Sequence record: OZ035810.1
Direction: 5' to 3' (one strand)
Length of the DNA stretch: 64,000 nt
Source: Gamaleyavirus AN24P2
Numbering within the stretch: the first letter of the stretch is position 1; each line of letters opens with the position of its first letter. The notes beneath the pieces were generated by a model, which was not told the origin of the DNA, searched no databases, and was given only the letters and a program-made list of their open reading frames with translations. Below are positions 1-64,000 of this stretch, one piece after another. The position numbers were made by a program, and so were the translations under genes.

Positions 1-29
1 AATAGACATAACTTTGTAGCGAGATAAGT

Positions 30-719
30 ATGAGTGAACTAACTAAGCAGCAGATTGTTAATGCCCTACCTGCTAACTTCAAGAATAGTGTAACCCAGGA
101 ATTGGTGGACACAATTAACAACATAACCCAAGACCAACTGGTTGCTGAGTCCTTCCGTGAAAACTTTATCTCCTACTCTGGTGTAATGAAGGAGGGTAAG
201 TTTAAGACCCAGGACTACATGAATGCAGTTCAGTATGTGACTTACAAACACATGGGCTATTCCAATAAGGAAGCCTACTTCAAAACATTCCCTAACCGAC
301 AAGCAGAACTTGTGGCACGAGGAACCAGTGAAAAAGATATTAGTGCTTATGTATCTGCTTATCACAGAGGTAAGTTAGTTAACCTCATCATGGAACAAAG
401 TTTGGTTCCAGTGTGGATTGTGAACCAGGACAATTATCAGAAGGCAATCAATGTTCAGGTTGAACTAATGACCACAGCAGCAAGTGAAAAGGTAAGATGT
501 GATGCAGCTAACTCTATCCTTACTCACTTGGCTAAACCAAAAGACCAGGTAACGAATATCAATCTGGACTTGAGAGAGAACTCTGGATTGACCGACCTCA
601 AGGCAACACTTGCTGCATTAGCTGAACAGCAAATCAATGCAATCAATAGTGGAGTTCCTACTAAAGAGATTGCTGGTTCTAAACTAGTACGTGCAGATGA
701 GGACATTACAGATGTCTGA
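30..719 (+). CDS. hypothetical protein; possible terminase small subunit (directly upstream of and overlapping terL)
   Basis: 229-aa ORF with ATG at 30; stop overlaps the ATG at 712 of the terminase large subunit (ATGTCTGA). Function inferred from position only. Confidence 0.35.
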   Translation: MSELTKQQIVNALPANFKNSVTQELVDTINNITQDQLVAESFRENFISYSGVMKEGKFKTQDYMNAVQYVTYKHMGYSNKEAYFKTFPNRQAELVARGTSEKDISAYVSAYHRGKLVNLIMEQSLVPVWIVNQDNYQKAINVQVELMTTAASEKVRCDAANSILTHLAKPKDQVTNINLDLRENSGLTDLKATLAALAEQQINAINSGVPTKEIAGSKLVRADEDITDV

Positions 720-2301
720 GTTAATTAAGCAGGAACTTGATGAATGGCTGGACCAGGTAGACTACTCCTACCTTAATTCATCTAACTATGTTCCTAGTCA
801 GTTTGCTCTTACCTTTGCCAACTTTATTAAGTTGGTTAATGGCAAGGAAGGTGAATCCAACAAAACACCTCCAGTTCACTTGAAGATGCTGGATAAGATG
901 ATTAGTCCGAACCAGTATGTAGTTAATCTGTGTTTCCGTGGTGCAGGTAAGACTGCTGTGTTCATGGAATACTTTACTTTATTCCTGGCAGTGTTTGGTC
1001 ACTTGCCTAGTCTGGGTAAAGTAGAAGGAATGATTTACGTATCCGACTCAATGGATAACGGTGCTAAGTCTGCACGTAAGAACATTGAGTTTCGATACAA
1101 GAATAGTGAGTTCCTTCAGCAGTGGATACCTGAAGCTATCTTTACGGATAACCTGTTAGAGTTCCGTAATGCAGAAGGTCATCGACTGGGTGTTAAGTTA
1201 TTTGGTGCTAAGACCGGTCTTCGTGGTACGAAGATATATGGTAAGCGTCCTACACTTTGTATACTGGATGACCTGATTAGTGATAGTGATGCTAACTCTA
1301 AGACAAGCATGGAAGCCATTAAGGATACTGTCTATAAAGGGGTGAACCATGCTCTTGACCCTACCCGTCGTAAAGTAATTTTTAATGGTACTCCTTTTAA
1401 TAAGGAAGATATTATTATTGAAGCAGTTGAGTCCGGTGCATGGGATGTCAACGTATGGCCTGTATGTGAGAAGTTCCCTTGCAGTAGAGAAGAATTTCAG
1501 GGTGCATGGGATGACCGTTTCTCTTACGACTACATCAAAGCCCAATACGACATGGCAGTTAAGACCGGTAAGCTGGCAGGTTTCTATCAGGAACTTATGC
1601 TTCGTATTAGTTCTGAAGATGAACGACTTGTTCAGGATAGCGAAATTAAATGGTATAGCAGACAACAGCTACTAAGAATGAAGTCCTGCTACAACTATTA
1701 CATTACAACTGACTTTGCTACTTCGGAGAAACAGACCAGTGATTATAGTGTCATATCAGTTTGGGCTTATAGTTCTAATGGAGATTGGTTCTGGGTTGAT
1801 GGTGTGGCTAATCGTCAGCTTATGGATAAAAACTTTGATGACTTGTTCCGTCTGGTTCAGGAATACCAACCACAAAACGTTGGTGTCGAAATCACAGGGC
1901 AGCAGAATGGATTCATATCTCTTCTTCAGAAAGAAATGATTAATCGTAATGTCTTCTTTAACTTTGCAACCTCTGAGGGTGGTAAGCCAGGCATACGTCC
2001 TGTAACCTCTAAGCTGTCACGTTTTAACCTGGTAGTTCCCTGGTTCAAGGCTGGTAAGATGTACTTCCCGGAAGAGTTGAGAGATACAACTATTATGGGT
2101 CTGTTTATGGGCCAGATTAAACTAGCTACCATTAATGGAATAAAGGGTAAAGATGACTGTATTGATACCATCTCCATGCTGGGTTATCTCAATCCTTGGA
2201 AACCACAGGCAGGTATGACCATGGTGGATAACAAGGGTGATCCAATGTGGGATGATGAAGAGGAAGATAGCATTAATCCACTACGTTCATACATTGTGTG
2301 A
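712..2301 (+). CDS. terminase large subunit
   Basis: Walker A-like P-loop NLCFRGAGKTAV near the N-terminus and a C-terminal nuclease-like region. ORF-track start 691 is GTG; in-frame ATGs at 697 and 712, and 712 has a GAGGA RBS and overlaps the upstream stop. Confidence 0.75.
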   Translation: MSELIKQELDEWLDQVDYSYLNSSNYVPSQFALTFANFIKLVNGKEGESNKTPPVHLKMLDKMISPNQYVVNLCFRGAGKTAVFMEYFTLFLAVFGHLPSLGKVEGMIYVSDSMDNGAKSARKNIEFRYKNSEFLQQWIPEAIFTDNLLEFRNAEGHRLGVKLFGAKTGLRGTKIYGKRPTLCILDDLISDSDANSKTSMEAIKDTVYKGVNHALDPTRRKVIFNGTPFNKEDIIIEAVESGAWDVNVWPVCEKFPCSREEFQGAWDDRFSYDYIKAQYDMAVKTGKLAGFYQELMLRISSEDERLVQDSEIKWYSRQQLLRMKSCYNYYITTDFATSEKQTSDYSVISVWAYSSNGDWFWVDGVANRQLMDKNFDDLFRLVQEYQPQNVGVEITGQQNGFISLLQKEMINRNVFFNFATSEGGKPGIRPVTSKLSRFNLVVPWFKAGKMYFPEELRDTTIMGLFMGQIKLATINGIKGKDDCIDTISMLGYLNPWKPQAGMTMVDNKGDPMWDDEEEDSINPLRSYIV

Positions 2302-2307
2302 GGAAAC

Positions 2308-3015
2308 ATGATTAAGTTAACAGAGTTATATAAGAGTCTGGCTCTGTCTGTCTTGAATAACACCAGTGTGATAACTGATGACAAGAAAGACATTGAACCA
2401 GATAAAAAGGAATACATCCTTGAGTTTATTAATGAGGGACTAACTCGTTTACATGGACGGTTCCCATTAAAGACACGCAATGTATTCGTTGAAATGCGTG
2501 AGGGCAGAACTGAGTACCCTTTACTGGCTCGCTATTCCTTTACTGGATTTGACCCTACACTAGCACAGTACCCATACATTATGGATTCTGCTAGTAACCC
2601 TTTTAAGGAAGACGTTATTAAAATCCTGGTAGTGTATGATTCAAAAGGACACAGACGTGGGTTGAATGATAATCACAATCCGCATGGATTGTTTACTCCA
2701 CGTCCCGATACGTTACAGTGTATTCGTCCTCGTCATTGCGAAGTACTTACGGTAACCTATCAAGCGAAACACCCAACTGTTACTGTAGATGGTGAGGACC
2801 AGGAGATTGATTTACCTGATACCCTACTGCCTGCTTTAAAGTACTGGGTAGCATATAGTTACTACACTGGACTCAATACTGCCGAAAGTACTAGCAAAGC
2901 TACGGAGTATCTACAAATGTACGAATCAATATGTGGAGAGGTTAAGGATTACGACCTTGGAAGCAGCAGTGAGTCCAGTACCAATACACTATTTGAAATA
3001 AGAGGATGGATATGA
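2308..3015 (+). CDS. virion structural protein (N4 gp67-like by position)
   Basis: 235-aa ORF with AGGAAA RBS, between terminase and tail fibre genes. Confidence 0.4.
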   Translation: MIKLTELYKSLALSVLNNTSVITDDKKDIEPDKKEYILEFINEGLTRLHGRFPLKTRNVFVEMREGRTEYPLLARYSFTGFDPTLAQYPYIMDSASNPFKEDVIKILVVYDSKGHRRGLNDNHNPHGLFTPRPDTLQCIRPRHCEVLTVTYQAKHPTVTVDGEDQEIDLPDTLLPALKYWVAYSYYTGLNTAESTSKATEYLQMYESICGEVKDYDLGSSSESSTNTLFEIRGWI

Positions 3016-5282
3016 ATTCTCATAACCCATTTAATACGGGCAGTAACGGTTACTCCAATGACTTTTGTTCTGCTGACTCATTAGTAGATCGAATCATTGG
3101 GGATGCCTACCACGTAGTTAAGGAAGTTTACTTAGCACTGGATAACCTTACCTACATCTATAATTACCTACAGAAGTATGGCTTGATTATTACTGTAGAT
3201 AGTGAAGAGGCAATCAAGGATATCCCTTTATCAATTGGGAAGTTTGCTCGTGTCTACAATAAGTCTGAGTCAGTTGGTTACTACTTTACTGACTATCTTT
3301 ATGTAGATGATGATACCAGTGGCATTAGACCAAATGAACCAGGTGCTACTGGTTCTTGGGTTAGTACCAAAGCTACTGGTTCCAATGCCTCGTTTGTTCG
3401 CATTTGGAAATATCGGGCTAAGACTGATGGTGTTACGTCTATAAAGCTACCCACGGATGTTCCAATTGTTGGGGTGCAGACTATTTACGTGGAGGGGGTA
3501 AGACAGGATATCAATGAAGGTTTTTCCTACAATGAGGGTACTGCTACAATCACACTGGCTGACTCCTTAGAAGTTGGTAATCTGGTTACAGTTATTATAG
3601 GTGTAAATGACCCAGATATGGATGTGGATGTTTTCGCTATACTTAAGAATAGTGATGGTGCATCTAATATCGGTACTCAGTCTGGGGAAACTGTACAACA
3701 AGTTATCGACAGAAATTATGCGAATTTACGTGAGCATTGGCGTCGTCAACTTGCAGAAGCTGGCCTTAACCTTGTCGATGGTAGTTTTGAATACGGGGCT
3801 GAAGTGAGTACCCCCACGGATGCTGTTTGGTATATTGCTGAGGGTCAGTGCTATACGTGGGGGGGTTCACTGCCTAAATCTGTACCTGTAAATTCTAATC
3901 CAGAGAACTCTGGTGGAATTTCAGAAGACGGATGGAATAGTGTGACCTCTCAGTCAACACTGACGGTACTGGCTAAGTCTACTGGTGCACAGAAATCTGG
4001 GTATCGTTATAGTGATGTTTACTCCGTACTCTCCCGGTTTATGGCATACCAGGATCATAATATAGCTCAACCGGCACTAGGCCGTGATGAATCAACAAAC
4101 CAAACCATTTGGGATGCACAATCACAACTTGACTTAAAGCATCGTGGGGGTATTTTCGCAGGCAAGGAAACATATGGTATCCGTGAAAATTCTACCGTAG
4201 CATCATTCAGGGCTAACACAGGTACTGGTAGTGCATTTGTCCCTCAAGTAGCTGGAAGCGACGACCTTGCTGTGCTTGCACAAGCAGGTGCTATGGATAG
4301 CGTAGCTGTTTTCGCTGACACATGGTTAGGCGAATATAACTCATGGGAAGATATTGCTACAGCAAACTATACCGCAACTAGTTTTACCGTTAGCGATGCT
4401 TCATTGCTTGAAAAGGTGAAAGTTGGGCAATTTCTAATGACCAAACATTCATCTAGATATGTTGGCCTAGTAACTGGTATTTCAGGTGCTACTGTAACCG
4501 TCCAGAAGTGGGTTATTTATGGAACTTCAACAGTTGGAACGCCAGCTGATGGTGTCGGCTTATATGTAAACCCTGTTATAAAAGGCTGGGCAGTAAATGC
4601 TAATGTCCTTATAGGTCCCAACAGTAGAGCAGAGAAATGTGCATTATTTGAGTTTGGTCTTCAGAATAATGGAATACCTGATACTGCTCTCATTACTGGG
4701 GGGGACATAGTAGCTCTCAATGCGACTTATGGGGGTGGGGATGGTCTGCGAGTGAGAGGGACTTCAGCGACAGGAAGATGGACCAACGGTGTAAGTGCAT
4801 CTGGGGGTAGCTCTACAAATTTCCGGTCTTCTACAGGGCAAGGCCCTAGTAGTCTAGCTGCATTTTTAGAAGAGTCTGATTCTGCTACAGGGTTTCTTTT
4901 CAAGGGTAAGAACACTTCCCGATCAATTTCATGGCAGAATGCGTCTGGTGTTGAACAAGCTGCCTTAGCTCCTTATGGATTTGAGATTAAAGGTGGGAAG
5001 GGATTGAGTACCGCAGTGTCTGGAAATGCAGTCACTGCTGGTGGTAAGGTTGTAGTACAAAATTCATCGGCGTTTGCTTTAGTACTGCCGGACGCCAGTA
5101 ATTTCACGGCTGGTCGAGAGATTCACTTTATCGCTACTGGTGTTAGCCCTATCACTATTACTAGTGCACAACCAGGGGGTACTGTTAATGGTAACTCTAG
5201 CGTAATTATTACACCTACTTATGGCTTCTCAGAAATGACAGCTACATATGCAGGTGGTGGATTATGGTATGTTACAAGGTAA
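3006..5282 (+). CDS. tail fibre / appendage protein
   Basis: 758-aa protein rich in Gly/Ser/Thr, with an N-terminal ~150-aa region typical of a virion-attachment domain; precedes a second spike gene. Confidence 0.5.
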   Translation: MDMNSHNPFNTGSNGYSNDFCSADSLVDRIIGDAYHVVKEVYLALDNLTYIYNYLQKYGLIITVDSEEAIKDIPLSIGKFARVYNKSESVGYYFTDYLYVDDDTSGIRPNEPGATGSWVSTKATGSNASFVRIWKYRAKTDGVTSIKLPTDVPIVGVQTIYVEGVRQDINEGFSYNEGTATITLADSLEVGNLVTVIIGVNDPDMDVDVFAILKNSDGASNIGTQSGETVQQVIDRNYANLREHWRRQLAEAGLNLVDGSFEYGAEVSTPTDAVWYIAEGQCYTWGGSLPKSVPVNSNPENSGGISEDGWNSVTSQSTLTVLAKSTGAQKSGYRYSDVYSVLSRFMAYQDHNIAQPALGRDESTNQTIWDAQSQLDLKHRGGIFAGKETYGIRENSTVASFRANTGTGSAFVPQVAGSDDLAVLAQAGAMDSVAVFADTWLGEYNSWEDIATANYTATSFTVSDASLLEKVKVGQFLMTKHSSRYVGLVTGISGATVTVQKWVIYGTSTVGTPADGVGLYVNPVIKGWAVNANVLIGPNSRAEKCALFEFGLQNNGIPDTALITGGDIVALNATYGGGDGLRVRGTSATGRWTNGVSASGGSSTNFRSSTGQGPSSLAAFLEESDSATGFLFKGKNTSRSISWQNASGVEQAALAPYGFEIKGGKGLSTAVSGNAVTAGGKVVVQNSSAFALVLPDASNFTAGREIHFIATGVSPITITSAQPGGTVNGNSSVIITPTYGFSEMTATYAGGGLWYVTR

Positions 5283-5317
5283 TATTAACTCATAACTACC
5301 CAATTCATTATGAGCAA

Positions 5318-5341
5318 ACCCCCGCTTCGGCGGGGTATTTT
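5318..5341 (+). terminator. rho-independent terminator-like hairpin between the two tail fibre genes
   Basis: CCCCGC-TTCG-GCGGGG stem-loop followed by ATTTT. Confidence 0.4.
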
Positions 5342-5366
5342 AAAACTACAACATGAGGAATAACCC

Positions 5367-7670
5367 ATGAATAAGACTTTTACGCAGCCTACTGGCCCAG
5401 TGGCCAAGCAGACTAACAAACAAGCTATAGCTAGATTGCTTGGAATAAAAACAGCACAGGTAGGATATTTAAACACATCTACCCCTACTGAAGCATACTC
5501 TGTGCTATATGATGAAGTTTCACAGTTGCCTTTTTATAGGGGCAATGCTACGGGTACTCCTATTTCGTGGTTATACAATGCTACCCTGAATGTGCTGGAT
5601 ATAACAACTACAGCTGGGTCTTACTCATTAGTGTTGGCTAATAAAGTCATAGAGTTAAAAAATGACTTAGCATCTGAAGATGCAGGTAAAGGGGCTGATA
5701 CAATTAAAGTTCGCAAAGGCAGGGCAAGCGTTACACCCAGTCGCACAGTAGCAGAAATGCTTCTGGATGGTATGGCAGGTTTACGTAAAAACTTCGGAGC
5801 AATCGGTAATGGTATAGCTGATGATACTAACGCTATCAACGATATGTGGGAATGTATGTATGATGCATCCTACAAAAGATTTGGAGCACTTACTGATGAG
5901 GCAGCCATCGGTTTTATGCTTCAAAAAGGTCCAGCCTGCTTGGTTGAAAATGGGGTGTATGTCTACTCTGGTCCTGGTTTAACTTTACCTAGTGGTTCTG
6001 CATTTGTAATGAATATCCATGGTGAAAGCGCTCTTTCATCTAAGTTCCTTATTACCTCAGATGCTTATCTTTTTGATTTGGATAATAACCCAGTACATAG
6101 TTATTTGGGTAAATTAACTATCCATGGGGGAAGAGGGGCTGTACGAATGAAATCCAATGCCCGAACTACGGCGGGTATTCATCTATTTGAGCATCTACGC
6201 TTATCTCGTTTTAGTGAATGTGGTATCAGTAATAACTCCATAGATATGCCATACTTTCGTGTAAGGGATTCAATTTTTTATGGTGGCTTATCTTCCCAGG
6301 CTATCGGTGTTTGCGTATCAGGGTTATCCGCTGGGGGTTATATCAGGGATAACTTATTTTCTGATTTACGTTATGGAATTAAATTAGCTATTGGTCGCCA
6401 AGGTACTAGCGTAGTTAATGGACCGGCTACACCATATAATATTGAAGGTAACGATTTTTATCGTACCGGTAATCGTGGTGCCATAGACCCAGATACGCAA
6501 GAATTTGTTCAGTATGCATCTTATGATGTATGGATTGAACCAGGAGCTACTGCAACCAACTCTGGCCGTGCTATTAGATTTGCAGGCAATAAGTTTGGTC
6601 AGGAATACTTAGTATCCCCAGATTCGCATGTACTTATTGCAGATGCTGCTACCCTGGGTGCTACAGACTCCCTCAATGGGGATAAGGCCCATGTTGAGAC
6701 ACTAAGTACTGGATTTGTATCTGGTTTGCTTTTTGAGGGCAATAACGTTAATTCAGCCAATGGTTCTTATATTGCTCCCTTTATAAGGTCATTCACTCCT
6801 AACGTTGGTAACTGTTATGTTGGTGATTTATATGACAATGATATGCCATCCCGCATTATTGAATACTCACCGTTAGTAACCCAAGCATCGATTACTAATC
6901 TGGCTCGTACTAACATTTTTGCTCCTAAATCTTGTTTGGGTTTGCAAAAGGGTGTAGAGCCTAAGCTAATTTCTAACTTAAATGATGTATTCAAAGTTCT
7001 GGATACTAATAACTGGTACGCCGGGCATCCGCAAGTACCCACCCCATTGGTAGGTGCTCAGCAGTCTAACTTTGTGTCTCTGTATGCGGGACCAACTAGT
7101 GGGTTAACTGTGGCAGATGCTACTAAAACATCTGTTAATAACTCTTACGGAGGTGTATACGAAGCTTCTGAAATAACCCTGGCTTCGGGTGGGCGAGCTT
7201 ATACTGTTGTTTCTGGTATGGTAGCTGGGCAGCAACACTACATTGATTTTGAACTAAAACGCGGAAGCTCTAACCCAGTGCAGAGTGTTAAAGTTGAAAT
7301 TCTCAGCACAGATACTACAGTTCTGTACCTTCGCAGAATAATCCTTATCGATACAATCTCCCGGTGGCAAAGGGTAATATTACCATTTATCCCTTCGGTA
7401 TCTGGTCAAGTAATTGTAAGATTCACTTCTTCCACTTTTATCGAGGGCTCTGCTACTAACTTCATAGTAGGTAATCTTAATGTTTATATAAACAATAACC
7501 CCATCAATACAGGGCACAATGGTGGGTTAGGTGGAACTTGGTCTATTCAGCACACTGTGCGAGGTAATCGCCATGAATGGTATGATGCTTCAGGCAATTT
7601 ACGTGCTAAAGTAGGTGCCCCAACTTCAGCAACTGATGGAGTTATCATTAGTGCTAATCCTGTAATTTGA
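5367..7670 (+). CDS. tailspike protein with pectate-lyase-like beta-helix (putative polysaccharide depolymerase)
   Basis: 767-aa protein; motif NFGAIGNGIADDTNAINDMWE matches the N-terminal signature of pectate-lyase-3-type tailspikes (FGAxGDGxxDDTxAIQ); repetitive beta-rich composition. Confidence 0.6.
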   Translation: MNKTFTQPTGPVAKQTNKQAIARLLGIKTAQVGYLNTSTPTEAYSVLYDEVSQLPFYRGNATGTPISWLYNATLNVLDITTTAGSYSLVLANKVIELKNDLASEDAGKGADTIKVRKGRASVTPSRTVAEMLLDGMAGLRKNFGAIGNGIADDTNAINDMWECMYDASYKRFGALTDEAAIGFMLQKGPACLVENGVYVYSGPGLTLPSGSAFVMNIHGESALSSKFLITSDAYLFDLDNNPVHSYLGKLTIHGGRGAVRMKSNARTTAGIHLFEHLRLSRFSECGISNNSIDMPYFRVRDSIFYGGLSSQAIGVCVSGLSAGGYIRDNLFSDLRYGIKLAIGRQGTSVVNGPATPYNIEGNDFYRTGNRGAIDPDTQEFVQYASYDVWIEPGATATNSGRAIRFAGNKFGQEYLVSPDSHVLIADAATLGATDSLNGDKAHVETLSTGFVSGLLFEGNNVNSANGSYIAPFIRSFTPNVGNCYVGDLYDNDMPSRIIEYSPLVTQASITNLARTNIFAPKSCLGLQKGVEPKLISNLNDVFKVLDTNNWYAGHPQVPTPLVGAQQSNFVSLYAGPTSGLTVADATKTSVNNSYGGVYEASEITLASGGRAYTVVSGMVAGQQHYIDFELKRGSSNPVQSVKVEILSTDTTVLYLRRIILIDTISRWQRVILPFIPSVSGQVIVRFTSSTFIEGSATNFIVGNLNVYINNNPINTGHNGGLGGTWSIQHTVRGNRHEWYDASGNLRAKVGAPTSATDGVIISANPVI

Positions 7671-7677
7671 GGTGATT

Positions 7678-7932
7678 ATGGCTCTAAAATTTACTTTTGA
7701 CTTTAATGGTATTATGGTAACCGATGGGGTACTTACTGTAAGCAAACCCATGATTGATGAGGAATCTGGAACAATTACCTTTGGGCTACTGTTCCAAGCA
7801 ACTAGTGCAGACCCGCTACTGAAATCAGTAACGCTTAGTTGTCCCTATGATCCTTTTGGAGCTGACCCATTCACTCAGGCATACGCCTATATAAAATCCT
7901 TACCAGATTATAAATCTGCCGAGGAAATTTAA
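7678..7932 (+). CDS. small hypothetical protein downstream of tailspike (possible assembly chaperone)
   Basis: ORF-track start 7672 is GTG; ATG at 7678 has a GAGGTG RBS. Followed by a terminator. Confidence 0.35.
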   Translation: MALKFTFDFNGIMVTDGVLTVSKPMIDEESGTITFGLLFQATSADPLLKSVTLSCPYDPFGADPFTQAYAYIKSLPDYKSAEEI

Positions 7933-7958
7933 TAAAAGCCCCTTACGGGGCTTTTCTT
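7933..7958 (+). terminator. rho-independent terminator
   Basis: AAAAGCCCC-TTAC-GGGGCTTTT hairpin followed by CTTCT. Confidence 0.6.
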
Positions 7959-8054
7959 CTACCCCACTCTACTATAAATAAGTATTATCTTTTGGTCAGA
8001 CTCTTCTGATACGTCCCAAATGGGTATCATTAAAGAAACATTAAGGACTTTCTC

Positions 8055-8387
8055 ATGAGCGATGAATCGACTTCGGTTCTTCTTGCCCGATTGGAGGAAA
8101 GACTGGAAACATTATTTAAGAACCAAGAAAAGGAGGAGCGTTCCAAAGATAAACTGGAACAAACTCTATCTGGTTTAAGGGAGTCTGTTCAGCAAATGGA
8201 AGGCAGACTTAAAAACGTAGAGGATAGCCTTGCTAAGTCTGAACCTACTATCGAAGAGTTTATTACCATAAAGCATAAAGTTGCTGGTGCTGGAATTTTT
8301 GGTAAGTGGGTATGGGCTATAGCAGGTGCAATCATTGGTGTATTGGCTGCTGCAAGACGGGAGATATTCGCATGGTTCGCAGGTTAA
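8055..8387 (+). CDS. membrane-anchored coiled-coil protein (first gene of lysis region)
   Basis: 110 aa; N-terminal charged helical region and C-terminal hydrophobic segment WVWAIAGAIIGVLAAA; AAGGA RBS. Confidence 0.4.
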   Translation: MSDESTSVLLARLEERLETLFKNQEKEERSKDKLEQTLSGLRESVQQMEGRLKNVEDSLAKSEPTIEEFITIKHKVAGAGIFGKWVWAIAGAIIGVLAAARREIFAWFAG

Positions 8388-8632
8388 AAAGAAAGATAGA
8401 GCTAGTACCTAATTGGAAGAAGTCCTGGAAATGGGCATCTGTTCAGATTAGTACGTTTGGTTTAATTCTGTTTTCTGCTGTAGATATCATCCAACCAATG
8501 GTGACGGGACTACCTCGTCACATCCTGGAAGATATTCCTCATGGTTCCAATATTGCAATCGCACTGTTTGCCTTAAACATCATGGGTAGATTGATACGAT
8601 TCCGTCCAAAGGAAGATTCACATGAAAGCTAA
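8372..8632 (+). CDS. putative holin (two transmembrane segments)
   Basis: In-frame ATG at 8372 inside ORF 8306..8632; two hydrophobic stretches (ISTFGLILFSAVDII and IAIALFALNIMG); immediately upstream of and overlapping the endolysin. Confidence 0.4.
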   Translation: MVRRLKRKIELVPNWKKSWKWASVQISTFGLILFSAVDIIQPMVTGLPRHILEDIPHGSNIAIALFALNIMGRLIRFRPKEDSHES

Positions 8633-9257
8633 ACAGAAACTTGCTGCAAAAGGTGGTGCAGTGGGAGGGGTTATCGCTGCTATTCTGGGGGCAGTGTTTT
8701 ATATGGAAGGAGGGTATGTAAATAATCCTCGTGACCCAGGTGGTGAAACTAATCATGGTATTACCCAAGCTGTAGCTAAATCCCATAAAGAAGTTCTGGC
8801 TACTGAGTATGGTTGGGATGGTTCTATGAAGGGTTTATCTAAAGAGATGGCTGCTGAGATATACATTGATGACTACGTACTTAAGCCTAATTTCGTAGCC
8901 TTCGCTAATATATCTCCTGCTATAACACACAAACTGGTTGATGCTGGTGTTAACACAGGTGTAACCAGACCAGCTAAGTGGTTGCAGCAATCCCTCAATG
9001 AAATGTCCCGTAATGGCAAAGACTACCCTAAAATACAGGTTGATGGTAAAGTCGGTGCAAGTACTGTTAATGCATATAAAGCATTACAGAAAAAGCGAGG
9101 CAAAGTTGCAGCATGTCGGGTAATGATTAAGTTACTTGATGCTAAACAACTGAACCATTACACCTCATTAAACATGCCGGATTTTACGTATGGTTGGGTA
9201 GCTAACCGAATTGGCAATGTGCCACTGGAGGCATGTAATGAAGATGCTAATCTCTAA
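8622..9257 (+). CDS. endolysin, GH108-type muramidase with C-terminal peptidoglycan-binding region and SAR-like N-terminus
   Basis: Motif EGGYVNNPRDPGGETNHGITQ is the GH108 catalytic signature; preceded by a Gly/Ala-rich weakly hydrophobic stretch GGAVGGVIAAILGAVF. Confidence 0.75.
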   Translation: MKAKQKLAAKGGAVGGVIAAILGAVFYMEGGYVNNPRDPGGETNHGITQAVAKSHKEVLATEYGWDGSMKGLSKEMAAEIYIDDYVLKPNFVAFANISPAITHKLVDAGVNTGVTRPAKWLQQSLNEMSRNGKDYPKIQVDGKVGASTVNAYKALQKKRGKVAACRVMIKLLDAKQLNHYTSLNMPDFTYGWVANRIGNVPLEACNEDANL

Positions 9258-9744
9258 AGGTTGGCCTTATCTTCTGGTGGTGGTCCTTGGGGCCACCATG
9301 TACTTTTGGGGTAATTCCAACGGACAGTCTACTGTTCAAAAGAAGTGGGATGACCAAAAGGCTGAAGACCTAAAGACAACGCAAAAATTGCAGGATAAAT
9401 ACAATGCTCTCCAAAGAAACCATAGTTATGAAGTCGGGATACTCACTTCACGGTTGCAGACGGCTGAAAGTAATTACGCAAGCGAGCTTGCTCGCGTTAG
9501 CAGTGATTACGACAGCCGGATGCAACAGTCTGAAAGACGAGCATCGGTATATAAACGTCAAGCCGAAGCCGGAACCCTTGAGTGCAGAAGTCTTGCAAGC
9601 TATGCAGCCAGACTCGACAACAGTCTTGAAGAAGGCAGACGTTTGGTTGAAGAACTCCAGGCAACTGTTAGACTCCGTGACAACCAACTAATTGAGTTGG
9701 GTAAACAAATTCAGGCTGACCGTAAACTTTTTGAACAGGAATAA
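9238..9744 (+). CDS. i-spanin (Rz-like)
   Basis: ATG at 9238 with GGAGG RBS; N-terminal TM helix [22 protein letters not shown] then a coiled-coil-prone periplasmic domain. Confidence 0.6.
9428..9691 (+). CDS. o-spanin (Rz1-like lipoprotein) embedded in the i-spanin gene in another frame
   Basis: ATG at 9428; signal peptide with RR n-region, hydrophobic [10 protein letters not shown] and lipobox-like TAGC, followed by a Pro-rich segment KPKPEP. Confidence 0.55.
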   Translation: MKSGYSLHGCRRLKVITQASLLALAVITTAGCNSLKDEHRYINVKPKPEPLSAEVLQAMQPDSTTVLKKADVWLKNSRQLLDSVTTN

Positions 9745-9746
9745 CT

Positions 9747-12017
9747 ATGGAACACCAAGACACTTTTAAGCCTTTACCAGACCCGGCTCAATCAGAGAAG
9801 TTAACGGACTGGAAGAAGGAACCAAGTATCCAATTACTGAAGGGTGATTTGGAATCAGCTAAACCTGCTCACGATGCAATCATGGCACAGATTCGTGAGT
9901 GGAATGATCTTATGGAAGTTAAGGGTAAGGCTAAGCCACCAAAGGTGAAGGGACGGTCACAAGTCCAACCTAGACTGGTTCGCCGTCAGGCAGAATGGAG
10001 ATATGCTCCATTGTCTGAACCATTCCTCTCTTCTAACAAACTCTTTAAGGTAACTCCGGTTACTTTTGAAGATGAATTAGCTGCACGTCAAAATGAACTG
10101 GTTCTTAACTACCAATTCCGTACCCAGCTTAATAGAGTAAAGCTGGTAGATGATTACGTGCACAGTGTTGTGGATGATGGTACTGGTATTGCTCGTATTG
10201 GCTGGGAACGTAAGACTGTTAAGATTAAAACAGAAACTCCAGTATTCCAGTTGTATCCAATTGAGAACCAGGAACAAGCAGATGTTCTTCAACAGGCTCT
10301 ACAGCTTCAGGCAGAAAATCCCCGTGAGTATGACGAGACAATGCCAGAGGATATTAAGGAAGCTGTTAACTACTTTAATGAAACTGGTGAAGCTACTTAT
10401 GCAATCCAGACTGGGGTTACTGAAGTAGAAGTAGAGAAAGCACTGGTTAACAGACCTACCGTTGAAATGCTTAATCCTAATAACGTAGTTATTGACCCAA
10501 GCTGTAATGGTGATTTGGATAAGGCTCTGTATGCAGTTATCTCCTTTGAGACATGCAAAGCAGACCTTATGAAAAACAAAGACCGTTATCACAACCTAGA
10601 TAAAATTGACTGGGAAAGTTCTAGTCCTATTACTGACCCAGACCATGAAAGTAAAACCCCTAGCGACTTCCAGTTTAAGGATGCACTACGTAAGAAAGTA
10701 GTTGCTTATGAGTACTGGGGATTCTATGACATTAATGATGACGGTTCACTGGAACCAATTGTTGCTACCTGGATTGGTTCTACTCTTATTCGTATGGAGA
10801 AAAACCCATTCCCTGATGGTAAGTTACCTTTGGTAGTTGTTCCCTACATGCCCCGTAAACGTGAACTCTTCGGTGAAGCTGATGCTGAATTGTTAGGAGA
10901 TAACCAAGCAATTCTCGGTGCAACTATTCGTGGAATGATTGACCTGCTGGGTCGTAGTGCAAATGGTCAACGTGGTTATCCTAAGGGAATGTTAGATACA
11001 CTTAACCGTCGTCGATATGATGATGGACAAGACTATGAATATAACCCAATGCAAGGTAACCCTAGTCAGGCCATTATGGAACATAAGTTCCCCGAGTTAC
11101 CTCAATCAGCAATAGTAATGACTCAGATGCAGAACCAGGAAGCTGAATCACTAACTGGTGTTAAAGCATTTTCCGGTGGTGTAACTGGTTCAGCTTATGG
11201 TGATGTAGCTGCTGGTATTCGAGGTGCACTTGATGCAGCATCCAAACGGGAGATGGCAATTCTTCGTCGATTAGCTAAAGGTATGGCAGACATTGGTACT
11301 AAGATTTGTGCAATGAATGCTGTGTTTTTATCTGAGAAAGAAGTAGTACGTATTACCAATGAGCAGTATGTAGAAATTAATCGTGAAGACCTTAAAGGTA
11401 ATTTCGACATTGAGGTTGATATTAATACTGCTGAAATTGATAACCAGAAATCTCAGGATTTGAGCTTCATGGTTCAAACATTGGGTAATACGGTTGACCA
11501 AACTATTACATTATCTCTTGTAGCAAAGATTGCAGAGCTTAAACGTATGCCAGACCTTGCTCATGAGTTACGTAATTGGAAACCACAGCCAGATCCTATG
11601 GAAGAACAGCTTAAGCAGTTAGCAATTCAGAAAGCACAACTAGAGAATGAAGAGTTGAAAAGTAAGATTGCACTTAATAATGCTAAGGCTAAAGAAGCTG
11701 CTTCCAGTGGTGACCTTAAAGATTTGGATTATCTGGAACAGGAATCTGGTACTAAACATGCCCGAGATATGGAAAAACAAAAAGCACAATCTCAAGGAAA
11801 CCAAAACCTTCAGATAACTAAGGCATTGACAACACCCGTTAAAGAAGGGGAAACTACCCCCAACATATCTGCTGCTGTTGGATATAATACTTTGACTAAC
11901 GGGAACTCTATACCAGAACGTGATTTAGCTGCTCAACAAGACCCGGCTTACTCACTTAGTTCCCAATACTATGACCCTAGCCAAGACCCAGCATCGGCTC
12001 TTGGTATGAACCTATAA
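9747..12017 (+). CDS. portal protein
   Basis: 756-aa protein (N4 portal is of similar size); follows the lysis cassette and precedes scaffold/capsid genes; acidic C-terminus. Confidence 0.7.
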
Positions 12018-12030
12018 GGCAGACCTTCAC

Positions 12031-12375
12031 ATGAGTAAAGAATCAACAATCGCTGGACTGGAACATCGACTAGAAGCTGCTAAAGGTGCAGTTGCACATG
12101 CAGAAGATGTACGTAAACTTCTGGAGAATCCACTGTTCCGTAAAGTAATTCTTCGCCAATTCTGTGTAGAAGATTGTGCACGTTACGTACAAGAGTCTGG
12201 TGACCCACTGCTTGAACCTAATAACCGTGCAGATGCACTAAACATGGCTCAGGCTGCTGGTCACTTACGTCGTTGGCTCGACCTCGCCATTCGTATGGGC
12301 GAAAACGAAGCTGACGTTATTCTACAGGTAGAAGAAGAACTCGATGCAGTTCGTGCTGAACCTGAAGACGAATAA
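12031..12375 (+). CDS. hypothetical protein (head module)
   Basis: 114-aa ORF with ATG start between portal and scaffold-like gene. Confidence 0.4.
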   Translation: MSKESTIAGLEHRLEAAKGAVAHAEDVRKLLENPLFRKVILRQFCVEDCARYVQESGDPLLEPNNRADALNMAQAAGHLRRWLDLAIRMGENEADVILQVEEELDAVRAEPEDE

Positions 12376-12394
12376 TTAACCGGAGATATTTCCT

Positions 12395-13615
12395 ATGACT
12401 ACGGAAGCTGCAACCACAGCTTCCGACATTCTCGCAATGTCGGATGATGAGATTCTGAATATGGAAGCCCCAGCAGTTATCGCTGAGGAAGACACTTCCA
12501 CTCAGAACAACCCTGAAACCAACGGCGTACAGACTCCTGATGAAGAAGTTGACCCACCTGCTGTTGAAGACCTACCAACCGAAGAAACCTCCCCAGAAGC
12601 CGAACCAGATGCAGAAGATTCAGCAAATACTTTAACTTCTGATAAAGTTGATGATAAAGTTATTGACACAGAAGTTGATAGTAACGGCGAGCCGATTACT
12701 AAAGCTGAACCTTCTACTACTGAACCAGGCCAGGAACAGAAAGAAGAAGGCAAACAGTCTGAAGGTCTGCCTGCTGACTTCAACTATAAGGAAGGTTATG
12801 AGAAGTTGATGGCTCCTTTTAAAGCTAACGGCAAAATGATTACTCCCCGTTCACCGGAGGAGGCCATTAGCCTGATGCAGATGGGTGCTAACTATACTCG
12901 TAAGATGCAAGAACTTCAGCCATACCGTAAGGTAATGCTGATGTTACAGAACAACGGCTTAATGGATGAGGACAAACTTTCTTTCCTGATTGATCTGGAT
13001 AAAAAGAATCCGGAAGCCATTAAGAAGTTGCTCAAAGACTCTGGTACAGACCCTCTGGACTTTAACCCAGATGAGGAAATTAACTACCAGGGTGGCAATC
13101 ACCGTGTTACCGACACCGAAGCAGATTTTGCAACCGAAATTGACGACTTAAAGTCTACTCAAGAAGGACAAGCTACATTAGGTGTTATTAGTTCGACATG
13201 GGATGCTGCCAGTAAAGATGCTCTTTACCAGAACCGTGGCCTACTTCAGACTATTCACGAACAACGTGAGAATGGTATTTATGACACCATTGCAAACGAA
13301 GTGAATCGTCTCCAGATGTTAGGTCAGATTCCGGTTGGTACTCCGTTTATTCAGGCTTACAACCACGTCGGTAACCTTCTTGCACAGCAAGGAGCATTTA
13401 ACCGAGTGGCTAAGCCTGAACCGGTACAAACAGTTAAACCAGTGGTTCAGCCGGTAGTGCGTGTAGCACAGCCTAAGCAGACTCTGGCTAACAGTGAGCA
13501 AGCTAAGGCAGCTTCCCTTAATCGAGCTGCTACACGTAAAGCAACACCTATTGTAAACCCACTCGCTATGAGTGATGAAGATTTCGCTAAACTCCCAGTA
13601 CCGGGTAGTCTTTAA
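12395..13615 (+). CDS. putative scaffolding protein
   Basis: 406-aa protein with a highly acidic, low-complexity N-terminal third, directly upstream of the major capsid gene. Confidence 0.45.
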   Translation: MTTEAATTASDILAMSDDEILNMEAPAVIAEEDTSTQNNPETNGVQTPDEEVDPPAVEDLPTEETSPEAEPDAEDSANTLTSDKVDDKVIDTEVDSNGEPITKAEPSTTEPGQEQKEEGKQSEGLPADFNYKEGYEKLMAPFKANGKMITPRSPEEAISLMQMGANYTRKMQELQPYRKVMLMLQNNGLMDEDKLSFLIDLDKKNPEAIKKLLKDSGTDPLDFNPDEEINYQGGNHRVTDTEADFATEIDDLKSTQEGQATLGVISSTWDAASKDALYQNRGLLQTIHEQRENGIYDTIANEVNRLQMLGQIPVGTPFIQAYNHVGNLLAQQGAFNRVAKPEPVQTVKPVVQPVVRVAQPKQTLANSEQAKAASLNRAATRKATPIVNPLAMSDEDFAKLPVPGSL

Positions 13616-13631
13616 ACAGGAATAAGATGAT

Positions 13632-14834
13632 ATGTTAAACTATAACGCTCCAGTTAACGGTCAGAAATCTAGCATTGATGGTGCTGGTTCCGACCAGATG
13701 AATACCTTTTATTGGCTGAAGAAAGCTATTATTCAGTCCCGTAAAGACCAGTACTTCATGCCACTGGCTAACACTATTAACATGCCTAAGAACTACGGTA
13801 AGACTGTTAAGGTGTATGAGTACGTTCCACTGCTTGATGATAAGAACATTAACGACCAGGGTATCGATGCTAATGGTGCTACCATCGTTAATGGTAACCT
13901 GTATGGTTCTTCTAAAGACGTCGGTAACATCACTTCTAAACTGCCTCTGCTGACAGAGAATGGTGGTCGTGTTAACCGTGTAGGTTTTACTCGTCTGTCT
14001 CGTGAAGGTTCCATCCATAAGTTCGGTTTCTTCTACGAATTTACTCAAGAGTCTCTGGACTTTGATTCCGATGACCAACTGAAAGAACATCTGTCACGCG
14101 AACTGATGAATGGTGCTGTGCAGTTGACTGAAGCCGTTCTCCAGAAAGACCTGCTGGCTGCTGCTGGTACTGTACTGTATGCAGGTGCTGCTACCTCCGA
14201 TGCCACCATCACTGGTGAAACTTCTACCCCGTCTGTAGTTTCTTATAAGAACCTGATGCGTCTTGACCAGATTCTCACTGAGAACCGTACCCCGACTCAG
14301 ACTACTATCATCACTGGTTCTAAACTGACTGATACTAAAGTACTTGGTGGTACTCGTGTAATGTATGTTGGTTCTGAATTGGTTCCAGAATTGAAAGCGA
14401 TGAAAGACCTGTTCGGTAACAAAGCATTCATTGAAATTCAGCACTATGCTGATGCTGGTACTCTGATGAATGGTGAAGTTGGTTGTATCGATAAGTTCCG
14501 TATTATCCAGGTTCCAGAGATGCTGCATTGGGCAGGTGCAGGTGCTCAAGCTACTTCTAACCCGGGCTACCGTTCCTCTATGGTTAATGGTCAGGAACAC
14601 TACGACGTATTCCCGATGCTGGTAGTTGGTGATGATTCCTTCTCTACCATTGGCTTCCAGACTGACGGTAAGTCCGTTAAGTTCTCTATTATGACTAAGA
14701 TGCCTGGTCGAGAAACTGCTGACCGTAATGACCCGTATGGTGAAACTGGCTTCAGTTCCATCAAGTGGTACTACGGTATCCTGGTTAAACGCCCAGAACG
14801 TCTGGCTATGATTAAGACTGTTGCTCCTCTGTAA
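13632..14834 (+). CDS. major capsid protein
   Basis: 400-aa ORF (N4 major capsid protein is about 400 aa); AGGA RBS; strongly biased codon usage; followed by a hairpin. Confidence 0.75.
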
Positions 14835-14851
14835 TAGTCCGAAATAAAACA

Positions 14852-14875
14852 AGGGGGACATTAGTCCCCCTCTTA
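14852..14875 (+). terminator. terminator/attenuator-like hairpin after the capsid gene
   Basis: AGGGGGAC-ATTA-GTCCCCCT stem-loop; the 3' T-tract is weak. Confidence 0.35.
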
Positions 14876-14907
14876 ACAAAATTAGTTGAACCACAGGAAA
14901 TATTAAC

Positions 14908-15543
14908 ATGAGCATTAACGATAAACCGACCGCTGGCGTAGACGTGAACGTGCAGGGCAACGAAGATACCGTTAACGATATTGCAATGCCTAGTGAACTT
15001 GAGGTTCTTAAGCAACGTGCAACATTGATGAATATTAAGTTCTCTAACAACATCTCCGTTGAAAAACTCCGTGAGAAGATTGAAGCTGCACAAGCAAAAG
15101 ATGAACCAGTAGTAGAAGAAGCTGCTATTAACCCATTGGGTGAAAAACAAGAAGCAGGTGTTAAGAAGATGACTCTGGGTCAGAAGATCCGTGCAGAACA
15201 GACTCGACTGATTCGTGTACGTATTCAAAACCTTGACCCTAAGAAGAAAGACCTGCCTGGTGAGATTATCACCGTAGCTAACGAATATATGGGTACTGTA
15301 CGTAAGTTTGTACCGTTCGGTGAAGTCACTGACAACGGTTATCATATTCCGTACTGTATCTATGAGTTCCTTAAAGAGCGTAAGTTCATCAACATTACGA
15401 CTCGCAAAGGTAAGAATGGCTTACCGGATATCCGTGCAACAGAAGCACGAGAGTTCTCCATTGAAGTACTGCCACCGCTGACTGAAGCAGAACTGGCTCA
15501 ACTGGCTCAAGCACAGATTGCTGCTGGTAGCCTGAACGATTAA
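14908..15543 (+). CDS. virion structural protein
   Basis: 211-aa ORF with AGGAAA RBS in the structural gene block. Confidence 0.45.
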   Translation: MSINDKPTAGVDVNVQGNEDTVNDIAMPSELEVLKQRATLMNIKFSNNISVEKLREKIEAAQAKDEPVVEEAAINPLGEKQEAGVKKMTLGQKIRAEQTRLIRVRIQNLDPKKKDLPGEIITVANEYMGTVRKFVPFGEVTDNGYHIPYCIYEFLKERKFINITTRKGKNGLPDIRATEAREFSIEVLPPLTEAELAQLAQAQIAAGSLND

Positions 15544-15563
15544 CGTATAAGCTACAGTTCAAC

Positions 15564-15601
15564 ACGGCTCACTGGGGTAACTCCGTGGGCCGTTTCTTTT
15601 T
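15564..15601 (+). terminator. terminator-like hairpin
   Basis: Imperfect inverted repeat ACGGCTCAC...GTGGGCCGT followed by TTCTTTTT. Confidence 0.35.
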
Positions 15602-15613
15602 GAACCAAGAGGA

Positions 15614-16456
15614 ATGATTATGTCTTGTTCTGCTGAGGTAGAAGCTAACCGACTCCTAGTAGAGTTAACTAAGGGTGATGACTTTACTCTGCCCAATGTT
15701 GATATGTCCGGTCCTGCATGGGATATCCCAGGTGGAGATACTTCCCCAATCTTTGGTGCTATTGATAAAGTAACCAATGAGTCACTCACTACTCGTGAAG
15801 TAGGTGGTAGTGGTACGTTTGATGCATTAATGGAATCTGCACACAATCATCTCAAAGCCGAGTTTAAAGCTAACCGTATTACTGGTGGTGAATATACCAA
15901 AGCGTACATTGCTATGATGGAAGCCTGTATGAGTAATGCTGTTCAGTTCTTACTTGGGCGTGACCAAGCATACTGGGCTGCTGCTATGGCACAGATTCAG
16001 GCAGTTACTGCACGTGTTGGTTTAGCAACGGCTAAGGCTCAGTTTGTACTTGCTAAGGTACAGGCACTGTCTACTAAGTCTGAGTATGCCTTAACTAAGC
16101 TGAAGCTCTCTAATGAGGGTCAAAATTACTGTGCTGCAAAATTCAATGTGGATGAGATTCTTCCAGCTCAGGAACGTTTACTTAAAGAACAGTATGAAGT
16201 ACAGCGTGCACAGACCATGGAAACACGTTCAGACTCATTGCCTATTGCTGGTTCTATTGGTAAACAGAAAGAATTGTACTCTCAACAGATTACTTCTTAT
16301 CAACGGGATGCAGAAGTGAAGGCATCCAAGCTGTTTACTGATGCATGGATTACTCAGAAGACTATTGATGAAGGTTTGAATCCACCTAATGGTTTTACTA
16401 ACGCAAGTATTGATACCATCTTGGACAAGCTGAAATCTAACAACGGGCTGAACTAA
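15614..16456 (+). CDS. virion structural protein
   Basis: 280-aa ORF with ATG and RBS, in the structural block between capsid and vRNAP. Confidence 0.45.
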
Positions 16457-16457
16457 T

Positions 16458-19112
16458 ATGGGCTTATTCAGTGGGAAGACTAAAGTATACGTAGCATCCT
16501 CTGTCTACAATATGGCAGGGGATATACATAAGCGTCCAAACTATATGAAGACTGTAGTTATCGGTAAGATTGTTGCTGATACTGGATTTACTATGGCAGA
16601 TACTATCTCTGATAGTTACCTGAACGGACCGGGTACTCGTATGCGATTGTTCTCTAGCTGGAGTAAGAATCACTATGACTCTATCGTTGGTATGGCTGGT
16701 TCCTCATTGGGTGTATTAGCCAAGATTGACCCTGCTGTTATAGAGGGTCAAATTACCCCTCCTGCCGGGGAATCTGTCTATGTTCAGGCAGCAAATATTG
16801 GCTTTGCTGATTTTGAGCAGTGGTGTGACCAGTATCTTTATGAGAATGCCCCAAGTCGAATCATGGAACGATTCGACATAGACATTAACGAGGACACTAA
16901 TGAAATTACTATGACCTCCTTAGATGGAGGCTCTACTATTACATTTACACCTACCAACTTTGAACCAGGTGCTCTGTATCTCTATGCTGATTACACATTC
17001 TATAAGTCACCTACTACCTACCCACCCGTAGAAGGTCCGACTACTGTCTATGATAATGAAGATGATTTACCGTCTACCTTGTTGTGGACTACTGTCTCCA
17101 GTGATACGACAGCTAATACAACTAACCTTACTAAGACTATACAGACTCATTCGGTTTATTCTGACGGTAGACCGGATGAGGACAGTACTGTTACTGAACC
17201 AAGTGTGGATAACTGGAACTCTTACGTTAAGGTTTATCGTAGGGGATTCACTGAGAAACCAGATGGTGTAACTGTAGTTGTATCTGACAGGGTAATGACT
17301 CATAAAAAGTTTGGTGAGATTCAATCCAGTACTTCTGTAACTACTAATGTAGTTGATATAGGTAATGGTGTTACTCGTACAGATACGATCACCACTACTA
17401 CTGAGACACTGGTTCGTAAGTATTCCTCCCAGACTACTCATACTGACACTGAAATGACTGCTGTTAGTACTCCCAAGATGCTCATCTATAAGCATAACTC
17501 TGGCAATACTGTACTAGACTCATTATTTGAGACTGAAGCTACTGATAACCGATTCTATCCATTTATTCCAATCAGGAATGATAAACAATGGGTAGAGAAT
17601 GACCCAATTTACCCACACTGTAAAAAGGCTCTTTATAAAGCCACTGGGGGTAAACTTAATAAAGTAACAGCAGAGCTTAAGAAAAATAATGATATAGGGG
17701 ATATACAGTACATCTACGGTACATTTGGTGTATCTCTTAATACTCCAGAGGATACTGCTAAGGAATACATCTATCGTTTTTTTCAGATGGCTACCGAAGC
17801 GTTTCCACCTGACCCAACATACCCAACTCTGGAATCAGTAATTGCAGGATACCAGGCAGCCAATGATGCAGTTGATGCATATGTAGAATGGTGGAACAGG
17901 CAGGAAGGTCATATTGTTGGAACACCTCCCCCCTTGCCAGAATACCCTGTCATACCTAAGCGAGAGTTTAGGGTACATAGTAATAAGCAGTACAAATACG
18001 ACATGACTATTAGCTGGAATTATGTATTTGAAACTACTCACTCAGGTAAAGCATGGTCTGGTGCTAAACAAGGGCAACTTCGAGCCAGGTATGCAGGGGA
18101 TATAACTCTTACACGCAAGAACATACGTACAGCTAGTAACTCTGGTTCAGCTAAAAGATTAGAAGTTACTCCTACGTTTTACTCTATGCAGGAATATGAG
18201 TTGCTTTGGCAAGATGGTAATAACACCTATCGTAAACTTAGGGTGCTGGGCTTACACCATAGCAACAGGGTTTATAAAAACAAGTCAGTGAATATTGATG
18301 TTGCTGAAGCTATGGGTGATGCAGAGGAGAGTGGATTCATAATCCCCCTACATACTAATATCTATCGTTCTATGTCACTGGTTCGTGGTACTCAGTTATC
18401 TACTGCTTGCTCCTACTTAGTGATGAACTCATACAAAAAGGTTAAGAAGAAGTGGTATCAAACTTCTGCCTTTAAGATTGTGGTGGTTGTGGTTGCTGTA
18501 GTTGCATCCGTATTTACTATGGGTGCAGGTGGTGCTGGTATTCTTGGAGCTTACGGTGCAGTCGGTGCATCACTCGGTTTTGTTGGATTGGCTGCCGTAA
18601 TAGTAGGTGCTGTAGCAAACACCATTGCTGCAATGATTCTGATATCCATCACTACTAAAGTAGCTACTTCACTGTTTGGCGATAAGCTAGGTTTTATCAT
18701 TGCTGCTATTGCCTCGATGGTAGCCATGAATGTTGGTACTGCTTTATCTACTGGTACGTCCTTATCTTCTCTAGCCGGTGAAATGATGAATGCCCAAAAC
18801 ATCATGCAGCTTACTAGTTCGGTTGGTAATGGTATTAGTCAGTATATTAATGCATCCACGGCTGCTACTATTCAGAAAGCTGAGAAAGTAATGCAGCAGT
18901 ACAATACTGATATGATGGCAATCAATAAGCAGTATGAAGAGATGTTTGGTACTGCTGGGCAGGGTGTAATTGACCCTATGCAATTCGTGTCAATGGAGTC
19001 GTTGGATTCATTCCTTTCACGTACTCTTATGACTGGTTCGGATATAGCTGACATGTCCTTAAGCATGATAGGTAACTACTCCGATATGACTCTCAATACT
19101 GACCTTGTTTAA
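16458..19112 (+). CDS. large virion protein with C-terminal Gly/Ala-rich membrane-spanning segments (candidate ejection/channel protein)
   Basis: 884 aa; C-terminal region contains consecutive hydrophobic glycine-zipper-like stretches (VVVVVAVVASVFTMGAGGAGILGAYGAVGASLGFVGLAAVIVGAVANTIAAMILI). Confidence 0.45.
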   Translation: MGLFSGKTKVYVASSVYNMAGDIHKRPNYMKTVVIGKIVADTGFTMADTISDSYLNGPGTRMRLFSSWSKNHYDSIVGMAGSSLGVLAKIDPAVIEGQITPPAGESVYVQAANIGFADFEQWCDQYLYENAPSRIMERFDIDINEDTNEITMTSLDGGSTITFTPTNFEPGALYLYADYTFYKSPTTYPPVEGPTTVYDNEDDLPSTLLWTTVSSDTTANTTNLTKTIQTHSVYSDGRPDEDSTVTEPSVDNWNSYVKVYRRGFTEKPDGVTVVVSDRVMTHKKFGEIQSSTSVTTNVVDIGNGVTRTDTITTTTETLVRKYSSQTTHTDTEMTAVSTPKMLIYKHNSGNTVLDSLFETEATDNRFYPFIPIRNDKQWVENDPIYPHCKKALYKATGGKLNKVTAELKKNNDIGDIQYIYGTFGVSLNTPEDTAKEYIYRFFQMATEAFPPDPTYPTLESVIAGYQAANDAVDAYVEWWNRQEGHIVGTPPPLPEYPVIPKREFRVHSNKQYKYDMTISWNYVFETTHSGKAWSGAKQGQLRARYAGDITLTRKNIRTASNSGSAKRLEVTPTFYSMQEYELLWQDGNNTYRKLRVLGLHHSNRVYKNKSVNIDVAEAMGDAEESGFIIPLHTNIYRSMSLVRGTQLSTACSYLVMNSYKKVKKKWYQTSAFKIVVVVVAVVASVFTMGAGGAGILGAYGAVGASLGFVGLAAVIVGAVANTIAAMILISITTKVATSLFGDKLGFIIAAIASMVAMNVGTALSTGTSLSSLAGEMMNAQNIMQLTSSVGNGISQYINASTAATIQKAEKVMQQYNTDMMAINKQYEEMFGTAGQGVIDPMQFVSMESLDSFLSRTLMTGSDIADMSLSMIGNYSDMTLNTDLV

Positions 19113-19125
19113 CAGGAGAATCCTC

Positions 19126-19569
19126 ATGGATTTGTCATTCTTTACGGGCAACCCAACTCCACAGCCAGCGGCTATGTCTTGGATGCCCAATAATAATCAG
19201 AACTTTAATACCCCTGCTATGAATTACATCCCAGGTGCATCCATTGGTATGGGTACAAATGCAGGAGTATCTTCTCCTACTTCTTTCTTGTCTGGTTCAG
19301 CTAATCAGTTGGGAATGAACGTACCTACCTTCCAGTTAGGGCTTGGTGCACTTGGTTCATTGGCTAATATCTATAGTGGTTTCCAGGCCAATAAGTTAGC
19401 CAAAGACCAGTTGAACTTTGCTAAGAGTGTTACTAACACTAACCTGAATAACCAGATTAAGTCTTATAACACTGCTCTGGAAGATCGTGCTCGTAGCCGT
19501 GCTACAGCAGAGAACCGTGACCAGTCTACTGCTGATGCTTATATTGCAGCTAATAAATTAACTCGTTAA
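19126..19569 (+). CDS. virion structural protein
   Basis: ORF-track start 19105 is TTG; ATG at 19126 has an AGGAGA RBS. Confidence 0.4.
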   Translation: MDLSFFTGNPTPQPAAMSWMPNNNQNFNTPAMNYIPGASIGMGTNAGVSSPTSFLSGSANQLGMNVPTFQLGLGALGSLANIYSGFQANKLAKDQLNFAKSVTNTNLNNQIKSYNTALEDRARSRATAENRDQSTADAYIAANKLTR

Positions 19570-19581
19570 TAGGAAACCATC

Positions 19582-21546
19582 ATGGCTCAAATTACATGGC
19601 GTAATGTTGATGCACCTAACTTCTCTGGAGTTGGTGACAGCATTCGCACATTTGGAAGCATGATTGGTAACGCCACCTCCGGCTTAAGTGATGCACTGGG
19701 TAATTTCCAGAACGCTGCCAAGCAGGAGGCTGGCAATGCCGTCATGATGAATGCTATGCAGTATCAAGACCCAACTGAGTATCGTAATGCTTTGGCGTCT
19801 GGTGCACTGTTTCAGGGTGTTGACCCTTCTCTGATAAGCCAACGTACTCTCCAGAATCTGGATGAACGAGCAGGTACATTATTGAGTCAGCAAGGTCAAC
19901 AAGGAACCAATGACTACAATAACTATCGTTTTGGTCGATTACAGAAAAATGATTCTGCGTTAGATAATGCTTCTCCCGCTATTCGTTTATTGTCTGAAGC
20001 TTACCAGTCTGGTGACCAGAATCGTATTAATACTGCATTGGGTCAGACTCGTGAGGCATTATCTACGCTCCCAGCTGACCAACAGTTAGAATTGTTAGGT
20101 AGTTTACAAGGACAGGGTAGTGCTGCTATTAATCAGGCGAGCAATCGTTTTGATTTGGGTGTTGCTCAACGTAATGATGCCGATAGTCAGGCAGCTATGG
20201 GTGTAATGGCACAGATTACCCGTGGTGCTGAGAACCCTAATGATGCCCGTCTGTTGGCAGAAGCATACAGTAAGAACCTGTCTCCAGTTGCACAGGCACG
20301 CTTGCAGGGATTACTGGCTAATGCTTACCCGGGTGTTTACGGTAATGGTGTAGGTGCTACGTCTGCTCCTGGTACTGCTGGTACTCGTCAGGGTTCACCT
20401 TACGATGTTACTTATCAGTTTGCTGGTACATCTACTCCTATTACTCAAATGAGTATTGGTGATGTAATTAAACACCAGGATGGTATGAAATCGAACCAGG
20501 GTGCTTCCCCTGTTGGTGCATTCCAGATTAACCAAGCTACTCTGAAAGACTTCGCTCCCAAAGTTCTTGGTTCAGATTGGCAAAGCCAGCCTCTTTCTGC
20601 TGAGAACCAGGATAAGATTGGTAAGGCTATCTTCGAGTCTCGTAAGAATGGCAACCTTAAAGATACCTGGGCTGCTCTTCCTAACTCTACCCCAGGTGCT
20701 TATAAGGACATGACTTGGGAAGAGATTAAACCTGTTATTGCCCAAGCTGAAGTAGGGGCTGACCCACTCGCTATGGTTCAGAATAATCAAGGCAATCAGG
20801 CAGTATCTACCTTGGCTCAGGGTATGATTGGTACACGTTCTATGCAGGATAATACCGGTAGTCTTAATACTGACTTCCTTGGTACTGTCACTGATAATAC
20901 CCCAGTAGGTGAGATTGCTAACCGTCTGTTGGAAGGTGATTTTAAAGGTGCTGACCGTAACTGGGTACTGAACCGACTGAACGATATTTCTCAACGTGGA
21001 AATATGTCACCAGCTATGGCTGCTGCTGTTATGCAACGTGCACAGACTGGTGTACCAGAAGGTTATATTAGTCGTGCTATTGATGCAGTTAACCCATTCA
21101 TTACCAACGAAGCCGGTAATGGTATGCGTCTTAATGACCGTCAGGTAGAACAGTTAATTGAGGGTGTGAAACGGGGAGAACCACTGGAAGGTAGTGTTCG
21201 TAACCTAGGTCGTGCTCAGGCTATGCAGAATATTCAGGCAGCACAGACTGCATATGATGCTGCTGTAGCTGCACTGACAAATACCCAGAATAAGATTAAC
21301 ACCGGGCAAAGTGGTCTTACTGCACTGTTACCTGCACGTCAGGAAGCTGTTAATAAAGCTGCTGCAATGCTACAAGCTGCACAGGCACAAGTACAGGCTG
21401 ACCCAGCTAACCTGGCTCCAAAAGGTTTTCGGTCACAGGCTAGTGTGGACAGGGCACGAGCAAAGGAAGATGAAGAACGTGCTGCACGTTACCTACGTCA
21501 GGCACAAGGATTGCCTGAGTATATGCAACCAAGACAAAATCGGTAA
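19582..21546 (+). CDS. virion structural protein (N4 gp51-like by position)
   Basis: 654-aa ORF immediately upstream of the vRNAP gene; AGGAAA RBS. Confidence 0.45.
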   Translation: MAQITWRNVDAPNFSGVGDSIRTFGSMIGNATSGLSDALGNFQNAAKQEAGNAVMMNAMQYQDPTEYRNALASGALFQGVDPSLISQRTLQNLDERAGTLLSQQGQQGTNDYNNYRFGRLQKNDSALDNASPAIRLLSEAYQSGDQNRINTALGQTREALSTLPADQQLELLGSLQGQGSAAINQASNRFDLGVAQRNDADSQAAMGVMAQITRGAENPNDARLLAEAYSKNLSPVAQARLQGLLANAYPGVYGNGVGATSAPGTAGTRQGSPYDVTYQFAGTSTPITQMSIGDVIKHQDGMKSNQGASPVGAFQINQATLKDFAPKVLGSDWQSQPLSAENQDKIGKAIFESRKNGNLKDTWAALPNSTPGAYKDMTWEEIKPVIAQAEVGADPLAMVQNNQGNQAVSTLAQGMIGTRSMQDNTGSLNTDFLGTVTDNTPVGEIANRLLEGDFKGADRNWVLNRLNDISQRGNMSPAMAAAVMQRAQTGVPEGYISRAIDAVNPFITNEAGNGMRLNDRQVEQLIEGVKRGEPLEGSVRNLGRAQAMQNIQAAQTAYDAAVAALTNTQNKINTGQSGLTALLPARQEAVNKAAAMLQAAQAQVQADPANLAPKGFRSQASVDRARAKEDEERAARYLRQAQGLPEYMQPRQNR

Positions 21547-21553
21547 TACTAAT

Positions 21554-21577
21554 AAAAGCCCTTCGGGGCTTTTTTCT
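21554..21577 (+). terminator. rho-independent terminator
   Basis: AAAAGCCC-TTCG-GGGCTTTT hairpin followed by a T-run; same family as the hairpin at 7933. Confidence 0.6.
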
Positions 21578-21640
21578 TACACTGGCTTACTGTAGAGTAA
21601 GCTTCTTATATACGATATAAGTTTGAACAGGAAACATGCT

Positions 21641-24600
21641 ATGTCAACATTTGACCGTCTGGCAGGTTTCGCAGACAGCATCACTAATGCTAAGCAAGTC
21701 GATGTCTCTACTGCTACCTCTCAGAAGCAAGCTGCACAAGGGCAAAGCCCTTTCCAATTAACCCCAGAGAATGCTTACAATCTCCAAACTGGACGAGTAG
21801 GTAATTTAGGAATCGGTGCGTTCGAACCAGGTTCCCTCCAAGCTGATTTCACTCAGGCTTCCCCATTAGAAATTCTTAATAAATATGGTAATGAGCAAGG
21901 TCTACAGATTCTTAATAGCCGAGCTAATGCTGCTGATGCTGTACGTCAGGACTTATCTAAACAACGTACTAACGCAGAAGCATTTGGTGATACTCTTTCT
22001 GGTGTTGGTCTTGGTGTTGCTAATACCCTGGGGGGCATTGCTGCTCTTGGCACAGGTTTGGTCAATGATAATGCCGGGGCATCCATTGCTTCCGGGATGG
22101 ATTGGTTGAATGAAGGTGTGCACAATCTCCAGTCTGATGCACTGAATGTTACCCGTAAGGTTGTTCAGAATCAGAACCAGATTTCTGCTCAAAAGAACCA
22201 GAAACTTTACGAACAAGACATCAAAAATGGGGAGAGCAGCTTGGTTGCCTCCCTGTCTCGCATTGGTCGTGATGCTTTTGATTCTGTTGCTAATACACTT
22301 GATAACGGTATGGCTGCTACTGATGGGCTAAGTGAAGGTGTTGGTTCCCTCTTTACTGGTGGTCCACTTATCCGTGGTGTATCTGCACTCGGCAAAGTAA
22401 TGGTAGGTGGTGATAAAGCCGTTAAGGGTATTACCTTAGCTGCTGAGTTAGGTTCTCGTCCTGCACAGGTTGCATTGTCTGCTGGTCGTGTTGCTGCACC
22501 TGCTATTGCAATTGGTGGTATGGAAGCTGGTGGTGCATACCAACAGACTGCTTCTGAAATCATGAAGATGTCACATCAAGAATTAGCAAGTAAGTCTCCT
22601 GTTTATCAACAACATATTGCTGATGGTTTATCTCCTGATGAAGCTCGTCGTCAGACTGCATCTGAAACAGGTATCATTGCTGCTGGCTTAACTGCTCCGG
22701 TTGCTGCTGCTACTGGTCCACTGGTATCTAAATTTGAACTTAATCCACTTAAGGTAGGTTCACTGGTTGGTGCTGGTTCTAACATGCTGCGTGAAACTGT
22801 AGAAGAAGGTATCCAGTCTGGTACTAGTCAGTTTGCACAGAACAAAGCAATTCAAGGTAATGTAGATGCTAAACGTGACTTGCTTAAAGGTGTTGGTGAA
22901 CAAGCAGGTCTTGGTGCACTTTACGGCTTCGGTAGTGCTGGGGTTGCTCAAGCTCCAGGTGCAACTGTTAAAGCTGTTGGTGCTACTGCTGGTCCAGCCC
23001 TTCGTACTACTTTAGCCGGTGCTTCCCTGGTTGGTAGTGCACTAGCAAAAGCTGCATCTCCTCTTACTAACATCCTGGTTCAACGTGGTGAAGAAGTTGC
23101 TAAACGAAATGAACAAGCATCCCCTGTAGCTGATGCTACGGTTAATGCTGCTGCACAGGAAGCTGCTGCTCAGGCAGAACAAGCACAAGCAACTGTACAG
23201 GAAGCAGTAGATGCAATGGATATTTCTCCGGAAGAGAAAGCTGCTGCTACCCAGTATGCTGCTGACTTAACTCAGGCAATGAAGTTTGACCCGGTAGAAT
23301 TGGAACAAACTAACCCAGCAATCCGTGAAGCTGTTTCTGGTTCCACTAACCGTGTTGAAGCTATTCAGAAGATGGCTGACCTGGTTAATACTGCTGAGGA
23401 TCCTAACGTTCAAATGGAAGCTGCAATCCAGATGTATGACAATATCATGTCTATGGATAGCTTCATTAACCGTGACCCGGGTGCTCTGGCTAATCTGGAA
23501 CAAGGTTCTCCTGCTGCTGCGATTGTAGACCAGTTCTCCGGTCTGATGGCTAACGTACAGAATACTCCGAAGGTACTCCGTGCATTTCGTGCCATCCATT
23601 CCATGATTCAGGAACAGGCTGAAGCGGGTAAATTGAAAGCTACTGAAGAAGCTAACCAAGCTCAGGCAAACAACATTGCTATGGCTGCTGATGTGTCTCC
23701 AGAAGTTCTGGATGTAGAATCAGTGAACATGGTTCTGAAGCACGCAAGTGAAGGTAAGATTACATTAGGGAATCGTCAGCGTGCTGCCCTGCAATCTGCT
23801 GCTGCTCTATTGCAAGGAGCACGAGAATTTGACGCTAAAGCAGAAGAACTGGGCTTACGTCCTCAAGACATTGTTAGTAAACAAATTAAAACCGACGAAT
23901 CTCGTTCTAATGAAGGCCAGTACTCTGCGTTGCAACATGCTAAACGCATTCGTTCTGCGTACAACTCTGGTAACTTCGATTTGGCTTCCGCTTATCTCGA
24001 CGACTTTATGAAGTTCGCCCAGCACATGCAGAATAAGGTCGGAGCGTTGAATGAGCATTTGATTTCTGGGAATGCGGATAAGAATAAGTCTGTCCATTAT
24101 CAGGCTCTTACTCCCTCCCGTGAATGGGTACGTAGTCGTACTGGCCTCGGTGTCAATCCGTATGATACCAAGTCTGTTAAGTTTGCCCAGCAAGTAGGAC
24201 TGGAGGCCAAAACCGTAGCTGATATTGTTAATGCACTTGCTACGGCTTACCCGGAGCTTAATGTTTCTCATGTTAAAGTTACTCCATTAGATTCACGTCT
24301 GGACAAGCCTGCTGCCCAGGTGGTTAAAGAGTTCCGTCAGGGCAATCTTGATGCTGCTCAATCCCAACAGACCAATGAACCAGTGAATCAGGTTGATGAA
24401 ACTCCTGTTACAAAACAGGAACCAGTTACCCCTACTGTACAGACTAAACCCTCTGTTAGTGAAGCTGTTAAAACAGAACCTACTATTAAAGAGTCTAAAC
24501 CACAGTCTGTAAAAGAACCTGAGAACCAGTCCGAAAAGCAGGATGCTGCCATCACTAATGAGGATACCACTCAGGAAGTAGCTGAAACTAAAACGGAAAT

Positions 24601-27600
24601 GGAAGCAGTGTTCCCTGTCTATAACAATGACAAGACACCGAGCCAGTTCCTTAAAGCATTTGCTCTGCCGGAAGAACCTAAGACTCGTACCATTGGTTCT
24701 GAATCTCCTTTGACTGATGTTAAGCAAGCACTGTCTTCTGCTGCTCGCTTTGAAGCATTCACACAAAAAGAAAATAACGCTCTCACAAGTGATGTGATGA
24801 AACGTTATCAGGACTTACTGGGCTTTGGTGAAACTCTGAAGACTACTCTTTCTGACCGTCTGGCTAAGTTCCTTGCTAACAAAAATGTTGGTAAACGTTT
24901 TGCAGAAGGTACTGAAGCTAACCGTTGGGTAGGTGGTAAACTGCTGAATATCGTTGAACAAGACGGTGACACCTTTAAGTTCAATGACCAGTTGTTAGAG
25001 ACTGCTGTACTTGCTGGTCTGCAATGGCGACTAACTGCTACACAGAATGCTGCTGTTAAAGACATGAAAGACATAGCTGCTATTACTGGTGTAGAAGCAT
25101 CCCTGTTACCTGAAGGTATTCTGGCTGAATTTGAGAATGCTCAGACTCTGGTTGAAGCTACTAGCTCACTGGCTCAAAAGATTGAATCCTACTGGGGTTT
25201 GAATCGTAATCCTAATGCACCACTGGGCTATACCAAGGGTATCCCAATGGCAATGGCTACAGAGATTCTGTCTTCCCTTATTGAGATGGGTGAAGTTAAA
25301 GAGTCTATGCTGGATGTGTCTGAAATTGACCCAGCCTCCGATAAGACTGTAGGTCTGTACACCATTGAGAAGCTGGATGATAACGATGCCATTAACAATT
25401 TCCCTACTGCTATTGAGGAAGCTGTCCTCGTAGAACCAGAAGAGAAAATGTACTTTGGTGATGATATTCCTTCCGTGGCTCAAACTCAGTTACGTAATCC
25501 GGCTGTTAAGAATACCCCTGAACAGAAAGCTGCTCTTAAAGCAGAACAGGCTACTGAGTTCCGTGTACACATGCCTATGGTTAACTTCTATGAAGCATTA
25601 GGTCGTGACAACATTCTGGAACTGATGGGTGCTGGTACGCTTAATCCTGAACTACTGAACGTAAACACTGCTAAATCACTGGAAGGTAAGAACCTGTCAG
25701 TGTCTATGGCATATGATTCCTTGTTTGGGGTAATCAATCAGGTTCAGGAACAGGAGAATGGACTGGATACTCCTATTCACTATGGTTATAACATGACCCG
25801 TGTAGGTCGTATGCAGATGCTTGGTAAGAATAACCCACAATCCAGTAAGCTGGTGCGTGAAGCAATTCTGCCAACCTTCTCTACTATTGACTTGAGTAAT
25901 GAAAACAGCCAAACGTTCTCAGACTTCCAGTTAGGTCTGGCTCAGGCATTAGGCATCAAGGTACATAACATGTCCCGTGAAGCTATGTCTGAAAAGCTGA
26001 CTAAAGCTCTGGAAGGTAACCTGAAACCTGCTGTTGATATGATGGTTGAGTTTGATAAGTCTGGTCACTTACCAGTTGATGCAGTGGATATTCTGAAGAC
26101 GTCTCTTGGTGGCGATAAATCCTTCGTAGCTCTTATGGCTCTTATGGAATATGCCCGTTACCTGAACAGTGATGACCGTGCCAACTTTAATACCCCACTG
26201 TACGTTGAAGCCGATGGTGTAACTAACGGACCAATCAACGCAATGGTATTAATGACGGGTGGTAAGTTCACTTCAGACTGGGTTAAGAATACTGCTAAAG
26301 GTGGTCTGTTCTTTGGTAAAGCTGGTAAGACTATGAATGAACACCGTTCACAGGATGACAGTGTTGACTTGTATGAAGCATCTACCAACAGTCTGCAACA
26401 AGCTCTGAATGAGTTACGTACTACTTACCGTAACAACGTTCCGGTTATGAACCAGATGAATCATCTCCAAAAGTTAATGGACCTGTTCATTAAAGACTTT
26501 AACCTGAACGAAGACGGTACTCTGGACCTGAAGCGTGGTATCGCTAAAAACCCACTGACTATTACCATCTATGGTTCCGGTGCTCGTGGTATTGCAGGCA
26601 AGATGGTTAGTGCAATTACTGATACCATCTATGAACGCTTCAGTGACGTTCTGCAAGCTCGCGCTGCTGACCCTAGCATTTCCCCAGCTATGGCAATGTT
26701 TGGTAAAGAGGCTGCGTCTGAGACTGATGCTCAGGCTATGCTGGATACTTTCCTTACATCTATGGAAGCACTGACTGGTAATGTTCCAGTTATGCGTAAA
26801 GGTGAGCTGTCTATTCAACAAGTAGAAGGTGCTCTGACTGGTAAGTTAGACCCCCAGAAGTTTACTGTATCTGGTAATGCTCTGAAGAACCTGCAAGAGA
26901 ACATGCTTCACTTGTTCGTTGAACCAATGCGTACTGGTATTCGAAATACTGTTGGTGAAGGTCTAATGCACTCTACTGAGAACTTGCAGAAGGCTACCCA
27001 GATTCAGTCTCTGGTATTGCAAGACATGTTCCAGCAAGCAGTACAGACTAAGCTGGCAGAAAAAGAAAAAGACCCAACATGGAAGAAGGGTGATTTCTTA
27101 ACTCAGAAAGAACTGAACGAAATCCAGGAATCATTGTCTCCACTGGCTCCAATGATTGAGACTGGTTCGCAGACTTTCTACATTGCTGGTAGTGAGAATA
27201 CTGACGTTGCTAACCAAGTACTGGCTACCAACTTAGATGACCGTATGCGTGTGCCAATGAGCATCTATGCTCCTTCACAGGCAGGTGTTGCAGGTATTCC
27301 ATTTATGACCATTGGTACTGGCGATGGCATGATGATGCAGACCCTTTCTACTATGAAAGGTGCTCCGAAGAATACCCTGAAAATCTTTGATGGTATGAAC
27401 ATTGGTATCAATGACATCACTGATGCAAGTCGTAAAGCTAACGAGGCTGTATATACTTCCTGGCAGGGGAATCCTATCAAGAATGTTTATGACTCCTTTG
27501 CTAAGTTCATGAAGAACGTAGACTTCAGCAAACTGTCCGATGAAACTAAACAGGCTATCGCTAAGTCTGCTTTGGAATATGACCAGCGTGAGGGTGCTAC

Positions 27601-30600
27601 TGATGCCTTATTACGTGCAGGTGCTGAACAGATTGAGCGTAACTTGCGTAACATTGCTCTTGGTGTAGATATTCGCCATAAAGTAATGAACCAGGTACAG
27701 ACTACTGTTGACCAGATGGCTGCTGTAGGTGCTCCTTATGTGAACAACGGTAAAATCTCTCTGGAAGGTCTGACTGTAGACCAGCAAGTAGCTAAGCTGA
27801 ACGAATTGTTTGATGCTGAATTAAACAAACGTCGTGATGCAGTACGTGCTGCTAAAGCAGAACCAGTGAAAGAAGTACCAGCAATTGAGCAGGTTGGTCG
27901 TGTACTGAAGTCTGGTGTACGTCTGCTGTCTAATACTGCTATCTCTAAGCTGGCTAAAGAGATGTCTCAGGAACAACAAGCAGTACTGAAAGAAGTACAG
28001 AAATCCCCTGCTGCTAAAGACTACAAGGTTGTCTATGGTACACCTGCCCAACTGGATGCTTACGCTATTGAGAAGAACATTACTCGCCCAGCACCGGAAG
28101 ATATTGAAGCTGCTGAAGCAGGTAATGCATACGGCTGGACTAACTTCGAAGATAAGACCATTTATCTAGTTACCCCTTCCTTAGAAACTCTGGTTCATGA
28201 ATTGGTACATGCTTCTACTTTTGAATCTGTACTGACTCACTATGAAGGTACTCCTAATGAAGCAGTTCAGAACATTGAAGACCTGATGAACCAGTTCCGT
28301 GCTCTGGATGTTAAGGATGAATCTCCGGCAGTACGTGAAGCGTATGCTGATGCACTTAATACCATTAATGGTCACTTGTCCAATGGATTCATTGAGCCAT
28401 CAATGGCTAAAGCTGCTGCACTTAACGAGTACATGGCTTGGGGCTTAACCAACCGTGAACTGATTAGTAAGCAGAAGAAAACCACTGCACTTAAGACTAT
28501 GGTTCAGGCTGTGTATGAAGCAATCAAGCGTCTGGTATTTGGGCGTAAGAAAGCACCAGCTAATGCAGATGATATGTTCTCCGGCTTACTGTTTAACTCT
28601 GCTGTAGTAATGCGAGGACAAGCTCCTACTGCTGCTGTAGCTAAAGATACTACCCTGTTCCATAACAAAGCATACGGTGATAATACTCGTCTGGAAGAAT
28701 TAGGAAAAACCTTCGATAAGTTAATTACTGACTACATTGGTTCAGAACCAGTACAACAAGTAATTCGTAAAGGTAAGTTCTCTGATGCAGTAGTGAATGC
28801 AACTAAAGTAACCCGTGATGTTCAGGCTCATGGCTTCGCTATGAATATGCAGGAACAGCGTCTCTTTACTAACATTGTTGCTGCTCTGGCTACTGAGGCT
28901 GCTATTAACCCTGCTGCTTTGGCTCGTGCACAGGAATACTACACGCATGTTACTAAGAACCTGACTGTTGAAGCATTTATGGCTGACCCAGATAGTACTA
29001 ACCCTGCTGACCGTTATTACGCTCAACAGAAGTTCGATACCATCATGGGTGCTAACAATATTGAGTTTGATGCACAGGGACGTTCTTCCTTACTGCCTAC
29101 CTTTGTTGGGCTGGCAATGGTAAGTGAAGAAGTACGTAAGGTACTGGCTGATATTCCTGTTATGAAAGCAGATAAGCAATCCGGTAATACAGTTGATGCA
29201 ATGCTGACTAACATTGGTACTGCTGCAATGGCTAGTCTGAATGCTCGTGTAGCAGGTGATACCAAAGCTACTAATGTACAGGAAGGTATGGATGCACTGG
29301 CTCAAACAATCATGCAGACTAGCCTTAATGCACAGTCCTTTTATGATTCTGTTGCTACTCCTAGTGGTAATGCTATTGACCGTGCTAACCAGTATCTGGT
29401 GGACTCTATTGATGTATTGTCTACCCGTGCTTTAGAAGGTGCTCGTGAAGTTGCAGCTAATACCAAGAACCCGTTGGTTAAAGGTGCTGCTCATGCTGCA
29501 CAACTGATTGCTGCTATTGCTACAGAGAAGAATGGTGAAATCGTAGCCGAAGGAGTTATGGCTGCAATGAACCAGGGTAAGGTATGGCAACCTTTCCATG
29601 ACCTGGTTAATGACTTAACTGGTCGTACTAAGAGCAATGCTTCTGTGTATGATTTGATTAAGGCAGTTCGTGCACAGGTACAGGCTGACCGTCAACAATT
29701 CCGTGAACATTTGCCTACTACTATCGCATCTAAGTTCAGCCGTAAGCTGACTAATGATGAGTGGAAAGCAATGCACACTGGCATGGGTAAAACTGACTTG
29801 GCTGTCCTGCGTGACACTATGTCTTTGGCTGAAATCCGTGATTTGCTGTCGGACCAAAAGATTGTTGACCGTGAAGTGAATAAGCTGGAAGCAGATTTGC
29901 AGAAGCAAGCTGGACGTAACTGGCCTCTGATTAGTCGTAAATCTAAGCAACTGGCTCAGTTTATGATTAATGGTACAGTTGGTAATAACTTGCTGCGTAA
30001 TGCTACTGCAATTTCTCGTTTACTGGGTGAACGTAAGACTACTAGTTCTATTGTAGATGTAGCTAAACTGGATAAACTGATTACCCTGTATGCACTGGAA
30101 GCAATGAGTAATACTGACCGTGAGATGCTATCTTCACTGGCTCAAACAGAAGTTGATGGGATTGATTTTGCTACTTCTTACCTGGTTGGTCAGCGTAAAG
30201 ATGAAATGGCTAAAGCTAAGTCTGACATGCGTGCAACCCTGAACCAGTACAAAGGTTACATTCCTGGTGAGACTAAACAAGGTGTTAACCTGATTGTTGC
30301 TGAAGACAGTCAATTTGCTGATTTGATTGAGAAGTCCTATGTGCGACTGGGTACTTATCAGGGTAGCTCTGCTAATCGTGGTCCAGCACGTAGTTACTAC
30401 TTTGCACCAGTACAGGCACAGGCTCCATTCTCACAGGGTATCTTACAGAACGTTCGTAATACTGCTGGTGGTGTAGACCTTGGTACAGGCTTTACGATGG
30501 GTACAATGGTAGCTGGTCGTATCACTGACAAGCCTTCCGTAGACCGTATCACTAAAGCACTGGCTCGTGGTGAACGTGGTAATGAACCACTGCTGCCTGT

Positions 30601-31999
30601 GTATGATGACAAAGGTAATGTAGTTGCCTATGAGCAATCTATTGACCCTAACATGCTGAAGCACATTGAGGGTGAGAACCATCTTGCTCGTGCAATTGGT
30701 GTATGGCGTGGTCGTCAGGTAGAGGAAGCTAAGGCCCAGCGTTTCAACGATATGCTGATTGAAAATCTGCATAGCATGTACGAGAACGACATTAAAATGT
30801 CTGCCTCTAATAAGTCCCAGTATGTGAACCTTCTTGGTTCTAAACTGGACCCAGTAACTGCTGATGCTCTTAAACTGATGAACACTGAAACACGTCAGAA
30901 AGCAGAAAGCCTGTTTGGACCCGGTGAACTGTGGGTTCGTCGTGATATGCTGAATGATGCACTAGGCTATCGTGCAGCTTCTGTAGGTGATGCCTGGTCT
31001 GGCAATTCTCGTTGGTCCCCAGAAACACTGGATACCTTCAAGAAAGCTATGTTAGGTGTATTTGGCAACCGTGCTTACAAGTACGTAATGGGTGGTGAGA
31101 ACCTGGTTCAGAACTTAGTTAAAGAAGCTAAGACTCTGATTGTAGTTAAGTCAGTAGTTGTACCTGCTGTTAACTTCTTAGCTAACCTTTACCAGATGGT
31201 TGGTCGTGGTGTACCTGTTAAGAACATTGCTAAGAGCATTCCACAGAAGACTGCTGAGATTAACCAGTACCTGAAATCTCGTCTGCGTCAGGTAGATGCA
31301 GAAGCAGAATTACGAGCAGCTACTAATCCGAACCAGATTCGTAAACTTAAAGCTGAGATTCAGTCCATTACTGATAGTCATAAGCGTATGAGTATCTGGC
31401 CTCTATTAGAAGCTGGGGAGTTCTCTTCAATTGCAGATGCTGGTATTGGACGTGATGATATCCTGATTACTGAGGGTAAACTCCATGAATACATGGATAA
31501 GCTGGCTGATAAGTTACCTAAGTCAGTACGTACTGCTGGTCGTTATGCACTTATCACTAAGGATACTGCTTTGTTCCAGGGTATCCAGAAAACGGTTGAG
31601 TACTCTGACTTTATCGCTAAAGCAATCATCTATGATGACTTAACTCAGCGTAAAGGTAAGACACGTGAAGAAGCACTTGGACGTGTAACTGAAGAGTTCA
31701 TTAACTATGACCGTCTGCCGGGACGTTTCCGTGGCTATATGGAAAGTGTTGGTCTTATGTGGTTCTACAACTTTAAGATTCGTTCTGCAAAAGTTGCAGT
31801 GTCCATGATTCGTAATAACCCGGTCCATGCAGCAATGGCGATGTTGGCTCCAACTCCTACCATGTTTGGTAACGTTGGCTTACCTATTCAGGACAACATC
31901 TTTAGCATTGCTGCTAAGGATAGTCTGGATTACTCTTGGGGCTTTGGACAAGGGCTTCGTGCTCACAACCTGAACCCTTGGATGAACCTGGTAAACTAA
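21641..31999 (+). CDS. virion-encapsidated RNA polymerase (vRNAP, N4 gp50-like)
   Basis: Single uninterrupted ORF of about 3,452 aa from the ATG at 21641 (ORF-track start 21623 is TTG); size and position match N4 vRNAP; AGGAAA RBS. Confidence 0.8.
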   Translation: MSTFDRLAGFADSITNAKQVDVSTATSQKQAAQGQSPFQLTPENAYNLQTGRVGNLGIGAFEPGSLQADFTQASPLEILNKYGNEQGLQILNSRANAADAVRQDLSKQRTNAEAFGDTLSGVGLGVANTLGGIAALGTGLVNDNAGASIASGMDWLNEGVHNLQSDALNVTRKVVQNQNQISAQKNQKLYEQDIKNGESSLVASLSRIGRDAFDSVANTLDNGMAATDGLSEGVGSLFTGGPLIRGVSALGKVMVGGDKAVKGITLAAELGSRPAQVALSAGRVAAPAIAIGGMEAGGAYQQTASEIMKMSHQELASKSPVYQQHIADGLSPDEARRQTASETGIIAAGLTAPVAAATGPLVSKFELNPLKVGSLVGAGSNMLRETVEEGIQSGTSQFAQNKAIQGNVDAKRDLLKGVGEQAGLGALYGFGSAGVAQAPGATVKAVGATAGPALRTTLAGASLVGSALAKAASPLTNILVQRGEEVAKRNEQASPVADATVNAAAQEAAAQAEQAQATVQEAVDAMDISPEEKAAATQYAADLTQAMKFDPVELEQTNPAIREAVSGSTNRVEAIQKMADLVNTAEDPNVQMEAAIQMYDNIMSMDSFINRDPGALANLEQGSPAAAIVDQFSGLMANVQNTPKVLRAFRAIHSMIQEQAEAGKLKATEEANQAQANNIAMAADVSPEVLDVESVNMVLKHASEGKITLGNRQRAALQSAAALLQGAREFDAKAEELGLRPQDIVSKQIKTDESRSNEGQYSALQHAKRIRSAYNSGNFDLASAYLDDFMKFAQHMQNKVGALNEHLISGNADKNKSVHYQALTPSREWVRSRTGLGVNPYDTKSVKFAQQVGLEAKTVADIVNALATAYPELNVSHVKVTPLDSRLDKPAAQVVKEFRQGNLDAAQSQQTNEPVNQVDETPVTKQEPVTPTVQTKPSVSEAVKTEPTIKESKPQSVKEPENQSEKQDAAITNEDTTQEVAETKTEMEAVFPVYNNDKTPSQFLKAFALPEEPKTRTIGSESPLTDVKQALSSAARFEAFTQKENNALTSDVMKRYQDLLGFGETLKTTLSDRLAKFLANKNVGKRFAEGTEANRWVGGKLLNIVEQDGDTFKFNDQLLETAVLAGLQWRLTATQNAAVKDMKDIAAITGVEASLLPEGILAEFENAQTLVEATSSLAQKIESYWGLNRNPNAPLGYTKGIPMAMATEILSSLIEMGEVKESMLDVSEIDPASDKTVGLYTIEKLDDNDAINNFPTAIEEAVLVEPEEKMYFGDDIPSVAQTQLRNPAVKNTPEQKAALKAEQATEFRVHMPMVNFYEALGRDNILELMGAGTLNPELLNVNTAKSLEGKNLSVSMAYDSLFGVINQVQEQENGLDTPIHYGYNMTRVGRMQMLGKNNPQSSKLVREAILPTFSTIDLSNENSQTFSDFQLGLAQALGIKVHNMSREAMSEKLTKALEGNLKPAVDMMVEFDKSGHLPVDAVDILKTSLGGDKSFVALMALMEYARYLNSDDRANFNTPLYVEADGVTNGPINAMVLMTGGKFTSDWVKNTAKGGLFFGKAGKTMNEHRSQDDSVDLYEASTNSLQQALNELRTTYRNNVPVMNQMNHLQKLMDLFIKDFNLNEDGTLDLKRGIAKNPLTITIYGSGARGIAGKMVSAITDTIYERFSDVLQARAADPSISPAMAMFGKEAASETDAQAMLDTFLTSMEALTGNVPVMRKGELSIQQVEGALTGKLDPQKFTVSGNALKNLQENMLHLFVEPMRTGIRNTVGEGLMHSTENLQKATQIQSLVLQDMFQQAVQTKLAEKEKDPTWKKGDFLTQKELNEIQESLSPLAPMIETGSQTFYIAGSENTDVANQVLATNLDDRMRVPMSIYAPSQAGVAGIPFMTIGTGDGMMMQTLSTMKGAPKNTLKIFDGMNIGINDITDASRKANEAVYTSWQGNPIKNVYDSFAKFMKNVDFSKLSDETKQAIAKSALEYDQREGATDALLRAGAEQIERNLRNIALGVDIRHKVMNQVQTTVDQMAAVGAPYVNNGKISLEGLTVDQQVAKLNELFDAELNKRRDAVRAAKAEPVKEVPAIEQVGRVLKSGVRLLSNTAISKLAKEMSQEQQAVLKEVQKSPAAKDYKVVYGTPAQLDAYAIEKNITRPAPEDIEAAEAGNAYGWTNFEDKTIYLVTPSLETLVHELVHASTFESVLTHYEGTPNEAVQNIEDLMNQFRALDVKDESPAVREAYADALNTINGHLSNGFIEPSMAKAAALNEYMAWGLTNRELISKQKKTTALKTMVQAVYEAIKRLVFGRKKAPANADDMFSGLLFNSAVVMRGQAPTAAVAKDTTLFHNKAYGDNTRLEELGKTFDKLITDYIGSEPVQQVIRKGKFSDAVVNATKVTRDVQAHGFAMNMQEQRLFTNIVAALATEAAINPAALARAQEYYTHVTKNLTVEAFMADPDSTNPADRYYAQQKFDTIMGANNIEFDAQGRSSLLPTFVGLAMVSEEVRKVLADIPVMKADKQSGNTVDAMLTNIGTAAMASLNARVAGDTKATNVQEGMDALAQTIMQTSLNAQSFYDSVATPSGNAIDRANQYLVDSIDVLSTRALEGAREVAANTKNPLVKGAAHAAQLIAAIATEKNGEIVAEGVMAAMNQGKVWQPFHDLVNDLTGRTKSNASVYDLIKAVRAQVQADRQQFREHLPTTIASKFSRKLTNDEWKAMHTGMGKTDLAVLRDTMSLAEIRDLLSDQKIVDREVNKLEADLQKQAGRNWPLISRKSKQLAQFMINGTVGNNLLRNATAISRLLGERKTTSSIVDVAKLDKLITLYALEAMSNTDREMLSSLAQTEVDGIDFATSYLVGQRKDEMAKAKSDMRATLNQYKGYIPGETKQGVNLIVAEDSQFADLIEKSYVRLGTYQGSSANRGPARSYYFAPVQAQAPFSQGILQNVRNTAGGVDLGTGFTMGTMVAGRITDKPSVDRITKALARGERGNEPLLPVYDDKGNVVAYEQSIDPNMLKHIEGENHLARAIGVWRGRQVEEAKAQRFNDMLIENLHSMYENDIKMSASNKSQYVNLLGSKLDPVTADALKLMNTETRQKAESLFGPGELWVRRDMLNDALGYRAASVGDAWSGNSRWSPETLDTFKKAMLGVFGNRAYKYVMGGENLVQNLVKEAKTLIVVKSVVVPAVNFLANLYQMVGRGVPVKNIAKSIPQKTAEINQYLKSRLRQVDAEAELRAATNPNQIRKLKAEIQSITDSHKRMSIWPLLEAGEFSSIADAGIGRDDILITEGKLHEYMDKLADKLPKSVRTAGRYALITKDTALFQGIQKTVEYSDFIAKAIIYDDLTQRKGKTREEALGRVTEEFINYDRLPGRFRGYMESVGLMWFYNFKIRSAKVAVSMIRNNPVHAAMAMLAPTPTMFGNVGLPIQDNIFSIAAKDSLDYSWGFGQGLRAHNLNPWMNLVN

Positions 32000-32002
32000 A
32001 AT

Positions 32003-32035
32003 AAAAAAGCCCCTCTATGAGGGGCTTTGCTTTTA
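32003..32035. terminator. bidirectional terminator between convergent vRNAP and minus-strand genes
   Basis: AAAAAAGCCCCTC-TATGA-GGGGCTTTGCTTTT: hairpin with an A-run on one side and a T-run on the other. Confidence 0.6.
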
Positions 32036-32039
32036 GAAG

Positions 32040-32270
32040 TTAAGGTGTTTTCCACATTTTAGGCTTACGCCCTTCACTTAAAAATTTACCAGTCTCCTTA
32101 ATCTTTCGTAGTGTTTCTTCAGATGGGAACCACAGGAATGCGAAGTAAAGCTTCTTAGCTACGTAACGAGTTACTCCTAACTTCTCTGCGATTTCATCAA
32201 ATGAATATGTACGAACGGTATTGTTGAGAATGGCTTCACGAACAACAGAGGTAATAGATACTTGTGCCAT
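32040..32270 (-). CDS. small HTH DNA-binding protein
   Basis: 76 aa; ATG with AGGAAAA RBS; helix-turn-helix-like segment SFDEIAEKLGVTRYVAKKL. Confidence 0.4.
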   Translation of the reverse strand: MAQVSITSVVREAILNNTVRTYSFDEIAEKLGVTRYVAKKLYFAFLWFPSEETLRKIKETGKFLSEGRKPKMWKTP

Positions 32271-32290
32271 GCTATTTTCCTATAAATGAG

Positions 32291-32322
32291 AAAGCCCTCA
32301 CTAAGAGGGCTTGTTTTGTTTT
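32291..32322 (+). terminator. second plus-oriented terminator hairpin
   Basis: AGCCCTC-ACTAA-GAGGGCT stem-loop followed by TGTTTTGTTTT. Confidence 0.4.
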
Positions 32323-32392
32323 GGCTTCTAGAGCCTTACCACTTGTCGGGTAGTTTGATACCTTTCGGTAAAAACTACCTTATACCTATTTA

Positions 32393-41195: not shown

Positions 41196-41500
41196 TATTC
41201 CCCCTTGGGAATCATGTTTGCTTGGAACTCAGGTTCAGACATCAGACCCAGGTTGTTAATAGACAGATAAACAATGTCTTTCAAATCAACCGAAGTGTCG
41301 AAACGCTGGTCCAGACTAATCTTCAAGGAATGATTGGCACGGGCCAAGTCTTTATAGGTCACATGAGGTTCGTCAGTGAGCAACATTGTGTTCATGGTAA
41401 GCAGAGAGCCATCATCCACTTTAGGAAGCTGGAAGATTACCTGTGCTGCTATCATCCAATGATGTTTTCTGACGACGGTTTCTTTAGTACTTTTAGTCAT
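41195..41500 (-). CDS. hypothetical protein
   Basis: 101-aa ORF between the DNA polymerase and the 157-aa ORF, with overlapping stop/start. Confidence 0.35.
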   Translation of the reverse strand: MTKSTKETVVRKHHWMIAAQVIFQLPKVDDGSLLTMNTMLLTDEPHVTYKDLARANHSLKISLDQRFDTSVDLKDIVYLSINNLGLMSEPEFQANMIPKGE

Positions 41501-44076
41501 GCGAATGCCTTTTGAATTGTTTGATGAACTTCTTCTGGGGTAGCGTGATTTGGAATTTCAATCTCGTTAGCCCACGTTGGGTAGAACAAGGATAGTTCCC
41601 CACCCAAACCAACTTCTGGATGAGCAATATCAGGATGGTCTTGCCAGTTAACAGCCTCAACCAAGTGCTTGTTCGTATACTGCAGGGTATCCATGTTGTC
41701 ACGAATCATGAAGTATTGGGCATCATGAATGTGAATACAAGGGCGTATATCTAACCTGAACTCACTGGTTCTGACTTTACGCATAAACTCTGAGCCAGCA
41801 CGGTTATTCAGTAGACACCAGCTTTGACCTAATGCATTACCAGCAGTCCTGCCTTCAGCTTCTGCTTCATACGGAGTCTTACATGTCCCACGTAAAACCT
41901 GAGCCAGTAAAGGAGTACGCACTCTCAAACCAAATGCAGCAGTTACATAACCAGTCTTAGCAGCTTCATCTAGCTTAGCCTGAACCCACATATCACTAAC
42001 TACATAGAGATCGTGATAACGTTTCTCTGTGAGCTTTGCTTTCTCTTCCGGGAAGCCACAGTTTTTCATTAAGCCCATATAAGTACCACCATAGGTAAGC
42101 AGGAAGGTTGGAGCCTTCGAGTCACTACGTAATGATTTGTACTTATGCTGAATGGAGTTAATAGATTCTACAGTGTCTTCTATATCTGGCATCTGCTCAC
42201 CGAAGTAAGCATACGCACGAAGACTGTGCCCATCATAGCCATCGGTATACACCTTAAGCTTCTGTGGGTCTTTGGTAGTTAAAGCTGAGATACGGTCTTC
42301 AAGGCTTGCAAAGTCCAGTCCACAAAATATCCAACCTGGTGGTGCTTCGAAGCATTTCTTAATCTTCTTGGCGTATTTGGAACCACTGGGGATGGTCTGT
42401 AGATTAGGCTCGGACGCTGAGAGACGTCCTGATACTGTGCCTCCAAGATTGAGGTTACCGAACAGGTAGTGCCATCCATCTGGTCCAGGTTGTGCATTAC
42501 GGAAAGCTGGGATGAATGAAGTGATAATCTTATCCACGAGCTTATAGTCGATAAGTGCATTGAGCAGTTCCTTAACATCTTCACTCTGCGTATGTGTACG
42601 TAGTGCTTTAATAGTGTCACCGTCAGTAGCAGGTTGCTTGCTCTTAGTAAGACCAAGAACCGGTAAGCCGATATAATCAAATAACAACTTCTGTAGTTGT
42701 GGACCAGAGTTAGGATTAAACTCTATGTCACAATCAGCCAATGTTACCTGCTTCTTCTTAAGCTTAGCATTCTTATCATCTACCCATTCCTGACGAAGCA
42801 TCTGAGTGAAGTTCTTCATGAGATTGGACTCACGAATAGTTTTCAGAGCCTGGTTCCTGTCAGTTTCCATTTCTTCAGCTACTTGGTTAACGGTTTCCAT
42901 ATTCATGGGCATACCGGTTAACTGCATCTGAATAATGTCTTCACAGGCTGGTTTAAAGATGTTGTTATAAACATCTAGTTGGTTATCAGCTATCAGGGTA
43001 TCCCAGTGCTTCTCATAGGTGTACCAAGTACACAAACCGTCAATGAGGTTGTAACGTAATAGCTGCTCATTAGGAATAAGACGAATGTCTTTAATGTCAT
43101 CCTGAGCATAGTTACCAGCATATTCCTGAGCCTGGTCTTTCAGACTAAGGTGATTGCCAGCACAACTGTTAGTAGCCAGATAGGTAATTAACTTAGTACA
43201 GTCCCAGTTACGAAGCATAATGTCCATGCCATGCAGCAGTCCTTCTGTATCAATCAGGTTATCCATAAATAACTGATAGATAAGTATGTATACGTCATAG
43301 CTAATGTTGTGATACATCTGCCGTTGAGTGTACTTAATGAAGAACTCACGTAACAGGTTTCGAACAATATCATTCCTGTTGATACGCCCATAGGGTGCTT
43401 CAGTAGCACCCTTAATTGGCTCGTAGTCCACATTAAAGGCTATGCCTTGTGTCTTACTCCAACAGAACGTAATTGTTCCTATACCTGCGTTATAGTGCTT
43501 TAAACCGAATGCTTCAATGTCTATAGCCAAGGGCTTATTCATCTCAAGCAACTGGTCTAGCCAGGCTTTAATCTTCTCTGGAGTATCCGGATAGGCTTCA
43601 AACTCAATGATTCCCTGACCTGGTTCAGCATACTGTCCTCGTATGTGGTTAAGCAATGCATCCATACCTTGAGCAATCTTGGCTCTCACTACAGGTGGGT
43701 CATAAAAGACCTGTCTGTAGTTAGGCGTATAGATAACCTTCTGTTTACCCCATACTGAGTCACAAACATAGCCTAGGTTGGCCTCTGCTTTAGCTTCTTT
43801 AGTCAGTATTTTGAAGTAATCAGAATCGGTACAGATGATGTACTGAGTCTCTGCATCATCCAGTACTTGTTGCAATTCCTGCTGTATGAACTCCTTAATC
43901 TCCCTTGCAGGAGTCTTCTTCTTGCCAGGGGCAGAATGAAGCTCAATGAAGATGAAATCTTCCATGCTTAGGTCATAAGGCAGCAGGTAGGTTTTAATCA
44001 TCTCCTCCCTTCGGATTTGATGACCAAGGATAGCAATAGGATACTTACCCGTATCTTGAGAGGTGATGTAACGCAT
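41497..44076 (-). CDS. family A DNA polymerase with 3'-5' exonuclease domain
   Basis: 859 aa; exo motif IDIEAFGL; motif A GLDFASLEDRISAL; motif B KAPTFLLTYGGTYMGL; motif C IHIHDAQY. Confidence 0.8.
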   Translation of the reverse strand: MRYITSQDTGKYPIAILGHQIRREEMIKTYLLPYDLSMEDFIFIELHSAPGKKKTPAREIKEFIQQELQQVLDDAETQYIICTDSDYFKILTKEAKAEANLGYVCDSVWGKQKVIYTPNYRQVFYDPPVVRAKIAQGMDALLNHIRGQYAEPGQGIIEFEAYPDTPEKIKAWLDQLLEMNKPLAIDIEAFGLKHYNAGIGTITFCWSKTQGIAFNVDYEPIKGATEAPYGRINRNDIVRNLLREFFIKYTQRQMYHNISYDVYILIYQLFMDNLIDTEGLLHGMDIMLRNWDCTKLITYLATNSCAGNHLSLKDQAQEYAGNYAQDDIKDIRLIPNEQLLRYNLIDGLCTWYTYEKHWDTLIADNQLDVYNNIFKPACEDIIQMQLTGMPMNMETVNQVAEEMETDRNQALKTIRESNLMKNFTQMLRQEWVDDKNAKLKKKQVTLADCDIEFNPNSGPQLQKLLFDYIGLPVLGLTKSKQPATDGDTIKALRTHTQSEDVKELLNALIDYKLVDKIITSFIPAFRNAQPGPDGWHYLFGNLNLGGTVSGRLSASEPNLQTIPSGSKYAKKIKKCFEAPPGWIFCGLDFASLEDRISALTTKDPQKLKVYTDGYDGHSLRAYAYFGEQMPDIEDTVESINSIQHKYKSLRSDSKAPTFLLTYGGTYMGLMKNCGFPEEKAKLTEKRYHDLYVVSDMWVQAKLDEAAKTGYVTAAFGLRVRTPLLAQVLRGTCKTPYEAEAEGRTAGNALGQSWCLLNNRAGSEFMRKVRTSEFRLDIRPCIHIHDAQYFMIRDNMDTLQYTNKHLVEAVNWQDHPDIAHPEVGLGGELSLFYPTWANEIEIPNHATPEEVHQTIQKAFA

Positions 44077-44085
44077 AGCTTTACC

Positions 44086-44616
44086 TTAGAAAATCAGATG
44101 GGAAGCTGCATAGTACTCAATAGAAGGAAGAATCTTCTCATACTGTTTGATTGCCATAGCATCACCAGCAAGAGTCCAGGCTGCTTCACGAGTACGTGGC
44201 AGTTCCTTGTACTTACCAGTTTGGTCCTGGGCTACCAGACATTCAGGTAAAGCATCACGTACATCCTGATAGGACATACAACCCCGAACCAGGCGATATA
44301 CAGTCTGGTTCACAAGGTGTACTTCCATGATCAGACGACTGGAGGCTTTCAGATACTTGTCTATTGCAGGCCATAGTTCTGGATTAAGTGTTAATCGTTC
44401 ACCGTAGGTTGGGGGTCTGGTAGCATTAGAACGCTGATAGAACTCCCCTTGATAAAGGAATCCAGCCGATACATCAATACCATTGATACGGTCGTTCTTA
44501 TCAATGATACCGTTTAACACACTATCAAGACGAACCAGTTCTGCTAAGAACAGGTGTTTGACTATCTCACTGCTATTGGCAACCTGACCAATAGTCGTTG
44601 AACCAATCTGAGGCAT
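44086..44616 (-). CDS. hypothetical protein
   Basis: 176-aa ORF between the helicase and the DNA polymerase. Confidence 0.4.
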   Translation of the reverse strand: MPQIGSTTIGQVANSSEIVKHLFLAELVRLDSVLNGIIDKNDRINGIDVSAGFLYQGEFYQRSNATRPPTYGERLTLNPELWPAIDKYLKASSRLIMEVHLVNQTVYRLVRGCMSYQDVRDALPECLVAQDQTGKYKELPRTREAAWTLAGDAMAIKQYEKILPSIEYYAASHLIF

Positions 44617-44626
44617 ATATCCTCCC

Positions 44627-45937
44627 TTAGAAAGTTAGACCACCATACTTACTGGCAAGATTGCCATAGAACACTACTCGCTTACGTGCACGAGACACAG
44701 CGACGTAAAGCAGACGGGCAACCATATCAGGTTGGCGACAGCTTGAGAGGTCATTTGCATCAATGAAGATTGTGTCGTAAGTAGAGCCTTGTGATTTATG
44801 GACAGTACATGCATGAGTAGCACGCAGATCTGGAATGGTTTCTTTAAGACGGAAGTAAGGTTCCCAGTTCTTCTCTTTACCCAGCCACTTAACCAAGCGG
44901 TTAAAGTAGTCTGGGTCAGTAGGTACTGGAACCTCACTTACGATACCACCATAGCCAAGGTCAAGAGTACTATCACGAACTTCCAGTTCCAGGTCACCTG
45001 TAACCTTAACCATGCGAGTACTACTATCCTGGTCAATGAGTTTTACGTCTTGCTCAATAGACAGACGATTATCCACACCTAAGCGAACAGCAGAGTTAGA
45101 TACTAGTTGTTCACCAATGGAGTACTCACCCACGTAGCCATTGGCTTCACGAATGTAGTTATTGTAATTAATAACCTGGTCATTTGTGTAAGCAACAATA
45201 CGGCTATTGGTGGGTTGAGTGAAGTGACTGAGAACCAGTTTCTCCATCTCTTCCCCTTGTACCCAGTCAATGATGCCTGGAATACACTTAATAGGCAGGA
45301 AGCCTGTCTTACCTTCCACCGTATCACGCAATTGCTGGTGCAATGCTTTGAGTTCCGGTGCATCGGTACGCATCTGTTCAGTCAGATAGTGTGTTGGGAT
45401 ATTACCTGCATATACCGGAGACTTATTCTCTTTAACAGGCAGAAGCTGAGAAGCATCGCCTACGAATACCAGCTTACACTGGTGAGTGCCTTCACGAGCA
45501 TACTTAAGTAACTGACGGTCAATCATGGATGCTTCATCTACGAAGATGATTTTGTTCTTCTTAATATTGAATGATTTGGACGGTACGACATTAGCCTCGC
45601 CAGTCTTAAAGTCATTCTTAACAATCAGTCCCTGGAAGGAATGATAGGTAGATGTTGGACGTCCAGTAGCCTGAGCCAGAACTTCAGCAGCTTTGTTCGT
45701 GGTCGCAGTCATAACAACCTCGTTATACAGAGGCTTGGTTCCCATAAGGGAGCAAGTTTCCATATATGCAGGCATAGTGTCATCAATGAGGTGCGACATC
45801 AGGAATGTCTTACCAGTACCACCTGGGCCTGAAATTCCAAATTCGGTAGCATTAGGGTCGAGCAGGAAGTCGAAGAACTCCTTCGCAACCGCTTCTTGCC
45901 CCTTGTTCAGTGGGGCTTTGGTAGGTTTGGAAAACAT
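44627..45937 (-). CDS. SF1 DNA helicase (Dda/RecD-like)
   Basis: 436 aa; Walker A GPGGTGKTF, Walker B IIFVDEASMI, C-terminal VHKSQGSTYDTIFID typical of Dda/RecD helicases. Confidence 0.75.
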   Translation of the reverse strand: MFSKPTKAPLNKGQEAVAKEFFDFLLDPNATEFGISGPGGTGKTFLMSHLIDDTMPAYMETCSLMGTKPLYNEVVMTATTNKAAEVLAQATGRPTSTYHSFQGLIVKNDFKTGEANVVPSKSFNIKKNKIIFVDEASMIDRQLLKYAREGTHQCKLVFVGDASQLLPVKENKSPVYAGNIPTHYLTEQMRTDAPELKALHQQLRDTVEGKTGFLPIKCIPGIIDWVQGEEMEKLVLSHFTQPTNSRIVAYTNDQVINYNNYIREANGYVGEYSIGEQLVSNSAVRLGVDNRLSIEQDVKLIDQDSSTRMVKVTGDLELEVRDSTLDLGYGGIVSEVPVPTDPDYFNRLVKWLGKEKNWEPYFRLKETIPDLRATHACTVHKSQGSTYDTIFIDANDLSSCRQPDMVARLLYVAVSRARKRVVFYGNLASKYGGLTF

Positions 45938-45970
45938 TAAAATCTCCAGTAAAAAACCCTCCGTAGAGGG

Positions 45971-46438
45971 TTAGATGTAATGGGTTAAATCCGGGGGAGT
46001 GTAGTCTTTCCCTTTCATAACTTTCTTATTCTCATTAAAGACAGGTTCTCCATCTTCAAACTTAGAATAGTTTGAGCGATTGACCTCAGCCAATGCTCCG
46101 GGGACATTCATCCCAAGGAAAGTACCGACGCCAGTTGCTGTAACAATCTGGTCAGCCAGTGAATCCAGAAAAGCTAAGCGATTGCTTTTTGCTGGGAAGA
46201 TCGCCATGTGGTTTGTTTTCATCAGCAGTGATAATTTACCCAAAGCAGCCTGTGCATCGGCTAGCACTTGTATACTTTCCTCACAGGATGGGGTCAACTC
46301 ATCTAACATTTCACATACTTCTTCCAGATGGCAACCAATCTGGGTACTAATGTTCTTACTCGTCGGATTTGCTACTGCTTTCCGGAACCAGGCTTCCGTA
46401 TTTGCCAGCGTACAAACGGATGAACTTTTCATGCTCAC
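45971..46438 (-). CDS. hypothetical protein (weak MazG-like nucleotide pyrophosphohydrolase resemblance)
   Basis: 155-aa ORF; acidic helix HLEEVCEMLDEL; 5' end overlaps the upstream HTH gene by about 80 nt. Confidence 0.3.
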   Translation of the reverse strand: MSMKSSSVCTLANTEAWFRKAVANPTSKNISTQIGCHLEEVCEMLDELTPSCEESIQVLADAQAALGKLSLLMKTNHMAIFPAKSNRLAFLDSLADQIVTATGVGTFLGMNVPGALAEVNRSNYSKFEDGEPVFNENKKVMKGKDYTPPDLTHYI

Positions 46439-46751
46439 TCTCTTGGTTAAGGCGGCGATTATTATATGCCTCCAGAATCAAGTCTCTTACATATGAGCGA
46501 ATCTCATAAGCAGGGCCAACTTGTTCTGACAGCCAATCAGCCACATGGGTTGGTAAAGGACGTAATACGTTTTCCATGAACGTCCGACGTGTGTCGGCTG
46601 GTTCAATATTTAAAGAACGCAATCGCAGAGTAACTGTAGTGGGGTGAACCCCCAACGTCTTAGCGATAGTTGCGAGGGACAGACCAACAGCATTCATACG
46701 AATGATGTCTTCATCAGTTGCTTTGCGATTACTTCTGAATACTTTAGACAT
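46356..46751 (-). CDS. HTH DNA-binding protein
   Basis: 131 aa; helix-turn-helix LSLATIAKTLGVHPTTVTLRL. Confidence 0.45.
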   Translation of the reverse strand: MSKVFRSNRKATDEDIIRMNAVGLSLATIAKTLGVHPTTVTLRLRSLNIEPADTRRTFMENVLRPLPTHVADWLSEQVGPAYEIRSYVRDLILEAYNNRRLNQESEHEKFIRLYAGKYGSLVPESSSKSDE

Positions 46752-46813
46752 AGCTTATTTCCTCTTCAAAGATAGCCTCACTTTATTATAAGTGAGGCTA
46801 TTTGAACAGGCTA

Positions 46814-48859
46814 TTACTTAGCAGCTTTGACCAGCTTGGTAGCTAACTTAGCTTCTTCTTCAGTCAGACCCATTGCAGTGAATGACTTCTTGGCATGACG
46901 CTTATAGTCTTGCAGAGCATGACCTTTCTGATAGTCAGAGTACGTCGTATCGTTCAGTATGCTACGCAGATTATCAGCATGTTTACCAGACGGAGCTACT
47001 TTAGAGGCAGTAGCAGAACGCATAGGTTTAGTTTTCTTCACTGACTTAGCTTTTGGTGCAGGAATACGAGTACTACGAATAGTAGCAATTGCATCCACCA
47101 CATCGGAACTAACTCCTAAAGCAGCCCATGGCTTACGAGCCTTGCCTCGCATTTCCACAAGTAAATCAGCAGCAGCTAACTTATCTTCTGGTGTTGTTGC
47201 ATTGAGGAACTCTCTAATCAGTTCCTGGATTTGTTCTTTCACAGTAGGAGCCTTCTTAGTAACAGGTTTGAGGTCAGTAGCCTTCACTGGTTCAGCAGCT
47301 ACAGCTTCATTCAGTGACTCTTCCATGTTCAGTGCTTCTTTACTAGCAACTGTACGGAATTGTTCTACAGAACCAGATGTGAGATTAGTGTATTTGAGGT
47401 TAGTACCACGATGTCCACCAACCATAATAAGTGTGGTAGGTGAACTATGGTTCCCAACGATGGCATCATTAAGCAGTTTCTTACCTACTTCTGTTTTAGA
47501 CAGGTAGATACCGTTGTTAACGTTATTACGTTCTTCTTCCGGCAGTTCAGCAATAATATGATATGCAGATACACGCATCTTATTGGTGCTGTACTGAGGA
47601 ACAGCAAATACATCTTCCGGTGCTACTTTACCAAGGATAGTTACGTTACCGCCGAAGCTACGGATATAGCTCATGGATGCTACATGCAAACCGTTAGAGC
47701 AGTCCTGACGACGGTCAGGGTCTACCAGGTCTTCACGTACCTGCACTTTACAGCCTACCCATTGACGAATGTTGCCTGAGTGACAATCAACGAATACACG
47801 TTTACCATCTTCTTTATCTTTATACTGAAGACGTTTCAGGAACAGGATTGAACCATCATCAGCAATAGGTAGCTCAGCAGTTTCCATGAACTTCATCAGA
47901 TCTTCTACTGAGTGCAGGCGGTCTTTAATAACCGGAGCCAGACGCTCAAGGAACTTGGTAAATCCCTTGTAGTCTTTCAGCTGGGCAGACTGACGCAAGT
48001 GACGCTGTAGGTTTTCAACTCCAGGTATAACCCCATTGTTGGTAACAGCAACAACCACTTCATCTTCTTTCACTTCAGTGTGGAAGTTAGCGTCATCGGT
48101 ACTAATAGCACCCAATGCAGCTAACTTATCAGAGACGGCAGCCAGCTTATCCTGGTTCGTAACTTTAACCTCTTCTACATATGGAAATGGCGTTACATCA
48201 CGACTGGTAAATACAATGTGTACTCCTTTGATGTGCTTGGCTTGTTTAATAAACTCACCCATTTCATCATCGGATACTGCACGGATTCCAATAGGCCATT
48301 CCCGTGCAAGGATGCGATTAGTATGGTCATAGCCCCAACCCAGTACGTCGTTAATAAAACGAACCAGTGCAGGATGGTTATGGTCCTTACCCCAGCCAGT
48401 AACCCACATCAGATTGTCACGTCTGTCGTAAAAACCATCAGATACTATTACTTCTGGTTCATTAGCCTGTACAGCCAGGAAAGTATCCATAGCTTTAGAT
48501 ACTAATGTCTTAGTAGGATTACCCAGCTTAATATCTGAAACGATACGGGCAGGAGGAGCACCTGTACCATCTTCGAAGAACTCTTTGAGTTTAGCTTTAG
48601 CTACCTTGAAGAAACGGACGAATCCGTTAGTGTTCTTCTCTGCTTCCAAGTATTCAGTACGCAGAGCTACTTCTGGTGCAATGTTTACTTCTATCTGGTC
48701 TTTGGTAGTTCCCAGACCTTTGGTTTGTGCTTCAGATACAATGCGAGCAACCCGTAGGTCGCTCTGAGGATATACAATCGTGGAGCCATCAGGCTTCCAC
48801 AGTGTAAGGTTACGACTGTCAACTGCCAGTGCGATGATAGAAATCAATTCGATTTTCAT
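46814..48859 (-). CDS. rIIB: rIIB-like protein
   Basis: 681-aa ORF immediately downstream of and co-oriented with the rIIA-like gene; assignment by synteny with N4-like phages. Confidence 0.45.
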   Translation of the reverse strand: MKIELISIIALAVDSRNLTLWKPDGSTIVYPQSDLRVARIVSEAQTKGLGTTKDQIEVNIAPEVALRTEYLEAEKNTNGFVRFFKVAKAKLKEFFEDGTGAPPARIVSDIKLGNPTKTLVSKAMDTFLAVQANEPEVIVSDGFYDRRDNLMWVTGWGKDHNHPALVRFINDVLGWGYDHTNRILAREWPIGIRAVSDDEMGEFIKQAKHIKGVHIVFTSRDVTPFPYVEEVKVTNQDKLAAVSDKLAALGAISTDDANFHTEVKEDEVVVAVTNNGVIPGVENLQRHLRQSAQLKDYKGFTKFLERLAPVIKDRLHSVEDLMKFMETAELPIADDGSILFLKRLQYKDKEDGKRVFVDCHSGNIRQWVGCKVQVREDLVDPDRRQDCSNGLHVASMSYIRSFGGNVTILGKVAPEDVFAVPQYSTNKMRVSAYHIIAELPEEERNNVNNGIYLSKTEVGKKLLNDAIVGNHSSPTTLIMVGGHRGTNLKYTNLTSGSVEQFRTVASKEALNMEESLNEAVAAEPVKATDLKPVTKKAPTVKEQIQELIREFLNATTPEDKLAAADLLVEMRGKARKPWAALGVSSDVVDAIATIRSTRIPAPKAKSVKKTKPMRSATASKVAPSGKHADNLRSILNDTTYSDYQKGHALQDYKRHAKKSFTAMGLTEEEAKLATKLVKAAK

Positions 48860-48863
48860 CAGA

Positions 48864-51431
48864 TTAGTTACCTTTCAGTTTATTTAGACGATTACGGTAG
48901 AGGGACTTAAACCCAGGAATATCCTCTGGATTCTTCTTGAGATGTTTAACTAAACTACCTAAGTCCAGCGTCTGTAGGATGTCATTTTCATACCAGCTAT
49001 AACTGAATAATTCTTTGTAATCATTAAGTATTTTAAAGTACTTATGATTACGTGGATTAGTCATCACTATATATGGCTCTAGGTCATCAACTGACTTAAT
49101 ACAACCCATTTCAACAAGTTTTTCTTCGTTGTCGTGTGGTCGATTTCGTAAAAAGTCATATGCCCATTCATATTCTGGTTTAAAAATCAGATTCTGTAAT
49201 GGTTTGAATGTTAGACCAAGAATATCTAGGATTTCCCAATACTCTCTGTCATCTAGTCCTACGTATTCCAGAATACCAATACGGTGTTCAGTGACATACT
49301 TCTTGAATCCCTTACTGGTAATGACTGACATCAGTTCCCTAAAGCGAACATCATCAATGTGGATAGCACCCCGTCGTTTGGCCTTGTTAGCTTCGATTTG
49401 ATTGCGGCAGACAACTGTCTCTGCTTTCATCTCATCGGACAACTCATACCATTTCCACATGGTTCCAATACTGGCAGTTACTGGGCTACCTGAACCAACC
49501 TGATTAGCCAGTACATAGTACTTTGGCTTCTCTACTTCAACGAAACCAGATTTATCATGGCGGCTTGGGTCAGCAAACTCCTTCTGAATATAAGGCTTAG
49601 ATAACCAATCACCATTTTTATCCCGTACAATAGTAGTACCATTAACTGCATTCAATGAAATCAGAGCATTAGTTTTACCTCCTGCTTTGGTTTTATTGGT
49701 AGCTATTGTCTTAGCTCGTTTCTCAGCAGCTATCTTAGCCTGTTCCCTACGGAAGTTAGTTGGTTTGTCCCACTCATTGTATTGAGTAAGGTCAATTACC
49801 CGATAACCCATAGCAGTGAACTTAGCTACAGCTTCCTCTGCCGCACCCTTCTTAGGTCCAACGACGTGAACAAAAGCTGTACGCTCCAAGTCACCTCTGT
49901 TGTACTCAGGGAAGTATGAGAAGGAATCTGCACAGTCAGATAAACGTCGTGTAACTACAACGTTCTTGGTGGTGAATATGCCAATACTCTGGTGGGAGTT
50001 ATGGTAAATTCTAAAGTAGTCAGTAAGTTTACCTTTTACCAGGTCTACAGAGTTACCCTGGTTCATTATGTAACCAGACCACTTAATACCAGTAGCTTTT
50101 AAAGCAGCAAGCTGGGGTAAGTGCAGATGACGATATACAAATTCCTGGAATGGGGAATATGTATTTTCCTCACGGGTATCCTTAAGAGCACGCATAGCCT
50201 TACCATACAGTTTCTTAAGTCCTGTATATTCAGGGCGAGCTAATAATGCCTTATTAGATAAGTTGCGCCAGTGTTTTATGCAATGCTTACGTTGCTTAGC
50301 CCACAAGCTAGAGGACATATAGCGTTGAACAATGGGGTCTGTAACAGCACCCAGAAAAGACGGATAGGTCCAGAAGCGAACAGATGCTTGAGAGGCATAT
50401 TCTTCAATCTGCTTAACAGCTTCAGGAATCTTGGCCTTAATCTCCTTCTCCATACGGTCTACTAAATCTACACACAGAGTAGTAATACCATCGTCGGTTA
50501 ACTTCTGGTTAGACAGCGTTTCTCGACTAGGGGCAATAGCTAAGGTGTCTGGTGCAGCCTGAACTACTAAATTGACAGCACCGATGATATTCATGAAGTT
50601 GAGAATAAGACCTACAGCTTCTTCACTAGCTGGACTAGATACTATTGGGTACATTACGTTACCGTAGCGAATGAATATGTTACTGTTACCCATATAACCC
50701 TTATACCAGCTATCAGACATATCATATGAACCGGGTTCAAATGACATACCTAACGTATCCAGTAGGATGTAGTCACCTTGTTGAATACTATTGCCTTCCT
50801 CTATTCTAACTAGTTTAGGAATACTAAGCTCAGCCTTAATTTCACCGTTAAATACGATTGATGTGATGTAATGTACAAAGGTATTTATATCATGCTTGCC
50901 TAACTGGAATTTAACTTCCAGACCAGATTCCTCAGTGGGAATATTAGTAACAATAGGAACAATACCCGGTTTACCGTCATTCTCAATCGCAGCCTTAGCT
51001 ACGTTATATACCGACATCTTTCCTTGGTTCCATGAAGTAACCTGGAAACTATCTGTATAAGCGAATGGGGATTTACATCCCAGACCAAAGCCACCAGTAA
51101 CACTACTGTTGGACTTTTTAGTTGATGCACCATAGACACCGTAAATGGAACCAATGAGTTCATCCGGGATGCCGTTACCGTAGTCACGGAAGGTAATAAA
51201 ATTGTCTTTATCAATGGTGATACGAATAGGGGTATCAGTCTTACCTGCTTCAATATGAGCATCCCAACTATTACAGATAGTCTCACGGACTACTGCCAGA
51301 GTAGGATTGTTATACAGGGATGTACTTAATACATGGAAGAATGCCGGGTCATCGGAGATGCCAAAGGCAATTGTTTCTTTGCCACCCAGTGTCGCTGAGG
51401 TAGCTACTTCATTGGTATCTGCAACTAACAT
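48864..51431 (-). CDS. rIIA: rIIA-like protein with N-terminal GHKL ATPase fold
   Basis: 855 aa; N-box-like ETICNSWDAH, G1 box FRDYGNGIPDE, G2 box GGFGLGCKS. Confidence 0.55.
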   Translation of the reverse strand: MLVADTNEVATSATLGGKETIAFGISDDPAFFHVLSTSLYNNPTLAVVRETICNSWDAHIEAGKTDTPIRITIDKDNFITFRDYGNGIPDELIGSIYGVYGASTKKSNSSVTGGFGLGCKSPFAYTDSFQVTSWNQGKMSVYNVAKAAIENDGKPGIVPIVTNIPTEESGLEVKFQLGKHDINTFVHYITSIVFNGEIKAELSIPKLVRIEEGNSIQQGDYILLDTLGMSFEPGSYDMSDSWYKGYMGNSNIFIRYGNVMYPIVSSPASEEAVGLILNFMNIIGAVNLVVQAAPDTLAIAPSRETLSNQKLTDDGITTLCVDLVDRMEKEIKAKIPEAVKQIEEYASQASVRFWTYPSFLGAVTDPIVQRYMSSSLWAKQRKHCIKHWRNLSNKALLARPEYTGLKKLYGKAMRALKDTREENTYSPFQEFVYRHLHLPQLAALKATGIKWSGYIMNQGNSVDLVKGKLTDYFRIYHNSHQSIGIFTTKNVVVTRRLSDCADSFSYFPEYNRGDLERTAFVHVVGPKKGAAEEAVAKFTAMGYRVIDLTQYNEWDKPTNFRREQAKIAAEKRAKTIATNKTKAGGKTNALISLNAVNGTTIVRDKNGDWLSKPYIQKEFADPSRHDKSGFVEVEKPKYYVLANQVGSGSPVTASIGTMWKWYELSDEMKAETVVCRNQIEANKAKRRGAIHIDDVRFRELMSVITSKGFKKYVTEHRIGILEYVGLDDREYWEILDILGLTFKPLQNLIFKPEYEWAYDFLRNRPHDNEEKLVEMGCIKSVDDLEPYIVMTNPRNHKYFKILNDYKELFSYSWYENDILQTLDLGSLVKHLKKNPEDIPGFKSLYRNRLNKLKGN

Positions 51432-51458
51432 TTATTTACTCTCCAGATTAAATGTTGC

Positions 51459-51650
51459 TTACATTAGGACTTGTTTACATTTATCAAAAATAGCCTTACG
51501 AAGTTCAGCTTCTTCCCGTGGCTCATCATTAGGATGGTGACCCAGTGGACTATTTTGAAAAGCATTCATTAGGAATAAGACCTGATACTCGGTTAAACCA
51601 TTAATCTGAATGTTATACGTTTTCTCTGAGGCGATATTTACATTAGCCAT
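51459..51650 (-). CDS. small hypothetical protein
   Basis: ORF 51459..51722 trimmed to the internal ATG at 51650 to avoid an 80-nt overlap. Confidence 0.25.
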   Translation of the reverse strand: MANVNIASEKTYNIQINGLTEYQVLFLMNAFQNSPLGHHPNDEPREEAELRKAIFDKCKQVLM

Positions 51651-51972
51651 TGCGTTTACCTGCCATTGCTTGTAGTACAAATACAGCCAGATCTGCTGCT
51701 TGGTCATCACTAACTGGATCATTACCGTGCCCTAATTGAATGTGACCTTCATCATCCCATTCATCAAGCATACGCTGTACTTCGGACAAACCGGCTTGAA
51801 CCATTTCCTTGCTTGGTTCCAGCCATAACTTACGCTCTTCTGCCAGTGCAGCAATGCACATACATAGAGAGGCAATGTTAGCTGGACAAGCAGCAATATC
51901 CCCAGTTACTGCAATCTCACTAAGTGGGACAGCTTTACCGGTTTTACTATGAATTACTTCAGGGTTAATCAT
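51643..51972 (-). CDS. small hypothetical protein
   Basis: ORF 51643..52020 trimmed to the internal ATG at 51972. Confidence 0.3.
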   Translation of the reverse strand: MINPEVIHSKTGKAVPLSEIAVTGDIAACPANIASLCMCIAALAEERKLWLEPSKEMVQAGLSEVQRMLDEWDDEGHIQLGHGNDPVSDDQAADLAVFVLQAMAGKRNG

Positions 51973-52177
51973 GAATTTGCTCCAGGTTGTGGGCAGGAAT
52001 AGGGAAGCATGGATAGTCACCGGTAGGGTCCAGTGTTACTGATACATGCAGTGTATTTGTCATTTGGGTTAGCATCTGAGCAGCATTGAAATCATCCTGT
52101 ATACAGGCATATACAATGTCACCCTTCTCACCCTCACACATTACGGGTGTGTCTTTGATACGGTATTTAGCAGGCAT
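51965..52177 (-). CDS. small hypothetical protein
   Basis: 70-aa ORF in a tightly packed minus-strand run. Confidence 0.3.
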   Translation of the reverse strand: MPAKYRIKDTPVMCEGEKGDIVYACIQDDFNAAQMLTQMTNTLHVSVTLDPTGDYPCFPIPAHNLEQIHD

Positions 52178-52186
52178 ATTGTTTCC

Positions 52187-52441
52187 TTATTTTTTACTGA
52201 TAATGGGGTTTTTGTAATTCCAGGCTCTATTAAGCTTTTCCAGCTTAAATCCTGCATACCCTGTTTCTTTAGACAGGATTTCTTCCGCAGTGTCTATTGC
52301 GTTAATTTTGCATAAACGCCCATCTATACAGATGTTTTTAAAACTGCCTGTAGATTCTCTGTATATTCCATTGGAATCTTTCTCCAGCATAGTTGCATAC
52401 CAACTTGCCATAAGTCCTCCTGGGACAGTAATTGAAACCAA
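52187..52441 (-). CDS. small hypothetical protein
   Basis: 84-aa ORF, minus strand. Confidence 0.3.
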   Translation of the reverse strand: MVSITVPGGLMASWYATMLEKDSNGIYRESTGSFKNICIDGRLCKINAIDTAEEILSKETGYAGFKLEKLNRAWNYKNPIISKK

Positions 52442-52470
52442 AAAAAGACCTCCCGGAGGAGGTCTTAGGT

Positions 52471-52710
52471 TTACTTACTATTCTCTTCAATGAAGCGTCT
52501 CATACGTTCCTTTGCTTCATCATGTTCACGAATTGCTTCATAGTCACGAGCAAAGTAGTAAACACACCACAAACCAATTTCACTTACAAAGAACAGAATA
52601 CTAGCTCGAATGAACTGCATATCTGTTTCTACGACAAAGGCAACTTTGTATGCGTAGGTTAGTGTAAGTAAGGTACTAATTAGCATTGCGTACAGAGCTA
52701 GTTTTTTCAT
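52471..52710 (-). CDS. small membrane protein
   Basis: 79 aa with two hydrophobic helices (LALYAMLISTLLTLTYAY; FFVSEIGLWCVYYF); overlaps the thyX stop. Confidence 0.35.
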   Translation of the reverse strand: MKKLALYAMLISTLLTLTYAYKVAFVVETDMQFIRASILFFVSEIGLWCVYYFARDYEAIREHDEAKERMRRFIEENSK

Positions 52711-53651
52711 TCAGTAATAGTCTCACCGGGGATTAATTTACGGAATTGGATAAAGTGAAGCAGGTTACCTGAGTACAGATTTCCTTCTTTATCCATGGAT
52801 GTAACACCTTGTTCCCATGTAACTGGGTTCATGTTATTTATATACTTCCCACCAATATTCATAGGCGTAGCCTGATGTTCCGTTGGGGAAGCATGAATAG
52901 GTTGGTTTTCCACTAGCTTAGCAAATAAGCCAAGATCTTCTTCTATAGTAGATGGACGTCCCTCAAAGTTGTTATAGGAAGCACGGGCACAGCGTGCAGC
53001 ACTTACTTTGAGAAGTAAGCCATACACTTCTGCACCACTTGGTTCATCACGTGTAATTCGATTGTGTTTGCAGAAATCGTAAGCAGCAAAACGGTCATTA
53101 GCAGTGATATACGGCAAATGCCAGTGTCCTTGTATGAGTTTAGATGGAACACTTTCTTCGTGTGCCTTACGCATTGCCTGAGCCAGTTCACGAATTTCCG
53201 GTTGTGCATCTTTGTGGTCACGTAAGCCATAGAAATTAGCCCAGCTAGTTGAAGTTACCACTACACGGATATGTGTGAAGGGTTCCAGAATACGGTTAAC
53301 AATCTGCTTATGTACTTGTCCACGACGTAGCATTTCTGCATAGGTAGCAACACTGGATGCAGCCTGTTCCCAGATAAAGATTGCATCACTGCGTTGGTCT
53401 TCAGACAGTTCTTCAAATGCTTGCATACCTTTCTGGTTCTTACCCCAGTGACTTGGCATCACTGGTTCATTACGAACTTGTTCGATGAACTTAGCGGTGG
53501 GAATAGCACGACTGCTTGAAGCATTGCGGTTGAATACACGGTGGGTCATAAACTCACTGTGAATGAATCGGGGATAAACCAATTCAAAAGTAGTAATACG
53601 AGTTCCTGTTTCTGGGTGAACGGAATCTGCAATGACAGTTGCCTTAATCAT
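52707..53651 (-). CDS. thyX: flavin-dependent thymidylate synthase (ThyX-like)
   Basis: 314 aa; motif FMTHRVFNRNASSSR resembling the ThyX RHRx7S signature; N-terminus typical of ThyX. Confidence 0.55.
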   Translation of the reverse strand: MIKATVIADSVHPETGTRITTFELVYPRFIHSEFMTHRVFNRNASSSRAIPTAKFIEQVRNEPVMPSHWGKNQKGMQAFEELSEDQRSDAIFIWEQAASSVATYAEMLRRGQVHKQIVNRILEPFTHIRVVVTSTSWANFYGLRDHKDAQPEIRELAQAMRKAHEESVPSKLIQGHWHLPYITANDRFAAYDFCKHNRITRDEPSGAEVYGLLLKVSAARCARASYNNFEGRPSTIEEDLGLFAKLVENQPIHASPTEHQATPMNIGGKYINNMNPVTWEQGVTSMDKEGNLYSGNLLHFIQFRKLIPGETITE

Positions 53652-54094
53652 TAGAATGACCTTAAATAGTTGGTGATACCACTTCTCGTCTCTGTGATTC
53701 TCTTAACCTGAACGTATACCAGCTTAAACTCACTACGAGGTAGTTCTTGTAATACTGCCACACCTTCAGTAAGAGCCACAGAACACGCTACAGCGGTTTC
53801 TTCTTTAAAGGAGTACAAGTCTTCATACATGAGGGCTTCATACTCTTTACGGAGCATACAGAGAGCATGTCTTGCTTTATCACTTACTTCTTGTGAACCA
53901 GCAGACATAGCTAAGCTGTATATGATAAAGACTTGTTCAAAAACAAAGTCCAGTAATCTATCAGGGGTATTAGTACCCATGAATAATTTTGTTGTGTAGG
54001 AACGAGCTTTACGGTTGAGTTCATACTCATCCTCTATGCCTTTATTATAAAGAACAGGATTTCGTTCCCTTTTTCTTAGGAATGGGATACGCAT
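53651..54094 (-). CDS. hypothetical protein
   Basis: 147-aa ORF with overlapping start/stop codons with its neighbours. Confidence 0.35.
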   Translation of the reverse strand: MRIPFLRKRERNPVLYNKGIEDEYELNRKARSYTTKLFMGTNTPDRLLDFVFEQVFIIYSLAMSAGSQEVSDKARHALCMLRKEYEALMYEDLYSFKEETAVACSVALTEGVAVLQELPRSEFKLVYVQVKRITETRSGITNYLRSF

Positions 54095-54480
54095 TAGTAT
54101 TTACTACCTCTTCTATACCAGGGGTAGTGGTGAGTAGTGCTTTTACCCTTGAACAAGTCACGAGTAATGGGATTCTTTCGTAACTGCTCCAGGTATAGGT
54201 ACATGTGACCTTCTCCCGGATATGCCCAGAACTTATCTATGATTTGGTCTACCTTAGATTTCAGATGAGGTTCTGGGGGAATGTATGAGGTGGTATTAAA
54301 AGGTCTTCCAGTAGTCCATCCTTTCTGAACAAGAACCTGCATTGTTGTATAAAGATCTAATTCACTTTCATTCTCTACTTGGTCATGAATAGTTTTACCC
54401 AAAGTAAGCATTGCAGTTTGTTCCAGCTTACTTAAGTCCAGCCCATACAAGATAGACTTACCATTTCGTCTGTTTGACAT
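54094..54480 (-). CDS. hypothetical protein
   Basis: 128-aa ORF, minus strand. Confidence 0.35.
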   Translation of the reverse strand: MSNRRNGKSILYGLDLSKLEQTAMLTLGKTIHDQVENESELDLYTTMQVLVQKGWTTGRPFNTTSYIPPEPHLKSKVDQIIDKFWAYPGEGHMYLYLEQLRKNPITRDLFKGKSTTHHYPWYRRGSKY

Positions 54481-54595
54481 ACGAGTACCTGTAATTAAAA
54501 AAGCCCACGGGTTAGGTGGGCTTGGATTAGGAGAAGGATAAGCAATGAGCTGGAAGCAACTTCCAGAAGTACCCTCTTATGGATACTTCGGTTAG

Positions 54596-54874
54596 TTACT
54601 CTGCTTTACTGCCACCATTGGTTTGAACAACAGTTACATTTGTAACCTGGTTCTGACCTTTGTTGGACAGTGACCAAATCAGTGCCACTACCCAGAATAC
54701 CAGTGACCAGCCTAATACGATATTAAGCACACCAATACCCCACTTAGAGGCATGGCCTCGTGCAAAAGCAATGATAGTAGGGATAAGGTACACAGCTAAT
54801 ACAAATAACAGAACAAGGATTGCTGCTAAAGATTCCATGATGGTTCCTATGTGAGGTTGAGTTAGTTTCTTCAC
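54596..54874 (-). CDS. superinfection-immunity-type membrane protein (Imm-like)
   Basis: 92 aa; YLIPTIIAFARGHASKWGIGVLNIVLGWSLVFWVVALIWSL matches the Imm superinfection-immunity family signature. Confidence 0.55.
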   Translation of the reverse strand: MKKLTQPHIGTIMESLAAILVLLFVLAVYLIPTIIAFARGHASKWGIGVLNIVLGWSLVFWVVALIWSLSNKGQNQVTNVTVVQTNGGSKAE

Positions 54875-54911
54875 AAATAGCCCAACTATGCTGGGCTATT
54901 TAGGCAGCTAC

Positions 54912-55115
54912 TTACTCAGAATCTTTGCTTGCAGGAGCAATGGCTTTTTTCAGGTAACCACGTACAGAACGATAGCTTTCTTTTACTGGCACAGTACGAC
55001 CATCAATCAGATGGATTACAGCACCGACCGATGTTTCATCTACGTCTACTACGTTAGATGCAACAATAGTTTTACGCACGGTACTGCCAACAGGAGTTAC
55101 TTGAAATACTGACAT
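54912..55115 (-). CDS. small hypothetical protein
   Basis: 67-aa ORF, minus strand. Confidence 0.3.
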   Translation of the reverse strand: MSVFQVTPVGSTVRKTIVASNVVDVDETSVGAVIHLIDGRTVPVKESYRSVRGYLKKAIAPASKDSE

Positions 55116-55145
55116 GTTGTTTCCTTAATTAAGCCGGATAGCCTT

Positions 55146-55652
55146 TTATTTTGAAGGTCTAGCGGCTACTGGTTTGTTTTCCTGGTCCTGATACTTGCCA
55201 TTGTAATTAGCAGGTTCCTGAACCAGATGAAATAATACTTGAGCTATCCCAGCACCAGCCGGGATATGCAATTTCTTACGACCATGATAGACCAGTTCGA
55301 GAGTAAGATACCCTTTCCATCCTGGTTCTATTACAGTATTGAACACTGATAATGCACGTCTTGCCCAGGTAGACTTATCGTGAACGATAGCTACACAGGA
55401 CGGGGACATGTTGAACTTCTCAATTGCTGAAGCCAAGGCGAACTTACCGAGATGGCGTGATACTTGATTCCCATCAATGACTTTCACCATTGGAATCAAC
55501 CCAAATAAGCGATAGAAGGTAATATCTTGTTTGATACGAATATCGTAACCAGCTTCACCCAATCCATAGCTTACGCCATGCTCTGATACCTTACGGTCTG
55601 GGACATCCAGCAACTGAGATGAACGGTATAGGGAATTACCATTAACAACCAT
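55146..55652 (-). CDS. dCTP deaminase / dUTPase-superfamily protein
   Basis: 168 aa; motifs GYDIRI, VIEPGWKGYLTLEL and C-terminal YNGKYQDQ resemble the dCTP deaminase signatures. Confidence 0.55.
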   Translation of the reverse strand: MVVNGNSLYRSSQLLDVPDRKVSEHGVSYGLGEAGYDIRIKQDITFYRLFGLIPMVKVIDGNQVSRHLGKFALASAIEKFNMSPSCVAIVHDKSTWARRALSVFNTVIEPGWKGYLTLELVYHGRKKLHIPAGAGIAQVLFHLVQEPANYNGKYQDQENKPVAARPSK

Positions 55653-56827
55653 TATTTCATTCCTTTAGGGATATGAACTACCTCCCCAAAAGGTACGGTA
55701 GCATTGGGATTATTCAGAACACACCAGATGACGGGGATATCAAATGGTAATTCTTCCATTGGATGAACATACATATCAGAGAATATGATTGCAGCGGTTG
55801 GCTTATTCTTAATAATCCAATCGCGTACTGGTTCTAGGTTTGTACCACCCCGACCGGTAATCTTAATTTCCTCAAAAGTATCTTCTTCAGTGATGTCTAT
55901 TTCTTCCTGGATAACATCGTCGAAGGTAATTAGGGACATCTTCTTAGGGTTGAATTGGCTCTTAACGTAGGCAACCTCTGAGTTAAAACGCAGAGAGTCT
56001 GCACTACTAATAGAACCAGATACATCTTCAAAGTAAGCCAAGTGTCGTAAACGTCCTTCATCATCTTCCATGGAAGGTAGGTAGATGTCAGTGTAACGAC
56101 GGTTAGGTCTGGCCCACGTATAATGAGTATCGTCGATGTCAGTAAAGAAGTTCATCAGGACTTCTTGCCAAGGAACTACTGGTTTAAGGAATTGGGTAAT
56201 AACCTCTTCCATACGCCCAGCACCTTTACCGGGCATCATTCCACCAGCCATCTTCTGGCTTTGCATCGCACGTACTACGTTGTTGACGACAGCACCCTGG
56301 GACTGCCCCGAAGAGGGGGATTTCATGTCGCCAGCAAGACCTGCTCCAGCACCCCCTGACGGCTTCTGCCTTTTCTGAGGATTCTTCATCAGGTCATCGT
56401 AGATGTCTTCTTCGACCCATCCTTTATATTGGGGGTCTTTGCAAATGCCTTCATTGATACCAGTGAACTTGTAACCATCTTCTTCTAACTGAAGGTTAAT
56501 GAAGTGGTCACATGCCTGGTTCCAGACTTCTGGGTCACGGCTTCCACGACGAATGCCATGCAGATATGCCACATGCCAGAGTTCGTGCATTAACACTGTT
56601 TCTCTGGCATCTGGACACATCCAGATAAAGAAATCTGGATTGAAATGGAGTTCTATCCCATCAGTACATGCAGTGGGGCAATCCTCACGTTTCCATGAGA
56701 ACTTAAGGCTACATAGTAATGAACCAAAGAACGCAGCAGACTTGCCTAGGAAAGCCTGAGCTTGAATACGATCATATTCGCGCATTAGTTGTTCATCACT
56801 AAGGGAGTGCTGAGGAAATTGGTTCAT
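55652..56827 (-). CDS. vWA-domain protein with N-terminal HExxH metallopeptidase-like motif
   Basis: 391 aa; HELWH motif near the N-terminus; MIDAS-like FEDVSGSIS in the C-terminal half; directly downstream of an AAA+ ATPase. Confidence 0.5.
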   Translation of the reverse strand: MNQFPQHSLSDEQLMREYDRIQAQAFLGKSAAFFGSLLCSLKFSWKREDCPTACTDGIELHFNPDFFIWMCPDARETVLMHELWHVAYLHGIRRGSRDPEVWNQACDHFINLQLEEDGYKFTGINEGICKDPQYKGWVEEDIYDDLMKNPQKRQKPSGGAGAGLAGDMKSPSSGQSQGAVVNNVVRAMQSQKMAGGMMPGKGAGRMEEVITQFLKPVVPWQEVLMNFFTDIDDTHYTWARPNRRYTDIYLPSMEDDEGRLRHLAYFEDVSGSISSADSLRFNSEVAYVKSQFNPKKMSLITFDDVIQEEIDITEEDTFEEIKITGRGGTNLEPVRDWIIKNKPTAAIIFSDMYVHPMEELPFDIPVIWCVLNNPNATVPFGEVVHIPKGMK

Positions 56828-56831
56828 TGTT

Positions 56832-57884
56832 TTATCCGTGAATGTAGCGAGAGATGTTAGCAGCAGCCTTACGCCATTCAGGGGTAGCCTGAAGTTCTGG
56901 TAATGCTCTGCCTACTGTACGGAAGTACAGAATCTTATGGGTGAACGTTTTAAAACGCTCAATGTACTGAAGAACATCAGCGAAGTTTTCTTCAGTGGTT
57001 TTGTTAGCCAGATGGTTAACGGTAGCCCAACACAGGTTATTATCTTCCGGTAGTGCACAGCCCAGCGGGTCTTTGACTACTTTCTCAATCGTAATCATAC
57101 GATTATACACCTGTGTAAACTGAACAAACTCTGTAGCCTTACCGGCAGTAACGTGGCCTGCATAGTAGATAGAATCTTCATCTGGCAGAGCACCTTCAGG
57201 ACGGTTCTTGAGGTCTTTGTTAACAAAGTCCCAGGTACGAGGGCAGCAGAACGTTTTGTTCTTATGGGCTGGGTCGAAGTCATGCAGATAACCAGGGTTA
57301 GCATGTAGGAATGCAACCAGACGTTCATCCCATTCTTGAGGAATCATTACGTCTTCAACAAAGATGTCGAAGTTAAGTTCCATTTCGAAGTGGACAACAC
57401 GAGACTGCATTGCAGTACCCAGTGGGTTAACAATTGCACGGTCAGTAGCTTTGTTACCTGCACAGATAATCATCACATTAGGATGAAGTTTTTTCTGACC
57501 AGTCATACGGTCTAGAATCAGTTTGTATGCAGCAGCTATTACTTCTTTGCGAGCAGATGGGAACTCGTCAAGGAATAAGAGCCAGCCATTATACCCTTCT
57601 GGTATTTCATCCCCCTCAATAGGGAATAAGTCAGCGAATGGGATAAACTCTGCACGGTCACCATTACGGAATGGTAAACCAGATAAGTCTTCCGGGGCAG
57701 AAGTAGACAGACGATGGTCTATCAGCTTCATACCAAATTCTTCTGCAACAGAACGAATAATTGCAGATTTACCCATGCCTGGTGATGAAGTCAGGAACGG
57801 TACGTTACCTGCTTGTAGGGCACGAATAATAAAGTTACGGGCCTGACGTGTATTACATACGGTCAGTGAGTCAATGCTCGCCAT
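56832..57884 (-). CDS. AAA+ ATPase (MoxR-like)
   Basis: 350 aa; Walker A TSSPGMGKSA, Walker B LLFLDEF; operonic with the vWA protein. Confidence 0.6.
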   Translation of the reverse strand: MASIDSLTVCNTRQARNFIIRALQAGNVPFLTSSPGMGKSAIIRSVAEEFGMKLIDHRLSTSAPEDLSGLPFRNGDRAEFIPFADLFPIEGDEIPEGYNGWLLFLDEFPSARKEVIAAAYKLILDRMTGQKKLHPNVMIICAGNKATDRAIVNPLGTAMQSRVVHFEMELNFDIFVEDVMIPQEWDERLVAFLHANPGYLHDFDPAHKNKTFCCPRTWDFVNKDLKNRPEGALPDEDSIYYAGHVTAGKATEFVQFTQVYNRMITIEKVVKDPLGCALPEDNNLCWATVNHLANKTTEENFADVLQYIERFKTFTHKILYFRTVGRALPELQATPEWRKAAANISRYIHG

Positions 57885-57918
57885 TTACTTACTCTCCTAA
57901 AGTTAATGGAATTATTAA

Positions 57919-58245
57919 TTAAGATTTAATACATGGGTATGCTGTATCAATCGCCAACAGAACCATGTCTGATGGTACTTTTACTGCATTAACCTTTCGG
58001 TCGTACAGAATAATAGTGGCTACTTTGTCAAAGACATTTCCCAGCTTCATATTATCTGGTACGCAGTTTTTACCTGCTTCTACACCCATAGTAACCATAC
58101 CCATGAAGTAACCCTGGTTCACAAAGTTTGAATTATTAGCTTTGTAGTCAGCAGCAGCTTCCAACAAAGTTGCACGACTGGATGCTTGAGCACCGAATGA
58201 CAAAACTGATAAAGCTACTAGGACAACAGCAATTAAAGTTTTCAT
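57919..58245 (-). CDS. secreted/periplasmic small protein
   Basis: 108 aa; N-terminal signal peptide MKTLIAVVLVALSVLSFGAQA; two Cys in the mature part. Confidence 0.45.
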   Translation of the reverse strand: MKTLIAVVLVALSVLSFGAQASSRATLLEAAADYKANNSNFVNQGYFMGMVTMGVEAGKNCVPDNMKLGNVFDKVATIILYDRKVNAVKVPSDMVLLAIDTAYPCIKS

Positions 58246-58430
58246 TTAGTTACCTTTGATTCGTTGAGTTGAAGTACTCCGGTAGGGGTTAATGACCACC
58301 CAATACCAGTATTGAATTGCACTAAGCCCAGTTTTTTAAGAGACTGTGCGGTTTTGTTATTACGGTTGCTGGTGGCAGAACCACCTTGAACCATACGAAG
58401 GAAGATTGCTTGGGACTGAGTAAGTTTCAA
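58242..58430 (-). CDS. small hypothetical protein
   Basis: 62-aa ORF, start/stop overlapping its neighbours. Confidence 0.3.
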   Translation of the reverse strand: MKLTQSQAIFLRMVQGGSATSNRNNKTAQSLKKLGLVQFNTGIGWSLTPTGVLQLNESKVTK

Positions 58431-58636
58431 AGATAGTATCCTTCCAGGTTTATTGGAGTTACAAATGTACTTGCTGACAGACAGAAAGACTTGCCAGTCT
58501 CTACAGCAACAGCAGCAGGTTTACCATCAGGTAAGGTAACTTTTAGGCATACCGTCTGCATATAAATAAAACCATTGGCAGGTTGTACATCGCCAAAAGT
58601 TACCTCATTGTTTTCAGAACGATTTGTTACTTTCAT
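58427..58636 (-). CDS. small hypothetical protein
   Basis: 69-aa ORF, overlapping start/stop codons. Confidence 0.3.
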   Translation of the reverse strand: MKVTNRSENNEVTFGDVQPANGFIYMQTVCLKVTLPDGKPAAVAVETGKSFCLSASTFVTPINLEGYYL

Positions 58637-58821
58637 TTCTTCTCCGGTACGAACTGCATTACGCAGTTTTGATTACGAGGGATATTCAATTCACATTCAT
58701 GCTTGAGGGTTTGCGTTACAGAATTTGGTGTAGAACCAAAGTAGGTATTAGAAATAGCTACAAATCCTGCACCTATTAAACCACCCAGTAAGAATGAGAA
58801 GAATGCAATCTCTTTATACAT
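58633..58821 (-). CDS. small membrane protein
   Basis: 62 aa with N-terminal TM helix IAFFSFLLGGLIGAGFVAI. Confidence 0.35.
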   Translation of the reverse strand: MYKEIAFFSFLLGGLIGAGFVAISNTYFGSTPNSVTQTLKHECELNIPRNQNCVMQFVPEKK

Positions 58822-58925
58822 TTCCTGGTTCCAGAATGTTTAAGCCAAAAAAAGACCTCCCTTCAATAGGGAGGTCAATAGATATCAAAGGAATGTTATG
58901 GGTTTTATCAACCCAAATAAAGCAA

Positions 58926-59240
58926 TCAGGATTGCGTAGCAAGCCAATCCAGATATTCTTCTGGGTCATCGAAGTATTCATTACCATCTTCATAGAACCA
59001 GTCAACCCAACGGTCTTCTAGTTCCATATCGACTAGGTCTTGGTCAGTGAGGGACTCATCCCACATCTCAATACCGTTAGCATTAGCATAATCGCCTTTG
59101 ACATTGTTCTCATACTGAAATAGGTCATAGTCTGCTAATGCATTCTTAATCTTAACAGCTTCCTGAAGACTGTCTGTTTCTACATGAAATGCCTTCATTG
59201 GCACTTGAGGAATGTGCCATACACGCAATTTTTGTGTCAT
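58926..59240 (-). CDS. acidic aromatic-rich small protein
   Basis: ORF-track start 59315 is TTG; ATG at 59240 has an AGGAG RBS; C-terminus DWFYEDGNEYFDDPEEYLDWL. Confidence 0.4.
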   Translation of the reverse strand: MTQKLRVWHIPQVPMKAFHVETDSLQEAVKIKNALADYDLFQYENNVKGDYANANGIEMWDESLTDQDLVDMELEDRWVDWFYEDGNEYFDDPEEYLDWLATQS

Positions 59241-59304
59241 TTTTACTCTCCTATAAATACAAGAAGCCCTCACAAGGAGGGCTTTAACCAAATAAAGACT
59301 ACTA

Positions 59305-60138
59305 TTATTCTGCAACAGTAATAGCGATGGTTACATCGACCTTACCATTGGTAACTACTACAGAAGTAGCTTCCCCAGCAGCCACAGGTTTAACTGTTAG
59401 TACGTTACCAGCAATTGTAGCTGTAGCACGGGCAGAATCCGGAGCAGTCTTGATAGACAAAGTACCAGCAGAAGAACCAACAGGCATAGTAGCAATGGTT
59501 ACAGTCTTACCGGCAGCAGTATCAGCAGCAACAGACAGAGCCAGTGAATCTGGGGTAGCTACCAGAGAGCTTGCTTCGTAGTAGCCTACAGCCAGCAGTG
59601 ACTCATCTTCTACCGTGGTTCCATTAGCATCAGTAACAATCACTTTATAAGTACCAGCAGAAGCAGCTGTTACGTTATTAAGTGTCAATGTTGCAGTAGC
59701 AGCAGATGCGTTATCACCAGAATCAATATCAGTGAATACTGCACCAGCAGTATCAGCTTTGAATTGCCATTTATAAGTAAATGGAGCTTTACCACCTGCT
59801 ACATCAACATGCCAGTTAACATCTTCACCTTCGATAGTGGAGACTAAACGAGGCAGTTTGGTAGCAATAGTCAGTTGTGGAGTAGCTTTCATATCAATAG
59901 AGATGGCTTGCATATCCACAATGTTGTTAGGCCAGAAGCCTGCTTTAGAAGGGTCTTTAGCAGAACGTTTGTACAGCAGATCACGAACCCCATGAAAGAT
60001 AACTAAGCTATCTGGGTAAGTGGCATCTGGATGTACAAAAGTACCTACTTCTACTGAACCACCTGGAATAGAACCACCTGCATCCAGTACAGTTGCAACA
60101 TTGGTGGTTTTGTTAAAACCTACTTTTAAAGTTGGCAT
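59305..60138 (-). CDS. Ig-like domain protein (possible capsid decoration protein)
   Basis: 277 aa; Thr/Ala/Val-rich beta-strand repeats (ATATLTLNNVTAASAGTYKVIVTDANGTT) typical of bacterial Ig-like domains. Confidence 0.4.
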   Translation of the reverse strand: MPTLKVGFNKTTNVATVLDAGGSIPGGSVEVGTFVHPDATYPDSLVIFHGVRDLLYKRSAKDPSKAGFWPNNIVDMQAISIDMKATPQLTIATKLPRLVSTIEGEDVNWHVDVAGGKAPFTYKWQFKADTAGAVFTDIDSGDNASAATATLTLNNVTAASAGTYKVIVTDANGTTVEDESLLAVGYYEASSLVATPDSLALSVAADTAAGKTVTIATMPVGSSAGTLSIKTAPDSARATATIAGNVLTVKPVAAGEATSVVVTNGKVDVTIAITVAE

Positions 60139-60212
60139 ATGAATTTCCTCTTAAGTAAATAGCAGGGTTAGTATACACGATGGGTAAAAATAAAAACCCT
60201 CCATTAGGAGGG

Positions 60213-60479
60213 TTAGATAATTACATAGTAGATAGCAAAAGCTATCCATCCTGCCATTACAAAGCAGCCAAGTGAGTATGCTCCATAGTAACAGTAAGCA
60301 AACTTAGACTTGTGGGCACGAACTATCGTAGCCAGAACCAGTACAGATAAAACTATCAGTATTATCTGAGAGATTACTTCAAAAGGGATTAGCATAGTTA
60401 TTACCTCCAAGCAAAAAATAAAGCCCCACTCCCGAAGGAATGAGGCTAGTTTATTAATACACTTGCACAGTCCAGCCAT
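60213..60479 (-). CDS. small membrane protein
   Basis: 88 aa; two hydrophobic helices. Confidence 0.3.
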   Translation of the reverse strand: MAGLCKCINKLASFLREWGFIFCLEVITMLIPFEVISQIILIVLSVLVLATIVRAHKSKFAYCYYGAYSLGCFVMAGWIAFAIYYVII

Positions 60480-60580
60480 TGTAAGAATCTACAAAGACAA
60501 TCCAGTCATCTTCTGCCCATAGTCTAGAACAAACTCCTGGGACTTTGAATCTGTATAAACCTTGTCTATAAGCTTCTTTT

Positions 60581-61798
60581 TTAGCTAAGGGCATAATCGG
60601 CCTCCAGAATGTCTTGCCAGAGGCTGTCATCCAGCTTACCAGCAGAGAACTCTTGTCCAAGTACCTGGGACAGGATGAATCCCAGTAGGTCACTCTTCGC
60701 AATGTCAGACAGAATCTGATTGTACTGACGACGTAGGTCATTACCATAGTTAGGGTGGCAACGGAAGCAGTCATGTACAGTCATTACAGGGAATGGCTTC
60801 TTAGGCATAGTGTCAATCATATCTGCTACTACTTGACGGTCTACCAATGCAATAGTATTCGGGTCAAGGAAGTCTAGGATAGACAGCGACAGGAATCCAG
60901 ATTTCTCATAATGATTCCAGATTTCCATAGTTTTCTCTTGGTTCCCTTCAATAACAGGGTATTCACTTGGTCCGATATCGCACAGTTCACGTACATAGGC
61001 AACCAGTTTAGGATCGAAGTTACAACGACGCAGCATCTCACGTACCACCATTCCATCAATAGAGTGAGTGATGTTAGCAGAAAGCATACGGGTCTTCTCT
61101 TCAGTACCCTGAACCATACGAGTGATGTCAAATGGCTTACCTAAGAAGTTAACAGTTTGTACTTCTGGAACCATGACCTTAATGACAGCATGGAAGTTGT
61201 CAGGTAATACCCATACGTAACGGTTAGCATCCGGGTTACCACATTGCAGTAAGAACTTGTTCAATGCCCAAGGACCACTAGCAACAGTTTCCATTACATT
61301 CTCAAAAGTCTTGAGACGAATACCTTCACCGAATACTTCTTTAGGCTTGGCTTCTGAACCGTAGAATGCAGTCATAACTGCCTGCTTAGTGTCACTACGT
61401 TTAATACGAGATGCTTCACCAAGGATGTCCAGCATCTTATGATAGATAACTGTATAAGCATCACGACGTAATGGCTTACCATTCTCTCCCATGTAATTAA
61501 CTACGTTACACAGTTCAGCAGCAGAACGGTCACCAGTCAGGCAAGCCAGTAACTGCAATCCTGACGATGTAGCATCCAGAGCCACGGCATACCCAATAGG
61601 CTTACCTGCTTTCATGTCTTTCCATGCGTTTAAGCCAGCATAGAACAGTGCAGATTCTTCAGCTTCATCTACCAGATTAAGTAGGTTAGCCTCATTCTCA
61701 TCGAACCAAGTAATACGTTCATCCCAGGTCTTTTTATCCAGACCATAGTTATTGGCGATGTCTACTTTCAAGTATTCTTTAGCGGTTAACAGTTGCAT
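60581..61798 (-). CDS. phage RNA polymerase II large subunit (T7-like catalytic subunit, N4 gp16-like)
   Basis: 405 aa (N4 gp16 is 404 aa); T7 RNAP motif A-like ALDATSSGLQLLA, motif B-like TAFYGSEAK, motif C-like VHDCFRC; AAGGA RBS. Confidence 0.7.
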   Translation of the reverse strand: MQLLTAKEYLKVDIANNYGLDKKTWDERITWFDENEANLLNLVDEAEESALFYAGLNAWKDMKAGKPIGYAVALDATSSGLQLLACLTGDRSAAELCNVVNYMGENGKPLRRDAYTVIYHKMLDILGEASRIKRSDTKQAVMTAFYGSEAKPKEVFGEGIRLKTFENVMETVASGPWALNKFLLQCGNPDANRYVWVLPDNFHAVIKVMVPEVQTVNFLGKPFDITRMVQGTEEKTRMLSANITHSIDGMVVREMLRRCNFDPKLVAYVRELCDIGPSEYPVIEGNQEKTMEIWNHYEKSGFLSLSILDFLDPNTIALVDRQVVADMIDTMPKKPFPVMTVHDCFRCHPNYGNDLRRQYNQILSDIAKSDLLGFILSQVLGQEFSAGKLDDSLWQDILEADYALS

Positions 61799-61855
61799 CT
61801 TATGTTCCTTTTGCTTCTTGGCTCCTCACTATGGAGAGCCTGCTTATTGGATGAA

Positions 61856-62095
61856 TTAGCCAGCATTAAATGATGACAATACTATTCCTGGTTCCACACC
61901 TTCGGTGGCAATACCTAGGTACTCGATGTGCACTCTCTCAGGAGAGGAACACCAGGCGGAAGACAGATTCCATTCTCCGTCTGGATTAATAAGGCGAGCT
62001 TCTTCTTTAGTTTTGGCCGCTACAACGGCAGAATCGTATGTATCCCACCCTGTGTTCTCTTCCTGGCTAATAAGCCATAGTTTTAATCTACTCAT
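61856..62095 (-). CDS. small hypothetical protein between the RNAP II subunits
   Basis: 79-aa ORF overlapping the stop of the RNAP II small-subunit gene. Confidence 0.3.
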   Translation of the reverse strand: MSRLKLWLISQEENTGWDTYDSAVVAAKTKEEARLINPDGEWNLSSAWCSSPERVHIEYLGIATEGVEPGIVLSSFNAG

Positions 62096-62906
62096 CGTTT
62101 ACTAACTCCTTATTAGCGAACTCCAGTACAGCTTTGTTGTAGCTGGTTCCCTGATAGTTAATGTGATAGCCCTGAGCGTAAGTACGCCCACGTTTGTCAT
62201 ATTTGTGACCTAGTGAGAAGTTATTACCTTCTTTGGACACTAACTCCATTACTTCCTTAGCAGTACGGCTGTACTTCTCAAAGGCTTTAACACGTTTCTC
62301 ATAATCCTGACGGGTTTCGCCCTCTTTGGGCTTATCCATATTAGGACGGGAGTCTTTTACATAGTTAGCAACGTCCCAGTTAATGCTTAGACGTTGATTA
62401 TTCATACGGTTGATGTGGTCAAGACAGACATCCATCTCATGATGGTTCTTCTTGAGGATGATACTTCCTCTGCTCTCGTAGTAACCTGTATCACGGTTAC
62501 ACAGAACAGGCTTAGGAGCACTTACGATAGGTAATGGATATTGGAATGCTTCCAGTTCCATCTGTACATCTTCACTAATCTCATAGATAACACCGAATTT
62601 GTCGATGGTAGGGTCATAGTTGAAGCAGTCATTCTCTGCCATTTTATACAGACAGTCGGCGATGTACTGAGCATCATCTGAGTGGTTCATGAGAGAGCCA
62701 ATCATAGTCTGAAGGTCAGCACGTTTATGTAGGGCAATCTGCACCATTGCATCAATGAGCAGCTTATAATCAATTTCCAAATAGGCAGCGAATGCCTTAA
62801 AGTCAATTTCTTCGGAGTCCTCAAATTCCTTCCTCATACGAGGGAGTAACTGGCATTTATTAAACAGTGTTTCTAAAGTCTTTTGATGCTCAATGGATGC
62901 GTACAT
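62088..62906 (-). CDS. phage RNA polymerase II small subunit (N4 gp15-like)
   Basis: 272 aa (N4 gp15 is about 269 aa); directly upstream of the catalytic subunit. Confidence 0.6.
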   Translation of the reverse strand: MYASIEHQKTLETLFNKCQLLPRMRKEFEDSEEIDFKAFAAYLEIDYKLLIDAMVQIALHKRADLQTMIGSLMNHSDDAQYIADCLYKMAENDCFNYDPTIDKFGVIYEISEDVQMELEAFQYPLPIVSAPKPVLCNRDTGYYESRGSIILKKNHHEMDVCLDHINRMNNQRLSINWDVANYVKDSRPNMDKPKEGETRQDYEKRVKAFEKYSRTAKEVMELVSKEGNNFSLGHKYDKRGRTYAQGYHINYQGTSYNKAVLEFANKELVNDE

Positions 62907-62929
62907 AGCTTCTTTCCTATATGAGTTAA

Positions 62930-63406
62930 TTATTTACCGTGATTCGGATGATAGCCGAGAAGATACATAGCTCTTTCTCGTGCTTTACTGGCTTCTTCTA
63001 TAGTATCGAAGTAGCCTAGGTGTTTTAGCTTACCGTCTATACTTATTCGTGCACTCCACTTCTGTAACTTTGCATACCACCCGACACCAGTAACACCGGA
63101 TTTGTTTCTTTTATCTTTGGATTTATTCTTCATGTTTCCTGCATGAGTGGTTAAATTAAGATTACTTAGTAGATTGTTGGCTCTGTTCCTGTCGTCATGG
63201 TCTATTACCATTCCAGGAGGAACTGGGCCATTATGCATCTCCCATATGATTACATGGACACGGTATTGCTTTGCTTTATACATGAAGGTGAGATAGCCGG
63301 TATGATGCATACTTCCTGCTTCATCCCCTATTTTTACTCGTACTGCTGGTTTAATCTTCCAGTATATTCTGCCATTGGCATACTCAAAGATTTCATGCCA
63401 ATTCAT
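62930..63406 (-). CDS. HNH homing endonuclease with AP2 DNA-binding domain
   Basis: 158 aa; HNH_3-like VIDHDDRNRANNLLSNLNLTTHAGN; AP2-like SGVTGVGWYAKLQKWSARISIDGKLKHLGYFDTIEEASKAR; ATG with AGGAG RBS. Confidence 0.7.
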   Translation of the reverse strand: MNWHEIFEYANGRIYWKIKPAVRVKIGDEAGSMHHTGYLTFMYKAKQYRVHVIIWEMHNGPVPPGMVIDHDDRNRANNLLSNLNLTTHAGNMKNKSKDKRNKSGVTGVGWYAKLQKWSARISIDGKLKHLGYFDTIEEASKARERAMYLLGYHPNHGK

Positions 63407-63430
63407 CGCATATTCTCCTAAATGTGATTA

Positions 63431-63455
63431 ATAACCAAAAGCTGCGGAGCAGCTA
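63431..63455. promoter_or_regulatory. hairpin with 3-nt GGA loop preceded by AAAAG: candidate vRNAP-type early promoter and/or minus-strand terminator
   Basis: Plus strand CCAAAAG-CTGC-GGA-GCAG-CT; on the minus strand the same hairpin is followed by TTTTGG. It lies in the only sizeable intergenic gap in the early region. Confidence 0.4.
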
Positions 63456-63459
63456 TTAC

Positions 63460-63735
63460 CTAACGTTTAGTCCAAAAGGTAATACGAATACTGTTCTCTT
63501 GACCAAGGTAGTCAATACGTACATATAAACCATTACCGCTAAACTCGTTATTTTTCTTCTGGTAAGGCCATACCAGACTACGCATAGGTATTTTAATTAA
63601 ACCAGATATATGACCTAGTTTAGTACGACCCTTTAGTTCGTTTTGTAATGCACAATAGATATCATGCCGTGTAAGTGCCCTGGCTCTGACTTGAGCAGCC
63701 CATAGTTCTTCATATGTCATTTGGTAGTCTCCCAA
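63460..63735 (-). CDS. hypothetical early protein
   Basis: 91-aa ORF, minus strand. Confidence 0.35.
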   Translation of the reverse strand: MGDYQMTYEELWAAQVRARALTRHDIYCALQNELKGRTKLGHISGLIKIPMRSLVWPYQKKNNEFSGNGLYVRIDYLGQENSIRITFWTKR

Positions 63736-63980
63736 TAGTTGAAGGCATCACCTAAGTGTTTACGCCATGCTTCAGGTAACAATACGTTGCCTGTAACATT
63801 AATGAACTGATATGGGTCTAGATAGTCATTACTCATGACTTTGAAATCCCATTGTGGATTGGCAGATGCATAGGCAATGAAGCCTTCAATGAAGCCATAG
63901 ATAGCACCCTCTTTGATACGGTTACCATTGCCATCTCTTACTGGGATAGCAAAGCTATTACCATAATGACCATAGGCCAT
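63717..63980 (-). CDS. hypothetical early protein
   Basis: 87-aa ORF; reading frame is open to the window edge, so the true start may lie beyond 64000. Confidence 0.3.
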   Translation of the reverse strand: MAYGHYGNSFAIPVRDGNGNRIKEGAIYGFIEGFIAYASANPQWDFKVMSNDYLDPYQFINVTGNVLLPEAWRKHLGDAFNYWETTK

Positions 63981-64000
63981 ACCCCAACGAGCACCGTGCT

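Follow-up and report, generated by a model that had tools for sequence, protein, structure and literature searches.

In the genome of Gamaleyavirus AN24P2, a small DNA hairpin at 63440-63454 on the + strand is, with a probability that we put at roughly 0.9 from sequence comparison, an early promoter of the virion RNA polymerase (vRNAP) and the P3 of an N4-like phage. The window analysed is the whole 64,000-nucleotide stretch of this phage presented under OZ035810.1. Over 2 kb around the hairpin it is 100% identical to OZ035740.1, an unannotated record of 71,225 bp with equal coordinates, and positions beyond the window are given on that record. AN24P2 belongs to the genus Gamaleyavirus (Schitoviridae, Enquatrovirinae) and is a close relative of coliphage N4; about 58 G7C-like and N4-like coliphages match it at 80-95% identity. 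The element is already known, being orthologous to, and identical in sequence with, a classical promoter whose biochemistry and structure have been characterised. An initial sequence-only reading of the window had proposed an early promoter of the vRNAP type at this site, and orthology with N4, the published promoter determinants and conservation among relatives all support that proposal.

What does the element look like? On the + strand, positions 63435-63454 read CC AAAA GCTGC GGA GCAGC T. A perfect 6-bp stem, AGCTGC/GCAGCT, pairs 63440-63445 with 63449-63454 and encloses the loop GGA at 63446-63448. Both the sequence and its fold as single-stranded DNA agree with the original description of AAAAG followed by a hairpin with a 3-nt GGA loop and a central G: ViennaRNA with DNA parameters returns exactly the predicted stem-loop, at -5.7 kcal/mol. 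This folding energy is unexceptional (z = -1.72; 10 of 200 shuffles fold equally well), and a generic energy model is uninformative for GNA mini-hairpins. The significance of the hairpin comes from the specificity of the motif and not from its folding energy. It sits in a 53-bp gap between the open reading frames at 63460-63735 and 62930-63406, which is not the only sizeable gap of the early gene run, as had been thought, since others close by measure 57, 74 and 101 bp. A consensus scan found no sigma-70 promoter in the 53-bp gap, and no Rfam match reached the gathering threshold in record 60000-71225. Because the early genes here lie on the - strand, the + strand is the template.

Conservation among the promoters of N4 vRNAP spans -17 to +1 and takes in a GC-rich heptamer, which is centred at -11 between inverted repeats (PMC4496689). 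The polymerase specifically recognises -11A/G, -10G, -8G and +1C, the -11 purine being contacted by W129 and R119; extrusion of the hairpin needs a G:C loop-closing pair together with a 5' G and a 3' A in the loop (PMC4496689). The four A's between stem and start serve as a ruler only, and the non-conserved bases of the stem are free as long as they pair (PMC4496689).

How does the AN24P2 hairpin compare? Its heptamer GCGGAGC, or 'mini-hairpin', occupies 63444-63450 and is invariant in 12/12 aligned promoters. The heptamer is centred on G63447, which supplies the purine at -11, and covers -8G, -9C, -10G, -11G, -12A, -13G and -14C, the bases that vRNAP contacts or that extrusion requires. Of these, -10G (G63446) and -12A (A63448) would form the sheared G:A pair, -9C:-13G (C63445:G63449) closes the loop, and -8G (G63444) is the base contacted by R904 in the major groove. 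The stem has a functional core of 5 bp, in which -5 to -9 (63441-63445) pair with -13 to -17 (63449-63453); A63440:T63454 adds a sixth pair, which the beta-intercalating hairpin of the polymerase would open, as in N4 P2_7a. Next comes the 4-nt spacer AAAA, -1 to -4 (63437-63440), the 'molecular ruler' that lacks base contacts (PMC4496689). It varies among relatives, and on the - strand it reads TTTT, the seeming tail of a terminator. Behind it stands C63436, the predicted +1, which keeps the N4 distance of 11 nt to the loop centre and is invariantly C/G in relatives. RNA is predicted to start there with G and to run leftward on the - strand through a 30-nt 5' leader (63407-63436) with the ribosome-binding site GGAG at 63418-63415. 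Comparison with relatives identifies the leader sequence through the ATG (63406-63404) as the ancestral leader of RNAP1. The 3-nt loop and its stem lie on the template strand of the - strand early genes, 5' of those genes and in the same orientation, at the genome end that is presumably injected first, and stem bases change among relatives only with pairing retained. Judged by its sequence, the hairpin carries every sequence determinant published for N4 vRNAP promoters.

To identify its counterpart, the complete N4 genome (EF056009) was scanned for the heptamer GCGRAGC on the template strand. Four matches were found, and exactly three of these combine a stem of 5 bp or more with a +1C. Their loop centres are at 96, 565 and 4554; they precede gp1, precede gp2 and occupy the gp14/gp15 gap, respectively, all on the template strand of the early region. 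The mapped promoters of N4 are also three, P1-P3, within the leftmost ~10% or ~8 kb of the genome (PMC4496689; PMC13492108), and the literature lists gp1, gp2, gp15 and gp16 as early genes (PMC13434306; PMC13492108). Since exactly three such hairpins face three mapped promoters, the hairpin at 4554 is taken, by elimination, to be P3. The template strand of the AN24P2 hairpin is identical to it from +1 to -18 (CAAAAGCTGCGGAGCAGCT), the 15 positions 63440-63454 corresponding to EF056009 4547-4561. N4 P3 reads ...ACGTTAGGCAATAAGCTGCTCCGCAGCTTTTGGTAATTAAT...GGAGAATATGCGATG ahead of gp15 and the AN24P2 site reads ...ACGTTAGGTAATAGCTGCTCCGCAGCTTTTGGTTATTAAT...GGAGAATATGCGATG.

The likeness first drawn was to N4 P2, given as AAAAGAAGCGGAGCTTC. 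That sequence is correct, matching the - strand of EF056009 at 556-580, and the likeness in layout holds; the true counterpart is P3, whereas P2 differs at the variable stem positions. Just before gp2, the coding strand of N4 P2 reads GAAGC-TCC-GCTTC-TTTT-GG. N4 P2 is the promoter crystallised with mini-vRNAP (PDB 3C3L).

Does AN24P2 possess the other two promoters as well? We defined the full motif as the heptamer GCGRAGC with a stem of at least 5 bp and a C 11 nt from the loop centre. The whole AN24P2 genome contains four heptamers, three of which have stems of 5-6 bp and a +1C; all three are on the + strand, with loop centres at 63447, 67934 and 68771. A first-order Markov null of the genome (Markov-1) predicts 5.6 heptamers and 0.028 full motifs against the 3 observed, and 0 of 1000 simulations reached 3. 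The two further hairpins lie outside the window, in the genome end where a search for additional copies had been proposed. That at 67934 (GACGC-GGA-GCGTC, + strand; locus L001 7929-7941) precedes the gp2 homolog, and that at 68771 (ACATGC-GGA-GCATGT, + strand; L001 8766-8778) precedes the gp1 homolog. Their flanks align with N4 P2 and P1, respectively, which makes them the P2 and P1 orthologs; the loop is GAA in N4 P1 and GGA in its AN24P2 ortholog. The fourth heptamer, at 28833-28839 of the window on the - strand, falls inside the vRNAP gene, has a 2-bp stem and a T at +1, and is judged a chance occurrence. A search allowing three mismatches turned up one more candidate at record ~70615 (AAATGGGGTAGAGCCTC), which was rejected: it is without the heptamer and belongs to a terminator-like hairpin of 11 bp on the opposite strand.

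The left terminus of N4 (nt 1-110, including P1) aligns to record ~68,760-68,867 (L001 8760-8870), away from its ends, which means that OZ035740.1 presents the physical genome in reversed and circularly permuted form. The distance from P3 to the inferred left terminus (record ~68,867), presumably the end injected first, is about 5.4 kb, against 4.55 kb in N4. The segment at 68.9-71.2 kb of the record corresponds to an N4-type right end.

An 81-nt query around the hairpin matched 69 phage records. In each of the 13 relatives fetched from the phage database (13/13), the locus holds exactly one heptamer hairpin, at the homologous position, and the hairpin is kept upstream of RNAP1 in all 14 IMG/VR loci with an RNAP1 identity of 70% or more. 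It is thus retained in 27/27 related loci examined, among which the heptamer and +1 never vary. The outer stem, by contrast with these invariant positions, occurs at the orthologous P3 site as GCTGC/GCAGC, GGTGC/GCACC and GCAGC/GCTGC, with compensated double changes at -6/-16 and -7/-15. In an alignment of 12 promoters, comprising P1-P3 of both phages plus P3 variants, 100% of the cells are paired, the three outer pairs show compensatory changes and the two inner pairs are invariant. The covariation score of this alignment is 0.545, whereas shuffles score 0.087 and slid registers no more than 0.124, and the pattern of stem covariation is that described biochemically for N4. These results confirm strict conservation, throughout Enquatrovirinae, of the N4 promoter code: heptamer GCGRAGC, -8G, +1C at 11 nt, and outer stem bases that are free but paired.

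The hairpin is kept despite a different upstream gene in pSb-1, G7C, U1G and Jgk1, and despite extra downstream DNA in Mimir124, SP5M, K57alpha1.2 and E20. As it is retained when either flank is replaced, it behaves as a discrete module. In the more distant IMG/VR loci L031-L036, with RNAP1 at most 54% identical, no perfect-stem heptamer hairpin was found upstream of RNAP1. One of these, L033, a distant N4-like contig with RNAP1 43% identical, contains a 7-bp hairpin, CGAGCTC-GCA-GAGCTCG, ~35 nt before RNAP1 (locus ~2466). On the template strand the loop reads TGC, which places a G at its centre, and the hairpin may be a divergent P3 analogue without the GCGRAGC heptamer.

Which enzyme would read the hairpin? 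The window encodes a homolog of N4 gp50, the virion RNA polymerase, in the open reading frame 21623-31999 on the + strand (likely start 21641; 3458 aa). The protein is 67% identical to N4 gp50, and 71% over the mini-vRNAP domain, and it matches the solved structures of N4 vRNAP. Of nine promoter-contact residues, eight are kept (K114, R119, W129, K268, K849, K850, D901 and R904 in mini-vRNAP numbering). The ninth, K267 of the beta-intercalating hairpin, is D in AN24P2 vRNAP (residue ~1240), which counts against the promoter reading. From its sequence, AN24P2 vRNAP is expected to be the enzyme that reads the hairpin.

For N4 P1 and P2, gyrase- and supercoil-dependent extrusion and activation by EcoSSB are established (PMC4496689). 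We infer both for AN24P2 because the loop and its closing pair are identical to those of N4; the exact start and the extent of the transcript are likewise carried over from N4 biochemistry. After injection, negative supercoiling driven by gyrase would extrude the inverted repeat at 63440-63454, and the + strand hairpin GCTGC-GGA-GCAGC would owe its stability to the GGA mini-hairpin loop and would not be disrupted by host SSB. Injected vRNAP would then bind the hairpin through -11G, -10G and -8G and start RNA with G opposite template C63436. Extending leftward, the - strand transcript would take in the HNH endonuclease gene, RNAP1, a small ORF and RNAP2, and would probably end at the terminator near 60422-60447.

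Could the same hairpin act in RNA as well? On the - strand, the RNA would read AGCUGC-UCC-GCAGCU followed by UUUU. It is conceivable that the element, while primarily a vRNAP promoter, also pauses or partly terminates read-through from P1 and P2 or stabilises upstream 3' ends. The geometry permits both roles, and the tail is TTTT in N4 and most Gamaleyaviruses. Nevertheless, the tail is not conserved in many relatives and is weak versus the other terminators in the region, and the literature examined gave no evidence of N4 promoters terminating. We therefore regard a double function as improbable, and any secondary pausing role as possible but at most minor.

Still less probable is that the element is simply an intrinsic, rho-independent terminator that stops upstream early transcripts after the gp14-like ORF. 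The sequence-only reading had noted a U-run behind the hairpin on the - strand and had held that the site could equally be a terminator. A simple consensus scan does flag it as terminator-like on that strand (6 pairs, 4 of them G-C, tail TTTGGTTATT), and the hairpin begins 5 nt past the TAG of ORF 63460-63735. The U-run is indeed present, but its importance was overstated, as it is just 4 nt long and is followed by GG. Among relatives the tail is TTTT, TTTA, TTTG, TTGA, TTGT, TTTC or TTAA, whereas the hairpin and the +1 G are invariant, which indicates selection on the hairpin and the start base and not on a U-tract. The claimed parity between the two functions is not supported. P1, moreover, has the same layout of a hairpin plus TTWTGG beside the genome end, with nothing upstream to terminate. 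The convincing terminators of this neighbourhood have 8-11 bp stems, tetraloops and long T-runs, and folding the region as RNA gives nothing out of the ordinary (z = -0.6). An intrinsic terminator combines a stable GC-rich RNA hairpin with a conserved U-tract, usually of at least 5-6 U, and this combination is absent here. What the site shares with intrinsic terminators is a GC-rich hairpin with T's behind it on the coding strand; the 3-nt loop, the short stem and the non-conserved run of four T's differ, and the features that are conserved are those read as DNA on the template strand.

The genes downstream of the proposed promoter are, as first described, an HNH endonuclease and RNAP II. On the - strand, 62930-63406 encodes an HNH_3 homing endonuclease with a weak AP2-like tail (Pfam E = 3e-17 for HNH_3), 62088-62906 the small subunit of RNAPII (N4 gp15, RNAP1), recognised by homology with annotated relatives, and 60581-61798 the large subunit (N4 gp16, RNAP2), which matches Pfam RNA_pol as a T7-type fragment. 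The first strong terminator-like site 3' of the RNAPII genes is at 60422-60447 (- strand; L001 448-423), with an 11-bp stem, a tetraloop and a T-rich tail, and it is likely to be the end of the P3 transcription unit. It overlaps the start of the mechanically called ORF 60213-60479, whose real start may lie further downstream. Further strong terminator-like hairpins occur at 60214-60195 of the window (- strand), likewise 3' of RNAP2, and, 3' of the gp2 homolog, at record 67423-67404.

In N4 and most relatives, P3 directly serves RNAP1. Homology between AN24P2 and these relatives extends from the hairpin through GGAGAATATGCGATG, stops just after the ATG and resumes at the ATG of RNAP1 500 bp on. 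It follows that a 500-bp HNH cassette (62907-63403, - strand) was inserted exactly at the start codon of RNAP1, where it uses the ancestral leader, ribosome-binding site and ATG. Downstream of the promoter the HNH gene now comes first, and RNAP1 is preceded by a new ribosome-binding site, ataGGAAAGaagctATG, supplied by the cassette. Although the hairpin stands immediately upstream of the HNH ORF, the notion that it arrived with the cassette, as the cassette's own regulatory or target element and not a resident phage promoter, is refuted by comparison with HNH-less relatives, dozens of which share the hairpin and the 30-nt leader to the ATG at 95-99% identity and start RNAP1 at the same ATG, the cassette boundary lying after it.

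Among 50,697 phage records, no other was found with an HNH cassette at the P3-RNAP1 site; the closest HNH homologs are 52% identical and lie elsewhere in many phages. A different gene occupies the slot in eight other Gamaleyavirus-like loci, namely a family of ~76-85 aa ORFs (M..AVSI.EI..KRH..KW..Y) between the P3 hairpin and RNAP1, starting ~10-14 nt after the predicted +1 (L009 1851-2105; L013 1850-2080; L011 and L012 from 1850; L020 from 2223; L023 from 2248; L024 from 2245; L030 from 2236). The presence of this ~80-aa ORF in some loci only makes the P3-RNAP1 slot a presence/absence hotspot. Why should genes gather there? We offer tentatively, and with more doubt than confidence, that the slot just after the P3 start is a recurrent landing pad for accessory or selfish genes, which the injected polymerase would there express as early as possible, ahead of the synthesis of any phage protein. 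Should P3 really drive its production at time zero, the endonuclease could cut co-infecting relatives or alter the amounts of the RNAPII subunits, which govern the switch to middle transcription.

The value of these results lies mainly in annotation. OZ035740.1 is without features, and its early promoters can now be placed at the loop centres 68771, 67934 and 63447 and the P3 transcription unit delimited. No new question is opened by the promoter; the sole point of mild interest is the variable position after P3, here taken by a homing endonuclease.

How does the AN24P2 promoter relate to the known systems? Alignment with the N4 promoters, which the initial reading had suggested as a check, places it closest to P3. 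The two share, beyond their sequence, a place in the gap that separates the gp14-like gene from the RNAPII genes, the same leader with its ribosome-binding site, and a cognate polymerase with conserved contact residues. They differ in the first gene served, which is the inserted HNH endonuclease in AN24P2 and RNAP1 in N4, in the possible length of the stem (6 bp and 7 bp, respectively) and in their farther flanks, which have diverged to about 80% identity over 63 nt. With N4 P1 and P2 the hairpin has in common the heptamer GCGRAGC, the +1C, a 4-nt A-rich spacer and a stem of 5-7 bp. The variable stem positions set these two apart (GAAGC/GCTTC in P2; GTTGC/GCAAC with a GAA loop in P1), as does their location before gp2 and gp1.

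Hairpin promoters have also been predicted in other N4-like phages: in KP8, where P1-P4 include one before the RNAP genes (PMC6950046), in LUZ7 and LIT1 (PMC3715699) and in Pectobacterium phage CB1 (PMC6027278). In LUZ7 they were mapped by ONT-cappable-seq, with nine early transcription start sites (PMC9163698). These phages are more distant from AN24P2, but they resemble it in having early-region hairpins with 3-nt loops and a central purine, one of them ahead of the RNAP genes, and KP8 P4 (AAGCAGCTCCGCTGCTTGTGG) matches the variant present in IMG/VR loci L027-L030 (PMC6950046). Spacing distinguishes LUZ7, in which transcription starts 13-14 nt from the hairpin centre (PMC9163698), whereas AN24P2 keeps the N4 spacing of 11 nt.
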